Shown here piece after piece: positions 1-64,000 of a DNA stretch of 64,000 nucleotides. The notes under the pieces are model-generated. The model made no database searches. It saw only the letters and a program-made list of their open reading frames with translations, and was not told the DNA's origin. Within the stretch, counting starts at the first letter, position 1, and every line of letters begins with the position of its first letter. Origin of the DNA: Piedraia hortae CBS 480.64 (Eukaryota); the NCBI GenBank assembly GCA_010093745.1, contig MU005991.1, forward strand, positions 1-64,000, written 5' to 3'. Position numbers and translations under genes: made by a program.

Positions 1-163
1 TTATTAGTAACCGTCGCTCGGCTCTCGACTTCACGCGTCAACTAGTTTTCCGTAGAGATTTGTATGCAGGTACACATCTGCTCACAATTATAATACCTTT
101 GAATCACGTGCCGACCGAGGCATGGTCTAGGGGACGTGAGAATGTCTTCCCGTTGACCTGAAT

Positions 164-1802
164 ATGGCTTCGAATAATGCTGTTGGGACAGCTCTACGCA
201 ATCTAATCACATGGCCTGCAGGCCACGTAGGACATTTGAGTGAAGACCAACAAGTGGCGCTTGTGCGCTTTAAAGAGTTGGCGCAGCAAAAGGGCTACTA
301 TGTCCCTGCGTCGGAGACAAAACCAGCAACTCACGATGATGAAACCCTTCTCCGTTATCTGAGAGCGCGCAAATATGTACCGCAAGATGCACTTGGACAG
401 TTCCGCGATACAGAAGAATGGCGAAAGGAGAATCAGTTGGACAGCCTGTATGAGACGATTGACCTCGCCGAGTATGAAGCCTCGAGACGGCTCTATCCCC
501 AGTGGACGGGGCGAAGGGACAAGCGTGGTGTGCCGGTGTACGTCTATGCCGTTGCTCAGGTTGATTCAAAAGATGTCAACGCAGCGAGCAACAGCAAAGA
601 GGCGAAAAAGGCAAATGCAGCGAACCCGAACAAGGTTCCACGACACATGCTCGTGTTGTTCGCCTTGTACGAGAATCTCTGTCGCTTTGTTCTGCCATTG
701 TGTTCAGCTATGCCAGATAGGACGCACACCGAGTCTCCCATTAGCCAGAGCATGAATATCGTTGACCTCAGCGGGGTTGGCATATCAAAGTTCTGGGCCC
801 TAAAGAACCATCTGAGCGATGCCAGCAAGTTAGCAACAGCTCATTATCCCGAAACCCTGGACCGCATCTTTGTGGTAGGCGCTCCTAGTTTCTTTCCCAC
901 CGTGTGGGACTGGACAAAGAAGTGGTTCGACCCAATCACCGTAGTGAGTATTACCCAAAATTCCCCTTGCAACCAACGAAGCTGACAGGTAGGCCAAATT
1001 CTCTATCCTATCACAAAAGAACCTCCGTGAGCAGCTCGAAGAGCATATTCACATTGACAACATTCCAGTCAAATATGGTGGTAAGCTAGAATGGAATTTC
1101 GGCGACATGCCCTACCTCGACCCCAACATCGTTCAAAGCATGACGTGGAACGAGGATACAACCGAAAAGGGGCACCGAACCCTACCCAAGGGTCCTATCA
1201 AATGGCAGTATGACCAGGACGGAAGCATGGTCGCCACTGCCATCGGCACTGTAACGGGCCGACCCCGTGCGTCAGTCATTGCGGGGTTACGTCTCGTTCC
1301 TGGAGTTGCCCAACTTGCACTGTCACCGGGTCGTCAAGACGGAAATCAGTTTGTTTCGGCCATGTCACAAACGCAGACCCCTCACCCCACTGACTCTGGT
1401 GTTTCCTTTGCTCAGCAGCAGCGAACGGGCACAAGCTTGGAAAAGTTCCAGCAACAGAAGGGCACACATGCCGAGGGCCAACTCTCTGAGGGGACGCCTC
1501 AGGTCAAGGTAGATCCGCAGGGCACAGCACAAGCGATCACAGAACCAAGCACGGTAGGCCAAGCGCCCAAAGAGCACTCTGAACCGGGCGAGGCTCCGTC
1601 TATGATGGATCAGGCCAAGGATATGGCGAGCAAGGCGGCAAACCTACCGCAAACAGTTATGGGGGCGGTGGGTATGGGCGGGAATAAAGCTGCGAATGAG
1701 GAAAGCGAAGTGCAACCCAAGACGGATCATGTGGTAGATAAGATGAGCAATGACAATGTGGAGGAGTTTCTCAGGAGCCAAACGACGAATAACAAAATTT
1801 GA
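164..1802 (+). CDS. CRAL-TRIO / Sec14-family lipid-binding protein (2 exons, intron 944-992)
   Basis: Motifs HDDETLLRYLRARK, IVDLSGVG and HYPETLDRIFVVGAP. Removing GTGAGT(944)..CTGAC..AG(992) joins WFDPITV to AKFSILS..IPVKYGG and on into ORF 1107-1802. Confidence 0.9.
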
Positions 1803-2056
1803 GCTGTCTCTGGGAAATTGTATTGACAGTTTATCTGTGTAAGATAGAGTTCTTTGATTGACGGCTACCCTTGGATGAAGACAGCGCAAAACGAAGATGC
1901 CCTTTCGGTATTTCACCTCGAAGCACCAAGTCTCTTCAAGTCCCTCGCAAGCCGTCCAAAACACGTGCCGTGCACAACTCATTCGTTTGTGTGCAGCAGC
2001 AACCCTAACAATACACCAACCCAACAAATCCACACCCAACTATCTACTCACTAACG

Positions 2057-3878
2057 ATGGAAAAACTCAACCCCCTTACCCTCTCCCACCGCGAACTAGA
2101 ATTCACGTTGCACACCTATCCCACCACCATCCTGATCGGGGTCACCCCTCCCCAACTCCTCCTTCACCTCCTCACCCTCAACCTAGAAAACCTAGCTGTA
2201 GCGCAAGCACGTCTCCCCATCTTGCCTCAACCAAAAAATTGACAAGCTCACAGAACCCAAGTCGTCGCGAAGCGACTCTGACCCCAGCATCTCGCCTTTA
2301 AAACCATGGGAGGAATTTCCTCCCCAACCACACCCACCCACCAGGTCCCTAAGCTACACCGATCTCCTAAACCTCACGCGCAACGACGAATTACTTAGCC
2401 GGTACAAAATCCTCCTCCTCAACCTCCACGATCGAACCGCTGAAGGGGATATCCTCTTCGGCATCCTTAAACGAATCAGGACGCGGAGGTCAGATTTGAG
2501 ACTGATAATCTGCGCGCCGTCGGCGAGGGATGCGGAACATTTTTCAGATTTCTTCTCAGGGCGCAAAGGGGGTGGTGAGGAAGGACTTCGCATTGTGAGT
2601 TTGGAGACTTTTGCGCCGGTGGAAGTGAATTACCTTACCGAGCCGTGTGAGGATTACACCTCTCGGGCTTTAGAGGCGGTTAGGGCGATAAACGTGGAGG
2701 GGGATGTGATGGTTTACCTCCCGGGTTGGGAGGAAGTGCAGATGCTCACGGAGCTGCTTGCTCAGGAGTGGGAGAAGTTCCTTCCCGTTCCGATAACAGA
2801 AGGGGGGTTTAGTGAACAAGAGGCGCGGGGGAAGAGGAGGGTTTTCCTCGCTACGGGGGTTGTGGAGTTGCCGGTGGGGGTTAAGTACGTTATTGATTCT
2901 GGGTTCGAGAGGATTGGGGTATATGATCCTGTGGAGAGGGTTGAGAGGTTGGCTACGGTGCCTGTTTCCAAGGATCTCGCTGAGAGGAGGGCACGGAACG
3001 GGAAGTGTTTCCGTTTGTTCACTGCTAAAGCGTTTGAGATGCTTCGCGAGCGGGGGGTGCCTGAATTGCAGAGGTGTGAGCTCTCGAAGGTGATTCTGAG
3101 GCTTATGGGTCTTGGGGTTGAGATGCTCGCGGAGTTTGAGTTCCCGGATCCGCCGCCTATAGCTCTGCTTGAGGGTGGGCTGGAGGAGTTGTGCAGTTTG
3201 GGTGTTCTTTCCCCTGATGGGAAGCTGACGCTTCAGGGAAGGAGGATTGATGAGTTGGGGTTGGAGCCGAAGTTAGGGAAGATGGTGCTTGCTTCGGCTG
3301 AGTTGGGGTGTGTGGATGAGGTGCTGAGTATTGCTGCGGTACTGGGTTTGGGGTGCGGTGTTTGGGTTGATCGTGAGGGTGAGAGGGAGAATATGCACAA
3401 GTTTGCGGCCAAAGAGGGGGATTTGGTTATGTTGTTGAATGTTTACACGGCATTCGTGACTAGAGGGAAGCAGAACCCTCAGTGGTGTCATTTGCATGGA
3501 CTGAATTTTCAGGTTATGAAGACGGCGGTGGCTGCGAAAGCTCGGTTGAAGGCACTTTTGGACGGGTTTGGATTGAAGACGGACGCTTCGCGGCTTCCGC
3601 AGGGTCAGATGGCGGGGAAAATTGCAAAGTGTGTGACCTGTGGATACTTTGCAAATGCGGCTAAGATGCAGCCGAATGGGACCCTGAGGTCAGTGGATGA
3701 GAAAGTGATCATGAGGCTTCATCCAGGGAGTGTGTTGTATAACAGGGAAGTGGGTTGGGTCGTGTTCACGAAGATCACGGCAAGGAAAGGAGAAGTTATG
3801 ATACAGAACGTGACGGCCATTGAGAAGATGTGGCTTATCGAGTGTGCGGGGGGTTATTATGGGATAAAGAAAACGTAG
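2057..3878 (+). CDS. DEAH-box RNA helicase homolog (DHX35-like) with degenerate ATPase motifs; probable intron 2211-2253
   Basis: RecA2, HA2 and OB-fold segments are recognisable (YVIDSGF, GKCFRLFT, PELQR, EGDLVMLLNVY, LHPGSVL). The frame is open upstream to about 2223. The N-terminal ORF 2057-2242 can be joined by a 43-nt GT..TTGAC..CAG intron with a weak donor. Confidence 0.8.
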
Positions 3879-3929
3879 GGTGCTGTACAACGATTGTAAT
3901 GGTATACCGTCTCGTCAATCTAAACATGT

Positions 3930-4315
3930 TCAGTGCTTCTCAGAGTCTTCAATCAGTCCCTTTGCTTCCAGCCTCCTCCGTGCCTCTTCCAGTGCCCATG
4001 TTTGTATGCTACCTGTGTCAGCAGATTGCCATTATACGCGGGGACGGCCTACCTCGTATCTGGCTTATAGCAGTATCCGATAACTCCAACAAGAAGACTC
4101 CCGAAAAATCCGATATAAAACACACTCTCCCAGCCCTCGTTTTCGTACTTCTGGCCGGGCTTCACGTTGAATAGCCAGCCGGACGGTGGATCGTACTGGT
4201 CGCCATGAGAGTGGTCGCCGGCGCGGCGGACGGTTGTCGCAACAAAGTGTCTTTTCTGCTGGGTTCGCACAGCCGGGATCTGCGCAACAGAACGGGCGGA
4301 GCGGAGAAGGGGCAT
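3930..4315 (-). CDS. NADH:ubiquinone oxidoreductase ESSS subunit (NDUFB11-like), intron 4009-4052
   Basis: Mitochondrial-type presequence MPLLRSAR, then PPSGWLF..EGWE, one TM segment, and spliced KPDTSIQTWALEEARRRLE. Confidence 0.9.
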
Positions 4316-4657
4316 TGTTCGTCGTCGTTTCCCGGAAAGGGTGATGTTGGCGTTGGTAGTGGCGGACGGAACGGCCCGCCTGTCACACACATACGACCGC
4401 GACCTCAACCTGCTGTTCAGCAAGCTGCTGCAATCGTCTTCTGTCGTTTCCATTGCTCGTTCCTTCTACATTTTATTTTTGTAAAACAAAAGTTCTACTG
4501 ATACTCCACAGAGGGAGAAGTCAAGGTAGCAAGAACCAGTGAGAAGTGATTACTACTCACTTTTGCTCCGGTCTTCTTGTGGACCTTTATCAGTAACTTC
4601 TTTCTGGTCTTTTCTTGTCTTTATCATCTGCGCTTCTGTCGTTGATTGCTTGAATCA

Positions 4658-6011
4658 ATGGCACCGCGCTCAGTGACTTCCGGCCCCCGCGCCGGTCGTA
4701 ATGTAGGGTCGGCGAGAGACATTTTAAAGAAGAGGGACAAGCCGCTCAAGAATGCCGCCAAGAAAGGAAAAGTAAAGCATGTATGTTTGAAAAGCTTGGT
4801 TAACTGATATACTGACAAAGTATAGACAGCCGCTCCAAAAGAGGCACCGCCGGGATACACTTTCTTACCATTAGGGACCCCCGAGCTCTCCCAGCTATGC
4901 AAGGAACTCTCCCGGCGACGTGGCCATGCGGTCTACGTCGTCAATGTGGGTGAACAGAAAACGCTGAAACAGACGTGGTTTGCCTTCTCAGATGGACAAA
5001 ACTGACAATTGACAGGCCGAAAAAGCTTCCCCCCAATCAAAAATATCCGCCCACGTGCACCGAATAGGGTACTACTTTAAGTCTGAAGTCCTGGAGAGCG
5101 CATGCGAGAGACTAAAGTATATCTACTTTCGAGAACAATATCTTCCCGTAGAACACCTTGTGCAGCAGAGGAAGAAAAATGGCTGGGCGAGAATCATGTC
5201 AAAGCACGGAATGGAGAACGACATCACCTCGGAGACGCCGGAGCGTGTGGGTGCAGCTATAAGAGAGCTGTTCCCTCGTATGCCCGAAGCAGATCTGATT
5301 GACATTGTCGGCTATGCCTGGAAAGAAGGTCGTGTAGGCAAGGCTGAGTCTCTATCATTGGCCCGGAGGGTACAACTTGCAACCCTGGCTCGAATACGCC
5401 ATGAGTATACCCATTATGACAGCCTCCTGCGAGCTCATGTTCCCTGGCAGGCTGCTCGGAATGAGGTGGAAAGGGCCTGCAGAGATAAGATTATAGAATG
5501 GTGCGGGGAAGAGGTTCCCGATGAGGAGCTTGCCAAAGAACTGGTGCACGAGTCGGAGGAAGAGATGGAGCCCAGCCCGCCCCAGCTGCCAGCCGAAGAC
5601 GTGCGACCCAGCTTGGCCCCGCAGCAGAGAGTGTACAGGCCCACCCTTCCTTCAGCATACGCCGCGCAAACTACCCCCGAGCCGGGTGGCTACCGGACAC
5701 AATACTTGCCAGTCGACAGACCAGCAACTGTACCTCGCACCAGACGATATATCGTTGTCGACGGAAAGCATTACGAAGCCCAGCCCGAGCCTCAAGCGCA
5801 AAGCATGCGAGTCTACGAAAGGCCGTTACACGTCCAGCAGACATATGTGGATCCTAGACCGGTAGAGGCCAACCCGCAGGGTCTCCGCAGTCACCACCCG
5901 CCGTTACCGCCAGCTCCGAATTTGGGCCGTCCGCCGCCGCCTGCTGAGTACCGAATAGTACTTCCAGTGCATGGCGGCGTAGCCCCTATCCAATACTTTC
6001 ACCCTCGCTAA
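4658..6011 (+). CDS. DUF2293-domain protein (3 exons, introns about 4781-4825 and 4946-5015)
   Basis: Spliced PPGYTFLPLG..LCKELSR and VHRIGYYF; AIRELFPRMP..GRVG..RRVQLATLARIRHEYTHYDSLLR is typical of DUF2293. Confidence 0.75.
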
Positions 6012-6175
6012 ATTAAAATTCATGGGACTGTCTGCCAACTGAGGATTTATATTTTCTTGGATCGCAGAGCAGTTACAGGGGGATAGCAAAAAGGAAATCA
6101 AAGCAAATGTGGAGGAATAATGGAATACACAATAAATCAAAGCATTCATAGTGCGAGAACTTCATTACCAACAAA

Positions 6176-7774
6176 CTACAAAGTCACGCCATACTTTTGC
6201 CTCAGCATCAGTCTCAACCCCTCAACAGCCATAACAGCCGGCACGGGCGTCTTGCCATCCTTGGACATAGGTCCCTTCTTCGGAAACTCGATAATCGCAT
6301 TCCGCAACGCAACCAAACCAGCACCCCCAAAGATCCCCAACACGCGCGGGAGATGCTCGTCAATCATAGCCTTAAGCAGGACGTAATGCGTCGTCTGCGC
6401 CTCCCCCTTCTTGAGATTCACAATCCTCGCGACCGCCTCCCACCAGAGTGTATTCGGAGCGGGGTTCCTATTTCTACTCTTTGAAAAATCCCTTAACGTA
6501 ATCGACGCGAATCCGACACCAAGTCCAGCCATGCGCTGGTAGTGGGTTTCGGACGAGACACGAGCAGCGGCTTCCGGGTCGTTACGGTCCACAACCCACC
6601 ATCCGATCCGGTCGCGACCTTGCCGTGTGGCCTCGCGACCCCAAATGCCGAATAAAGCCGGACACACGGCGTGGAACTTTGCCCAGACGATATCGATGAC
6701 AGATTCGCCTTGCCATTGGTACTCGGGCACGCTAAAGATGTTGCATAGTAATATGCCGATGGGCTCGCCTGTGGCGGAGTCACTGCTGGCCTCGGAAAGA
6801 AGCTGAGCAATGGCGAACTTGCTGATGCAATTTAGGAGGAAGAAGAGCATCTCGGGATAATCTGTGTTGAGGCCCGTGAGGTCTTTAGCTGGGCGGTGGT
6901 GGGAGAAGACTAGGTATTTTGAAATGTCTAGTGAAGGCTGAGGAACTGCGGCGGCCTCGTTAAGGACCTTACGCATTTCACTCAGACGCTTCGTGTTTTC
7001 TTTTGGGACTGCTTTGTTCAGTTGGCCGATTGCTCGTCGGAAGGAGCGGCGCCATTCTGCTAGCTGGTCCCATTGATTGTTTTGTTTTGCGCGTTGGCAT
7101 ACTTCGCGGCGCATCATCTTCAGCTGCTTCCAGAGTTCGAGGTAGCGGTTGTGAACGCGCTCCAACTCGGCCAGGCTGCACACCAGAGGGTTTTGAGGTG
7201 CGGAGTCACTAGTTGCGACCCCCGACGGTGCTGACGGCTGAGAGTTGACTGGTTGAGGAGAATTGGACGGCGGCGCTGGTCCTGACCCTTGCTGAAGTTG
7301 CGGCCTTTGTGGCTCGAGGGAGTTCGACTGCTCGCGCTGCATCTGGCGCAAAGCTTCCATTTCGCTCTTCTCCTGCGCACGCCGACGCTCGAACTCTTCC
7401 CTCCGCTCCCTAGCCTCTTCATCCAGTCTCCTCTTCTCATCGTCCCTCTTCCGCTCTTCCTCTTTTTCGCGCGCCAATCGCTGTCTGGCCTCTTGCAGCT
7501 CTGTCAACTCCCGCACATGCTGCGCTGACGACCGCACTGCCTCGTGGTGATGCCAAGCATTTTGGATAGCATTGTTATGGACTACCCTCTGTGCTTCGGT
7601 CCGCGCATCGAGGTTTCGACGAAAAGTGCTTTCGCCATTCGTGTACAGAAGCTCGAGGTCTTTAACGATTAGCTGCGTTGTGCCATCGCTGTTGACGGGA
7701 TGCGAGGCTGACGAGGAAGAGGAAATTTTGTTTGGTGGCGCACCAGAGGAGCTGCTCCCCGACAAGACCTGCAT
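6176..7774 (-). CDS. GLE1: mRNA export factor / nucleoporin Gle1
   Basis: Coiled-coil N-terminal half, then a GLE1 domain (IVWAKFHAVCPALFG, RMAGLGVGFASITLRDFSK). First ATG at 7774; the start is uncertain. Confidence 0.85.
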   Translation of the reverse strand: MQVLSGSSSSGAPPNKISSSSSASHPVNSDGTTQLIVKDLELLYTNGESTFRRNLDARTEAQRVVHNNAIQNAWHHHEAVRSSAQHVRELTELQEARQRLAREKEEERKRDDEKRRLDEEARERREEFERRRAQEKSEMEALRQMQREQSNSLEPQRPQLQQGSGPAPPSNSPQPVNSQPSAPSGVATSDSAPQNPLVCSLAELERVHNRYLELWKQLKMMRREVCQRAKQNNQWDQLAEWRRSFRRAIGQLNKAVPKENTKRLSEMRKVLNEAAAVPQPSLDISKYLVFSHHRPAKDLTGLNTDYPEMLFFLLNCISKFAIAQLLSEASSDSATGEPIGILLCNIFSVPEYQWQGESVIDIVWAKFHAVCPALFGIWGREATRQGRDRIGWWVVDRNDPEAAARVSSETHYQRMAGLGVGFASITLRDFSKSRNRNPAPNTLWWEAVARIVNLKKGEAQTTHYVLLKAMIDEHLPRVLGIFGGAGLVALRNAIIEFPKKGPMSKDGKTPVPAVMAVEGLRLMLRQKYGVTL

Positions 7775-9549
7775 GAAATTGAATGATGCGACAAGTCCGA
7801 AGCTCTTTCCCCGATCGTTGAAACACGTCGCGATTGTGGGGGCGGGCCGTTGCAGCCACACAAACGGAAATAGAAAGCCCCACACCAAGCTTTATCATCA
7901 TGTGAAAAACCCCGCAATTTCGCGAATGTGACGTCACCGGCTCTTCTCCCCGCACAGCAAAGATTTTTCCATGAATGCCAGCAATACTGAGATGGTGGGA
8001 AAATCCCGGTAACACGATGGTGGCAAAAATTTACACGCCATCGTTGTGCCGTGTCCCGTAAGGAATTTAGAATACAAACTCGACTCAAACACTCTGAAGG
8101 GCCAAAAGCGGCGATACGTGTTCTGCTCATTTCTAGATCAGACAAGTCAGGTAGTCGAGTGGCTCACATTCTCCTACCTTTACCACGGCTACAGCTTGTG
8201 GGCTTTTCAATGGAAGCAACCTTAGCGATTGAAGAAGTTTCAAGGCACACATTTTAGGAAGAATTGATCGAGTGCAGTCGACGGTGTCCTCAAACAAGTC
8301 AATATCCTCCACAAAGTCCGCTTATAACTACAGACAACGCAAGCAATAACGACACAATGGCGGCGGAGGGGTGTCTGAAATTTTAAACGTACAAGGCGGA
8401 AGCCGCCTATGAGAGAGAACCAGGTCTATCAGCAGTACTGTGTTATCGTTGGGGAGAGGAAGTGTCGGGGCACTTTTGGAATTGCTGTGCCGCTACCGCA
8501 ACTGGTCGGCATTCCTGAATGCCGTACGAGGTAGGCTGAGGGGCGGGTACCAGGCTCGGGCAGCAACAGATTGACAATATCATGGTGTTGACTTTCGACA
8601 CGCCGACGCATTCCAATACGTTCGAAGATCAACTAAAGCAGTACGAGGCACTGCCTGTAGTCTCTCAGGGTATAGGCCCTATCACATAGTGGGCCACTCC
8701 TGGCTACATAATGTTCCTATATCTCGCGACCATCGTCCGAGACGTGCTTCTGCCGACAACAGCTTTCTCAAGGGAGTCTCGAGGACTGCGAGTCTGGGAG
8801 TGAACAGATTAGAGCAGATGAGGTTCGCATAATCAAATAGAATCACAAAGGCATGATGCAGCTAGTCCAAGAACGTGACAAGATGAGTGAAATTCGAATC
8901 GAAATGATTTGAAACCTCTGCTATGATAGAGTGCGCAGGGCTGAAGAACGTCATAGGGACATGATGCAGAAGGTTCAAGAACATAGCAAGATATACGAGG
9001 ACTGGATTAAAACTCTCTACGATGTCAAGGATCGCATGAGCGAAAGACATCACAAGGATTGGATGCAGCTACCTAACGAAAACATGAAAGTTTTGAGACG
9101 TTGATACAATTCACAAAGGAGCAGCCTGATTCTGTGGAGGAAAAACTGAGGGATTCAGATGACAAGACTGTAAAGTTGAAGGTAGGAGATGGAAACGGCA
9201 CAGCACCTAAGAGGGAGGCGCAGCAACTGAAGCAAAGTTTGCGTAGCTCAGAGGACCAGTGTCAGAAAACGATAGTAAAAGTCGAGGACTTGAAGAATGA
9301 GCGTGATAGGTTCCTAAAGTTGCCAGCGAATTTAATGGTGGCTGATTGAATACTTTTAGGAGTGGATATAGGGATTTTTCCTCCCAATGCTAGCTCCTTA
9401 ACGAAAACAACATAATCTGTTTTCAAGCTATCTTACAAATTTACCAATTGAAGATCATCTGCCATTCCCTGCAAAATTAGAATGGGCACGCAGCGGGAAA
9501 GACTTCTACCCATATCTTAAGTCCTACGGCATCAACGTCTTTGCCCCCA

Positions 9550-9942
9550 TCACTCAGACGATGGATAATACCCATCCTCTTTGAACACATCTGGTTGGGC
9601 GTCCTTTCTGAAGGCGAGATGTTCCAAGTCCTTCGGTATCCACGGATTGCCCACGTAATTTAAGTATTTCCTCCAGTTGTTCCTCGCCTTCTTCAAATGA
9701 TATCTTACCTCATCGCACTCTTCATATGATTTCCCATCGCCGTAACACGTGAAAAGGGCCCCCATCGCTCGAATTAGGGATATCCGCACGTTAGAATAGG
9801 ATTCCCCCGGAAATAGTTCCCGGGAATGGCGAAGAAATTTCGTCCATTCGCGAAAAGTGTCGGTTACAGAGGCGCGGCGGAAAAGGTGAGGAGACGGTTC
9901 GCTCGCGACGGGAACAGCGGTTACTGTCGGGGCTATTTGCAA
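9550..9942 (-). CDS. Orphan hypothetical ORF, possibly the last exon of a small spliced gene
   Basis: 130-codon open frame with a CTAAC..TAG acceptor-like signal near 9935-9950. No recognisable family. Confidence 0.25.
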   Translation of the reverse strand: MQIAPTVTAVPVASEPSPHLFRRASVTDTFREWTKFLRHSRELFPGESYSNVRISLIRAMGALFTCYGDGKSYEECDEVRYHLKKARNNWRKYLNYVGNPWIPKDLEHLAFRKDAQPDVFKEDGYYPSSE

Positions 9943-11449
9943 GTGTTAGAAGATTAGCCATAAATGAGGACGGGTGAAGGGGGTGGGGTTTGCATACTCA
10001 GGAGGAGGAACGACAAGATGACTTGGAGGAAGGCAAGCAACCTCATATTTTTGCTGCATATGCTCGTGTTGTGAACGCTGCAGTCGTGAATGTGATGTGT
10101 GATAACGAGCGAGGAGGCAAGATTTTACATACCTCCGGCAGTAGCCGGGGGTTGAATTTTGCTCGCGACAGCTAACATTGACACAGTGCTCATAGACCGG
10201 CAAGGGAACCAGGTAGCACTTGGAATTGATTCGTTATTGAATGGGATGTGATAGGAAATCAAGAATAGGAGAAGAACTTTGCGCTTTGTCGTGGGAGGTG
10301 GCGTGACCAGTTTTACGGTATTATTGAAACGAGGAACTGGGCGGAAGCATGCAGAAGGTTCATGTCCGAATTTTGAGTATCGGATCGGAAGATTTACTTC
10401 AAGGAGGAAATTCGTGGTAAGTTATCCTTCCTCAATGACGAATGGGGAACCACGAATGGCTTACAAGCGAGTTTGTACTCCTTTCTTCCTTCCGTAAACA
10501 AACGCTTTTCCCAACAAGACAGCTCCGCTCTGCTCTCTGGCTCTACAGAAGTTTTACAATTTTGGTACCCCTTGATCCTCATAGTTCCAATAATAATTTA
10601 CCTTCTTACCAAGTGACTGGATGGGAGGTTCGGGATTCTTTGCTACCAAATCCCAGATTCTAGTAGATTCTGGGAAGTGGGAATTTATCAACCTTTAATG
10701 GTGCAGCCGTACATGGGAAAGCGCCCAAGACTAGAATAGACGATTGAGTGGGGCTTAGGGCTGCCTTGTGCCTTGATTGGCTACGAATCGCCCCGCTAGC
10801 TGCCTTGTTTGAGACAAACGAGTATGGAGATACATATATGATAGACGGCTAAGTTATCGTAGGAAAATACCATCGAAGACAACACTCCCAATAGGTTGGC
10901 TAAATAGACTGACAGCTCCGTCACCCTGTTGATTCTGTAGCACGGCGAGGCTATGCACATCAGTCTTGCGTGACAAAGCAACGTACAACTGTTCGTGGGA
11001 AAAGCATGGTCGCTTTGAATCGAGACTGACAGCCTTCTAGGACTACTCCTGGGACCTGTTGAGGGAAATGAAGAAGCAAGGACGAATTTGGAACTGCTTC
11101 CGGGTCAGGATCCAGGTAGAGTCACTCTCGTTTGTGAACATTTCGTATCGATGGAGCAGCTCGTCGGAACCGCGAAAATCGCCACTAGTACCTTGCACCT
11201 GAATGCAAGTTGAGTGTATTCGAGTGATGATCTAGCGAGTGCTATCATAGAGGCCAGCTTTCGGATGAAGATTCCGGAGCAGCATGACAAGCATACTCAG
11301 CTTGAGCTGAAGAGTCGAGAGGGGAATGGAAAACGATGATCGCAAGATATTTGGCGGTCAGATCGTGTATGGCATCGTCCTCATTTCAATCAGCAGGATC
11401 CACGGAGTAAAAGGTTGGGACCTGGCCAGGCATCATCTCGAAGACAGTC

Positions 11450-12680
11450 AGAGTGGTCTCCGTTACAGCTTCGTTGTGAGCTGCCCAAAGGCCGATGGGG
11501 AAAAAGAGCCATCTGCCGCAGCCGGTGTGATTAGACGCAGGGTATGGAACCTCGATGAGGGGTCAAGAATACGGAGGCGCACGATCGCTGGTAGGCAAGC
11601 TGAGCCGTACATGGCGCGATCATATGTCATCTGCCCCATCAAGCTAGCCCATTGTCTCAACCATATCCCCCAGAGAAAAGTCACATCTCTCTGTCAGACG
11701 TGGCCTGGTCAGTACAGGCCAGACCGCACCTTAATACTTCAAGAAACTGCTGTGTTCGTCACACAGTTATAGTCATGTATACCTCACTTTGAACAATGAA
11801 ACAAGAGTGGCCCGATGGAATGATGACCCTGATGCATAATTTACCTGCTGATATCGTCCAGCACATCCTGTACTCATGCTGAAGCGTGATGGCTCAATAC
11901 GTCTTCCGCGTGTCAGCCAATTTCCAGCCTCACGTCATGATTAACATCCGCAGTAGACTTGTGGTATATCTGTGAACAAACCCATATGGTTAGCTGCCTT
12001 GAGTTTGTCTCGTTTAGAAAGGCTGTGAAAGCAAGCAATGGTGCCCTTTACAACTTGTTGTCCGCGGGGTATACGGCGTACATTGCAACATAATGTGTCC
12101 ATCATCGGACCAGCCATCGAAAACGATGCAGCTGCTCTGCGGAAGCGCCTCCGCGATCGTCTTCATTGCTTCTTCTCGCACAGTACTAAGGTGTTTGGTG
12201 AGGTTTGGCGTGTGATCGGGCTAAGGCTGTGACGGTATGCTACCTTGCGCCTTTGCTCTCGACAAAGCTGATGGGCAGACATTCATCAAAAACCCAACGC
12301 ATCCACTCGTACTGGATGTTGCTACGTGGTGTAGGCCTGTTGTTGAACTCCAGCTTGTGGCTCATTGCAATATACCGCTCAACAACCGACTCCCATTCCC
12401 GATGCGCCCTGGTTATGTGTTCCATGAGATTGCTGTGGCCAGTTTCACACCTCTTCCTGGCCATTGTTGGACACAGCGTACACCGACGAATGGATTCAGA
12501 GGAACTCATTTCGTCTGCCCGGAAGTAGTAAGCGCAAGCTCGAACATTCTTCGCTGGAAAGATAATAGGTATCCAGTATGTCCCCCAAGTAGTATCAACA
12601 GCCACAATGTTAAATTTATGCTGTATTGGAGCTTTGTCCCAGATGATCAAAGCGGTCTGCCCGTGAGATGGGACTGACAT
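11450..12680 (-). mobile_element. Decayed hAT-superfamily transposase (BED-like zinc finger plus DDE fragment)
   Basis: CTLC..GHSNLMEHITRAH (BED finger), WMRWVFDECLPISFVE, frameshifted CIVFDGWS (about 12101-12130) and THYVAMYAVY. A weak dimerisation-like LITPAAADGSFS lies near 11500. Stops and frameshifts throughout. Confidence 0.7.
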
Positions 12681-12824
12681 GAAATGTTGTAAATTGACCG
12701 GTTGTCGCAGATGACTTGGTTCGCAAGCGTGAATCTGCGCTAGTCCGACCAGGCAGAAGAAGAGCAGCCATGCCTGAGGATGCGATACACAGAAAGATTT
12801 TACTATGCGACCTGAAGCACCTGC

Positions 12825-13050
12825 TCAGAGCAGAGCAGGAGAAGTTTTTCCAGTGCCACCGGGACCCTTAGGGATTAAGTAGGTCGAGTGGGGTGTTAGC
12901 TCGATTGCCTGAACAAATGTATCGTAAACAGTGCGCTGACCGGTATTCAGCGACGGAAGCTGCTCCATCAACTGTCGAGACAGCTCGTTCCGGTCCATAG
13001 CCTCGTTCATGAGCACTTTGCGCTCCAGAGCAAAACGGTGGCTGTCAGCG
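12825..13050 (-). mobile_element. Helitron PIF1-like helicase fragment
   Basis: LNTGQRTVYDTFVQAIE..GPGGTGKT matches the start and Walker A of Helitron PIF1 helicases; truncated just after the P-loop. Confidence 0.75.
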
Positions 13051-13490
13051 TTGGGACGTCTTGACCAGTGTAATCCGGCGCATGGGTTCAACAATTCTGG
13101 GCTACTGGAGGTTCGTAATGAACAGTGACGGTTTGCCGAAGTGACGCACAATCGACATTGAGCCTTGGTAAACTCGGCGTTGATGCCGGTCATATCCGAT
13201 AGGAGGACGGAAGAAAAATTCTTTGCACCCCATGCCTAGATGGCCCGCAGGATTCAGGCCGCAAAATCAACGAGGAGCGCATGCTGGCTCCGCTCCAGCC
13301 AGACCAGCCTGGTCTGGTCAAAAGTGGAACAAGTGGCCAGTAAGATTGACGGCATGTATCTGGAAGAATGCAAGAAGGATAGATCAGCCCGTTCTCTATA
13401 GTGGAAGAAGAGATTTCATACTGCTGTTCGAGGTATGAAATCTAATTAAATTTTTGAAAGTGCGTGTTCAGATACCAACTTTAGTTATCT

Positions 13491-13526
13491 GGGGCAGCGG
13501 GGCAGCGGGGTAGTGGGGTAGCGGGG
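13491..13526 (+). repeat. GGGGYAGY tandem repeat, five G4 tracts
   Basis: ggggcagc ggggcagc ggggtagt ggggtagc gggg read directly. Confidence 0.9.
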
Positions 13527-13673
13527 CTGTTAGACCTGCGTAAAATTGGGTACTGCGTAGATCTGAGACCAGCACGATGATTATAAAAGTGCCCCACCAG
13601 CTCATCCATTATATTTCACACAAATGCATGTGACAGCTTCTCATGTGACGTACGCTGTGACGGAGAGTTCCAA

Positions 13674-15158
13674 ATGGCCACAGACCGCACGCCGTCATCC
13701 CACCGTCGCGAGCCCTCGTTGCATCCGTCGCCGGCAGTCTCACATCGGTCCAGCTTCGCCGAAAACCTCCGCGGCAATCCGCGCCGTATGCCGTCCTTTA
13801 CTGGAGGTCTGAACGACCTCCTCATGTATCCACCGACCAAAGACGGCGCAGAGTCGCGCTTCCGCGGCCGCGACTGGCGCTCCGTGCAGGTGTCGGAGAT
13901 CATCGATACGGCCGACGCGCGCTTCGTCGAGCTGGACACGTCGATCGAAGAAACCACCAAACTGCTCATCCGCTCCGGCTCGCCTAACGTGGTACTGGTG
14001 CGCGAATCGCACAAGACCAAGACGTGCATCGATACGTTCGACTACTCGGACCTCAATGCCTACCTTTTGCTCGTGCTAGGCCTTAGCTCGCCGCCGGAGT
14101 CGCAGGATATGGTTCGGCGCGCGCGCGGCGGCGAGGCCATCCCGCTGCGCGACCTGCTGCACCATCTAGGCCCGCGCGAACCGCCCATTGCGATGCCGCG
14201 CACGGCCGACCTCACCCGGGCTATGGAGGTGCTGGGAAGCGGCATGCACCGTGTCGTCATCACTAAGGAAGGTACTAGCGAGGCCGTTGGCGTGCTCTCG
14301 CAGCTGCGTCTTGTCCGCTTCTTCTGGGACAACGATCAGAACTTCGCGGCGACATCTGACTTGTACGCGCGGTCGCTGAAGGAGCTGCAGCTCGGCACAA
14401 AGGACGTCATGTCGATTGGCGGCGACAGACCGCTGTCGGACGCGCTGCTGCTGATGCACGAGCAGGGCATCACCTCCCTGCCAGTTCTGGACGCCCAGCG
14501 CAACGTTGTCGGAAACGTCAGCCATGTTGATGTCCGCGTATGTGTTTTCCGCCTTGACCTTGCTGATTTCGCTGACATTTCAAAGCTGCTGACAGACACC
14601 TCGTCTATTCCGCTGTTGTCGTCCAGCTGTCTTCACTTCATCTCCGTTATTCTGTCCGAGCGTGGGCTGGAAGACGGCAAGGACTCGTATCCCGTCTTCT
14701 ACGTGACACCGCTCAGCACCCTGGCACAAACGGTGGCTAAGCTCTGTGCGACGCGTTCTCACCGTATGTGGATCGTTGACCAGCAGGCGTCGCCGTCTGG
14801 CAGCGTGCCTCCGAGCCCGGGTATCGTGGCTTCGTCGGGACCGCCTGGAACTCCCATGGCCCGTCGAGCAAGCCACGATATAGGGTCCACAGCACCGCCT
14901 ACTATCATACCGGGCGCCTCTCTTAGCGGTCGTCTCTCCGGGGTCGTTAGCCTGACGGATATCCTAAATCTCTTTGCGCGTGCTAGCGGCCTGTCACCGT
15001 GCGATCCGGACGAGATTCGCAAGCGTCGTCGGCGGAGCAGCTCTTCTTCGCAGCGACCGAATCTCGACAGCGTCCGGGCCAGCATGGAGAGACCGCGAGG
15101 TGACAGCTCGGCGGGGAGGAGCTCGCGTAGCACGTCTAGTAATCGCGTCGTAGCTTAA
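13674..15158 (+). CDS. SDS23: CBS-domain protein Sds23/Moc1 (in-frame intron 14538-14585)
   Basis: TFDYSDLNAYLLLV, LSQLRLVRFFW, GKDSYPVFYV..TVAKLCATRSHRMWIV and GVVSLTDILNLFAR. Confidence 0.9.
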   Translation: MATDRTPSSHRREPSLHPSPAVSHRSSFAENLRGNPRRMPSFTGGLNDLLMYPPTKDGAESRFRGRDWRSVQVSEIIDTADARFVELDTSIEETTKLLIRSGSPNVVLVRESHKTKTCIDTFDYSDLNAYLLLVLGLSSPPESQDMVRRARGGEAIPLRDLLHHLGPREPPIAMPRTADLTRAMEVLGSGMHRVVITKEGTSEAVGVLSQLRLVRFFWDNDQNFAATSDLYARSLKELQLGTKDVMSIGGDRPLSDALLLMHEQGITSLPVLDAQRNVVGNVSHVDVRVCVFRLDLADFADISKLLTDTSSIPLLSSSCLHFISVILSERGLEDGKDSYPVFYVTPLSTLAQTVAKLCATRSHRMWIVDQQASPSGSVPPSPGIVASSGPPGTPMARRASHDIGSTAPPTIIPGASLSGRLSGVVSLTDILNLFARASGLSPCDPDEIRKRRRRSSSSSQRPNLDSVRASMERPRGDSSAGRSSRSTSSNRVVA

Positions 15159-16590
15159 AGTCCCGCATGAGTAGATGAGCCATGTTTTTCCCCATCAGCG
15201 CGTTAGATTCCATTGTAGAAATGAACGGATCCATTCCCCCTGTACTGTAGATGCCATGTCCAAGCTGTTCGGCAGGGAACTTAGCTCGTGGGACTGCATA
15301 AGGGTAGCTCTTCCATTCCTTTCTGTGAAGCCAAGTCACTGCGTTCGCAGAGGGAAACATTCGCGAGAGGCCCTCTTCGTCCAAGGGCTGTGGAGAGAAG
15401 AGCTTGTAAAGGTATTCCCTCTTCCCCGACTTGGGGCCGGGGAGGATATCCAGTAAAGACAGGCTGAAAAATCCTGGGTTCTTGGCACTATCAGGCGGAA
15501 GAGTTGTCAAAACAACATCAGGGACGGGCTCTCCGTTGAGCCAAGTCCTTGACACCCTCTCCGTAGCCGTGATAAGCGTAACATGCAGTGTCACGTAGTC
15601 AACTTGTTCCTCAGGGTCTGACAGGATGATCCCAGACTGGCTCAATGGGCCGGTGACGACGACGGCATCGAAGGCCTCCTTCGCCTCCACCCCATCAGGG
15701 CGATCAAATGTGACTTCAACTCCTCCGTCCGCGGAACGGTCCACCCTTCTCACCCTCGTATCCAGCCTCAGGTTGACCTCCGCATCAACCAGCCAGCGTT
15801 CGAAGATCAACCAATTCCCTCCCCTAACTGCTACGGCCCCCTCGGCCGCGAGGCTGACCATGGTATCCAGCCCGTGGATCTGGAACAAATTCTGCGCGTA
15901 GTTAACCCTCGTAGCGGCCTGGATGATCTCTCTTGCGAAGCGTTCCTCCACTCCACTCTCCGAGAGAAACAACTCGCCCGTCGAATTCACTACGGGAATA
16001 AGACCTGCGCCCTCTGCTACCGCGCCGAGGGAAGTCCACGGCAATCCGGTATACATTGTACAAAACTTCTCCAAGACGCTCGCGACCAGCCTTCTGGTCT
16101 TCAGCGGCGCCAAACCATAGCGATAGATAAGGTCGAGCAGCCGCGAGAGCTTGCTTTGCGAATGCGACGTCTCGTAGACCATTTCCTCGCCGTCATAGAT
16201 CCCCAGTGCTGGAGGTTCCGGTTCATCATGGAGGGAAGTTTCTTCGCGAGGCGCTTTATGTAGACTCGAAAGCTGCAGGTTATACCTCTCCACCGCGTCC
16301 CAAAGGAGTCGGTTAGCTTTGACAAAGATGCTCGCGCCAAGTTCGATGGGCTCGTAGTGAGTCGTGTTACCGTAGGGGAAGACAGTCGTGCTGCGTCCGC
16401 CAATGTACGAGTTTTGCTCGAAGACTGTTATTCGCATGCTGTGATTGCTCAGGATGGATAGGTGGTAGGCGAGCGAGGAGCCCGCTGCTCCGGAGCCGAT
16501 CACGGCCACGGAGCGCGGGCGCGGAAAGAGGACCTCCTGCTGCGAGGCGAATACTAGTGGAAGTGCAAGGAGGAGTGTAGGCTTCATCAT
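15136..16590 (-). CDS. Prenylcysteine oxidase/lyase (FAD-dependent)
   Basis: Signal peptide, VAVIGSGAAGSS, IGGRSTTV, IELGASIFV, ATRVNYAQN and FISTMESNALMGKN. Confidence 0.9.
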   Translation of the reverse strand: MMKPTLLLALPLVFASQQEVLFPRPRSVAVIGSGAAGSSLAYHLSILSNHSMRITVFEQNSYIGGRSTTVFPYGNTTHYEPIELGASIFVKANRLLWDAVERYNLQLSSLHKAPREETSLHDEPEPPALGIYDGEEMVYETSHSQSKLSRLLDLIYRYGLAPLKTRRLVASVLEKFCTMYTGLPWTSLGAVAEGAGLIPVVNSTGELFLSESGVEERFAREIIQAATRVNYAQNLFQIHGLDTMVSLAAEGAVAVRGGNWLIFERWLVDAEVNLRLDTRVRRVDRSADGGVEVTFDRPDGVEAKEAFDAVVVTGPLSQSGIILSDPEEQVDYVTLHVTLITATERVSRTWLNGEPVPDVVLTTLPPDSAKNPGFFSLSLLDILPGPKSGKREYLYKLFSPQPLDEEGLSRMFPSANAVTWLHRKEWKSYPYAVPRAKFPAEQLGHGIYSTGGMDPFISTMESNALMGKNMAHLLMRDFKLRRDY

Positions 16591-16672
16591 GTGTCGTGGA
16601 TTCCGGTCACCATTATCGCTGCCAGCTGCAGCAGGTCCGAGTCATGCATAAAGTTTAGCGCAATCCACAAAC

Positions 16673-16709
16673 GCACACACACACACACATACGCACATAC
16701 ATACATACA
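16673..16709. repeat. (AC)n / (ATAC)n microsatellite
   Basis: cacacacacacacacatacgcacatacatacataca read directly. Confidence 0.85.
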
Positions 16710-17239
16710 ATTTTACTTGTCAAATCAATACTGTACCGGATATTGGAATCCGCTCAAAATTAATGACACAGAATTGGTGGGATATTTTGCCATTGAGTAT
16801 CTAAGCTACCTCAATATTGCCCTTTTTTTTGGTTTAATTTCTTCTTCTACCAGTTCCCCGGGTTGTAAACCCGAAAGAACCAGACTGATACGGGTCATCC
16901 TCCTAAACGAGCGGAGGAGAATGTGATCAACAGTTGCCTCATTTGGACCTCGATCGGAGCATCCAGAAAAAAAAGTCCTCGGTCCTCGACTTCGTTCGGA
17001 CCACGAACGTAATCGGAAATTCCGTATCCGTCCATTTGGTTGAAAGAGTATTCGAAATGCGCTTACCGGCTGGTCTTTGAATGGAAATCAACAGCAGAAA
17101 CTTGTACAGTGCCCGTAGCCCAGCTGGAATAAAATGGATAAAGAAAACCCTTACCCCCAAAGGACGGGCGCCAAAAACTCCAAAGAACGCCGTGAAAAGA
17201 AAGAACCCAAGAAGAAACCGAAAACATTGCAGGAGGTGA

Positions 17240-18745
17240 TTAAGCACGAGCCGCGCTTGGCGGCGCATTCTGCCGTCCTGGCTGACGTCCATGCAGGCCT
17301 CCATGTTGTGTTGTGTCACGAGGGGGTCCTCGATACCCACCCCTGCCACCTCCTCGGCCACCGCGGTACCCGCTAGTACGGTTCGCGGGGTTTCGCAGGT
17401 CGCGACCGTCACCTTGTTGACGTCGGGTATCTGCCTGTGGCTGTTGGTTCTGGTTCTGCGCTGGCAGAATTGGTCGCGGGATGTTTTCAGGAGACTCGTA
17501 CACATACAGTTTGTTGTCAATCGACTGCGGAATCGGCTGAATTTCGGTACCAAGTTCCTGCTCAATCCTGTACAAGTTAAATCTGTCATCCCAGTTGATC
17601 AAGTTAATGGCGAGGCCGAGGTGTCCGTAGCGGCCTGAACGCCCGACTCGATGAAGGTACGTCTCTGCATTTTTGGGAAAGTCGAAATTGATGACTACGT
17701 TAACACCCTGAATGTCGATGCCGCGAGTGAGGAGGTCAGAACACACGAGGTTGCGTACTGTCCCATTTCGGAAGTCGTGGAAAACACGATTACGGTGATG
17801 TTGGAGCATTTTAGCATGAGAGTAATAGCAGGAATATCCCAGCTCTGTTATCTTCTTGGCAAGGAGCTCAACACGCGCCGTGCTGTTGCAAAAGATGATG
17901 GATTGGTTAATCTGGAGACGGCTAAAGAGCGTGTTGAGGCAGTGCACCTTTTGTTTCTCTTCGACAAAGGCATAGTACTGCGTAATACCTCTCAGCGTGA
18001 GCTCATCCATGAGATTGATCTCGTGGGGCTCGTGCATGTGCTTGTCCATAAACGACTTGACGATTGTCGGAAAGGTGGCAGAGAAGAGCATGACCTGCCT
18101 GTCCTTTGGGTGGTACTGGAGAAGCTGCTCAATTGTCACAGTAAATTCGGGTGACAGAAGCTTGTCAGCCTCGTCCATGACAAATGTCTTGACGGCTGAC
18201 AGGTCAGCTACGTTCTTCGACGCCAGGTCCAGAACACGTCCTGGGGTTCCGACAATGATGTGTACCGTCTCGTTCAGTCTCATAATGTCGTCTTTGAGTC
18301 CAGTGCCTCCCGTTGTCACCATGACATTGATTCCTAAATGCTTCCCCAGCATCTTGCATACTTGCGACGTTTGTAGCGCGAGTTCGCGCGTCGGCACTAG
18401 CAGCAGAGCTTGTGTCTTGTGGACGTTGGGATCAATCCTCTCCAGCGTAGGGATAACAAAGGCTGCAGTCTTGCCTGTACCGTTCTTTGCTCGTGCGAGA
18501 ATGTCTCGCCCTGCTATGGCGATGGGGATGGTCTCTTCTTGGATAGGTGATGGCTTCTCGAACCCGGCCTCGAATATGCCCTTTAGCAGCGGTATCTTGA
18601 GATACAGATCTTCAAAATCAAGGCCCTTGGTTGCAGTTACGTCCTCGGTCTGATACCGGCCGTCTCTGGGGCGCTTTGAGGCAATGTCCCGCCGGTTGAT
18701 ATCTGGGGGCTGACCAGCCGAAGGAGCGTTTGCAGCACTTGACAT
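17240..18745 (-). CDS. DHH1: DEAD-box RNA helicase Dhh1/DDX6
   Basis: [42 protein letters not shown] and an RGG tail. Confidence 0.97.
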
Positions 18746-19197
18746 AGAGTTTACAGTGGCTTCTATAGGTTAGAAAGAACTAAAGCTCTTCTGGAATTGG
18801 AAATGGCTGTCTGGTGTGACTGATGTTGCGATTGAGGTGGGGGAAACACGTTGGGGTGCCTGAGGCCGCGACGCGTTGGTGTGTTTACCTGTGCGAACCG
18901 GATGTGTCTGGGGTTTTGTGTTCTGTTGGCAAAGTCCATAAGCGGGTTGTTGTGCTGGAAAGCACTATGGCAACAGTGGCAGCTTTCGCAGCACACAAGG
19001 CGTCTCTTTGTTTGTGGTGTTAGTGAAAGGGGCATGGCGAAACGTGTCGTCACAGAGCCCGCTATGTACCTCGGCGTGGGGAATGCTATGGAGAACTGAC
19101 TATAATATATATGGGGCTCCCCTACTCATGTTCATCTCTAGCGATTCCAGGTGTCTGTCCATGATAACCTTGTTGAAATGCCTAATCCAGTAAGCTC

Positions 19198-19908
19198 CTA
19201 TAAACTCTGTCCCATGGCTTCCAAACACGCACTTCTAGTTTGCTCAACTCCCTTTACAAGCTTCCACCTTTCCAATAAACTGGAAACCCGCTCCCATTCT
19301 GCATGTGCCTGTTTACTTTTCCCTTCTGACATCATATTCTGTAATCTTTGTGGAGCGTCCAACACCCACTGAGCTACTTGCTGCTGCTGCTGCCTCTTGC
19401 TCGTATTTCCATCCGATTGTCGTCGTCCCATTTCATTCGACAGCTCTGCCGCGGCTTCAGCTATTCGCTTAATATCGCTCGCCAACCTTTGTGTCTCAGT
19501 AGCTGGATCCATCTTCTCTCGCATCTTCCGTATCGTTTCGGTGGCTGTGATCAGCTTGCTGTAGTTGTCATACACCAGAGCCTTCTTTTCTCCATCCAGC
19601 ATTCGAATATCATTGATTGACCTGGCTTCAATTCGCAAGATGCCTTCCAAGCTCTCGTGTGCAAGTAGCGTCTGAACATATGTTTCGGGATCAGTTATGG
19701 TCATCTCTGACTCGAGCTTTTCGGATGGGACCTCTACAGGAGACTCTGCTGATGCAGCACCGGATAAGCCATAGTAATCGCGTAATGCGGCACGGTTACG
19801 ACGAGAGCTGGCTGCTGGACGAGGCCTGGAAGAAGAAACATCTGGAGACAAGGAGTTGCGCCTGGAGGAGAAGGTAAGAGAGGAACGGGGCGAATCTATG
19901 GCTGACAT
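19198..19908 (-). CDS. VPS51: GARP complex subunit Vps51/Vps67
   Basis: RRNRAALRDYYGL and LDGEKKALVYDNYSKLITATETIRKM. Confidence 0.88.
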   Translation of the reverse strand: MSAIDSPRSSLTFSSRRNSLSPDVSSSRPRPAASSRRNRAALRDYYGLSGAASAESPVEVPSEKLESEMTITDPETYVQTLLAHESLEGILRIEARSINDIRMLDGEKKALVYDNYSKLITATETIRKMREKMDPATETQRLASDIKRIAEAAAELSNEMGRRQSDGNTSKRQQQQQVAQWVLDAPQRLQNMMSEGKSKQAHAEWERVSSLLERWKLVKGVEQTRSACLEAMGQSL

Positions 19909-20404
19909 TCTAGTTAAAGGTGTATATGCTCACAAATGATGGCTTCCTTAAAGGATGCAACCAAGGTGGAAGTTGTAACCTACTTTGGGACTAGCCTGTA
20001 CGGATCGGCCCGCTTAACCGAGACCTTGGACCGCTGATCTCCGTTTGTTTAATCTCCTTTTCCCGCCCAAACACAACGCGTTCAGCATCGTCTTTTCGAG
20101 TGCTTGTGACGAGGTTGAGTATTGAGCACTGAATTCTGAATTCAAGCCCTCTCCCAGTCCACATCACGCCCGACATCACACGCTCCCTCAATTCCTTCTC
20201 CCTGGCTACACCCTCCACACTCCTTCTGCAAGCCCACCTGCCCTGCAACCGCTCACCTTCAACACACTGCCCTGCAAGCACACTTTAAGCACATTCGAAG
20301 CACCCACAGCACTCTCTCTTTGCTCCCCTCGCGGTAGCTAGCAGTGACAGAAGAAAACACCTTTAAAAAAAACGTAACACGTGTCTTCTCACAAATTGTT
20401 CATA

Positions 20405-21811
20405 ATGGCCGAAACGCCCGTCGAAACTCATACTCCAGCCACGCAAAAGCGTCCTCTTGAAGACCCTTCATCCCCTTCTGGTCCGACCGATCAGCCTGAG
20501 GCCAAACGTCCTGCTCTCGGAAAGACTGTCAAAGAAGATGGCGCTGACGACGAGCACACTGTCGACCTCAAGGCTGACGATGCCACCGAAGCCATGACCA
20601 AGATTGCCGTCTCTGAGAAGCCCACTGTCTCTCAGCCAATTGTTGCTCAGTCCCCAGTGACCCAAACCGATCGCTCCGAGGGACAGCGTGACTATCAATC
20701 CCAAGATGAATCAGCCTGGCTCCACGTGCGCGCCCTCCTCTCCAGCGCAGAGGCTGCTACACTAATTGGCAAAGGCGGTGAAAATGTTTCTCAAATTAGG
20801 CGCATGTCAGGTGCTCGTTGTACCGTGAGCGAATATACCCGAGGCGCCGTGGAGCGCATTTTGACCGTCAGCGGCCCCTTGGAAGCAGTGGCAAAGGCGT
20901 TTGGTCTGATGATCCGAACCTTGAACCAGGAAGAACTGGACCAGGCATCCACGCCACAGTCCAAGACATACCCGCTGCGTCTTCTCTTGCCCCATGTCCT
21001 AATCGGCTCCATTATCGGCAAGCAGGGTGTTACAATTCGTGAGATCCAGGAAGCTTCAGGCGCGCGCCTTAATGTGTCCGAGTCGTGCTTCCCACTGTCT
21101 ACCGAGCGGTCCTTGGTTGTCTTGGGTGTGGCTGATGCCGTGCACATAGCGACGTACTACGTCGGGAAGAAAATAATCGAGCAGCTTACGGAGCGCTTTG
21201 GCGGCGCAGCGGCATCGAATTATGCCAATCGTCACGGACGCCCACAGGGTGCAGTTCCCGGTGGCATCCAAGTTGTGCCCTATGTCCCATTGAATGGTGG
21301 TGGACAGATTGGCCATACTGAACTCTATAATCGTAAAGGCCATGGTATGCCAAACCGTGGCCCTCCTGCGCCATACGGCATGCCGTACGCACAACCCGCT
21401 CACCCACAGGCCCCTATGCCGTATGGCTCGCCCCGTTCTGCCTCAATCAGCTATGGTCCAAAGGCGCCTCAGCAGCCTTACCCCCAACATGGAACTCCAA
21501 ACCCTATGCCTGTGCATGCGGGAGCTCCGCAGCAACCTATGACCGGAGCGGTGTCCGGACAGCCCATCACGCAGCAAATTTACATTCCCAATGACATGGT
21601 CGGTGCCATCATTGGCAAAGGCGGTGCCAAGATCAACGAGATCCGGCAACTTTCCGGTTCGGTTATCAAGATCAACGAGCCGCAGGACAACAACAATGAA
21701 CGGCTGGTGACAGTCACTGGCACTCCAGAATGTAACCAAATGGCGCTCTACATGCTTTACAGTCGATTGGGCGAGTCGAGTAAGAACAGTAATGCAATTA
21801 TGCCTAGGTAG
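20405..21811 (+). CDS. Triple KH-domain RNA-binding protein (Pbp2/Rnc1-like)
   Basis: Three GxxG KH loops (IGKGGEN, IGKQGVT, IGKGGAK). The 3' end may be spliced (GCGAGT near 21770). Confidence 0.9.
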   Translation: MAETPVETHTPATQKRPLEDPSSPSGPTDQPEAKRPALGKTVKEDGADDEHTVDLKADDATEAMTKIAVSEKPTVSQPIVAQSPVTQTDRSEGQRDYQSQDESAWLHVRALLSSAEAATLIGKGGENVSQIRRMSGARCTVSEYTRGAVERILTVSGPLEAVAKAFGLMIRTLNQEELDQASTPQSKTYPLRLLLPHVLIGSIIGKQGVTIREIQEASGARLNVSESCFPLSTERSLVVLGVADAVHIATYYVGKKIIEQLTERFGGAAASNYANRHGRPQGAVPGGIQVVPYVPLNGGGQIGHTELYNRKGHGMPNRGPPAPYGMPYAQPAHPQAPMPYGSPRSASISYGPKAPQQPYPQHGTPNPMPVHAGAPQQPMTGAVSGQPITQQIYIPNDMVGAIIGKGGAKINEIRQLSGSVIKINEPQDNNNERLVTVTGTPECNQMALYMLYSRLGESSKNSNAIMPR

Positions 21812-22126
21812 TGAACCGTCGCGACCACGAACGTCTGGAAGCGGTTACATTCCATGGGATAACAAACAAAACTGCACTTGATGTGCCGGGTCCAGATGCG
21901 TAAAAATCCCTTTGTTTCCCCGTTTGCAAACGCCCCTTTCCTGCATCCGTTTTCATTGTTCTTTGTCGAACACAAAGACAAGCAACATGGCAGACATCGT
22001 GAACGTGTATTGCATGAATGCGGTGAGTGACAATTGATCAAATGCCCACTTTGCTCCCGAGTATTCACTGCAAACTTGGTGTTGCAAGGGGTCACTTTTG
22101 CCGAAGACACATTCGTTTGATTTACC

Positions 22127-23290
22127 ATGGCCTTGGACTCCGCTTCGCTTCAGCTGAACACGCCCTCGCCGTCGGCATCATCCGCTTCGTCTGTGTCTGA
22201 ACTGCCATTGGAACGCGGACAACTACAACGGGCGCGATCGCGTGTGCAGCGTTCACCGGGGCGGCTACCCCTGAGAAGTTCCTTTCGTTCGCTTTCATCG
22301 TGCGTGGAAGTGATTGTTGGAAATGGTCAGGACCGTAATCGACCCAGGACGACATTCCAGATCCACAAGGAACTTCTTACAAGTGCAAGTCCGTTCTTCT
22401 CTGCCGCCCTGAACGGAAACTTCACCGAAGGCATTCTACAATCGGTCAAGCTGCCAGAAGAGAAGCCTGAGATCTTTGAATGGTTTCTCCAATGGCTTTA
22501 TACCGGCTCCTTAACGGTACCAGTTGCCGGTGAGCTAGCTCCTGCTCTGGTTGGCCTCGCAGACAACCACCACACCCACAACCGTAGCATTGCCTTACCT
22601 CCGATGGGTGGAGGCTATCTCATCCACCGCCACGCGCTGCAGCAACATCAGCAGCAAATCCTGCAGCAAGAGTTCCAAACGCGCATGGACGGTGAGCTGC
22701 GGAACAACCAAGGCAGCCCGAAATATTTCCTACTCATCGACCTCTTCGCCTTGTCTGACAGGTTACTGACGCACCAACTGAGCAATCTCGTGCTCACGAC
22801 CATAGCAAGGCTGAGCGAGACCACCAACTCCGTGCCCACTCCCAGCGACACCTGGATACTCTACGGAGACGACTGTAACAGCGGCATTCGCGAGACGTCC
22901 CGCTTGCGGACGCTGGTCCTCGACCTCTTCGCCTACAAGAAGACGGACAAGCTGCTTGAGACGCACAAGGATGAATGGCATCCGCGATTCCTGCGGGAGC
23001 TTGTCGTGAAACTCAAACGACCAGGTCCGGAGGCGATTGAGCGACATCACCTTGAACCCTGGCGTCCGCGGAGCTGGTCCACAACACGAGCATGCGAGGC
23101 ATGTCGCGAGACGCTGAAACCCGACGTGACGGCTGATCGCTGTGCCGTCTGCCATCGCGCCTACTGCGCCTCCTGTCTCCGGGATGGCATGAACGGAGGC
23201 GCGTACGACCCGAGCATTTGCAAGCCCTGGATGGGACGGGGCATGTGTACCCGATACCACGAGCATCCCGACGGAGACATTTGTAGATAA
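22127..23290 (+). CDS. BTB/POZ-domain protein with a Cys-rich C-terminus
   Basis: FQIHKELLTSASPFFSAAL..F.EG..VKLPEEKPEIFEWFLQWLYTG; C-terminal CxxC pairs and YHEH. Confidence 0.85.
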   Translation: MALDSASLQLNTPSPSASSASSVSELPLERGQLQRARSRVQRSPGRLPLRSSFRSLSSCVEVIVGNGQDRNRPRTTFQIHKELLTSASPFFSAALNGNFTEGILQSVKLPEEKPEIFEWFLQWLYTGSLTVPVAGELAPALVGLADNHHTHNRSIALPPMGGGYLIHRHALQQHQQQILQQEFQTRMDGELRNNQGSPKYFLLIDLFALSDRLLTHQLSNLVLTTIARLSETTNSVPTPSDTWILYGDDCNSGIRETSRLRTLVLDLFAYKKTDKLLETHKDEWHPRFLRELVVKLKRPGPEAIERHHLEPWRPRSWSTTRACEACRETLKPDVTADRCAVCHRAYCASCLRDGMNGGAYDPSICKPWMGRGMCTRYHEHPDGDICR

Positions 23291-23369
23291 ACCGCCACAT
23301 ATCTAATACTCTAACATAGCGGAAGCCATAGAAGAAAGGCGGGTAACCACCATTACAAAGCGTTAATCA

Positions 23370-24218
23370 TCACCACTCCACATTGCCATACTCAAAATCC
23401 CCTAAGTACACACACATAGCCTTACTCCTTCCACTCATACAATAATGTACAACCTTCACCTTTTTCTCCTTCGGCACCAACTCCGCAATCTGTCTCAAAT
23501 CAGTCGTTCTAGGCAGATAAAGCACCAAATCACCCCCTCCCAATCCTTCCACCAGCTCGCGTAACGAATACGGCTCCATCTTTTCCAAATCGAAAATTTT
23601 CTGCTTCACATACTGCGGTCCTCCCCACGGCGGGCTCCCGAAAATCACCACCTCCTCCCTTCTCAACTTTCCTCCATCTCCCCTGGAATCTAAATCCGGT
23701 GAGGAACCCTCGGACGACTCATCTGAAAAAACCTCCTCCTCCTCCATTAACGCACTCTCCCCCGAGTCCACAGCCTCTTCCCGCGAAGCATCCCTCCCAA
23801 CCAATTCCCTTACAACATCAAAACAATCACCCCCCACCCACTCCACTCTATCCTCAACCCTGTAGACGCGTGCGTTATTCTGCGCACAAGTGAGGGTTAC
23901 GTCGTCTTTTTCTATTGCGATTATGCGATCCCATCGCCCTGAGGATGCGAATGCGATTGTGTTTCCGCCTGCGCCGGCGAACGCGTCGATCAGGACGCGT
24001 TTTTTAGGGGATGTGACACTTGAGAGGTGGGAGGAGATTTTGAGGGCGATAGATTCGGGGGTCACGCCGTAGTAGAGCGCATCAGGAAGGAGGATGCCGG
24101 AGGAGAAGCGGGAAAACAAAGTGTGCCGCGCGAGCCAGTATTTGAGTAGATGGTGGGGTATGGTCGTGCGGGTGTGGGTTGTTGGGAGAAGGGATTCTTG
24201 GGCCTCGGGGTGGGGCAT
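23370..24218 (-). CDS. TGS1: Trimethylguanosine synthase
   Basis: KYWLARHTLFSRF, GVTPESIA, IDAFAGAGGNTIAFA and SPPWGGP. Start taken at MPHPEAQ. Confidence 0.9.
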   Translation of the reverse strand: MPHPEAQESLLPTTHTRTTIPHHLLKYWLARHTLFSRFSSGILLPDALYYGVTPESIALKISSHLSSVTSPKKRVLIDAFAGAGGNTIAFASSGRWDRIIAIEKDDVTLTCAQNNARVYRVEDRVEWVGGDCFDVVRELVGRDASREEAVDSGESALMEEEEVFSDESSEGSSPDLDSRGDGGKLRREEVVIFGSPPWGGPQYVKQKIFDLEKMEPYSLRELVEGLGGGDLVLYLPRTTDLRQIAELVPKEKKVKVVHYCMSGRSKAMCVYLGDFEYGNVEW

Positions 24219-24404
24219 TGGAATGGTTGTGTGGGGGTGGGTTTGTGGAGAGGTGATGGTGGATTTTGGGTGTCGAGGTGCATGAGGTTGCTGATCGCCC
24301 CACTTTGATGTACGAGACGGCGCCCCACCTTCTGAGTGTGGATGGATAGCTTGGCATTGGAAAGCTCTAGGTATCGCGTACTGGCAAGGCTTCAAATTAA
24401 AACA

Positions 24405-25796
24405 TTATGACTTTACATATCTAAGCTGGGTTTTCGCCCCCTTCTGATAAAGGCCGCCGCACTTCACCCCTTCCTCCTTTGCCAGGATTCGGCATGACAA
24501 ACTCGTCGCTGCCGAGACTCGGCTTGCGATTTCGTGCGAGAAGGCTTCGCGGATTGCAGATGACTTGCCTCCATCCCGTGAGCATTGACACGCGGAACAG
24601 CAGGAAAAATGTCAGGAACGGAATTGTCTGATTCGCTGTTAGTATGAGTTCGCTTTTTGGTTCAGGGAGAAACTTGCAGAAGCCAGTATCAATGTGGCAA
24701 CGACCTGGGCTTGATTAAGACCCATCCCGGTAGCCTTGGCTAAACAAGCGTTTTTGTTTCCATGGTTCATCATGAGACATGAGGCAAATTCAATGTCTTT
24801 CTTCCGCACACCATGCAGCGCCGCCTCTGCCGCTCCCGTCTGCTGCGCAAAAACAATGGCGAAGTAAACGCTTTCGTTCATGATGATAAATGTTAGGATA
24901 ATTGTCCTCCACTGCATCAGTAGGACCTCCTTAATACGCGCCCACTCCAGCCTGTGACGGCGCTGCAAACTCTTCTTTTTAGTCTGCTGAATCTGTATGA
25001 AGCTTGTTGAAGTGGTGACTTCATTATCGAGTCTGTCCCTCGACACAACGCTCAGTGCAAACTTCCAGATGCAGTAGACGATTGTGAAGATAAGGATCAG
25101 CGTGCTGAGAGTCGAGAACACGATGACCCAGACAAACCATGTTGCGAAGGCTGATGTGCGACTTGGAATGCATACATCACCGAGTCGGTATGCCACGCCC
25201 GAGATGGGCAGGCAAATAGCGAGATAAAACGCCGGCAGCCCAATGCCCAGCGTCAGCGCAACCCACTTATACGCGATTGGTCGTTGAAAGTCAACTACAA
25301 TGCGCAACATAGTCCAGATGGACCGCAGCATGATCCAGACGACGCATCCCATCCACCCAAAGAGCAGAAGGCTACCTGTAAAGGCGCAACCAGTGTCCGT
25401 ATTCATGTTATTCGGTGTGATGTCGTCGTGACAGTAATTCGGATTTGTGCCCAGCGGGATTAGAAATGCAAGACTCATAATCGTTGCCGACACTGCGAGC
25501 GAGACGCTGAGGTAGTGCCTCATCGTTTTCTCCTCGGGCAAAATCCAGAATGTGAGTAAAAGCAGGACATTCAGCACGAATCCGCCGATGGAGAGATGGT
25601 CGGCTGTCGCGATCTGGCTGCCGATGTGATCGTCAAAGACCCAATCTGTCAGTGGACACGGCAGGCAACACGTCAAGTTCGCGTTCAACGGCTTGCAGAA
25701 GCGACTTGCCGTTTCGCCGCCGGTAGTCGGATAGCTCCTCACATTTAAAAATGGCGAGATGCATTCTGTTATATTGGCGAGTGCTGCTGTAGACAT
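24405..25796 (-). CDS. 7-TM G-protein-coupled receptor-like protein (GC-AG intron 24628-24677)
   Basis: CCLPCP ectodomain motif and multiple hydrophobic helices. Splicing GCAAGT..CTAAC..CAG completes the last helix (TIPFLTFFLLFR) and reads to TAA at 24405. Confidence 0.8.
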
Positions 25797-26442
25797 GACG
25801 ATATATTGCTGTTCGCTGCTGACAAGAGAGAAGAACGATACATTATGACTACTCGATATGAGACCCTTTCATTGTCTGGCCAGAATTATTCGGATGCAGT
25901 TAGGTTCGAGAAACTGTTGCTTTGTACTTTACTTTTCCCGGATTCAATAAGGCAGGCTGCGTTGGGAAAGACATAATGATCTACGCTACTTTGCAGGTCC
26001 AAATGGGGTATCAAACAGGGGTTCGATTCGACAGCTTATGTGATCTCGATTCGTTTTGAAAACGTTGTGGTAGATGAACAAGTAAATTGAAGTTGGTTGG
26101 TAGACCTGTTGAAATTTGGTGTCGGATGTTGGTTCGCCGGATGCGGTCAAACATGCGGGGCTCAAACGTGGTTGACTGTGGGGTTTTGATGTTAGGCGAT
26201 AGCTGTAATAAATGACCAAATTTCGCGAAGACTAGCATGACGTAAGCTGCATACATTATTATAATTGTGAGCAGATGTGTACCTGCATACAAATCTCTAC
26301 GGAAAACTAGTTGACGCGTGAAGTCGAGAGCCGAGCGACGGTTACTAATAATGCGCGTAATATACCGCATATTCACAACATACATCGCACTCCAGGCCAC
26401 AGCTTGACAAGATTGCAAACACTCGCAACGACCATAGGATCA

Positions 26443-27998
26443 ATGTTGTTGAAACTACCTTCAGAATTGCTGTTCAATGTAGTTGACTTTGTGGACGATG
26501 CCAATGACCTAAGAAATCTTGCCCGCGTCTGTAAACGCTGTCAAGCCGCTTCTGAGCCCAAGCTCTACGAGTTAATCTTTTTAAGAACGCCTGCGCAACT
26601 TCGCGGACTGCTTGCCTCACTCCGGGGCCAACCTGCTCGCGAAGAGGCAATCAAATCAGTTGACGCCCGCTTCCAAAGCTTTAATGATGATAACGCCTTC
26701 GACCTCCTGGGCCAATTGCTTGGGCAAACACCAAAACTAGGCAAGCTCATCATAGAAAGCCCGTACTGCCATGGCAGAGGACGATTCATCTCTGAGAGAG
26801 GTCCCGCAGACTGGTCAGACACCATTGACAGCTGGTTGGCCCCCTTGATCAGCTCCACTTTGCTCTCTAATGTATCTCATGCGATGCTCATCGAGCAGCC
26901 TCTCTTTACCCTTACGAAGCTCACTCTGCACCTGAGTGGCACCGAACGCGACTACTGTGTTTTTAGAGGCTGGTATGGCGCTATATTCGCCCATTCCACG
27001 TTGCAAGATCTCCAAATTTCAAATGTCATCCTTCCCGACGAAGTCTGTAGCAACGTCCGGTCTACTAAGACCCCCCTCAAGAACTTGACGTTGGCAGAGG
27101 TCAGTATTACCTCAAAAGCTCTTCACGACATCTTGTCATTCCCCCGTGCACTTGAGTCTTTCGAGCTAGGTAAGACCTGATACGACGATTGACTGACATT
27201 TCTAATCTCACAACAGTCGAAAATCAATACAGCTTCGAAGAACAGGAGCAGCCATACGAAGATCAGCAATACTGCGCCCTTACCGTGAGGGATCTTGGCC
27301 AGTTCATCAAATCCCTCCAGCAGCAGTGCGCATCTCTTCAAACTCTATGCTATGTCTCACAAGCGCAGGAACTGCCTGGGCCAGTAAAGACGGCTGTAGG
27401 CCTTGGAAATTTTGTCTCACTCAATAGGCTCATTCTCAACGACCATCCCCACGTCATCGACGCCATCTTTCTGCGCGGCTTTCCAATACCGCCCAAGCTG
27501 GCCTACATCAAGCTTTACGGATTGAGAGACGATCTCTTCTTTAAAGACGAATATTTATGGGCTGACAGCCCTAGGCCCTCCGAACTGAACATCATCACAG
27601 CGCTTGCTGCGACCATATCCTCCCTCTCTGAACTCAATGTCATGCTCCGGACGGACGATGAGTGGTATTCGGGCGATGATTCAGAGTGGGAAGAAACCAA
27701 GCAGGTTATGCGTGCCACGGGCGAGCTGCTGGTACAAAGGGGGTGCAGCTTCGCGTTGATATGGAGCCGCGAAGGGGGCCAGCACTGTCCCAAGCTTTTT
27801 GACGAGCCATCCCCTTTGGAAACAGTTACTTTCCGTCACTCGCCCAGCAAAGGCGTCGAATTTGATTTTCTGTCCGATGGACCATCTAGCGCATATGAGA
27901 CGGACGGTACCAGTGGGGGTGAGTATGAGCAATTTGGCTGGAGCTCAGCGGAGGAGGATTATGACGACGATTTCGAAGACAATGATGACCTGGACTAA
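26443..27998 (+). CDS. F-box protein with an LRR-like body and acidic tail (intron about 27170-27216)
   Basis: LLKLPSELLFNVV..DLRNLARVCKR..EPKLY F-box. GTAAGA..CTAAT..CAG joins the two ORFs. Confidence 0.8.
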
Positions 27999-29084
27999 GG
28001 CCAAGATTCGATAGCACCGTCAGGAGAAACAAACACAGCTCGTAAAGGTACACAATGGGCATTCGCTCCCATTGGAAGTCATTGCCAAGGCATACTGCCT
28101 ATTTGACAGCATGCTCACGGTCAGATATGGGTGTACAGGCCAGCTACATAGCTTACCACCAGGTTTGCCACGTGGATTGCAGTCCCAGGCCGTAAAAGAT
28201 GAGTCCTCCAAAACAAGCAGAGGAACAACCAGCGAGCTGTTGGCCAAAGAAGACTCTCTAAGGACAATAGCACGGCGTGGATTTTGACAATGTGATGGTT
28301 GCTGATTTGCCCGTTCCCGCGCCAATTGATGGCTAGCCAGACGAGGAGGCGGCTCAGGGCGTTCAGTGAAACTGGATCCTCGTTCCCAGATTTCCTCTTG
28401 CAAAGACATCTGTCTGGCTGTTATGACTTCTGTAGCATGATTACCTTGCTCTTCCCGTAGTGAAGCTATGGTACCAAAATCTGATTGAATATCGAAGCAG
28501 ACAGCATCTCTCGCAAAACGGAATTACAGAGCGCGAGGTGGGCTGAACTCCAGCATCCCACGTGGAGAATATCAAGCCTCCTGTTGAGCATTACCTAACT
28601 CGGTGGGCCAAGCTGACGGGTCACGTTTGGGGCTGATTCAAACAGCCAAGACCTGCTCCAAATTCCTGAGCCACCGTAATAAACCTTTCCGAAGGGCTGC
28701 ACGCTCCAACCCGCTTTGCAAGCCTTGTCATATTGGCATCCAGACGACGAAGCTCGTAAGGCGTATTAGCGAACACAGTTTTTCAGGTCTTGGTGGTTCG
28801 CCTAAACTCACAAGACACTCTGTGGAGGACACACTACCCATTCACCAGCCAGATTTACAGGGCCCGACATTTCCTACACCTATTGTAAGCCATTTGGCCT
28901 TATCTGGCGCCAATCCAAGGTCCCAAGAGCAAATGCCGAGCGTCGGTGACAACGTCGTCTACAGGGTCTGACTTGGCCACCTCAGCTGGAGTCGAGGACC
29001 TTATCGAGTTTCAGCTCATCTTCGAGGAGACACAACTAGACCTGGACGGTCAGTGCAATATAATGAGGATCATGCGGTAATTAA

Positions 29085-29220
29085 GACAATGTTAAAACGT
29101 ATCGACATCAATCGACATTGGCTTAAGCAAGAAGTCCAGCGGCAGACGACTCAAGTGGAACAATTGCCATCATCAAACCAAGTGGCCGATGGGCTGACCA
29201 TGCCACTGCCACGACAGGAG
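29085..29220 (+). mobile_element. Ty1/copia RNase H C-terminal fragment
   Basis: KRIDINRHWLKQEV..LPSSNQVADGLTMPLPR resembles the copia KHIDI..ADGLTK motif. Confidence 0.75.
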
Positions 29221-29640
29221 CTTTTTGAGCTTCTCAAGAGCTCAGTTTTGGACTCCAAGATGGAGGGGTTGGTGTTTCCTCCGGTAGATTGCTCGGAATT
29301 CGAGAACCTGGCAACTGAGCCGGGTTGGAGCTGCAATCACTGCAGCTTTGTCTGCGTAGACTTTGACAAAATTGGGTGTATCATGCTAGTCTCCACGGCT
29401 CAGATGAGGCTCCTATGCTGCACTGCGACTTGGAGGGCAGTGGTAAAGCGCAACAGATTGCCGTGGCACCGGGCAATGTTCTCACTTTTTGTCAAGGGAG
29501 GCTCAGGAACGCCAATGTCAACCGACTGCTAAACGGTAATGTAGAGAAACTCGAGCTTTTGCGTGCAGAGAAACCACACGCCAAGGTTTCGCCATGGCTC
29601 GAGTTCATGGAATGGCTAAAATATTTCGATGGATTGGAGA
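29220..29640 (+). pseudogene. DUF3505-like zinc-finger fragment, frameshifted
   Basis: FPPVD..GWSCNHCSFVC followed by a shifted HASLH..SPWLEFMEWLKYF. Homologous to 55320-55520. Confidence 0.45.
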
Positions 29641-32638
29641 ATCTGTATCGCGTGCAAATGGACACCAAAGCGGTCTTCCTGAATCCCGTACTGGGTATCG
29701 ACCTGTGCATGGAGATGTCAGATGGATTTAGACAGCCTGGCAAGGTCGTTTATCTCCAAGAGAGCCTCGATGGCCTCAAATGTTCGGCGGTCTTGTGGTG
29801 TGAGCACCGGAGGATGACGCTGGCCAAGATGGGCTACAGGCGCACCCATTCAGGTGCCTGCCTACAGATGCTGCCTGACATCGATAGGCCTAGGCTTCCC
29901 GTTACGCAGCCAGAAACTTGTGTCCTCATCTTCTACGGCTAGTTGATTGACATGTTTCAGCGGTGCCATCACCCCAGAGATCCCATGATTTATTATCCCA
30001 AGCTTCCGTGGAAATGCAACTGAGAAACGCTCTCACCTCTGGGTGGCGGTCACCCTCTGGATCGCGGCGATTGTCATCATTAACCTGGCTGCCGCCAGCA
30101 AGATCTTCGCCTCGGAGAGGAATGTCGTGCTGGAATTCGACGGCAAGGATGTCCTATTGAGACTGGTAAGAGGCATTGCAAGACCACTCTCATGGAACAC
30201 ATCATGAATGTAACGCACCATGGAAGCCACTGTCAGTAATGATTTCATCCTGTCGGGTCGGATGTGCAGACACGACGCGCTGCACAATGAAGACTGCGAT
30301 GAGGGTTCGAAACAATACTGTTTGAAGAAGAAATCTCACAGCTCGTGAGGAAGTCCTGCCGTACGCTGCACCTGCGCAGGTTGATGCCACTAGACTCCCT
30401 TCTCCAATGTAGGGAAATCCGGTGGGCTCGCCATCCGAATCAGCAGGTGTATCGGGGCAGCCGGCGCAAATGGCGTTGAGAGACCAGGTGGCATCGGCCC
30501 TTGGTCAGGATCCTATACAAGGAAAAACCCTGTATATCAAACGCTCGAAGAGCATAGCAAAAAGGACAACGGATTAATAGAGTCATATTTGGAATTGCCT
30601 GAACAAAGAAGCTCCTTGTATATGATGAACAGTAGAGAATAATAATTCGAGCAACTTAATCTTCGGAATGATTATGCTAAGCAACAACTATCTTCCATCA
30701 AATTTATCGTGGAGTAGGGACAGGTTCCAACGCATGCCAGCATTGCTTTGCTGGCACAGAAGTCCTTGCGAAAGCAGGAGGACATACTTGTTAAGTTTTG
30801 GGCAATGGACAATCGCCTCAATGCTCTAGAGGACACCTTCAAGGATGAGACGCAAATTGTTAAGGCCAAGGCGGTAAGAGTTCTGTTTAAGTCCAGATAT
30901 TCGTTGCTAATCACCCTTCATAGATGGGCCTACCAGTCTTGCAGAGGATCCTCCACTGGCAGTCATACAAGCCAGAACTCTGGAGGAACCACTACTCGGT
31001 CGCGGTTAGGACTTCTCATCTCTCATTGTAATGTCTCATCTGATTGCTTAATTTAAGCCATCCTGGTCGAGAAGGGAGGGTCCTCGACAATGGTCCGAGT
31101 GACCGCGTCGTGGATTCCCTGGTGAGGCTTAGGCAGGAGGAGCTCTCCAATTTCAAGACCCTCCTGCAGTCCCTGCCGCAAGAGAACTGCATCCTCGGGA
31201 TCGTCCAGCATCTGGCCAGCGATACCGGCCTGAAGCCTGGCAGGTACCGCCAGAAGTGGCACCTGTCGCCACCAGATGGCTTACTATACTACGTAATGCA
31301 AAGACTGACAATAGCTTGTGGCACTTCAAGGACCACCAGACGCCAACAGCCGATCTCTTCCGCAAGCCGACAAACTTTTTGCGAATGCCCACGCTGGGTT
31401 CGTCATCCTTTCCGCCGGGCAGACAGATTGCCTGGGTAGAGACCGTCTGGCCCAGTGGGGCGGACGTAGCAGGGGAGAATAACGGCGCTGGATTTTCGGC
31501 CGTTGAGGGCGGCTCGGTAGACGATCTCCGTCTCCCGCTCGGTCGCTGCGTTCCTCACTTACTGTGCCCGAAGACTGCTCGACTCACAGCCTGTATCAAA
31601 CCCCGACAGAAAGTAGATCGGGGAGCATATCTCAACAGCGCTGGGAATTGGCACAGTGCAATTTAAATACGGGATGAAGTGTGGGAGATATTCCAGGAGA
31701 AAAAGGGTATATACAGTCCTGGAGACTGTGTCCTACGAACACGGCAGCGAAAGTCGAAGAGTGAAGCTTACTACGATAGGCCAAGCTCTGTAGAATGATG
31801 CCATTCTAGGAACACGTACAGCTTGATCTCTCTTGGCAGCATTCGTTAGGGTGGACATTGTAGGTATTTAGTTCTCGTGGGTGAGAGTGCACAGCGACCC
31901 GAAGAGGGCGGAGCGATAGACGGAAACAGGGACAGGAAAGATGTAGATGTGTGTAAGTCAAAATACCAGTTGCAGCATGGTAGTGTGAATGACTATTTTC
32001 AATAAGGGGACGTTCAGAATGAAAATTCTGTTCCGGTGGGCCGGTGACGTCACGTCGTACACTAGCGGGGCGTATTCACCATGTCACATATGACATGACC
32101 CTGAGGGAAAACCTCTGTGAGGCAAAAACCTAGGGTGCAGCTGGTAGTGTAGGAGGTATCGCTGACTTGCTATGCAAGTGCCCTGCATACGCGCTAGCGG
32201 CGATGCTTGAATCCAACAGACATACGGTTTGAGCAGGTTTCTAGATCTTGAGTTGTGGTGCCGGGACGAGGAACGAGCGCATAACAGTCTATGATTGGCA
32301 TGGCACTCTTTGGCCAGAATGAATATCTACACCGAAGAGAAGGGCCAGGTATAGATAGAAATTGGGAATAGGTACTTATTATTCTAGATAAACAACAACA
32401 ACTCAACTGATCGTGCGCTCCATCAACTAATCCTATTAACTCTCGAAGATGCCGTCTTCAAGCGGCTAACACAGAATAAGCCGCCGAATTTCGCAACATT
32501 TGGATCCGTTTCACCAAATCCTCATCACGTGGTGGTGTCCGATCCTGAGATTTGCAAGCTTTGCTCCAGCTTCTCGCTATAGAATAGTTCTCCAGATTTT
32601 CGGCTTTTGCCTTCAAATCTTCAATCTCCGCCTTCAAC

Positions 32639-33349
32639 ATGCCCGGAGATCCCAGCTTCCTCGCCGCACTCGCCGTTGAAATCCCTACCCTTGCAAAAGT
32701 CGTTGCAAACTTCCCACATGGGAACCGCTTTTTCGATAGGAGAAGTGAGGCATACCAGGGTTGGGAGAGAGTTAAAAGTGCTATTCGCCGAACGGCGCAA
32801 AGTTATAAAGAGCGCAGATGTTCGCCGTATGTTTATTGGTTCGATGATTTGCGACGGAGTTCGTACGGGTTCTGGGAGGATGTTCCTTATTCTTTTCAGA
32901 TTCTGATTATCCGTGAGCGTGATGGGACAGATATCTGGGACGAGATAGATAGGGAGAGGGATAGAGTTTTGCGTGTGGATGGATGGTTGCCCGTATATTA
33001 TAGCGATGATAGCAATGGCGATGATTATGATGATGACGATAATGATTGGATCTTCGACTTGACGTATGAATTCATAGGGGATGTCTCCGAAGATGATGAT
33101 GAATTGATTGTGGATGAGCCTGAGGAAGATGAATTCGAAGAAGATTATACTGAAGAAGATGAATTTAAAGAAGACGAGCTTGAAGATGATGGTACCGAAG
33201 AAACCGAGTTTGAAGAAGACGAGCCCGAAGAACTCGAGTCTGAACAAGATGATTCAGATAAAACCGATGAGGACATGGACATGCAAGACGACACTAAGGA
33301 ATCTGACTACGACTTTAATTCCAGCGACCTGGAAGATAAGATCCATTAG
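32639..33349 (+). CDS. Orphan protein with a very acidic C-terminal half
   Basis: 236-codon ATG-started ORF with D/E-rich repeats (EEDEF, EEDEPEE). No family recognised. Confidence 0.55.
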   Translation: MPGDPSFLAALAVEIPTLAKVVANFPHGNRFFDRRSEAYQGWERVKSAIRRTAQSYKERRCSPYVYWFDDLRRSSYGFWEDVPYSFQILIIRERDGTDIWDEIDRERDRVLRVDGWLPVYYSDDSNGDDYDDDDNDWIFDLTYEFIGDVSEDDDELIVDEPEEDEFEEDYTEEDEFKEDELEDDGTEETEFEEDEPEELESEQDDSDKTDEDMDMQDDTKESDYDFNSSDLEDKIH

Positions 33350-33661
33350 CCATTACTTCCAAGAATTATTAGTCGATGCTCTGCGCCCAAGCCTGACTGA
33401 TTTTGAGTCGACCAAGCTTTCGGAGACGGGCGGAGAGATTACAACATTAGTTTGCTCTTTATGGCATAAAAGTTATAATTCCTGCCATTCACTGCCTTAC
33501 AGACATACGCTCGGAGGACGGGTAACCCAATTGAACATGTATTCAGACTACTAGTTTGATTCCGTCGTAGTCACATAATACCCCAAGTAGCCTTATCTGC
33601 GAAAGCAAATCATAAAATTACAACCACAACCGCCCAAAAACCCCCCCTACCAACCCTCTTA

Positions 33662-35017
33662 TCAATACTCCCCCGGCCAAACCTCATCCGCCACACTTCT
33701 CACCAACCTCAACTTTTCAACCATATCCCCCCACCCCAGCGCATTCCCCTCCTCATGCGACGCGAATCCACACTGGGGACTCACCCCCATCCTCTTAAGC
33801 GCAGCATCCCTACCCTCCCCACTCTTCGCCACAAATTCCGCAGCCTCCCTAACCCTCCTCACCATCTCCCCCTTCCCCTCCAACGTGGGAAACTTACTAC
33901 TCACTACCCCGAGCACCACATTCTTATCCCTCGGGAGCTCCTTAAGCGGTTCAAACCCCCCCGCTCGTTCGGTATCATATTCAAGGTAGAATGTATCGAC
34001 GTTAAGGTTCTGGAATAGTCTCGTCGCGATACGGTCGTACCCACCCTCGGAGAAGTGTCTCGACCCAACGAAGTTGCCACGGCAAAGGTGGATTCCCACG
34101 TGCATGTCCCTGGGTTTGGAGAGGAGGCAGGCATTGTAGAGGCCTATGTAGGAGTTGAAGACTTCATCGGGGGTGTGCGTGTTTGCTGAGTCGAGGGGCC
34201 AGGAGTGGAGCATTTTTTCGGAGCAGAAATCTGGGAGGGGGGTGTTAGTTGATATATTCTTCGGGTGTGGGGGTCTCAGTGAGTACATCCTTATGGAGGG
34301 AAGATGTCCGTCCGAGGGGAGGAGGGTACAGGTATACATACACGCAAGATTCGGATCATCAATCTGCACGTTCCTCAAGCCCGCGTCGTAGAGGATAGAT
34401 AGCTCAGTCCGATACGCAGCAGCGATATCTGAGAAATATTCCGCATCATTTTTGTAGACATCCGAGGGGTATGCTTTGCCCTCGCGGTAGCGGAGATGAT
34501 ACCATGTTGGTGCTGCGAGGGTTAACTTGATCCCCTCCCTCCAACCCTCCGGGACGATTGAGCGGAGGAATGTGTATTGGTCAATGTAGCTTGATTTCCC
34601 CGTGTGCGAGATTTTGCCCGTGCAGATTACGGTTTCGCCCGGCACGGCGTCTTCTTCGAGGAAGGCGGCAACGTCGGGGGCATAAGGACGAAAAATTTCG
34701 CGGGGGGGGTTGGTGATTTGAGTCATGCCGTTTAGGGAAGGAAAAAAGGTCCCCCAGAACATGTGTCGGCCGTATTCGCCATCCGTGATGCCGTGGAAGT
34801 TGAGGTCGATTTGGAGTTGGGTCGCTTCGCGAATGCTGGATTGTTCGATTGCTGGGAGATCTGAGATGGGCGCTGTGCCGTTGTGAATTGCACGGCGGAT
34901 TTGAAGGAGTTTCTCCGGGCGGAGGAGGGAGCCTAGGTGTTCGGCTCTGGGTAATGGTTAGATAGGGGTGGGTGGTTTGCGATGGACGGACCTGTAGGGT
35001 GGGCTTCGGAAGGACAT
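33662..35017 (-). CDS. Cobalamin-independent methionine synthase II-like protein (catalytic barrel only; introns 34947-34991 and 34231-34341)
   Basis: Spliced PPYRAEHLGSLLRP, TDGEYGR, VQIDDP, zinc ligands HLCRGN, LEYD and SPQCGFAS. Confidence 0.92.
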
Positions 35018-35403
35018 TGTGTTGTCGAGAGTGAGTGAGGTCTGTCGGTGAGTGAGGGGAAGCTGGTTTGCAAGATTACCCTCCATGACGTGATGTGGCT
35101 GCGAGAGGTGAGATATATGCAGGGACCTGCAGATGCATGCGAAGAATTGTGTGCAGCGCGCTCCGGGCTTATTGGCTTTTGCGCATCGAAGGGCTGTTTA
35201 GTTAATTGGTCTGGAAACACAGGTGCTTGAGTCCGCACACAGCCAGCGTGCAGGTGGCCTGTTCAGTACCTTGATGATGCATTTGGGCAAGATATGAAGA
35301 ATACTTAGAGAATGTACTGGTTTCTCTGACTTCAGGTTGCTATCTCGTGATCCTATTAGAGTGTCTTACACTGCTGATCCCTGTGACAGTTGCAATTAGA
35401 CCA

Positions 35404-36750
35404 TTAACATTTCTGTGCTATATCTTTTTCCACCATCTGGCGGCATTGTTGTCCCAAGACTTGCAGCTGGTCTTTGAGGTCATACCGTTGTTCATTGCCA
35501 TCAGAAGTCAATTCCTTCAATCTTTCGTCGTTGTCTTTCAATTGCGCCTCCAAAGACTTTTTTGTGAGTTTCAAAGTGCTTTCATAGTCGTCAATGATGA
35601 TGCGGAATTTTTCGTCATAGTAAGCCACTATTCTCTGGATCTCTTCCTCAAGCCAAGCATCGTCTTCCCTGTGAACCCCTGAAACTGTGGGAAGCTTGTT
35701 ATCGCCAGCCTCGTCCTGCCTTTCCCCGGCATCAGTACTACCTAGCCCCGCCACTGGTTCAGAATAGTTCGATTTCAATGGAGATATCGCTCGTCTCTTG
35801 CTAAGCGTTGGGCAAATAAAATCTTGGCCAACTTCCACATGGTCTTTCACAGAATCCACGTTCAGCGGCTGGAACGGAAGATTCACAATACGGCGTTGGA
35901 GGGTGAGGTAAAAGCCCCGATATATATGGCGCATTATGGCAACTGCCTTGCTATTCCCACACGCTGAGCCTCCATAACAAGGTTTCATGTCATCGTCCAG
36001 GCGAGTGTGGAGAATTGGGTCACGATAATAGCCAGTTTGCTTCCCAACTTCATATTTCACGAAAAAATGTCCATAGATGATGAATTGATGGGCGTCGTGT
36101 GCCATGCTGAAGCACAGAATTCGGCCTTGAAAATTATCGAGGGCCTCGGGACTGGCAACCTGGTACAGCTGATAGATGGAGTCGATCATGATGGCTCCTT
36201 TTGAAGACGCATGGTCATTACTATCTAAGCAGGTTGATGTATGGTTCACAAACGAAAAAAAAGGAAAGTACAGCTTGTCGTTCTGCTCACCTTTTGTAAA
36301 AATAGCGAGTCTGTGTTTGTTATAAAGGCTCAGTCGATCCAGCTGCTCGCGATTAAAAGCCGGTGCAGTTATACTACAGGTGATATTCTGCTCCCCCTCG
36401 GCTGTGTTTTCACTCGCTCAGATGGTTCCTAGTTGTACCGTCATGTTGTACTCTCTCGACTCTTCGTCTTTGACTGCGTCGTGAAGAGGCGGCACGAGGA
36501 TCGTAAACAAACCACTAGCAAGCCCCTGGTCGAATTCACAGACATATCGATTCTTAAATTTCCCCCAGTCGTCGAAGGTCTTCAAGGCCGGGACTGGGAC
36601 ATGCTCTATACTGTTAAATTCCCGCAACCTCCTCAAGTCTTCCTCGATCAAATGCCCAACGTCACCTGGTAAGCTGGTGTAGCACTTGCAGTACTCTTCA
36701 GCGTAAGTTGCGACATTGCTCTCCGCATGCGAGTGCTTTCGAGGGTACAT
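35404..36750 (-). pseudogene. Fungal hypothetical protein (DUF7924-like) interrupted by an in-frame TGA at 36418-36420
   Basis: ORFs 36418-36750 and 35404-36249 share one frame and the gap is open. AFNREQLDRL, YFPFF and FSMAHD..IYGHF resemble the family; coiled-coil tail. Confidence 0.55.
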
Positions 36751-37538
36751 GAGCTCCCTCGTCCTAGGCTGCTCTCAAATCAAAAAGTCCTGTTGGGTGT
36801 AGATGATAATGTTTGAGCGCGTACGCGGATATCGTTCTAACACGGCTTGGGCCGGCATGGCGATCAACCACTTGGACTTTGAAGACATTTTCCTGAGTCA
36901 TCGAACAATTGCAAAGACTCTTAGGCTTGAGCGAAGCGTCCAGTCCGACTATTGGGAGAGGCTTTGAAGTTGAAATGATGCCATTCAATTGCGTGGGTCA
37001 GGTGGCGTCAACACCGTCATCACAAAGTTAACGGTCTCAGGGCTCAATTCCCCTATCATACTTCCTTACTTTGAAGATGTTAGAGTTTACGACTCCTCGA
37101 AGACTGATCCACTCCTCTGTTCCCATGGAAGAATTGAGACGCGAGCATGAGTACAACTGTTGCTACGCATCACAAAAGAAGAGCGTGCGTTAACCGTCGT
37201 CATCGACCCTCGTGTCATTTAGTACCTTAGTTGGACAATTCTATCCCTAGGAGATCATTATCCCATCTCATATACCTTGCAGTGCATGAATGTATGTATG
37301 GGAAAGAAGAGCAGAATGGAAGTCATGAATTCTCCGATCTCGCCAGCTGGTTAGGCGAATTACATCAAAGAACCCAACCGGTCCGTGCGATACACGTTCA
37401 TCTCATTGGCCAGGCATCAAGCCACGCTTAGCTAACAGTGTTTGCCTTCACCATAGTAGCCATGCCAGCCACACGCGACGACGAATTAACCTTTCAACCA
37501 TCCCTGCAGGACGCAACATCATTCCCTCATTGAAAACA

Positions 37539-39893
37539 ATGACAAGCAGCAAAACCACCACCCCAAGCAAGAAGCGCAAACGTGACAGCAGCCCTCCAAC
37601 ACGCAACCTGGACTTCTTCTTCGCGAAGCGACCCAACCCCAACTCCGTCGCAGAGGAACCCGAAGGAAGCCTAACCGACGAGCAACTCGCGCGAAAGCTG
37701 CAGGCAGCGGAAGATGCCCTGGCGGCACCTAGCGCAGCGAGCCACGAAACAATCGGCACGGACGAAGCATTAGCGCGCAAACTACAAACCGGATGGAGCG
37801 CAAGTGAAGATGCGACGCGGGAAACACCCCAAGTCCTCACCCTCCAACCCACAAGCACTACTGCGGAGGACGTCATATCCTCCATCCCCCTAACCCAAGA
37901 CATCGTAACCTTCAACCCATCGACCTACACAGATTTATTAGAGCGCGCATGGCAGCAAGGCAGCGCGACCTACTCCCTCCTAACCCACAGCTTCACACTA
38001 ATCAACTCCACGCGGTCTCGCATCGCAATAATCACAATCCTAACAAACACTTTGCGCGTTCTCCTGGTCCATAACCCTACAAGTCTCCTACCCGCAATAT
38101 ACCTCTGCACCAACACACTCAGTCCACCATGGGTCCCCACCGAGCTCGGCATCGGCGGCAGCCTAATCTCTAAAGGCCTCAAGCGCGCATGTGGGCTCGA
38201 CGACGCGACGCTGCGGAGCCTCCACCACAAGCTCGGCGATGCGGGCGATGTAGCTGCTACCGCGAAGAGGAAGCAGAGTCGCACGCTGGTTAAGCCTAAG
38301 CCGCTGACTATTAAAGGCGTATATGAGTCTTTGCTCAAGATCGCGGACGCAAAGGGAAAGGGGTCGCAGGAGATTAAACAGGGGATTGTGGAGGGGCTTA
38401 TTAGAAACGCACAGGGTCCAGAGGAGTGTAGATTCATTGTGCGCACGCTATCGCAGCATTTGAGAATTGGAGCGGTAAGGGGAACGATGTTGATTGCGCT
38501 TGCGAGGGCGTGTGCTGTTACCCAGTCTACGGGAAGGGAGTATGTGGTTTATGATATTGAGGGGTTGAGGAGGCTTGCGAAAGCGGATCTCGCGGGTGTG
38601 TGGGCGCAAGCTGAGGAGAGGGTTAAGGCTGCGTTTGCGAAGAGGCCGGATTATGGGCTGCTTGTTCCGAGGTTGATGGAGGTTGGGGTTAAGGAAGGTA
38701 CGGATGCCCTGGGTGGCATGCAGTTGCATGTCCCGGTTATGCCTATGCTTGGCGGCATTACGCGTGACGTGGGTGAGATGATACAGACGCTTCGTGGGAG
38801 GGCATTTACGTGTGAGTATAAGTATGATGGGCAGAGGGCGCAGGTTCATTGTGATGGAGAGGGAAAGGTGAAGATCTTTTCGAGACATCTGGAGGATATG
38901 ACGGAGAAGTATCCTGATCTCGTTGCACTGGTGCCGAAAGTAAAGGGAGAAGTCAAAGACTTTGTCCTGGAAGGCGAGGTTGTTGCTGTTGACCGCGAGA
39001 CTGGCGAGTTGAAACCTTTCCAGACCCTGGCGAATCGTGCGAAGAAAGATGTCGGACTGGAAAGCGTTAAGGTGGATGTCTGCTTCTTCGCCTTTGATTT
39101 GATGTTTGTGGATGGCGAAGAACTGTTGGATAACCCACTGAGGGAGAGGAGAGGATTGTTGAGAAGTTTATTTGTCCAGATTCCTCATCATTTTACATGG
39201 GTGGAGTCTCTGGATGCCGAAGCAACAGACTTGGAGAGTGTGAGCGCATTTTTGAAGAAGGCTATTGCAGCCAAATGTGAAGGCATCATGGTAAAGGTTC
39301 TGGATAACCTCGCTGACGCTCCGGAAAAGAGGAAAAAAGCCCTTCTTGCCACCTACGAGCCGGATAAGAGACTTGACTCCTGGCTCAAGGTCAAGAAGGA
39401 TTACAGCCTGTCAGCTGATACAATAGATTTGATCCCAGTTGGGGGATGGCATGGCCAAGGAAGGAAAAACGCCTGGTGGTCTCCGATTTTGCTTGCTTGC
39501 CGCAATGAAGAGTCTGGTACACTCGAGGTTGTGACAAAGTGCATGTCAGGCTTCACTGATGCTTTTTACAAGGCCAACAAGGAAAAGTATTCTGAAGATG
39601 GTATCAATGTCATATCTCGTCCTGCGTACATAGAGTATGCCGGCGAGCCAAACGTCTGGTTCGAGCCTCAAGAGGTATGGGAGATGGCTTTTGCCGACAT
39701 TACTCTCAGTCCAACATACACCGCTGCCATAGGGCTTGTGAGCGAGGAAAGAGGTTTGAGTCTTCGCTTTCCTCGCTTCCTGCGTGTCAAAGAGGACAAG
39801 ACCATTGAAGAAGCAAGTACAAACGAGTTTCTTGCTGAACTGTACCGGAAACAAGGGTCCAAGAAGGAAGAAGACTCAGACCATTTTGGATAA
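37539..39893 (+). CDS. ATP-dependent DNA ligase I family paralog (Adl1-type)
   Basis: EYKYDGQRAQVH, EGEVVA, FAFDL, EGIMVK, WLKVKKDY and SLRFPRF. GWHGQGRK..WWSPILLA suggests the second fungal paralog rather than Cdc9. Confidence 0.93.
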   Translation: MTSSKTTTPSKKRKRDSSPPTRNLDFFFAKRPNPNSVAEEPEGSLTDEQLARKLQAAEDALAAPSAASHETIGTDEALARKLQTGWSASEDATRETPQVLTLQPTSTTAEDVISSIPLTQDIVTFNPSTYTDLLERAWQQGSATYSLLTHSFTLINSTRSRIAIITILTNTLRVLLVHNPTSLLPAIYLCTNTLSPPWVPTELGIGGSLISKGLKRACGLDDATLRSLHHKLGDAGDVAATAKRKQSRTLVKPKPLTIKGVYESLLKIADAKGKGSQEIKQGIVEGLIRNAQGPEECRFIVRTLSQHLRIGAVRGTMLIALARACAVTQSTGREYVVYDIEGLRRLAKADLAGVWAQAEERVKAAFAKRPDYGLLVPRLMEVGVKEGTDALGGMQLHVPVMPMLGGITRDVGEMIQTLRGRAFTCEYKYDGQRAQVHCDGEGKVKIFSRHLEDMTEKYPDLVALVPKVKGEVKDFVLEGEVVAVDRETGELKPFQTLANRAKKDVGLESVKVDVCFFAFDLMFVDGEELLDNPLRERRGLLRSLFVQIPHHFTWVESLDAEATDLESVSAFLKKAIAAKCEGIMVKVLDNLADAPEKRKKALLATYEPDKRLDSWLKVKKDYSLSADTIDLIPVGGWHGQGRKNAWWSPILLACRNEESGTLEVVTKCMSGFTDAFYKANKEKYSEDGINVISRPAYIEYAGEPNVWFEPQEVWEMAFADITLSPTYTAAIGLVSEERGLSLRFPRFLRVKEDKTIEEASTNEFLAELYRKQGSKKEEDSDHFG

Positions 39894-40802
39894 CCGCGCA
39901 AAGTAAAGCGGCCCCCATCTACCTCCAGCCGGATGATCAGGCAGCACAATCCATCCGAACTTTGTGCGCTCTGCCCAGATCTCCAACGCCTTGTCTTGGA
40001 GCAACTCCACCTCGACTTTCCACTTTGCGCCCTTCTTCCTCTCTTTTTCCACCTGTGTCATCATCTTTTCTATGACACCATCGTTCTCGGTCGGTTCAAT
40101 GGAACATGTCGCATACAGAACCTTGGCACCAATCTTACACGCCCGCAGAGCAGTCATCAACAATTTAACTTGTGTCGCAGCAAGTTTCTTTGACGAAGCT
40201 GGTCTCCACGCAGCCAAATCGTTGTGAATCAAATGCCGTTCACTCGAACAAGGCACATCAACGAGGGCCTTATCAAATGTCGCAGACGGGAGGGAAGAGG
40301 CATTACTCGCATCAAGGTTGGAGAACTGAACCAAACCTGACTGCATCATCCGAGGGGGCAGGTACGCCTTCAAATTACGCTTCAGCCGAGCAAATCGCTT
40401 GGAATCAGATTCATTAACAACAAGTCTGCTGGCAGCATTTTCAGCATGCCAGAGGCATTGAGAGAGAGCAATAGATTTACCGCCCGGTGCCGCACAGAGG
40501 TCTAGGACTTTATCGCCCGCACTAACATCCAACAGAGCAGCGGCTAGAACGGAAGCTGCATCAAGAAGCCAGTGCGTCAGCGGCCGGTTCGTGATTTGAG
40601 GCTGAGGGAACTCGTCGTCCAGCAGACACGTTATCTCACAGTTTTCCACCGGAAACTCCACCTTCTGCCCCGTAATCTTCCCATCAGAGTAGCGATTTGC
40701 CAGTACAGCATGCCTCGTAGGTTTAGCCAGCGCAGGATAAAGCGACTTTTCCCATCGTTCAGCGCCGTATGTCGCAGCAAAGTGATCATGAAATGTCGCC
40801 AT
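39876..40802 (-). CDS. NOL1/NOP2/Sun-family RNA m5C methyltransferase
   Basis: LDAASVLAA, VLDLCAAPGGKS, DKALVDVPCSSE and YATCSIEPTEND. Confidence 0.92.
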   Translation of the reverse strand: MATFHDHFAATYGAERWEKSLYPALAKPTRHAVLANRYSDGKITGQKVEFPVENCEITCLLDDEFPQPQITNRPLTHWLLDAASVLAAALLDVSAGDKVLDLCAAPGGKSIALSQCLWHAENAASRLVVNESDSKRFARLKRNLKAYLPPRMMQSGLVQFSNLDASNASSLPSATFDKALVDVPCSSERHLIHNDLAAWRPASSKKLAATQVKLLMTALRACKIGAKVLYATCSIEPTENDGVIEKMMTQVEKERKKGAKWKVEVELLQDKALEIWAERTKFGWIVLPDHPAGGRWGPLYFARLSKMV

Positions 40803-40921
40803 CGTCGCAGTTCAATGGCTTAGGCGAAGCTACCCTGCATGAAGACGGAAAATGTTCCGCGTTCTGACGCGGCGCACCGCGACAAATTTCCAATGTCACA
40901 CACAGTCTTCCGCTACGAAGC

Positions 40922-41548
40922 ATGTCATACCGAGGCGGACGAGGCGGCTTTCGCAACGATCGGGGTGGTTTCCGTGGCAATCGCGGCGGTGGAAGCGGAG
41001 GTCGCGGAGGATTTCAGCAGGGACCGCCCGACACTGTCCAAGGTTAGTTGTTCCATTACCTCCTTCTCTCTTGAATCCATTTAACAATCCACCCAGAAAT
41101 GGGCACATTCCTCCACGCGACCGAAGGCGAAATGGTCTGCACATCCACAAGCAAGCGCATCCCCATGTTCAGCGCGAACATTTACCTCGAGAACAAGACC
41201 CCGATTGGCAAGATTGATGAGATTCTCGGTCCAATTAACCAGGTGTATTTTACGATTAAGCCGAATCAGGGCATTCAGGCGACGTCGTTTAGGGTGGGTG
41301 ACAAGGTGTATATTGGTGGAGACAGGACGCTTCCGTTGGAGAAGTTTCTCCCGAAGCCGAAGCCATTGCCGGGCGCGCCGAAGGTTAAGAAGCCACAGCG
41401 TGGTAATGGACAAATGAGGGGTCAGAGGGGTGGGTTTCAGAGGGGGCAGAGAGGACAACGCGGTGGTGGTCGAGGGAGTAGAGGAGGTTTCAATAGTAGA
41501 GGAGGCAGTGGTGGGTTCAATAGAGGTAGAGCCAGAGGGAGGTATTGA
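40922..41548 (+). CDS. GAR1: H/ACA snoRNP subunit Gar1 (intron 41043-41096)
   Basis: RGG-rich ends; core [45 protein letters not shown]. Confidence 0.95.
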
Positions 41549-41981
41549 ATGGCTTCTACGTCCCGGTTTTATGGTTTCGTGGTGGTCACGGAGAAACTGC
41601 CGTGAATACCGAATAGGCTTTCCTCCATCAATTTGCTCCACATCAACTCAATCAGAATACTCTACACAGTGGGAGGAGGGCGGAAACGCCAAACCTCTTC
41701 ACAGCCGACCCTGCATCACTGAAAAAATATTTTAAATATCATTGGCCACCAATCGCTCCCCTTATTGATGATCCTTCATTCAGACCTTTGACCCAATGAT
41801 GTCCACACCCATTGTGCGATGATCGATTACTAACTATCCCGCTAGCTTATGCCCAGTCTGGACCCAGGCATGATGTCCAGTAAGTGTGATGTGTAACTGA
41901 GGGACACGATGCTCGTTGTCACGGGGGAACTGGGCTGACACTACCGGTCTTACAATTGTGTTGTACCTATAAGAGAAGCTA

Positions 41982-44773
41982 CACTGCCAACCCTCTCGCG
42001 TCATGTCACATCATTTTCTCACTCTTTTCACGTCATGTAGCGAGATTTTGTACATCATGTGCCATGATATTGGATGTGACGCAGCAAGATGCGCTACACG
42101 CCTTGCAAAGTCACGCAGCAATACTTGAGACGAGATGCTGCATGACGTGAATAATTTCGCAGCAATATGTCAGGGACTTCTTGGCATCACGCAGCGACAT
42201 GAAAGACAAGATGCAGCATGATGAATAAAAAGCACTAGCAGATGATCAAATCTTACACAGCTATTACTAAATGCCCGAGTATGCTAAGTACCCCTGGGAC
42301 ATAATGGTCACCAGTGATGCCCGCACACTAGCCGCGATTTGTCCACCCTTATCTTTCTTTTTAAGCCACCCAAACTCACCAAGGTCATCGCTCAGTATCT
42401 TGTTCCTGCAAAATGAGTTAGCAACGATGCAGATGAGGCCAAGGGTGTTTCACAACTTACCTTTGTAATGGGGCCAGCGCCTTGTACATCGTATCTGATG
42501 CGTGAAAGAAATCTCTGGAATCGAGGGAGACTTTCTTGGTTTTGTAACGCAGGGCTGGTTAGCATCTCACATGATGGAAATGATATTCGTCGCCACATAA
42601 TGCCGGGCATACCCAAACAGAAGCAGCCTCTCTCTGCTCAGCCGTGCACTGCTAAGCGGTAAGGTCGTTGTCATCGGCAAGAGCCTTGACAACGTCCAGA
42701 AGTGGGTTTTCGAGCACCTTATCCGGGCAAGTCTTCATTTTGGTCAGGTGATCCGACCTGACCCTTCCGACAATTTTGAACACTTCATGGCCTGGCGAAC
42801 TTTAAAAAACTCCCAAACGAACAAAGCCGGCCTACAAATGTCCATCGGTGCGAGGCTCAAATATAACATGCTTTTGCATATCGCAGTCCTTTGGCCACTG
42901 TTCCATTCTTGATGGTCGTAGGACCAAAGCAGCTTTTCGAGCATAAGTTGCCGGCCAGTCTGTCTCATTGTCAGCATGTATCAATGGCAGGCGTAAGATA
43001 TCTACTCACCGTGTTGAAAGAGGAGAGGTGCTCCGCCTTCAATACATTTGCGACCAAGATCGAGACTTGGTCTTTGACTTCGCGCAGCTCTTGGCGCAGC
43101 TCTGCGTTGTAGCGGAGGACTAGTTGCAGCCCTCGCAGTATGAATGAATTCGCGATCACGAGCGAATCTATCCTCAGGAATGTCCTCATGAAGCCTGTCT
43201 CCATGGGATTTGTGCCTTGCACGGATGCAAGGACTTCCTCGGCAGAGGCACCGTTGTTTGGGGCCACTGTTGGCACTTGAACATTGAGATCGTTCACCAG
43301 TATGTCGAGTCTCATTTCACGACCCTGAATCGGCCGAACACCTACAACTTCCGACTGCTGATCAATGCAGGTGGGAGCCTCGCTTGCTCCGCCCGATGGA
43401 AACTCGGCCCTTCCAGGGTCATGAAATTGACGTTTGACTCGGCGATATTCTGCAGCTTCTGCCTGGTGATTCTGCAGACTTCACCATGTGGCCGTGAAAT
43501 CCACGGAAATACTAGTGTCGTACGTGCAATAAACTGCGTGGGTCCATCGACCAAAGCGTGCGCCGTCCTTCCTCATCAGCAGAACTTTAAACGGCTTCCC
43601 GGATGTCGCAGAAGATACGATCCTATGAGTGCCAGAGCACACGATTCTCAACGCTTTTCCCGAGTCTGATGTCAGTCTGGTAGCCGAAAATGCGGAACGC
43701 CTTGCTCCGGGGTTCGTGAAATTCATAACGAAACCACATCTTGCTCGAGCCTTCGTCACGAAATATGGAGCTGGAGTCTCCCAATTCAACATCAATTCCT
43801 GGACGGATGGCACAAGCGCCACAACCACTTCCAAATGGAGCCCTATGGAGGTTTGGTCATTTACTTCTTCCGGGAAGCCACGTGTAGTGAGTACTATCCT
43901 GCATTCGCAACCAATGCAGTACGGTCACTAATGCTTTTCAAGGAAAATTTCCATACCTCCGCCAACCATTTTGTGGCTGTTGGGGCAAGGATGAAGGGCA
44001 ATACCATGATTGATAGCCTCACTCCTGAGTTCGTCCGGCTCCAACGGGGAATCAAAGCTTTTGATCCTCGGCGTAAGAGAGCGCAGGTCGTCTTTGGAGG
44101 GGTTACCATGGCTCTCGCAGATATTCCTGCAGCTTCTGGTGTGATCTCCCATCAGCACACGAGCAACTGCTCTTGCCGGAATTGCTTGTTCAACAAAGCA
44201 AGTGTTACTTCGTGGCAAGATGTGGCTTCGGCGGCAGCACCCAGATCCAAAGAGTACGGACGGGCACTTGAGAGAACTGAGATGGCATCAAGCCACCAAT
44301 TTCCTCACTAAACCACTTGGAAGGATTTGGTCCGCACCAGGATATCCCATTTGAAACATTCCATGGTGTGCCATTGGGGTTTGTCAGAAGCCTCGGGCAT
44401 CGGTCCTTGGATGACCCGACGATTGAGTCGGGCTTTGAGGAGTTGACTCTCTGCTTAGCCTCATCAAACCAGGATGGGATGAACAGTTTTCTGGGCGCGC
44501 AACAAATCCTGCTTTGGAGCAAGTCCGTCGTGGGCTCGGATTTTCGAACTTTGATCGAGATCTGGCCGGCAACATTGGTCTCCTTCTATTCCTCAAGGGG
44601 ACGAACGGGTCCGGTCCGCAGGCTCCTGCTGCTGTGGTGTGTCGTAGCCGATCTTGCCAGAATGATATATTCTAGGCAGATCGAAGACTTTAACCGGTAG
44701 GAAGCACTGTTCAAGCATCGTTACGAACGTATGCTTCCGCATGACGCAGCATCATGCCAGGAGGTTGGCTGTA
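41982..44773. mobile_element. Decayed CACTA/CMC-like DNA transposon (about 2.8 kb) with TIRs and a TA target duplication
   Basis: 41980-42014 matches the reverse complement of 44741-44775 at 24 of 35 positions, ungapped. Starts CACTG and is flanked by TA on both sides. Contains transposase fragments on + (43629-44700) and a broken ORF on - (about 42700-43315). Confidence 0.7.
43629..44700 (+). pseudogene. CMC-like DDE transposase remnants
   Basis: WTDGTSATTTSKW, GIKAFD..ALADIP..CRNC, GFGPHQDIPFETFHGVPLG and KSVVGSDFR in three broken frames. Confidence 0.7.
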
Positions 44774-45827
44774 TAGGCTCGGGCCGCGGGCGGACCGAGC
44801 CCTTCGGCATGACGAAGGGCCCCGAGTCCTGGCACTGTCAAGAGAGAAATATTTTATCTCGATAGCTTTCCGGTCTCAGTCATCATGTGATATGTAATCA
44901 GGCTTGTGAAATTAGTCGCGTATTGACATTGCGTGACTACACTCTCACCGATGTTTATCCCAGCACACTTCCTGACCGCTCCCGAGGGCGAGGTTTCTTA
45001 TCTTATTTTATTGATTTTCTTGACGCGAAGTTCAGTGCCAGAGGCCTTGTACGCTGAAACATCCTGGGCACCTGGGTGTCTTTGCTGGCGTTCTTGTTTG
45101 TCAAGAACTTTCGCAGGAGGAATTTCGGCCAGACCGATCTCATCTGAGGCGATGGCAAGGGAGCGTTTGTGGGAAGAAATGACTTATATGGCACCATGTG
45201 ACATCGAAACGCAAGACCCTATCGCCAACCCACTGAACCAATGGAGATGGTCATGACTTTGAGGTGGGAATGGTAGCTAAGAAAGGAAAGTGGGGAGATG
45301 ATAACCCCACTGCGAAGCTACTCGCTGCGGAAGGTTGGCCGCACTCGCCGAACGTCACGTATACGCAACTGGTATGAGGTCAAGTGCCACGTTGTTTCAT
45401 CCCCTTAACTACGGCCCAAGGACTCTGTGACAAGATGATTAAACCCTGTCGCGATACCTGCTTGGGTTTCTGGTTTCACGTAAATTTCGACCCCAAACTT
45501 CGCCAATTCTTGAAGACCTTGCCTAAGCCTCCCAAATGTACTTCTGGAATCAATACCTGCATTCGCCGTGAGAAATCAATGGGAATGTGATTTGTTCACT
45601 CAATGTCTGCAGCATTTTCAGCCATAGTTTCCGATTCATCTGAAAAATGTTGCTTGCCGAGATACATTGCCAAACCAAAGCCCTTTACAAAATATCTGAA
45701 CAGGAAAAATGAACAAGAGAACGAAAAATCCAAAGTGAAGAATGTTCATGCAGCTCCACAAGTTAAAACTTTTTCAAAGGCATCTTAAGCTCCTCCACAT
45801 CCCCAATCGCCTTTCCAAGGAATAATT

Positions 45828-47366
45828 TCATGGAGACTTTGGCAATAGCTTATTAGTCGACCGCTTCCAGAGTAATGATGGCAAGTTTCGGGCTCGTGGG
45901 GCTCGTGAAGTGTCCTGAAGCGCCCCTTTCCGCCATGCGTCAGTGACCGTCATTCTATGTGGCCCAGGAATGCCATGAATTGAAACCCTCGGGGGCTTCA
46001 CCTCGTGTCCCCGCTTGAACGTTTCCCAGTCGTTCTCGAGATGCGCAACTAACGGAATATGTTTTTGATCAAAATCCTCAAAGACGAAGCGACCAACGCG
46101 ACGGATCCAACGTCCCTTCCCATATGTTTCGTCGTAGTAATGATCTCTGTTGTATCCCTCGTAGAGGGTACCAAGGCCTTTGATTATCCGCTCCTCAAAG
46201 TAGCTGCGGACTCGCTGATTTTCGGGCGAAAGCCTTCCATTTCCAGCATCCTATCGCGAAGGATCAAGAAGATCAACGTCCGTATCAACAACGAAGTCGC
46301 TTCTGACATGCGTCATCTTGTCTTCCTCTGTTCGATCCCATAACCAATACGGCGGCCGCCGCGTAAGCACTGCGGGCACAGCCTCCAAATAGTCCCAGTC
46401 AATGACCATATCAATCTTCCACTCCTGCCGAGGGCCCGATTGAGCGACCATGATATTTCTCGGAAACAGATCCCAATGGTAGAGGATGCCGCTTGAAGTT
46501 GATACAACTTCTGGGTATTGGAATTTAAAGATTTCATGTTCTTCCATCTCGATGCAGATCTTGAGGACAGTGTCCAGTTGGCGTTTTCGCGTAACATCTT
46601 CTTCCTGGTCTATATTGGACCTTATCAACTTGGGAATCAAGTCTGCCAGAGTGTCTAACGTTTCGTCTTCTCTAAGCGTCCAAAATGGCTGTATGTCGAT
46701 TTTGAATTGGGGCATGCTGCCACCAAGAAAGCGTGAAGCCTTGGTAAACATATTGGGCTGTTTATGCGCACACAGAGCGCCGGTACGAGGATACATAACG
46801 CGTTCCATAGCAACCAGGAATCCCACCACACCATCGACGACATTTAGTTTCGCAGGCAGAGTCATGTTGTCAAAAATGTCTTCAAGGCAGATGCCAGAGG
46901 AGAATTCGAGAAGAGTATAGCGACAGTTTAAGGGATTTCCCCTGCTCGCATCAAATGCCAAGAGATGAGGTGCAGGAATCTCGAGTTTTGCCAGAAGCTG
47001 TAGAATTGCCACTTCATCTCGAACCTCGTCGGCAAGGAATGTCTCACGTTCGGGACTGCCTGGCTTCTCTCCCCACCGCGATATGCGGTAGATCCCGTCA
47101 GCTATCCGGTTACCGACTCTCATATGGGCAACAACCACTCGTTTATAAGACCCTCCGTTGTGATGCTGCACCCCTACGCTTTGGAAATGTCCGATGCTCT
47201 CCGTCAGCGCTCGAACTTTGGATTCAAAGGTGCTGTAAGGCTCGTGGTCGGGCCACCGCGTTGTGCTAGTAGAGGATCTGCGAGTTTGTGGGCCGGATGT
47301 AGGCGGTTGGCCGTGCGTTCCCTGCCTGAGACGTCCTCTCAAGTGCTCTGCAAAGTTTATAGCCAT
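45828..47366 (-). CDS. APH/choline-kinase-like phosphotransferase, copy 1; in-frame TAG at 46251-46253 then 140 open codons
   Basis: GGSYKRVV, IPAPHLLAFD, HWDLFPRNIMV (Brenner motif) and IDWD. Translated by hand, the frame stays open from 46250 to TGA at 45828-45830. Confidence 0.85.
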
Positions 47367-47762
47367 GTTAGTTCCACAGTCGTGGGGGCCTGTGAAAAGC
47401 AAGGTGTTGAGGATGCCGAAGGCGAAGCACCGTGTCCCACACTAGAAGGGCTGGCAAAAGTACTGGGAATGAGTTGCAAAGCTAATGCTTTTCTGGAATG
47501 TTGGCTGGTAAAGAAAAGAAACGCTCGCTTGGCAGCGGAAGGTAATAAATGCACACACCCGATGCAATGGCGAAGAGTTATGAGTCACGAATGTGTGCGG
47601 CAAGAGCGTGCCATACACACAACCAATCACTTAAGCCCATCCTTTTGAGTTTAAATTTTGATTACTCATCTATCTTATAGGGTCCAAGACCCCTTCACAC
47701 CAAACACCTTCCTTTTGATCAACATTAGTCCTTCACAACCATTCAAATCTGCCCGAGGCAAC

Positions 47763-49284
47763 CTAGGAGCCATTGCCGGGGCTCCCGTCAGAGTTCATAT
47801 CAAAGTCCAATGCCAGCTGTGCCCATTCCTCTTTCGCTTGATCCAGCAAGCGGAAATTGTCAAAGATGTATCCTGCCCGAGTTTCAGAAATGAGCAGACA
47901 CTCCTTGCGACCATCCAACCTATCCTCGTACCAGAAGACGAATAGGGAGCAACCATACCTGGCGAGACTTTCAGCTGTCTTGCGCGTGCTGCGCTTGATG
48001 GCTTCCATATATTGACTCGACTCCTCTTGGCTAAAGAGGTAAAGAAACTTGGGGAATTTGGCCACAACATCAGAAAGTGTGGGAATGGTTGCGGAGAGTG
48101 CGGTGAGAATGTTTAGCTCATCGCGCATGCCCTGATTAGGGACCAATATGCTGCCACCGTCGAGGAAGAGCGTGTCCTCGAACCCCCTGAGAGTCATGCG
48201 TTTCAATTTCGGCGGCGGGGGGCACCCGCGAAGGAAGATTGCGTCGAGGAATTGCGGGTCGTTGTTATTCTGAGCTCTTCGAGCTCGGTGAATGTATCCA
48301 GACTTTTCAGAGTAGGCTGAAGCTTGTGGATATACACCTGTTCCTGCGGATTATACTGTAGAGCCTTGAGAGAAGATTTCTGCTGGCCAAGAATTGTGAA
48401 GAACCTGTGTAGATCTCCCCACATCAGATCATTGTATGGCTGCGTAGTATGTGTGATGTCTTCGGCGTCCGAAATATCCTCTGGATGCGATTGATCTTCT
48501 CCTTTTCCGTGCATTAGAATTTATACCCATGCCATGTATATTATTTCTCTTGCTTAGCACGAGAGTCTCGAGCGCGCGCGGGAACGACAGAATAGCTTTT
48601 AGAGCTTTGTAGCTGATATTTGCCTCTTCCAGCTTAAGATGCTTTAGCGGCGTTTTGATGGGTACCAGGGCGTCGCAGCAATTGTCTGACAGAATTGCAT
48701 TTACGATCTCTAAACGCTCTAGCGTTGCGTGGGTGAAAAGAGCAGCGTGCCAGTCTTGCAAGGTAAAATAGGCACCATCGCTACCACTCAGATGCAAAGT
48801 AAGGTCAGTGAGGGTAAAGAGCGGCTGTTCCTTGAGGAATCGTGGACAATGGCCGAGGAGTAAAGTGGAGCTTATCAAAGGTGCGAACAGGAAGTAAGGG
48901 TCGCAGCCAATTGACTGGAGCTCCATCATAGGAATGTCCAAGATAATGGTCAATATACGGGCTCGTGATGGTGAGGCATTTCAGCCTTGGCGTTCATGCC
49001 AGTAGTTCTCTCAGAAGGGCAAAATTGTTGCAGCCATCAATCTTCAAGCGAGCTTCGATCGACTTGATAGCGCTCTTTCGAGCGGGACGGGCTTGGAGTG
49101 CCTTCAGCAATGCATTAAGTTGCGCCGTAGTCGTTAACGAAATTGACTGGTAAGTCGTGGGTTCCGCAACTTCCTGGAAACGCTTGCAGGTGAGAAAGAG
49201 ATTTCTCAATGTCTTGTCGTTGTGTATGTATTTGGTAATATGCAGGGGTAATTCATTGGGTCGTGCCACCAGTATTGCGGCCAT
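47763..49284 (-). pseudogene. F-box pseudogene, paralog of 26443-27998
   Basis: Shared strings APLISSTLL, EQPLFTLT.LTLHLSG, KTPLK.L and ILSFPRALE. TGA at 48994, frameshifts near 48895 and about 48210. Confidence 0.85.
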
Positions 49285-50244
49285 TGTTGGTGGAACTAAT
49301 GCGTTAAGCAGAAAAGGTTCAGGCGGCAATGCTCGTTAAGCGGCGTCTCGGCGCTATGACTGGAAACTGGTCGCCTGGTGACATGATTGGCAAACCAAGT
49401 TGCGGACCTCACAGGTTTTGGAAAGTTAATGTGTATGGCAGCTTGAAAAGCAATTGTGCACTAGGAAAACAATACTGTGCCCGCGCAAACGCACATGGAT
49501 AGCTGAAGCGGGGCTTGGAACATGTATCGCCGCCTTGCGCCATGATTGGCTACTGAATTGCACGCTAGCCGCCTAAACTTGTGATTGGCCGACAACACAC
49601 TTTGCAGACAATCGTCGACTCGACTCGATGCATTATAGCTATATACCCTTTGTGTGGTTTCCAAGGACTGTACAGCCTCTTATCGGCTTATTGAAGTACT
49701 TGAATTACGATGGACTTGAGCTCCTCTTCTAGAACCTTGGGAAGACGGGCTGATATCAGACCGTGAACCCGCCAGTACACCAAATGAGAAATCGGCGCAG
49801 AGAGATGATCTCAAAGACCAGAAAGCACAAAGGATGATCTCTATCTAGGGACGCCTCCACGCCTATCAACCGCTATCTATGGCAAGAGGCGTCGACTCCG
49901 ATAAAGCAGTGCTGTCTCATGTTTGGAGTCATGTCCGGAGACAAGCTGTTGAACACCTCCCCGTGAAGCTGAGCAGTTACAAACCCCCTGCCAAGCTACC
50001 CCAATGCGGATGATCGGCCGCACTCGCCGACGTCGCTATGCACGCACAAATGCAAGGGGTAGAGTGCCCGTGACTGATCGTCTCTGAAGCGTCCAAATTT
50101 TCGCGCTCGCGAAGGGATATCATGTCATTTCCAAAGACGTTGAAGAAATCAATAGTCATGAATGTCCATACAACTACAAGTTAGAACTTGCTCACAAATA
50201 TCTCAAGTTCCTCCACCTGCCTCATCCACTTCCAAAGTGTAATC

Positions 50245-51792
50245 TCATTGAGACTTTAATCTCAATCCGTGCTTGAGCGTGCGCTTCCAAAGTACTGATA
50301 GGTAGTCACGGGCTCCAGGCTTTCGGCCAGGGTTCCCAAACATTTCCTTCCGCCACGCCTCTGTAACTGTCATCCTGAAGGGCCCGGGTTTGCCAAAAAG
50401 TGGAAATTTTGGGGGGTCCACTGGGTGTCCCCGCATGAATGTTTCCCAGTCGTTTTCGAAGTGCGCAATCACTGGGATGTAGCTTTCACTAAGATTGTCG
50501 AATGCTAGGTGGGCAAGGCGACGAATCCAACGTCCTCTCTCATATGCTTCGTCGTGGTAATCTTCCTTGGTGTAATTCCCGTAGATGTCCCCAAGTCCTA
50601 GGATTAATCGCTCTTCAAAGTGGTTGCGAATTTGCTGGTCGTCGGGCGAAAACCTTTCGTTTCCAGCGTCCTATCGCGAAGGATCAAGAAGGTCAATGTC
50701 CCGGCTAACGGCGAAGTCGCTTCTAACATTGGGCATCCTATAGATATCTTCCCGGTCCCATAACCAAAAGGGAGGCCGCCGCGTAAGTACCGCAGGTACA
50801 GCTTGCACATGATCCCAATCAATGACCATATCAATCTTCCACTCCTGCTGAGGGCCCGATTTAGCGACCATGATGTTTCTCGGAAACAAATCCCATTGGT
50901 GCAATATGCTGCGCGAAGTCGATACATTGTCCTTGTGTCGAAGATTAAAGATGCCATGTTGTTTCATCTCATTGCTAATTTTGCAAACATTCGCCAGTAA
51001 GCGGCTGCCCGTATCACGGTCTTCCCCCTCGAATCTGGCTTTTAGCATGCTGGGCAGGTAATCTCCCAACGAATCTTCCATATCGACGTTTCCAGGCACC
51101 CAAAACTCCTGTATGTAACGCTCGAACTTGGGCAAGCCGATATCGAGAAAAAGCGAGCCCTTGATAGCCATGCCAGGCTCATGAGATGAAGTTATTATTC
51201 CAGTAAGAGGGAACGTAACGAGTTCCATGATGAGCAGGAATTCCACTATTCCGTCGACGACATTTAGTTTCTCGGGTAGAGTCATACTGTCGTAAATATC
51301 ATGAAGGCGACAACCGGACGAGAGGCTGGTCAAGATGTAGCGACAGTTCAAGGGGTTTCCCCTGCTTGCATCAAAGGCGAGGAGACGGGGCGCAGGAATG
51401 CTGCGCCTTGCCAGCAGCTGCAGCACCGTCACTTGATCCTGAATATCGTGGCCAAGAATCTTCTCTCTTGCGTCCAATTGTGGCTTCTCATCTGCCCGCG
51501 ATATGCGGTAAACTCCCTCAATTTTCTGACCACGTGCTCTCAGATGGGCAACAACCACTCGGTTAAAGGTCCCTCCCTTGCGATGCTCCAGCAATATGCT
51601 CTCGAAGTTCCCAATGCTCTCGGTCAGTGCTTGCACCTTGGGCTGGAATGTCGCGTAAGGTTCGTAATTGGGCCTGTACCGATCTGTAGAGCGGGTCCTA
51701 CGAGGTCTGCGGACGGGAGCAGCTAGCTTGTCTGCATCAGACTTGTTCCGCGTGAGACTCCCTCTCAAGCGCTCTATGATATTCATGGCCAT
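50245..51792 (-). CDS. APH/choline-kinase-like phosphotransferase, copy 2; in-frame TAG at 50671-50673 then 141 open codons
   Basis: GGTFNRVV, IPAPRLLAFD, WDLFPRNIMV and IDWD. The frame is open from 50670 to TGA at 50245-50247 and includes ORF 50245-50472. Confidence 0.85.
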
Positions 51793-52534
51793 GTCAGTTA
51801 ATAAATCGCGGGGCTTTGTGAGAATCAGAGATGTTGATGAAGTCCGAAGTAAATCAACTAGGCTGGCAGGGATACCAAGGCAAGACCTGCTGGCAATAAC
51901 TCGTAGACGGTACTGCTCTCTTGAAATGTACGCCGGTGAACGTGAAGCTTCTCAATAAGATAACACTGGTTTGACGTCGAAAAGTAATAACTGTGAGGCT
52001 TTCACGGAAAGTTGTGATGTGTGCGGCGGCAGCCCCACATGCAGCTTCGTAAGGAAGGCGCATCCTTCGCATCATTTTGGCCCAAAGTAAACTGCAAGTC
52101 AGCAGCATTTAAGCATACATGTTTTCGATGCAATTCCTACATTTCACGCAGCGAAGAAAAACGTGACTGTCGAATTTATGAATAATCATATCGCTGTTGT
52201 TTCCTGCATATAGAGCAAGGTCATCTGATTACACAAAAAACATCTCCAAGTCCAGAGACCCTTTCCAGTATGCTCAATAGAAACAATCTCGATATTTGAC
52301 GTTGAGTAACGACACTTGGCCTGTCCCAGGGCTTGGAGGTCGGTAAGCCAAGCCAGCTCGCTTCCGCGTACACACGCGAACATTTGTCATGCAAACACCC
52401 AGTTCACATCATTTCAATAACGAAACCACCAGCCATGACGTAGGGCATTCATCTGGGCGACCCGCTTAACAGCTGACACCAAAACAACGTGAAGAAAAAA
52501 ACCGAGAAAACATTTACGCATTACAACCTCTCAA

Positions 52535-53873
52535 TCAAGCTCCTTCACTCCCAAACCCCTTTGTCCAAGCTTCATTCCTCTTGAGGTCCTCGCTACTAAC
52601 CGTCGGCCTTGACGCCTTGATAGCTTTGACAAAATCCTTGAGCTGTAACGGCGGTTCCAGTAGCTTATCACTGTCGACCTGTGTCCAGTCCATTTCCATC
52701 GCATCTTTATCCCCCGGAGAGCACGGGGTAAGCTTCTCCTGCCCATTAACCACAACCTGCGTAGTACATCAGCTGTGCCAACCCCAACCAAAAAACTCCA
52801 CAAACCTTTTTATAATGCGTCGCCATCTGTATTTTCCTTATAGGCTGCATAAGCGCATCCTGCACCGCAATCGTAATATCCGAGCCCGAATACCCCTCCG
52901 ACAACTTCGCCAGAGCCTTAAAATCTTCCGGTTTAAGCTCACACGGCGTGGTCCCCACCGCAAGTTCCAACATCCTCGTCCTGGCCGGCATATCCGGGAG
53001 GGAAATATGCACTCTCCTCTGAAACCGTCTCCTAATTGCCGCATCAAGCTGCCACGGAATATTCGTCGCCCCCAGGATCAACACACCCGTCGAATCCCTC
53101 CCCACCCCATCCATCTGCACCAACAACTCCGTCTTAATCCTCCTTGAAGCCTCCGATTCACCCTCCCCGCGCGGCCCACAAAGCGCATCAATCTCATCAA
53201 TGAACACAATACTCGGCTTATTCTCCCTCGCCATAGCAAACAACTGCTTAACCAACCTCTCACTCTCCCCCATCCACTTCGACACGAGATCCGACGACGA
53301 CACACTAAAAAAGGTGCTATTCGCCTCCGTCGCAACCGCCTTCGCCAGATAACTCTTCCCCGTCCCCGGTGGCCCATAGAGGAGTATCCCCTTCCAAGGC
53401 TGTCTCTTTCCCGCAAAAAGATGCGGAAACTTCACCGGCAAAATCACAGCCTCCTTTAAGGCCTCCTTCGCCCCTTCCAAACCCGCAACATCCTCCCACT
53501 TGATATTCGGCTTATCTGTCAAAATCGCCCCAGCCAGCGCGCCCCGGAGTTTCTTATTCTCTGCGTCGTCGTCTCCTTCATTACCCCCTGTCTTCCCTCC
53601 CACAGTAGCAGCAGCAGCAGCAGGAGTTTTCTTTTTGACATCCTGCTCATGGAGATGTTGTTTAAGTTTCTCCGCGCGCTCCATGTACTCTGCCGCTTTC
53701 TGGCGAATCATTTCTTTCGATTTGGCGTTTTTTTCCCATTTCAGGGCCAGCATAAAGAGTTCAAGGGCTTGGTAGTACAGCCGGTATGCGGAAGAGTAGT
53801 CGCCGGCCGTATCGTGTTCAATGGCTTTTTTGACTTGCTCAATCGCCCGGCCGAGGAAGTCAGTGTTGGACAT
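52535..53873 (-). CDS. VPS4: AAA ATPase Vps4 (intron 52757-52805)
   Basis: MIT domain, [30 protein letters not shown] and terminal FGSEG. Confidence 0.97.
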
Positions 53874-54079
53874 GTTTGCTGAGGAGAACTACACGCTTGC
53901 GCGTGGGTTGGGTGTTGGCGTCGTCGTTGCCGGGTTCGTCGAGACTTGCTTGATTGGGTTAGCAGGGGAGGAGTAGGGTTAGGGCAGAATGGAAATAGGT
54001 GGATAGGGTTAGGATGAGAGCGTCACATTGCATCACGTCAGGCAGTCAGAGATGAGCTGCCGACGATTTGAAGAGGACA

Positions 54080-54584
54080 ATGTCGCTACAAACAAAGTCG
54101 GAGGAATTTAACACTCTGCAGAATGGTATATAATGCTCCAGATTGAAGTGGCATGTGGTTGATGTATTTAGAACAGTCAAATCTCATTCAAGCGCGGTCC
54201 AAACTTGACAGTCAGAGACAGGAGAATCTTTCTGTGCAGAATGTACTCATACCAACAGAGATTTGTCTCAGCTATTCTGATTTTTGAAACTTTTTGCAGG
54301 AATTCAATGGATTAAACGAAGAAGCGAAGGTATTCAAGCTCGTCGGTCCGGTGCTGTTGAAGCAGGACTTGGACGAGGCGAAGACGACGGTTAGTGGACG
54401 GTTGGAGTTTATTGGGAATGAGATGTGTGTTCAACTATTTCTTTGGGGTGGGGTGCTGATGATTGATGGCAGAAAGAGAGTCGAGAGGGAGATTGAGGGG
54501 AATAAAGAGAAGAGTGAGACTCTGAGGGGCGAGATTATGAGTTTGCAGGCTCAGCAGCAGCAATATGAGGGTGGGACGGCCTGA
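54080..54584 (+). CDS. YKE2: Prefoldin subunit 6 (Yke2/Gim1), three short introns
   Basis: Spliced RSKLDSQRQEN..V..EF..VFKLVGPVLLKQDLDEAK.TV..RLEFI. Confidence 0.88.
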
Positions 54585-54639
54585 ACAGTAACGATGAAAC
54601 TATGCAGATGATGAGCTAAATTTTGTGAGGATGGGTACT

Positions 54640-55000
54640 TCCCCATCAACCCACAGACTCCAAACCTGATGGCAGCCTCCGATCGACTGATTTGGCAGGG
54701 CACTGCCTCTAGCAGCCTGCTAACAGCCCTACAGACAACCAGACCTTCTGATGCCGGTCCCTCCCATCGGCACAGGTCATTCCCAATGCCTGTATTGCTG
54801 GAGACTTCAACCTCCATCATGAAAGGTGGGAGCCAGGTGTCGCGCGCATACGAGGGTCTCACTTGGATGTATCTGCACAGCTTAACAACAATTCTTCTCA
54901 TCGGTAGGACATCAGATTGATCTCGTGTTCACCAACATATCTGGAGTTACAAAGGTTTGGAGCGACAAAATATGCTGCACCCTGCTCACCACGGACATAT
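54640..55000 (+). mobile_element. Non-LTR retrotransposon (LINE, Tad1-like) APE endonuclease fragment
   Basis: IAGDFNLHHERWEPG at about 54794-54838 and a frameshifted GHQIDLVFTN at about 54907-54936. Confidence 0.75.
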
Positions 55001-55319
55001 GTTTGGCAATCGCCATGTCTAACAACATGGTTACACTTTACTCGATTAACAACAGCAATGCAACTGTCGGAAACTCCTATCAATATCCATAACACCATGT
55101 CCGCATCTACTAAAACCCTCCCCCGTCCCTTCTAAAAATGCAGCGAATGCGAAAAAGTCAAGGAAATCGCGAATATCCCTTTCACAAAACTAGCAAGAGG
55201 AGGACAACCTGCAGCGCCCATGGTGTGCGAGCGCATCTACCTCCGATTGTCCTGGATAACTGGGACAATCTTCACGACACCTTTTTCGACTCAAAAAGAA
55301 GCCTCAAGTCAAGATATTC

Positions 55320-55381
55320 AGTCATCGGAGAATAATAGCCTGGAAGAAGTGGTATACCCTCCAATTGACTGCGTTGAGCTC

Positions 55382-55427
<46 letters not shown>

Positions 55428-55520
55428 TGGGCTGTACCAAATGCGGCTTCGTATGTAAACACTTGACAACTATTCAGGGTCGGCTGAGTTTGGCACCTGG
55501 CAACGTGCGCATTATAAGCG
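55320..55520 (+). pseudogene. Second DUF3505-like zinc-finger fragment, interrupted by T7-A35
   Basis: LEEVVYPPIDC..GCTKCGFVC..LAPGNV aligns with MEGLVFPPVDC..WSCNHCSFVC..VAPGNV at 29260-29480. Confidence 0.5.
55384..55425 (+). repeat. T7 followed by an A35 homopolymer
   Basis: Read directly. Confidence 0.95.
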
Positions 55521-56073
55521 CTTTTCCGGAACGAAACCTCTGATCCAGTCGATGTGCAAAGAACTTTTAGTTTGGAGGGTTTGCCTGTTGTTTTTTTCTC
55601 GCAGGCTCGGTTGAGAAGAACGCTGAACGCGTGTTATACCGCGATGCCTCCTGCAAATATGTCCATGACGGGACACTCGTTATTCGTTCAATTCTCAGTA
55701 TGATCGCTGGCAGTTCATCCGGCATGGCGGACAAGGACAACCATCTAAAGCCCCGCTTCATCGATTATGTCACCGAGGGGTTGTTTATGTTCAAGCCTCC
55801 TCCCAATTTCAGTTTAATTCGTCGAGTTGATCTGGAGCACGCCGATACCCAGTTGTCTTCGCCACGACTCATTTGGAAAGACAAGCATATCGTCAAATTA
55901 GTTTCATTTCCCAAATCAATAATACAATTAATCAAACTCGTAGCTCATCACCACACTTACCGCCATAGAAACCCATCGTAAGCCCTTGCAGTCCCCTCAG
56001 GCTCATCAAGACCCAAGGAATCCCCCCCAAAGCCCTTGTAGTCCCCTCATCACTCATCAACCAAACCCACCCC

Positions 56074-59000
56074 TCATACTCCCGCTCCCTCCCGAACTTC
56101 ATCCCGCCGATTAAAATCCCTATTTTCAACAGCCACGCTCCTCGTCTATCCCGTCAGTCCTGTCATCTTCTAAGATGTCAAAAAAACATACCATATGATT
56201 AACCTTCGACACACCAACCAACCTCGCAGCAAGCTCAAACATGTTATTCCGCAGCGAAATAACGATAAACTGCGCGTTTTTGGTGCGTTCTTTTATGTAA
56301 GCTGCTACGATTGATACCTGATCACGTTAGCCTAGGAGTTCCAAAAATTAAGCGGGTGGGTGGGTAAGAAGGGGGAGGGCGGGCTGTAGAAAGGTAAGGC
56401 GGTTGGCGAGCACTCGTTTAATGCGCACTCACTCACTTCCTCCCTCCCTCCAGCCCCAGCCCAACACACTCCCTCCCCGCCGGTGCTAAAACTCACATTC
56501 CTATAATCCAACGCCGCATCAATCTCATCCATGACATACACAGGCGTCGGCTTGAACAAATGCAGCGCAAAAACGAGCGCAAGCGAACTCAACGTCTTCT
56601 CACCGCCAGACAAATTCCCAATATTCTTCCACGACTTCTTGGGTGGCATGACGGAAAACAAAATTCCCTCCGCAAACGGATCAAGCGAATCAACGAGCTC
56701 CAACTCCGCATTCCCCCCCATCGTAATCATCTGATACATTTCCTTTAGTTTCAGCGAAATATGGCTGAACCCTGCCATGAAGCCTTCAAGACGAAGCCGA
56801 CGAAGGTCATCGAGACGACGCTTCGCAGTGTCTCGGGCGAGGAGGGCGGTGTTGAGGTCCGTGAGACGGGAGGTATGTTCGCTCACGCGGCGCTGGTATT
56901 CCGCTAGGACGGAAAGGTCGGTGGGGGAGGAAGAGAGGTGTTCTTCGAGGGTTGTGATCTCTAGTTTGAGGGAACTTTTGTTGAGGGAGGTTAATTCGTC
57001 TTTGGAAAGTTCGGGGACGGGGGATGGGAGGGAAGCTTCGCCAGTGGGGGCGTAGGTTTGTAGTGTTAACTTGGAGTGTTGGTCACGCCAGTGCGCTGAG
57101 CGCTTTGTGTTTTCGAGTAGGATGCGTTCAGATTCGGAGAGGCGGGTGCGAATTGAGAGGGTTGTGCTTCTTGCTTCGTTGAGGGAGGCGCGGAGGGTGT
57201 CGAGGGTTGATTTTAGGGCTGATAGTGAGGATTTTTTCTCTTCGAGGGTGAGAGCGGCTTCGTCGGCTTGGTCGCGAAAGTAGCGCGTGTTGGCGTTTTG
57301 CGAGGAGAGGTCGGATTCGATCTGGTCACGCTCGGAGGAGGATTTCTCCAGCTCCACTGTCGCTTCTGCCAAGGCCTTTTCGTGCTTGGACTTGGATTTT
57401 AGGGCTTTGGTTTTGGTCACTTCGGTGGTGCTGAGGCTTTCGGTAAGGGTGGCGATTTGTTCTTTCAGAGAATCGACTTTGCTCTTCTGTGACCGTAACT
57501 TGACACCGCCAACTTCCATGATCTTGTCTTGGAGTTGTTTGATTTCCTCTTCGACTCCACCGGTTTCGGATTGGAGCTGCGAAACTTCGCTTTGCAGCTT
57601 TTCGATTTTGCCCTCTAGCTTTTCCATTTCAGTCTTGTCGGTTTTGGAAGGCTGGGAAACGGCGCCGAGTTCTTGCATCCGTTTCTTGGCATCGGCAATG
57701 TTGCGTTCGATACTGTCCAGTTCCAGATCGGCTTTTTGGGTCCGCGTCTCGAGCTTGGGTTGCTGCTCTTGGAGTTCGTGCAGTTGAGTCTCCAACTCGC
57801 GTTTGCTCTCTTGCAGTTCATCCAATTGCTTCTCCAGAACATGACGATCTTCGTCCATTTTGACAACTTGCTCCCTTGTGACGTCTGAAGCAAGTTTAGC
57901 CGACATGCCTCCCTTGGCCACTTTGGTTCCTCCACCGCTCATTGTTCCCGACTTGTCAATAAGCTGACCGTCCAACGTAACCACACGCCACTTCTTTGCC
58001 CCGTATGCAATACGGTTAGCCTGTTCCAGGTTTTTGGCCACCAGGGTATTCTGCAAAATACTGTAAAAAGCCGGCAGGAATCGATCATGTCTGCTCTTGA
58101 TCAGATCAAACAGACGGGGCACATTCTCCGGCGTCTGAACAGCTGACAGATCCCGCTGAGGCAGCTTATCCAGCAAGATAAAATTTGCCCTCCCGAGATT
58201 GTTCTTCCGTAAGTACTCGATGCACTGCTGTCCAATCTCGACATTGTCAACCACCAAGTTGTCCAGCGAAGGACATGCCGTGGAGATAGCAACATCAAAC
58301 TTTTGATCAATAGTTCCTAGGTTGCCCAATCTGCCATGGAAACCCTCAATACGACCAGACTCTTTCAGCCGAGTAAGCCCCGAGAGAACAGCACCTTGAC
58401 TCTGCGCAGCAGCCAGACTAGCATGAGCTTCATCAGCCTTTTGTCTCGAATTAGACAATTTACTCTTCAACGCAGGTTCCTGAGCTGCGAGCATCTGAAT
58501 CTGTTTCTTCACAGACGCCGCATTCTTAGCGACAGCCACCAACTTCTTCTTCGACTCTTCAAGCTCAGCGGAGGTAGCTTTCCGTTGTTCAACCAGACCC
58601 TCGATCTTGGCTTGGACCTCCGCAACAGCAGTAGCACCAGCGTTTTCCCTCTCGCGGAGCATGTCTAGCTCGCTCTGCGCAACGGCAATAGCAGATTGCT
58701 TCTCACTTATCTTCGCATTCCACGGTTCAAGCTGTCTCTGCTTGGCGGCAATCTTATCACTGAAACCCTGCGTCTTCCCTTTGAGCCCCTCAACAATAAC
58801 ACCAAGCTGCCTGTCCTCAACCGCCATTTCCTTTTCCAACCCCTCAATCTCAGCCGTCAAGCGCACAAGATCATCACTCGCATTCTTAATCAACGTCTCC
58901 GACTCATGAATTCCAAACTTTGACGCCTCGAACGTCTTCTCCAACTTCTTGGCTTTATTTAGCAGAAATTTCTTCTTCTCCTCAAACTTGACCGTCTCCT

Positions 59001-60639
59001 TGTCGAGCCTAGCCATCTCTTTAAGCACAGAAGCCGTCTCCTTCTCCAGACTCTGATACTCCTTCGACCCGGCATCATACAACTTCTCAAGCCTCTCCAT
59101 CTCAGCCTCACTCCCACCATGCTTCTCCTCTTCCGCAACCAACTCCAGCTTAATCTGTTCAATTGCCTCAGTGGTAACCTGCATATTGTCCGCGCATTCA
59201 GCGATATACAGCTGGTATAGCGCAGACTGTTTAAGCACAAGTTCATTCTCATCGTGAATGTACTTTAATGCCGCGTCCTTCTTGCTCTCTAGACTCGCCT
59301 TTTCCTTTTCTACATGTTGGACGCGATTTAATTTCTCCTGACACACGTCATTGAGCGTCTCCGTCTCTGCTGCGGCTTCTTCGATGGGGGTTTTGTACTT
59401 CGACGTCCCGATAATGTCTTCTAGGTATTCTAGTAGACCGTCGTCGTGCTCGTTTGCGGCTTTGGGTTTCATCTGGGCAATGGATTCGACTTCTCCCTGT
59501 AGGATGAGGAAGCGCTTGTGGTCGAGGTCGATGCCACGGCCTTTGAGGAGGGTTGTGACGGTTGTGAAATCGGAGGTTTTGTCATTGATGTAGTATTTGC
59601 TGCTGTTGTTTTTGAATGCGCGGCGGGAGACGACGAGTTGGGAGTTGGGGACGGGTATGCTTTCGCCGTTGGGTTGGTCCATGACTTCTTGGAAGTGGAC
59701 TTCGACCTCACAGTGGTCTAGGTCGGGATATTGGGCGGAGTTATGGATGAGAGCGGAGATTTTGCCTTGGCGCATTTTGCTTGCGCGGAAGCCGAAGACG
59801 AAGAGGAGGGAGTCGATGACGTTGCTTTTGCCGGAGCCGTTGGGTCCGACTACGGAGGAGAAGGTGGCATGGAAGGGACCGATGACTTGCCTTCCAGCGT
59901 AGGATTTGAAGTTTGAGAGGACCAGGTGGGTTATGACTAGACGGGGTCTGTTTTCTGCTGGTTCTTGGGACTGCGGGATGCCCAATGCTTTGGTCCGGAC
60001 GACGATGTCCATTGGTCGTTCCATTTTTGTGGTTGTTGGATCGATTTTTTTGATTTCAGTCTTGACAATGGGTGAGCGAGCCCGCGGGGTTGGTATTCCA
60101 GCCTCGACAGCTGCCGTCTCTTCAATGGGAGGGGCGTCTTCCATTTCGACATCTTGGACTCCCGTCTGGACGTCCGTTGCGCCTACAGTAGTGTCTATCC
60201 TGACCTCCGTCATGACTGTAGCCTCCGTCTGATCCAGAACCTGCGTCTTCTCTACTCCAGTCTCTCCCTCCTCTGCCTTGCCATCCTCAGTGATTGTCGT
60301 CTCTTCAGCAGACGTCGATTGCGGCTGCTGCACTTCCTCCCTCCTCGCATTCCTCGCCAATCTCGCCGCTCTAGCCTCCTTCATCGTCCTCCTCTTAGGC
60401 GGAGCTTTCTTCTCCGGACTTTCAATCGCATGAGCCGGTTGACTGAAAATCTCTGGAGACTCAATCTTATCCGCAGCAGCAGTTGTCCTCGTTCGCCTGG
60501 TGGTATTCCTTGTTGTAGCTTTTCTCGGTGAGGATTTCACATCCTCCCTTTGGGTAGGAATTTCCGTCTCATCTTCGTCTTCAACAACTTTCCTCCGCGC
60601 CGCAACTCTCCTGGACGATCGAACTGGCGATGTTGGCAT
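56074..60639 (-). CDS. SMC4: Condensin subunit Smc4/Cut3 (introns 56318-56496 and about 56146-56191)
   Basis: NFKSYAG, VGPNGSGKSNVID, hinge GRLGNLG, LSGGEKTLSSLAL and MDEIDAALD. Spliced tail VSIVAAYIKERTKNAQFIVISLRNNMFEL. Confidence 0.97.
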
Positions 60640-60776
60640 GACTATAGATTGCTACTGTCATCAACATCTACGATGTAAACAATGCGACCAAAAGGGTTTA
60701 GCGTGGCGCGTCTGTAAGCCAACCCACAAAATCTGATATACAACCATAGCGTAGGAACTAAGCATATAGTAGGATA

Positions 60777-61789
60777 ATGGTAAGCAGCCTATAGACTCCA
60801 TAGCCCCCCCTAAGCGCATACAGACTCCGCACCGCTTTCTCACTTCCCATCCCAAACATGACACTTCACCACCCGCACCAAAGTTCCAGAAACCCTCCAA
60901 CAAACGAAGCGCATCACCCCCATCAACACAAAATGCGCGGTTATTCCAAAAGCGAGCGGTTGAAGAGACAGTTCCGCAGCCACCACCCTTTCTCAGATCG
61001 ACACAACCAAAACGACTGTCTGAGCAATTCACTTCAACACCCAGGTTCGCAAGCAATAAGGAGGAGAAACGAGAAGTCGTAAATGCATTCCGCACATCGA
61101 CTCAGGCTGAGGGTGTTGATGAAGACGCGGAAATGCTCCTAACAACCACACCCCTACACACCACCCTCCCCTTCTCCCCGAAACGACCTAGGCTGGCTTT
61201 CGAGGACGACATCTCACCCATCCACAGATCCGTGTCTCCCACCCAAGAAACGGTCTCAGACGAACTCATCTCCCCCAAACCCTACCCCCCACAGACTCCC
61301 ATCCCGTTCCACCTCCAGCCATCGCAATCATCAAGGGCGCTATTCAAACACACCGAGTCAACCCACCCAGAACCGTCCTCGAGGGTATTGTTTAAACCAC
61401 CCTCCCACCCTCCCCCTCCACCAATCACAGACGCCTTCTCGCCCCGGAAGAGGGGCAGATTGGTGCCGGGGGGGATGGCAGCTACTGTGCAGACTTTCAT
61501 CCTCGACGCACCATACCACTCTCACGAGGAGGTTGTGTTCAAAGTAAGGCAGGTGGAAAGGGGACCACCGCATTTTATTCGGACGATGGACGGGCGAGGG
61601 GTTTTGTTGGTTGCTGGGAGGGTTGAAATTGGAGATTGGGTGGAATTAAAACCGCCAACGTGGGATGTTGAGGTTAATGGGGAGGGGTGGATTGTGGGGG
61701 TGGAGTATACTATTCAGGGGGGGAAGATGACCATCGTGGATGGATATAGAATTCCGGAAGGACGTGAGATTCACAATGGGGAAAGATGA
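60777..61789 (+). CDS. Conserved fungal hypothetical protein; first coding exon is ATG only (intron 60780-60823)
   Basis: The frame of ORF 61133-61789 is open back to 60824. ATG|GTAAGC..CAG gives M-TPHRFL; later QFTSTPRF, FSPRKRG and PGGMAATV. Confidence 0.65.
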
Positions 61790-62085
61790 TGCTTGGGATG
61801 ATTTCTTACTGAGATGTGGGGGGCAGGATGCCAAGCCGCCAAGCCACCCCACCGCAAAAAACGGGGCCAACACATCCCAACTCAAGTAAGTATACTCTAA
61901 CAAAACCTCACATTGAGAAAAGAGGTCTGCCATTTGCACAACCAAACCCATCAAACTCACCAGTGCCCAACGCACCACCCATCGGTCAACAATGGAATCA
62001 AAAACATTACCTATCTAACTCCTAAAAAGCCTTGCAAAGCAGGTCTACTCCCACGCCATCCCTACTCCCCCCTTTCCTCTTCTGT

Positions 62086-64000
62086 CTACCCAGCAACCCT
62101 CTTCCTGCCCTCCCCCCACCCCACCACAACCCCTGGCTTCGCATACGCACAGTACCTATCCCTAATCGCAACAACCTCATACGTCCCCTCCAACCCCGCC
62201 TTGACTCTAAGTATCTCCCCCTCCGAAACCTCCTGTCTCATATCAAGCACAGCCCCCTTCTTCCCTCCCCTCTCCGTATTCCCCGATCTCGTATACACAA
62301 ACTCAAACGGCGGGGTACCCGCAAACTCAAACAAAATCTCTGTTTCCCCGCCTTCATGCAGATCCACGTATCCCTCCCTCCCATGCGAGACCCTCACTGA
62401 AGGCATACCATGAATAACCCTCGAAATATTAACTTTCGCTTCGCAATTCGACGCTGCGTCCGCAATCGCGGTGATAGTCAATACTCCCGGCTTCTCCGCT
62501 AGTCGGCGGAACGTAGCGCCCTTCGCGACCGCTTTCCTTTCACTATTCTGGAAGGTGTAGAAGATATTAAACGGCGCTGTGCCCGACAGGGCGAAATTTA
62601 TACGTTCGCCAACGCAGTATTCCGATTTAGTGTCGAATGGTGTGATGGTAGGCGCATCGTGGACTGAGATCTGCACCCTCGACGTCGCACTATCTAAGAG
62701 TCGGCTGCAGCCGTTAGAGTCGCTTACTCTTCGAAGCGAGAGCGACGACCTCCCCAGCTGGAGCCGACTATGCGGGATTCTAATCTCATGTTCCGTACTT
62801 GGAATATTCGGAATTCGGATCAACTCCGGCCGGCCGAGCTGGTGGTGGCGGATTTCGAGTTCGAGGGTGAATGGAGGTTGACCGTAGAGTTGGATAGGGA
62901 TGACTTCTTCGCCGGAGGCTTCGTCGGTGCAGTAAGAGTATGATTTGCCGGGGTGGAGGAATGAGGCTGAGGGACGGGCATTGACGCGTTGGGTGATTTT
63001 TAAGGGGGAGAAATGCTTCGCATTGTGGTCGTAATTGGAGTCTTCGAGGGAGTCGAGGTGATAGGTGTAGAGGCCGGATTGGGCGGTGTCCATGCGGAGG
63101 GAGGCGGAGTGTAACGAGGCGCGGAGACTGCGTTTTTTGGGAGCGATCGCTCCGCGGTCGAGTTTGGTGTGTTGCGTGTAGGAGAGTTGGAAGGGGGGTG
63201 TGCCGGTAAAGAGGACCTCGGCGCTGTCGTCCTCACCCTCGCAGATGTCGGATTTGGAGTAGGTATGGCCGCTTCGCTCGGGGAGGTCGGAGATGCGGAC
63301 TGTGGGGCGGGTGATCCAGTTAATGTCGAAGTTTTGGGCGGGGGTGTCGACGATGCCCGGGCAGACGGAGTCGTGGACTTCGAGGAGTTGGTAGGTGCCC
63401 GCTTTGTCGACTCTGATGCGATGATTGGGCTGGGTGGCTTGGACGGTGTGCTCTTGACCCGTTGGGTCGGCGTATTTGATTGTCCAGGGACCCTCGCCTA
63501 CCAGACGAAGCGGAAGTTCGACATTCTTGTCCTCGAGCGTGTCAATTGCCCGCTTGCCTTCGAGCTGACCGAAGCCAACCTTGGGCTTCTGATGTCGGAC
63601 GTACAGTCGGCTCTGTTCTTGCAGAAACTCGCTACAGCCCATGCCATCTGTAATGGACTTCAAGGCGAGAATGTATTCGCCGCCATCGTGCAGTGTCGGC
63701 GTATCAATCTGCACGCGAGGACTCGTCTGATTCTTCATCCTAAATTCCTCCCTCTTGCCGTTATGTATGAGCTCGTAATCTAGCGTAAACGGACCCTCAC
63801 CGTGGAGGGAGACATCAAACTGGGCCGCTTCGTCAATGCAAGCAACCTTTGGATGTGAAGCACTGATAGACGCCGACGCAGCCGGCTTGACATTTTGCGT
63901 CAGCCGCTGGCCGGAAATCCTCTGTGCTTTGTAGACTGCATCGCTGACTTCGACAAAGTCGTACGTGTATTCACCCGCCTCTCTTGGTGTCAGTTCGATC
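62086..64000 (-). CDS. POM152: Nuclear pore membrane protein Pom152, C-terminal part (runs off the window)
   Basis: Repeated Ig-like units (GEGPWTIKY, GTPPFQLSY, GQPPFTLE, YCVGERI, GTAPFNIFY, GTPPFEFVYTRS) ending GTYEVVAIRDRYC. Confidence 0.92.
   Translation of the reverse strand, partial: IELTPREAGEYTYDFVEVSDAVYKAQRISGQRLTQNVKPAASASISASHPKVACIDEAAQFDVSLHGEGPFTLDYELIHNGKREEFRMKNQTSPRVQIDTPTLHDGGEYILALKSITDGMGCSEFLQEQSRLYVRHQKPKVGFGQLEGKRAIDTLEDKNVELPLRLVGEGPWTIKYADPTGQEHTVQATQPNHRIRVDKAGTYQLLEVHDSVCPGIVDTPAQNFDINWITRPTVRISDLPERSGHTYSKSDICEGEDDSAEVLFTGTPPFQLSYTQHTKLDRGAIAPKKRSLRASLHSASLRMDTAQSGLYTYHLDSLEDSNYDHNAKHFSPLKITQRVNARPSASFLHPGKSYSYCTDEASGEEVIPIQLYGQPPFTLELEIRHHQLGRPELIRIPNIPSTEHEIRIPHSRLQLGRSSLSLRRVSDSNGCSRLLDSATSRVQISVHDAPTITPFDTKSEYCVGERINFALSGTAPFNIFYTFQNSERKAVAKGATFRRLAEKPGVLTITAIADAASNCEAKVNISRVIHGMPSVRVSHGREGYVDLHEGGETEILFEFAGTPPFEFVYTRSGNTERGGKKGAVLDMRQEVSEGEILRVKAGLEGTYEVVAIRDRYCAYAKPGVVVGWGEGRKRVAG

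Follow-up and report, generated by a model that had tools for sequence, protein, structure and literature searches.

Two neighboring paralogs with an APH fold (genes A and B), each with an in-frame TAG at mid-protein, are encoded on the minus strand of Piedraia hortae CBS 480.64 contig MU005991.1, in a window of 64,000 nucleotides (the whole stretch of DNA analysed, positions 1 to 64,000). Our tentative interpretation, to which we give somewhat less than an even chance, is that both genes are under selection as full-length proteins of ~512 residues and that the UAG is bypassed post-transcriptionally or translationally. The pair is a good candidate and not a demonstration: the stop common to both genes, the selection acting on the ORF beyond it, the position of that ORF within the modeled fold, and the unspliced transcripts are direct results, and the bypass itself is what we infer. 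If bypass occurs, this would be a clear natural example of a stop conserved within an enzyme fold and kept by two old paralogs, in a fungal class without known mRNA editing or mid-gene readthrough. Which Pezizomycotina classes edit mRNA, a subject of the available text of PMC11156358, would then become testable at two named nucleotides. If both copies are freshly dead, they would be an instructive false positive, because downstream selection is no proof of recoding when the stop may be young.

Shared stop codon and transcripts of genes A and B

The pre-stop part of gene A (46251..47366, minus strand) has its ATG at 47366 and contains 371 codons plus the TAG (46253..46251, minus strand); the UAG is followed by G, homologs have Tyr or Trp in this column, and the public model P0004 ends here. 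The post-stop ORF (45828..46250, minus strand) has 140 open codons and a TGA at 45830..45828. Gene B has a pre-stop part (50671..51792, minus strand) with an ATG at 51792 and 373 codons plus the TAG (50673..50671, minus strand; UAG again followed by G), and its post-stop ORF (50245..50670, minus strand) has 141 open codons and a TGA at 50247..50245. The initial annotation had given the positions and frames of the common UAG exactly, and the open post-stop codons that it described are likewise present, without frameshift and with aligned TGAs. Read through the stops, the proteins have 269/505 identities (53%) with two gaps, and 33% of bases differ. The two stops form one alignment column, and the post-stop alignment contains a single in-frame one-codon gap near the C-terminus.

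Contigs from an RNA-like run (X2) cover both genes. This run was treated as RNA-like on the basis of a 46-nt GT..AG skip that has no counterpart in the DNA run, intergenic contig breaks, and varying depth; its RNA identity is a guess in its label and is not on record. The contig over gene A (44949..47635, minus strand) is unbroken, agrees with the genome at every letter, and passes the TAG without a joint. It skips 46 nt (44903-44948; GT..AG ends on the minus strand) and goes on to ~44760; this intron starts with GTGAGA and is the sole verified one. The contig over gene B (49888..52009, minus strand) shows the same, namely no break, no mismatch, and no joint where the TAG lies. X2 leaves 47636-47706 and 49596-49887 uncovered. 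Contig and genome are thus colinear through each TAG, and neither a constitutive intron of 57 or 39 nt nor a majority A>G change is present there. The A>G change sought by the initial annotation at 46252 and 50672 did not appear in the contigs of this single run, which hide minority variants. The DNA run, which may itself be the source of the assembly, and X2 both read TAG in both copies, without a single discrepancy over 7.6 kb; an assembly error, another concern of the initial annotation, is therefore unlikely.

In-frame candidate introns of 57 nt end at the TAG in gene A (46251..46307, minus strand; GTCAGA..TAG) and gene B (50671..50727, minus strand; GTTAGA..TAG). The public annotation handles one lesion in two ways, ending A at the stop and giving B a 39-nt "intron" (50671-50709) that includes it. 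Neither 57-nt candidate is spliced in the X2 contigs, which disposes of the constitutive intron considered earlier, and the 39-nt intron is unsupported, with no such joint. A rare or condition-specific form of either intron, using the AG of the TAG as acceptor and leaving a protein that lacks 13-19 residues of a surface loop, is very improbable. The GT..AG ends in both copies, the shortness and GTGAGA start of the verified intron, and the inclusion of the model's one low-confidence stretch (348-360) among the removed residues are compatible with it, and a minor isoform could be hidden in contigs. Against it, both contigs are continuous over the TAG, and the 19 codons look like coding sequence (residue identity 74%, dN/dS 0.39-0.57) and include the invariant or near-invariant family residues D363, D365, P369, and R371. 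The donor has a pyrimidine as its third base, and an intron of 39 nt would fall below the length of the sole verified one.

Genes A and B are in tandem and have in common a tail of ~50 residues, the aligned TGAs, and ~100 nt of 3' flank, which the paralogs P0006 and P0162 lack. Together with the same stop codon, these features point to a UAG that arose once, ahead of the duplication that produced A and B. The AU test does not reject a clade of A and B (p = 0.46); the tree, in which inner branching of the Piedraia clade of the kinase family is poorly settled, does not demonstrate one. Beyond ~100 nt past the TGAs, the only alignable flank is a 55-nt patch on the 3' side of A (45303..45356, minus strand), which is 82% identical to 49982-50034 in B. 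Between the copies, under colinear X2 contigs, lies a broken F-box-like/LRR gene (47763..49335, minus strand) with stop-to-stop ORFs in at least three frames. Its F-box-like and LRR Pfam matches are both below the gathering score, and its earlier description as an F-box pseudogene is plausible from its sequence.

The TAG lies within a 23-nt block identical in A and B, which is what micro-conversion would leave. There is a substantial possibility that A and B are young pseudogenes, inactivated recently by a TAG that arose through parallel mutation or very short gene conversion, with no bypass; the absence of a demonstrated A+B clade and of any direct sign of bypass in the X2 contigs is in keeping with this. 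Gene conversion between sequences just 67-80% identical, as A and B are, is however expected to be very rare, and synonymous differences are present on either side of the TAG. Same-residue codons are identical in 63.6% of A/B cases, with nine runs of at least six against 6.0 expected (p = 0.06), and a gene-conversion footprint at the TAG was rejected because the 23-nt identity is unexceptional for this pair. Identical-codon use within 15 codons of the stop (17/20 vs. 143/232 elsewhere; Fisher p = 0.051) is suggestive only. Local dS near the TAG is 0.43-0.59, which indicates that any tract common to A and B is old. Double inactivation would also need one transversion (TAY to TAG) to be the sole lesion in each copy, with a chance of ~0.3-1% by a rough estimate (~190 one-step nonsense paths plus indels), and the RNA-like run still covers both loci.

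Gene loss is nevertheless under way in this fungus, which has the smallest genome and the fewest genes of 101 Dothideomycetes according to the available text of PMC7082219. Damage is seen in other members of this clade: one 424-kb contig carries the two models P0012 (ending in ..SILYH) and P0162 (starting with MVIDWD), and P0025 has lost its HWD and DWD motifs. In-frame stops of all three kinds occur in 6 of 28 metagenome relatives. Broken family copies and a reduced genome make double inactivation possible, and the initial annotation did not include it.

Selection on the downstream frame and the kinase fold

Coding constraint continues past the UAG in both genes, as expected both for editing-corrected genes and for programmed readthrough. 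Post-stop dN/dS is 0.48 (NG86; bootstrap 95% range 0.29-0.77; 2/1000 resamples at or above 1), compared with 0.44 pre-stop (NG86; range 0.34-0.58), and the dN/dS check proposed earlier thus gave a value not near 1. Random re-placement of the 130 differences over the 420 aligned post-stop positions created 3.8-4.1 new stops on average, and only 1.1-1.8% of 20,000 trials per direction had none. The open post-stop frame is more than chance. The remaining two frames of this stretch contain four to seven stops. Differences by codon position follow the same pattern post-stop (44/32/53) and pre-stop (116/99/153). No frameshifting indels occur in the 420 post-stop nucleotides, and 1-nt and 2-nt indels appear within ~110 nt past the TGAs, after which the alignment is lost.

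Family-conserved post-stop columns are retained at 17/21 in A and 14/21 in B, compared with 17/21 in the uninterrupted paralog P0006. Post-stop identity to 17 outgroups is nearly equal (0.352 for A, 0.353 for B, and 0.347 for P0006), indicating no acceleration after the stop. Conservation of the downstream ORF under selection is supported by these sequence comparisons. Signs of a decaying pseudogene are missing, with one stop in each copy and no frameshift; a very recent pseudogene would pass the dN/dS and lesion test as well, and the whole gene evolves fairly freely (dN/dS ~0.45). Separate translation of the tail was ruled out, since neither A nor B has an in-frame ATG near the start of the conserved post-stop part.

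Gene A matches PF01636 with 35.5 bits (cutoff 23.2, E = 1.2e-8), and gene B alone has no Pfam match at E <= 0.1. The catalytic motifs of A, HWDLFPRN and IDWD, are both pre-stop, and D299, N304, and D323/D325 are invariant or near-invariant in the family. Gene B retains the D, N, and DWD; the near-invariant His of HxD is Gln, and GKG is ERG. The AF2 model of A has a mean pLDDT of 82.6. In this model, post-stop residues 373-455 form four helices (pLDDT >90) that complete the APH fold, and residues 461-512 are predicted to be disordered. The best 50 structure matches are all of APH, MPH, FN3K, or steroid-kinase type (Z 14.9-16.8). In chains of APH(2''), APH(4), and 3dxp, the aligned part reaches the C-terminus of the chain and corresponds to residues 41 to ~450 of the model (270-297 residues aligned at Z 15-17), and the C-terminal helices that are encoded post-stop occur in every aligned APH structure. 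As modeled, the post-stop part is the last four helices of a canonical APH fold and integral to it.

Protein A resembles APH(2'')-Ia, APH(2'')-IVa, APH(4)-Ia, 3dxp, FN3K, and MPH in overall fold, HxDxxxxN and DxD motifs, and PF01636 membership, at 8-14% identity. Unlike small-molecule kinases of the APH/MPH type, the A/B family is fungus-specific and carries a long insert and a disordered region at the N-terminus, besides a tail specific to A and B. There is no indication of a drug-modification role for either gene.

The 371-373-residue product that ends at the stop looks like a truncated protein in the structural model and not like the functional short isoform proposed initially. It is highly improbable that this product is the functional one and that the downstream ORF is conserved for a non-translational reason. 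The catalytic motifs HxDxxxxN and DWD are all pre-stop, and the ~100 nt past the TGAs and the 55-nt patch are conserved without coding, so RNA-level constraint exists at the locus. However, the post-stop stretch evolves like protein, retains residues that are conserved in stop-free homologs, and encodes helices that the aligned APH structures all possess.

Candidate routes past the stop codon

Under our tentative interpretation, A and B mRNAs would be made unspliced and, in bulk, unedited, and full protein would form only when the UAG is decoded as sense. Termination would yield a product that lacks the last four fold helices and is probably inactive, and for this reason the stop may act as a strong attenuator or gate. 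Of the conditional switch on a possibly toxic kinase that was proposed initially, the shared UAG and the selected downstream ORF stand; the functional short isoform is not supported, and this analysis gave no indication of toxicity. Coverage of both loci by spliced-type X2 contigs speaks for bypass. The X2 consensus of adenine at both sites, with no joint and with minority variants hidden, speaks against it, as do the near-invariant residues lost from B, the broken family members, and the reduced genome (PMC7082219, in its available text).

Among 143 aligned homologs, the stop column contains Tyr in 64, Trp in 24, and Gln in 1. Judged from these sequences the ancestral residue is Tyr, and UAG>UGG editing would thus not bring it back. 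No other stop occurs in this column among 158 database proteins except in the public model of A itself. The column is covered by 26 of 28 metagenome loci, of which 10 have Y, 6 W, 2 K, and 8 a gap; none has a stop. General UAG reassignment was rejected: ORFs split into pieces of at least 100 codons are interrupted by TAG in 7 cases, TGA in 12, and TAA in 1, and the two kinase genes are the only clean two-piece TAG ORFs. Insertion of pyrrolysine or selenocysteine was set aside, the codon being a UAG in a fungus. No tRNA genes were found within the window.

The first route, ribosomal readthrough, is unlikely when taken singly. The UAG is followed by GAU-GCU in A and by GAC-GCU in B, and neither context matches the leaky readthrough motifs UAG-CARYYA or UGA-CUAG. 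There is no stable structure downstream of the UAG (111-nt folds, z = -0.70 and 0.29, no better than shuffles), and Rfam gave no matches over 44500-52300 at E <= 0.1. In yeast, according to the available text of PMC6614816, tRNA-Tyr reads through UAG only before C and UAG-G favors tRNA-Gln; the yeast rules would therefore predict mainly Gln and not Tyr here, a further point against bypass given the single homolog with Gln.

The second route, condition-specific A-to-I editing of UAG to UIG, is rather unlikely; the codon would be read as Trp, an aromatic residue natural at this column. The UAG lies in the loop of a predicted hairpin in A (46233..46272, minus strand; z = 0.09, no better than shuffles) and in the 6-nt loop AUAGGA of one in B (50651..50694, minus strand; z = -1.21), with a G-U closing pair in A vs. 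G-C in B. Neither fold energy is significant. Loop placement is weak evidence because hairpin loops hold 32-35% of the A residues in these mRNAs, and 43-45% of those preceded by U; the U at -1 and the G at +1 are automatic for UAG. Bypass by some unspecified means is quite improbable.

P. hortae is a Dothideomycete and lies outside the lineages in which A-to-I mRNA editing was shown, Sordariomycetes and Pyronema (PMC11156358, PMC11087585). The available text of these sources describes the Ame1-Tad3 interaction as a Sordariomycete innovation and the basis of editing, and reports that none was detected in Aspergillus nidulans or Botrytis cinerea. A-to-I mRNA editing is not known in Dothideomycetes (PMC11156358), which also weighs against bypass by this route. 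It is improbable that P. hortae edits UAG to UGG under particular conditions or at the sexual stage, with editing gating A, B, and possibly the paralog that is split on the 424-kb contig; if true, Dothideomycetes would gain their first case of restorative mRNA editing, and fungi another independent origin of it.

Comparison with known recoding systems

Cryptic peroxisomal targeting via programmed stop-codon readthrough was reportedly described in fungi by Freitag et al. in 2012. In the peroxisomal cases, a short signal is appended where a complete protein would normally end, in a leaky context of the UGA-CUA type. Readthrough in A and B would be alike in that a near-cognate tRNA decodes the stop as sense and a longer protein is made from unedited mRNA. 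It would differ in that the UAG-G lies inside a catalytic fold, 140 codons from the end, in no known leaky context.

In Fusarium graminearum, 71 UAG-interrupted "pseudogenes" are rescued by editing; such genes are often expressed unedited in hyphae, and the TAG often derives from non-TGG codons (PMC10776026, in its available text). Premature-stop-codon (PSC) genes corrected by A-to-I editing at the sexual stage in F. graminearum or Neurospora include PUK1 and AMD1, according to the available portions of PMC10776026, PMC11156358, and PMC4817773. As far as these sources describe them, A and B are similar to editing-corrected PSC genes in having a UAG (never UAA or UGA) inside a conserved ORF with selection downstream, unedited transcripts in RNA-like contigs, a TAG one change from a non-TGG codon, the U (-1) and G (+1) that come with every UAG, and, as weak evidence, a hairpin loop predicted around the codon. 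They differ in their Dothideomycete host, the absence of A>G in the X2 contigs, an ancestral Tyr for which editing would substitute Trp, and an identical stop common to two old paralogs.

A UAG that sets a short vs. a long product, as a stop-loss or early-stop editing switch, is also described for FgDBF2 (PMC13123824) and for rfk-1 of Neurospora Sk-2 (bioRxiv 10.1101/2020.12.30.424869), in the available text of both. The extension of FgDBF2 consists of 24 disordered residues that destabilize a complete kinase (PMC13123824), whereas the extension of A and B would be a folded, ancestral part of the enzyme.

A shared stop codon and the putative transcripts across it

Genes A and B are APH-fold kinase paralogs on the minus strand. 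The reading frame of A begins with ATG 47366 and is interrupted by a TAG (46253..46251), after which 140 more open codons precede a TGA (45830..45828); that of B begins with ATG 51792 and is interrupted by a TAG (50673..50671), with 141 more open codons before its TGA (50247..50245). With the stops read through, the two proteins have 269 of 505 residues identical with two gaps (67% nucleotide identity), and both TAGs fall in one alignment column. These coordinates confirm the shared in-frame TAG with open downstream frames described in the initial annotation. Pfam APH (PF01636) matches A at 35.5 bits (cutoff 23.2), and B searched alone against Pfam had no match. The public model of A (P0004, 371 aa) ends at the TAG; that of B (P0005) is identical to B at 502/502 residues and omits 13 codons, including the TAG, as a 39-nt "intron". 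The host, Piedraia hortae CBS 480.64, belongs to the Dothideomycetes (order Capnodiales), and its genome is reported as the smallest among 101 Dothideomycetes (16.95 Mb, 7,572 genes; PMC7082219).

Two sequencing runs cover the stretch. X1 is DNA, possibly the source of the assembly, and X2 is RNA by guess. X2 behaves like RNA in three ways: one contig omits a 46-nt minus-strand stretch with GT..AG ends, beginning GTGAGA (44903-44948), that X1 retains; contigs break between genes; and depth is variable. One X2 contig spans 44949-47635 and another 49888-52009; each agrees with the assembly letter for letter and runs across its TAG without a joint. The constitutive 57-nt GTYAGA..TAG intron, named at the outset as one finding that would overturn a conditional stop, is refuted by this colinearity, as is constitutive use of the 39-nt intron in the public model of B. 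Editing of the majority of transcripts in the X2 sample is also refuted, although contigs conceal minority variants. The same limit applies to rare in-frame splicing that removes the stop, where minority forms would be invisible. The candidate 57-nt intron, however, looks like coding sequence (19 codons, 74% residue identity, dN/dS 0.39-0.57) and encodes the near-invariant residues D363, D365, P369, and R371, and we consider rare splicing quite improbable.

The 46-nt intron lies about 880 nt downstream of the TGA of A, and the X2 contig of this gene continues past it to about 44760. Because intron and gene share one contig, about 1 kb of the A transcript would be spliced 3' region, in which no ORF of at least 80 codons was found. 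Such an arrangement would usually target an mRNA to nonsense-mediated decay. Between the kinases, an F-box-like and LRR gene on the minus strand (47763-49335) survives as four or more ORF fragments that lie in different frames, with Pfam matches below the gathering score; its coverage by colinear X2 contigs suggests a pseudogene that is transcribed. A Vps4-like AAA ATPase gene with MIT, AAA, and AAA-lid domains (52746-53888, minus strand) adjoins the locus, and an X2 contig of much greater depth begins near 52325.

Structure and selection of the sequence after the stop

For A with its stop read through, the AlphaFold2 model has a mean pLDDT of 82.6 and a pTM of 0.81. After the stop, residues 381-451 are modeled as four helices (pLDDT >90) and residues 461-512 as disordered. 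VIA-align matches the model to APH(2''), APH(4), 3dxp, macrolide kinases, and FN3K (Z 14.9-16.8, 260-312 aligned residues). Alignment of model residues 41 to about 450 extends to the targets' own C-termini, so the TAG truncates the canonical fold. All catalytic motifs are encoded before the stop, and the last quarter of the fold after it. A functional truncated product is very improbable. Neither copy has an in-frame ATG from which the tail (the part encoded after the TAG) could start independently.

Selection on the tail resembles that on the preceding sequence. NG86 dN/dS is 0.48 for the tail (bootstrap 95% range 0.29-0.77; 2 of 1000 resamples reached 1 or more) and 0.44 before the stop (range 0.34-0.58), and other estimators give 0.48-0.68 and 0.44-0.53, respectively. 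When the 130 observed differences were scattered at random over the 420 bases after the stop, new stops averaged 3.8-4.1, and 1.1-1.8% of trials gave none; the remaining two frames contain 4-7 stops. The A and B alignment has no frameshifting indel in the post-stop ORF, and indels of 1 and 2 nt start directly past the TGAs. In 17 outgroup homologs, 21 columns after the stop are conserved; A retains 17 of these columns, B 14, and the uninterrupted paralog P0006 17. Mean identity to these outgroups is 0.352, 0.353, and 0.347, respectively. Therefore, the tail has evolved like the remaining protein and like a stop-free copy.

Origin of the stop and the possibility of double inactivation

BLASTP of A was run against 158 database proteins, and 143 alignments cover the stop column; the query had Trp at this position, which may favor Trp in distant alignments. 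The column has Tyr in 64 homologs, Trp in 24, a gap in 43 (one being the public model of B), and other residues in 12 (Gln once). Every close relative has Tyr, among them the paralogs P0006, P0013, P0039, and P0162 of P. hortae itself, indicating that TAG derived from TAY by transversion. Among the 158 proteins, only A's own model terminates here. Distant relatives encoded at 28 metagenome loci, 26 of which span the column, have Y (10), W (6), K (2), or a gap (8), with no stop among the 26.

The Piedraia copies form a single clade (100/100 support) with an unsettled branching order, and constraining A and B as a clade costs 0.51 lnL (AU p = 0.46). The two genes stand in tandem, 4.4 kb apart, and have in common aligned TGAs, about 100 nt of 3' flank, and a C-terminal segment (GPxRMTVTxAWRK..LWKR; about 50 residues) that P0162 and the P0006 model lack. 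From these features we favor direct tandem duplication, hence a single origin of the TAG. Synonymous differences lie on both sides of it (local dS 0.43-0.59). The 23-nt identical block at the TAG is ordinary for this pair, whose longest such block (30 nt) is elsewhere; runs of at least six identical codons number 9, where 6.0 would be expected (p = 0.06). Up to 15 codons away from the stop, synonymous conservation is marginally higher than elsewhere (17/20 vs 143/232, p = 0.051).

The flanks right after the TGAs (45726-45827 and 50146-50244) are about 78% identical, above the coding region, with 1-2-nt indels. Beyond them, only a 55-nt patch (45303-45356 and 49982-50034; 82% identical) is still alignable, at unequal distances from the stop. 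Judged by sequence, flanks and patch are possible common 3'UTR elements; Rfam had no match for them.

Recent inactivation of both copies is almost as plausible as the functional reading. Fresh dead copies are expected in a shrinking genome, and a fresh stop leaves the downstream signature of selection intact. Relatives also show damage: P0025 is without the HWD and DWD motifs, and 6 of the 28 metagenome relatives have an in-frame TAA, TAG, or TGA. A 424,068-nt P. hortae contig carries both P0012 (290 aa, ending ..SILYH) and P0162 (164 aa, starting MVIDWD, with Tyr in the stop column), which look, from their sequences, like a single third paralog (models K470DRAFT_155116 and K470DRAFT_268556) split at the Trp of HWDL. 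P0012 ends exactly before this invariant Trp, P0162 is well conserved, and a stop at the Trp codon may be what split the gene. B retains fewer conserved residues than A, and the near-invariant His beside its catalytic Asp is Gln. However, double inactivation has to accommodate a coincidence: either one and the same transversion is the only lesion of A and of B, or a tract no longer than 23 nt was converted between sequences that are 67-80% identical. We estimate the likelihood of this coincidence at about 1%. Weighed against a prior for mid-fold recoding that is low outside fungi with editing, it leaves bypass and double inactivation nearly even.

The substitution in B is at residues ~298-300 (region 50890-50900), where ..ILHQWDLFPRN replaces the ..ILYHWDLFPRN that A shares with at least 90% of homologs. 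In one of the six stop-bearing metagenome relatives (L016), a TGA at 1544-1546 stands for the Trp in ..LYH(W)DLEPRN, at the position where P0012 ends, and a TAG lies farther upstream in this locus.

Possible routes past the stop codon

Tentatively, we prefer the reading that A and B are functional genes whose full-length product would require UAG bypass. The initial annotation had proposed a conditional switch by editing or readthrough; this interpretation is partly supported. Its view that neutral decay of the tail is unlikely agrees with the selection results; bypass itself is a tentative reading, near even with double inactivation, and no result bears on the kinase toxicity that it suggested.

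Readthrough is a doubtful route. UAG-GAU (A) and UAG-GAC (B) fit no leaky motif known to us, and predicted folds downstream of the UAG were not significant in either copy. In yeast, UAG is reported to be decoded by Gln, Tyr, and Lys (PMC4150775), with Tyr only before C and tRNA-Gln preferred at UAG-G (PMC6614816). By analogy, readthrough in A and B would insert mainly Gln, which occupies the column in 1 of 143 homologs. Editing is slightly more doubtful, and bypass by an unspecified route is improbable.

Both copies have U at -1 and G at +1, and in 61-nt folds the UAG site lies in a predicted hairpin loop (closing pair G-U in A, G-C in B), as in the editing preferences reported for Fusarium (PMC9600606, PMC11156358). 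The folds are no better than shuffled sequences (z = 0.09 for A, -1.21 for B), and 32-45% of comparable A's are in loops anyway. A-to-I editing is described as documented in Sordariomycetes and Pyronema, as not found in A. nidulans and B. cinerea, and as "to be determined" in other classes (PMC11156358); the underlying Ame1-Tad3 interaction reportedly originated in Sordariomycetes (PMC11087585). Fusarium is reported to have 71 UAG-interrupted genes corrected by editing, in which TAG often derives from non-TGG codons and parallel TAG origins at one site have been seen (PMC10776026).
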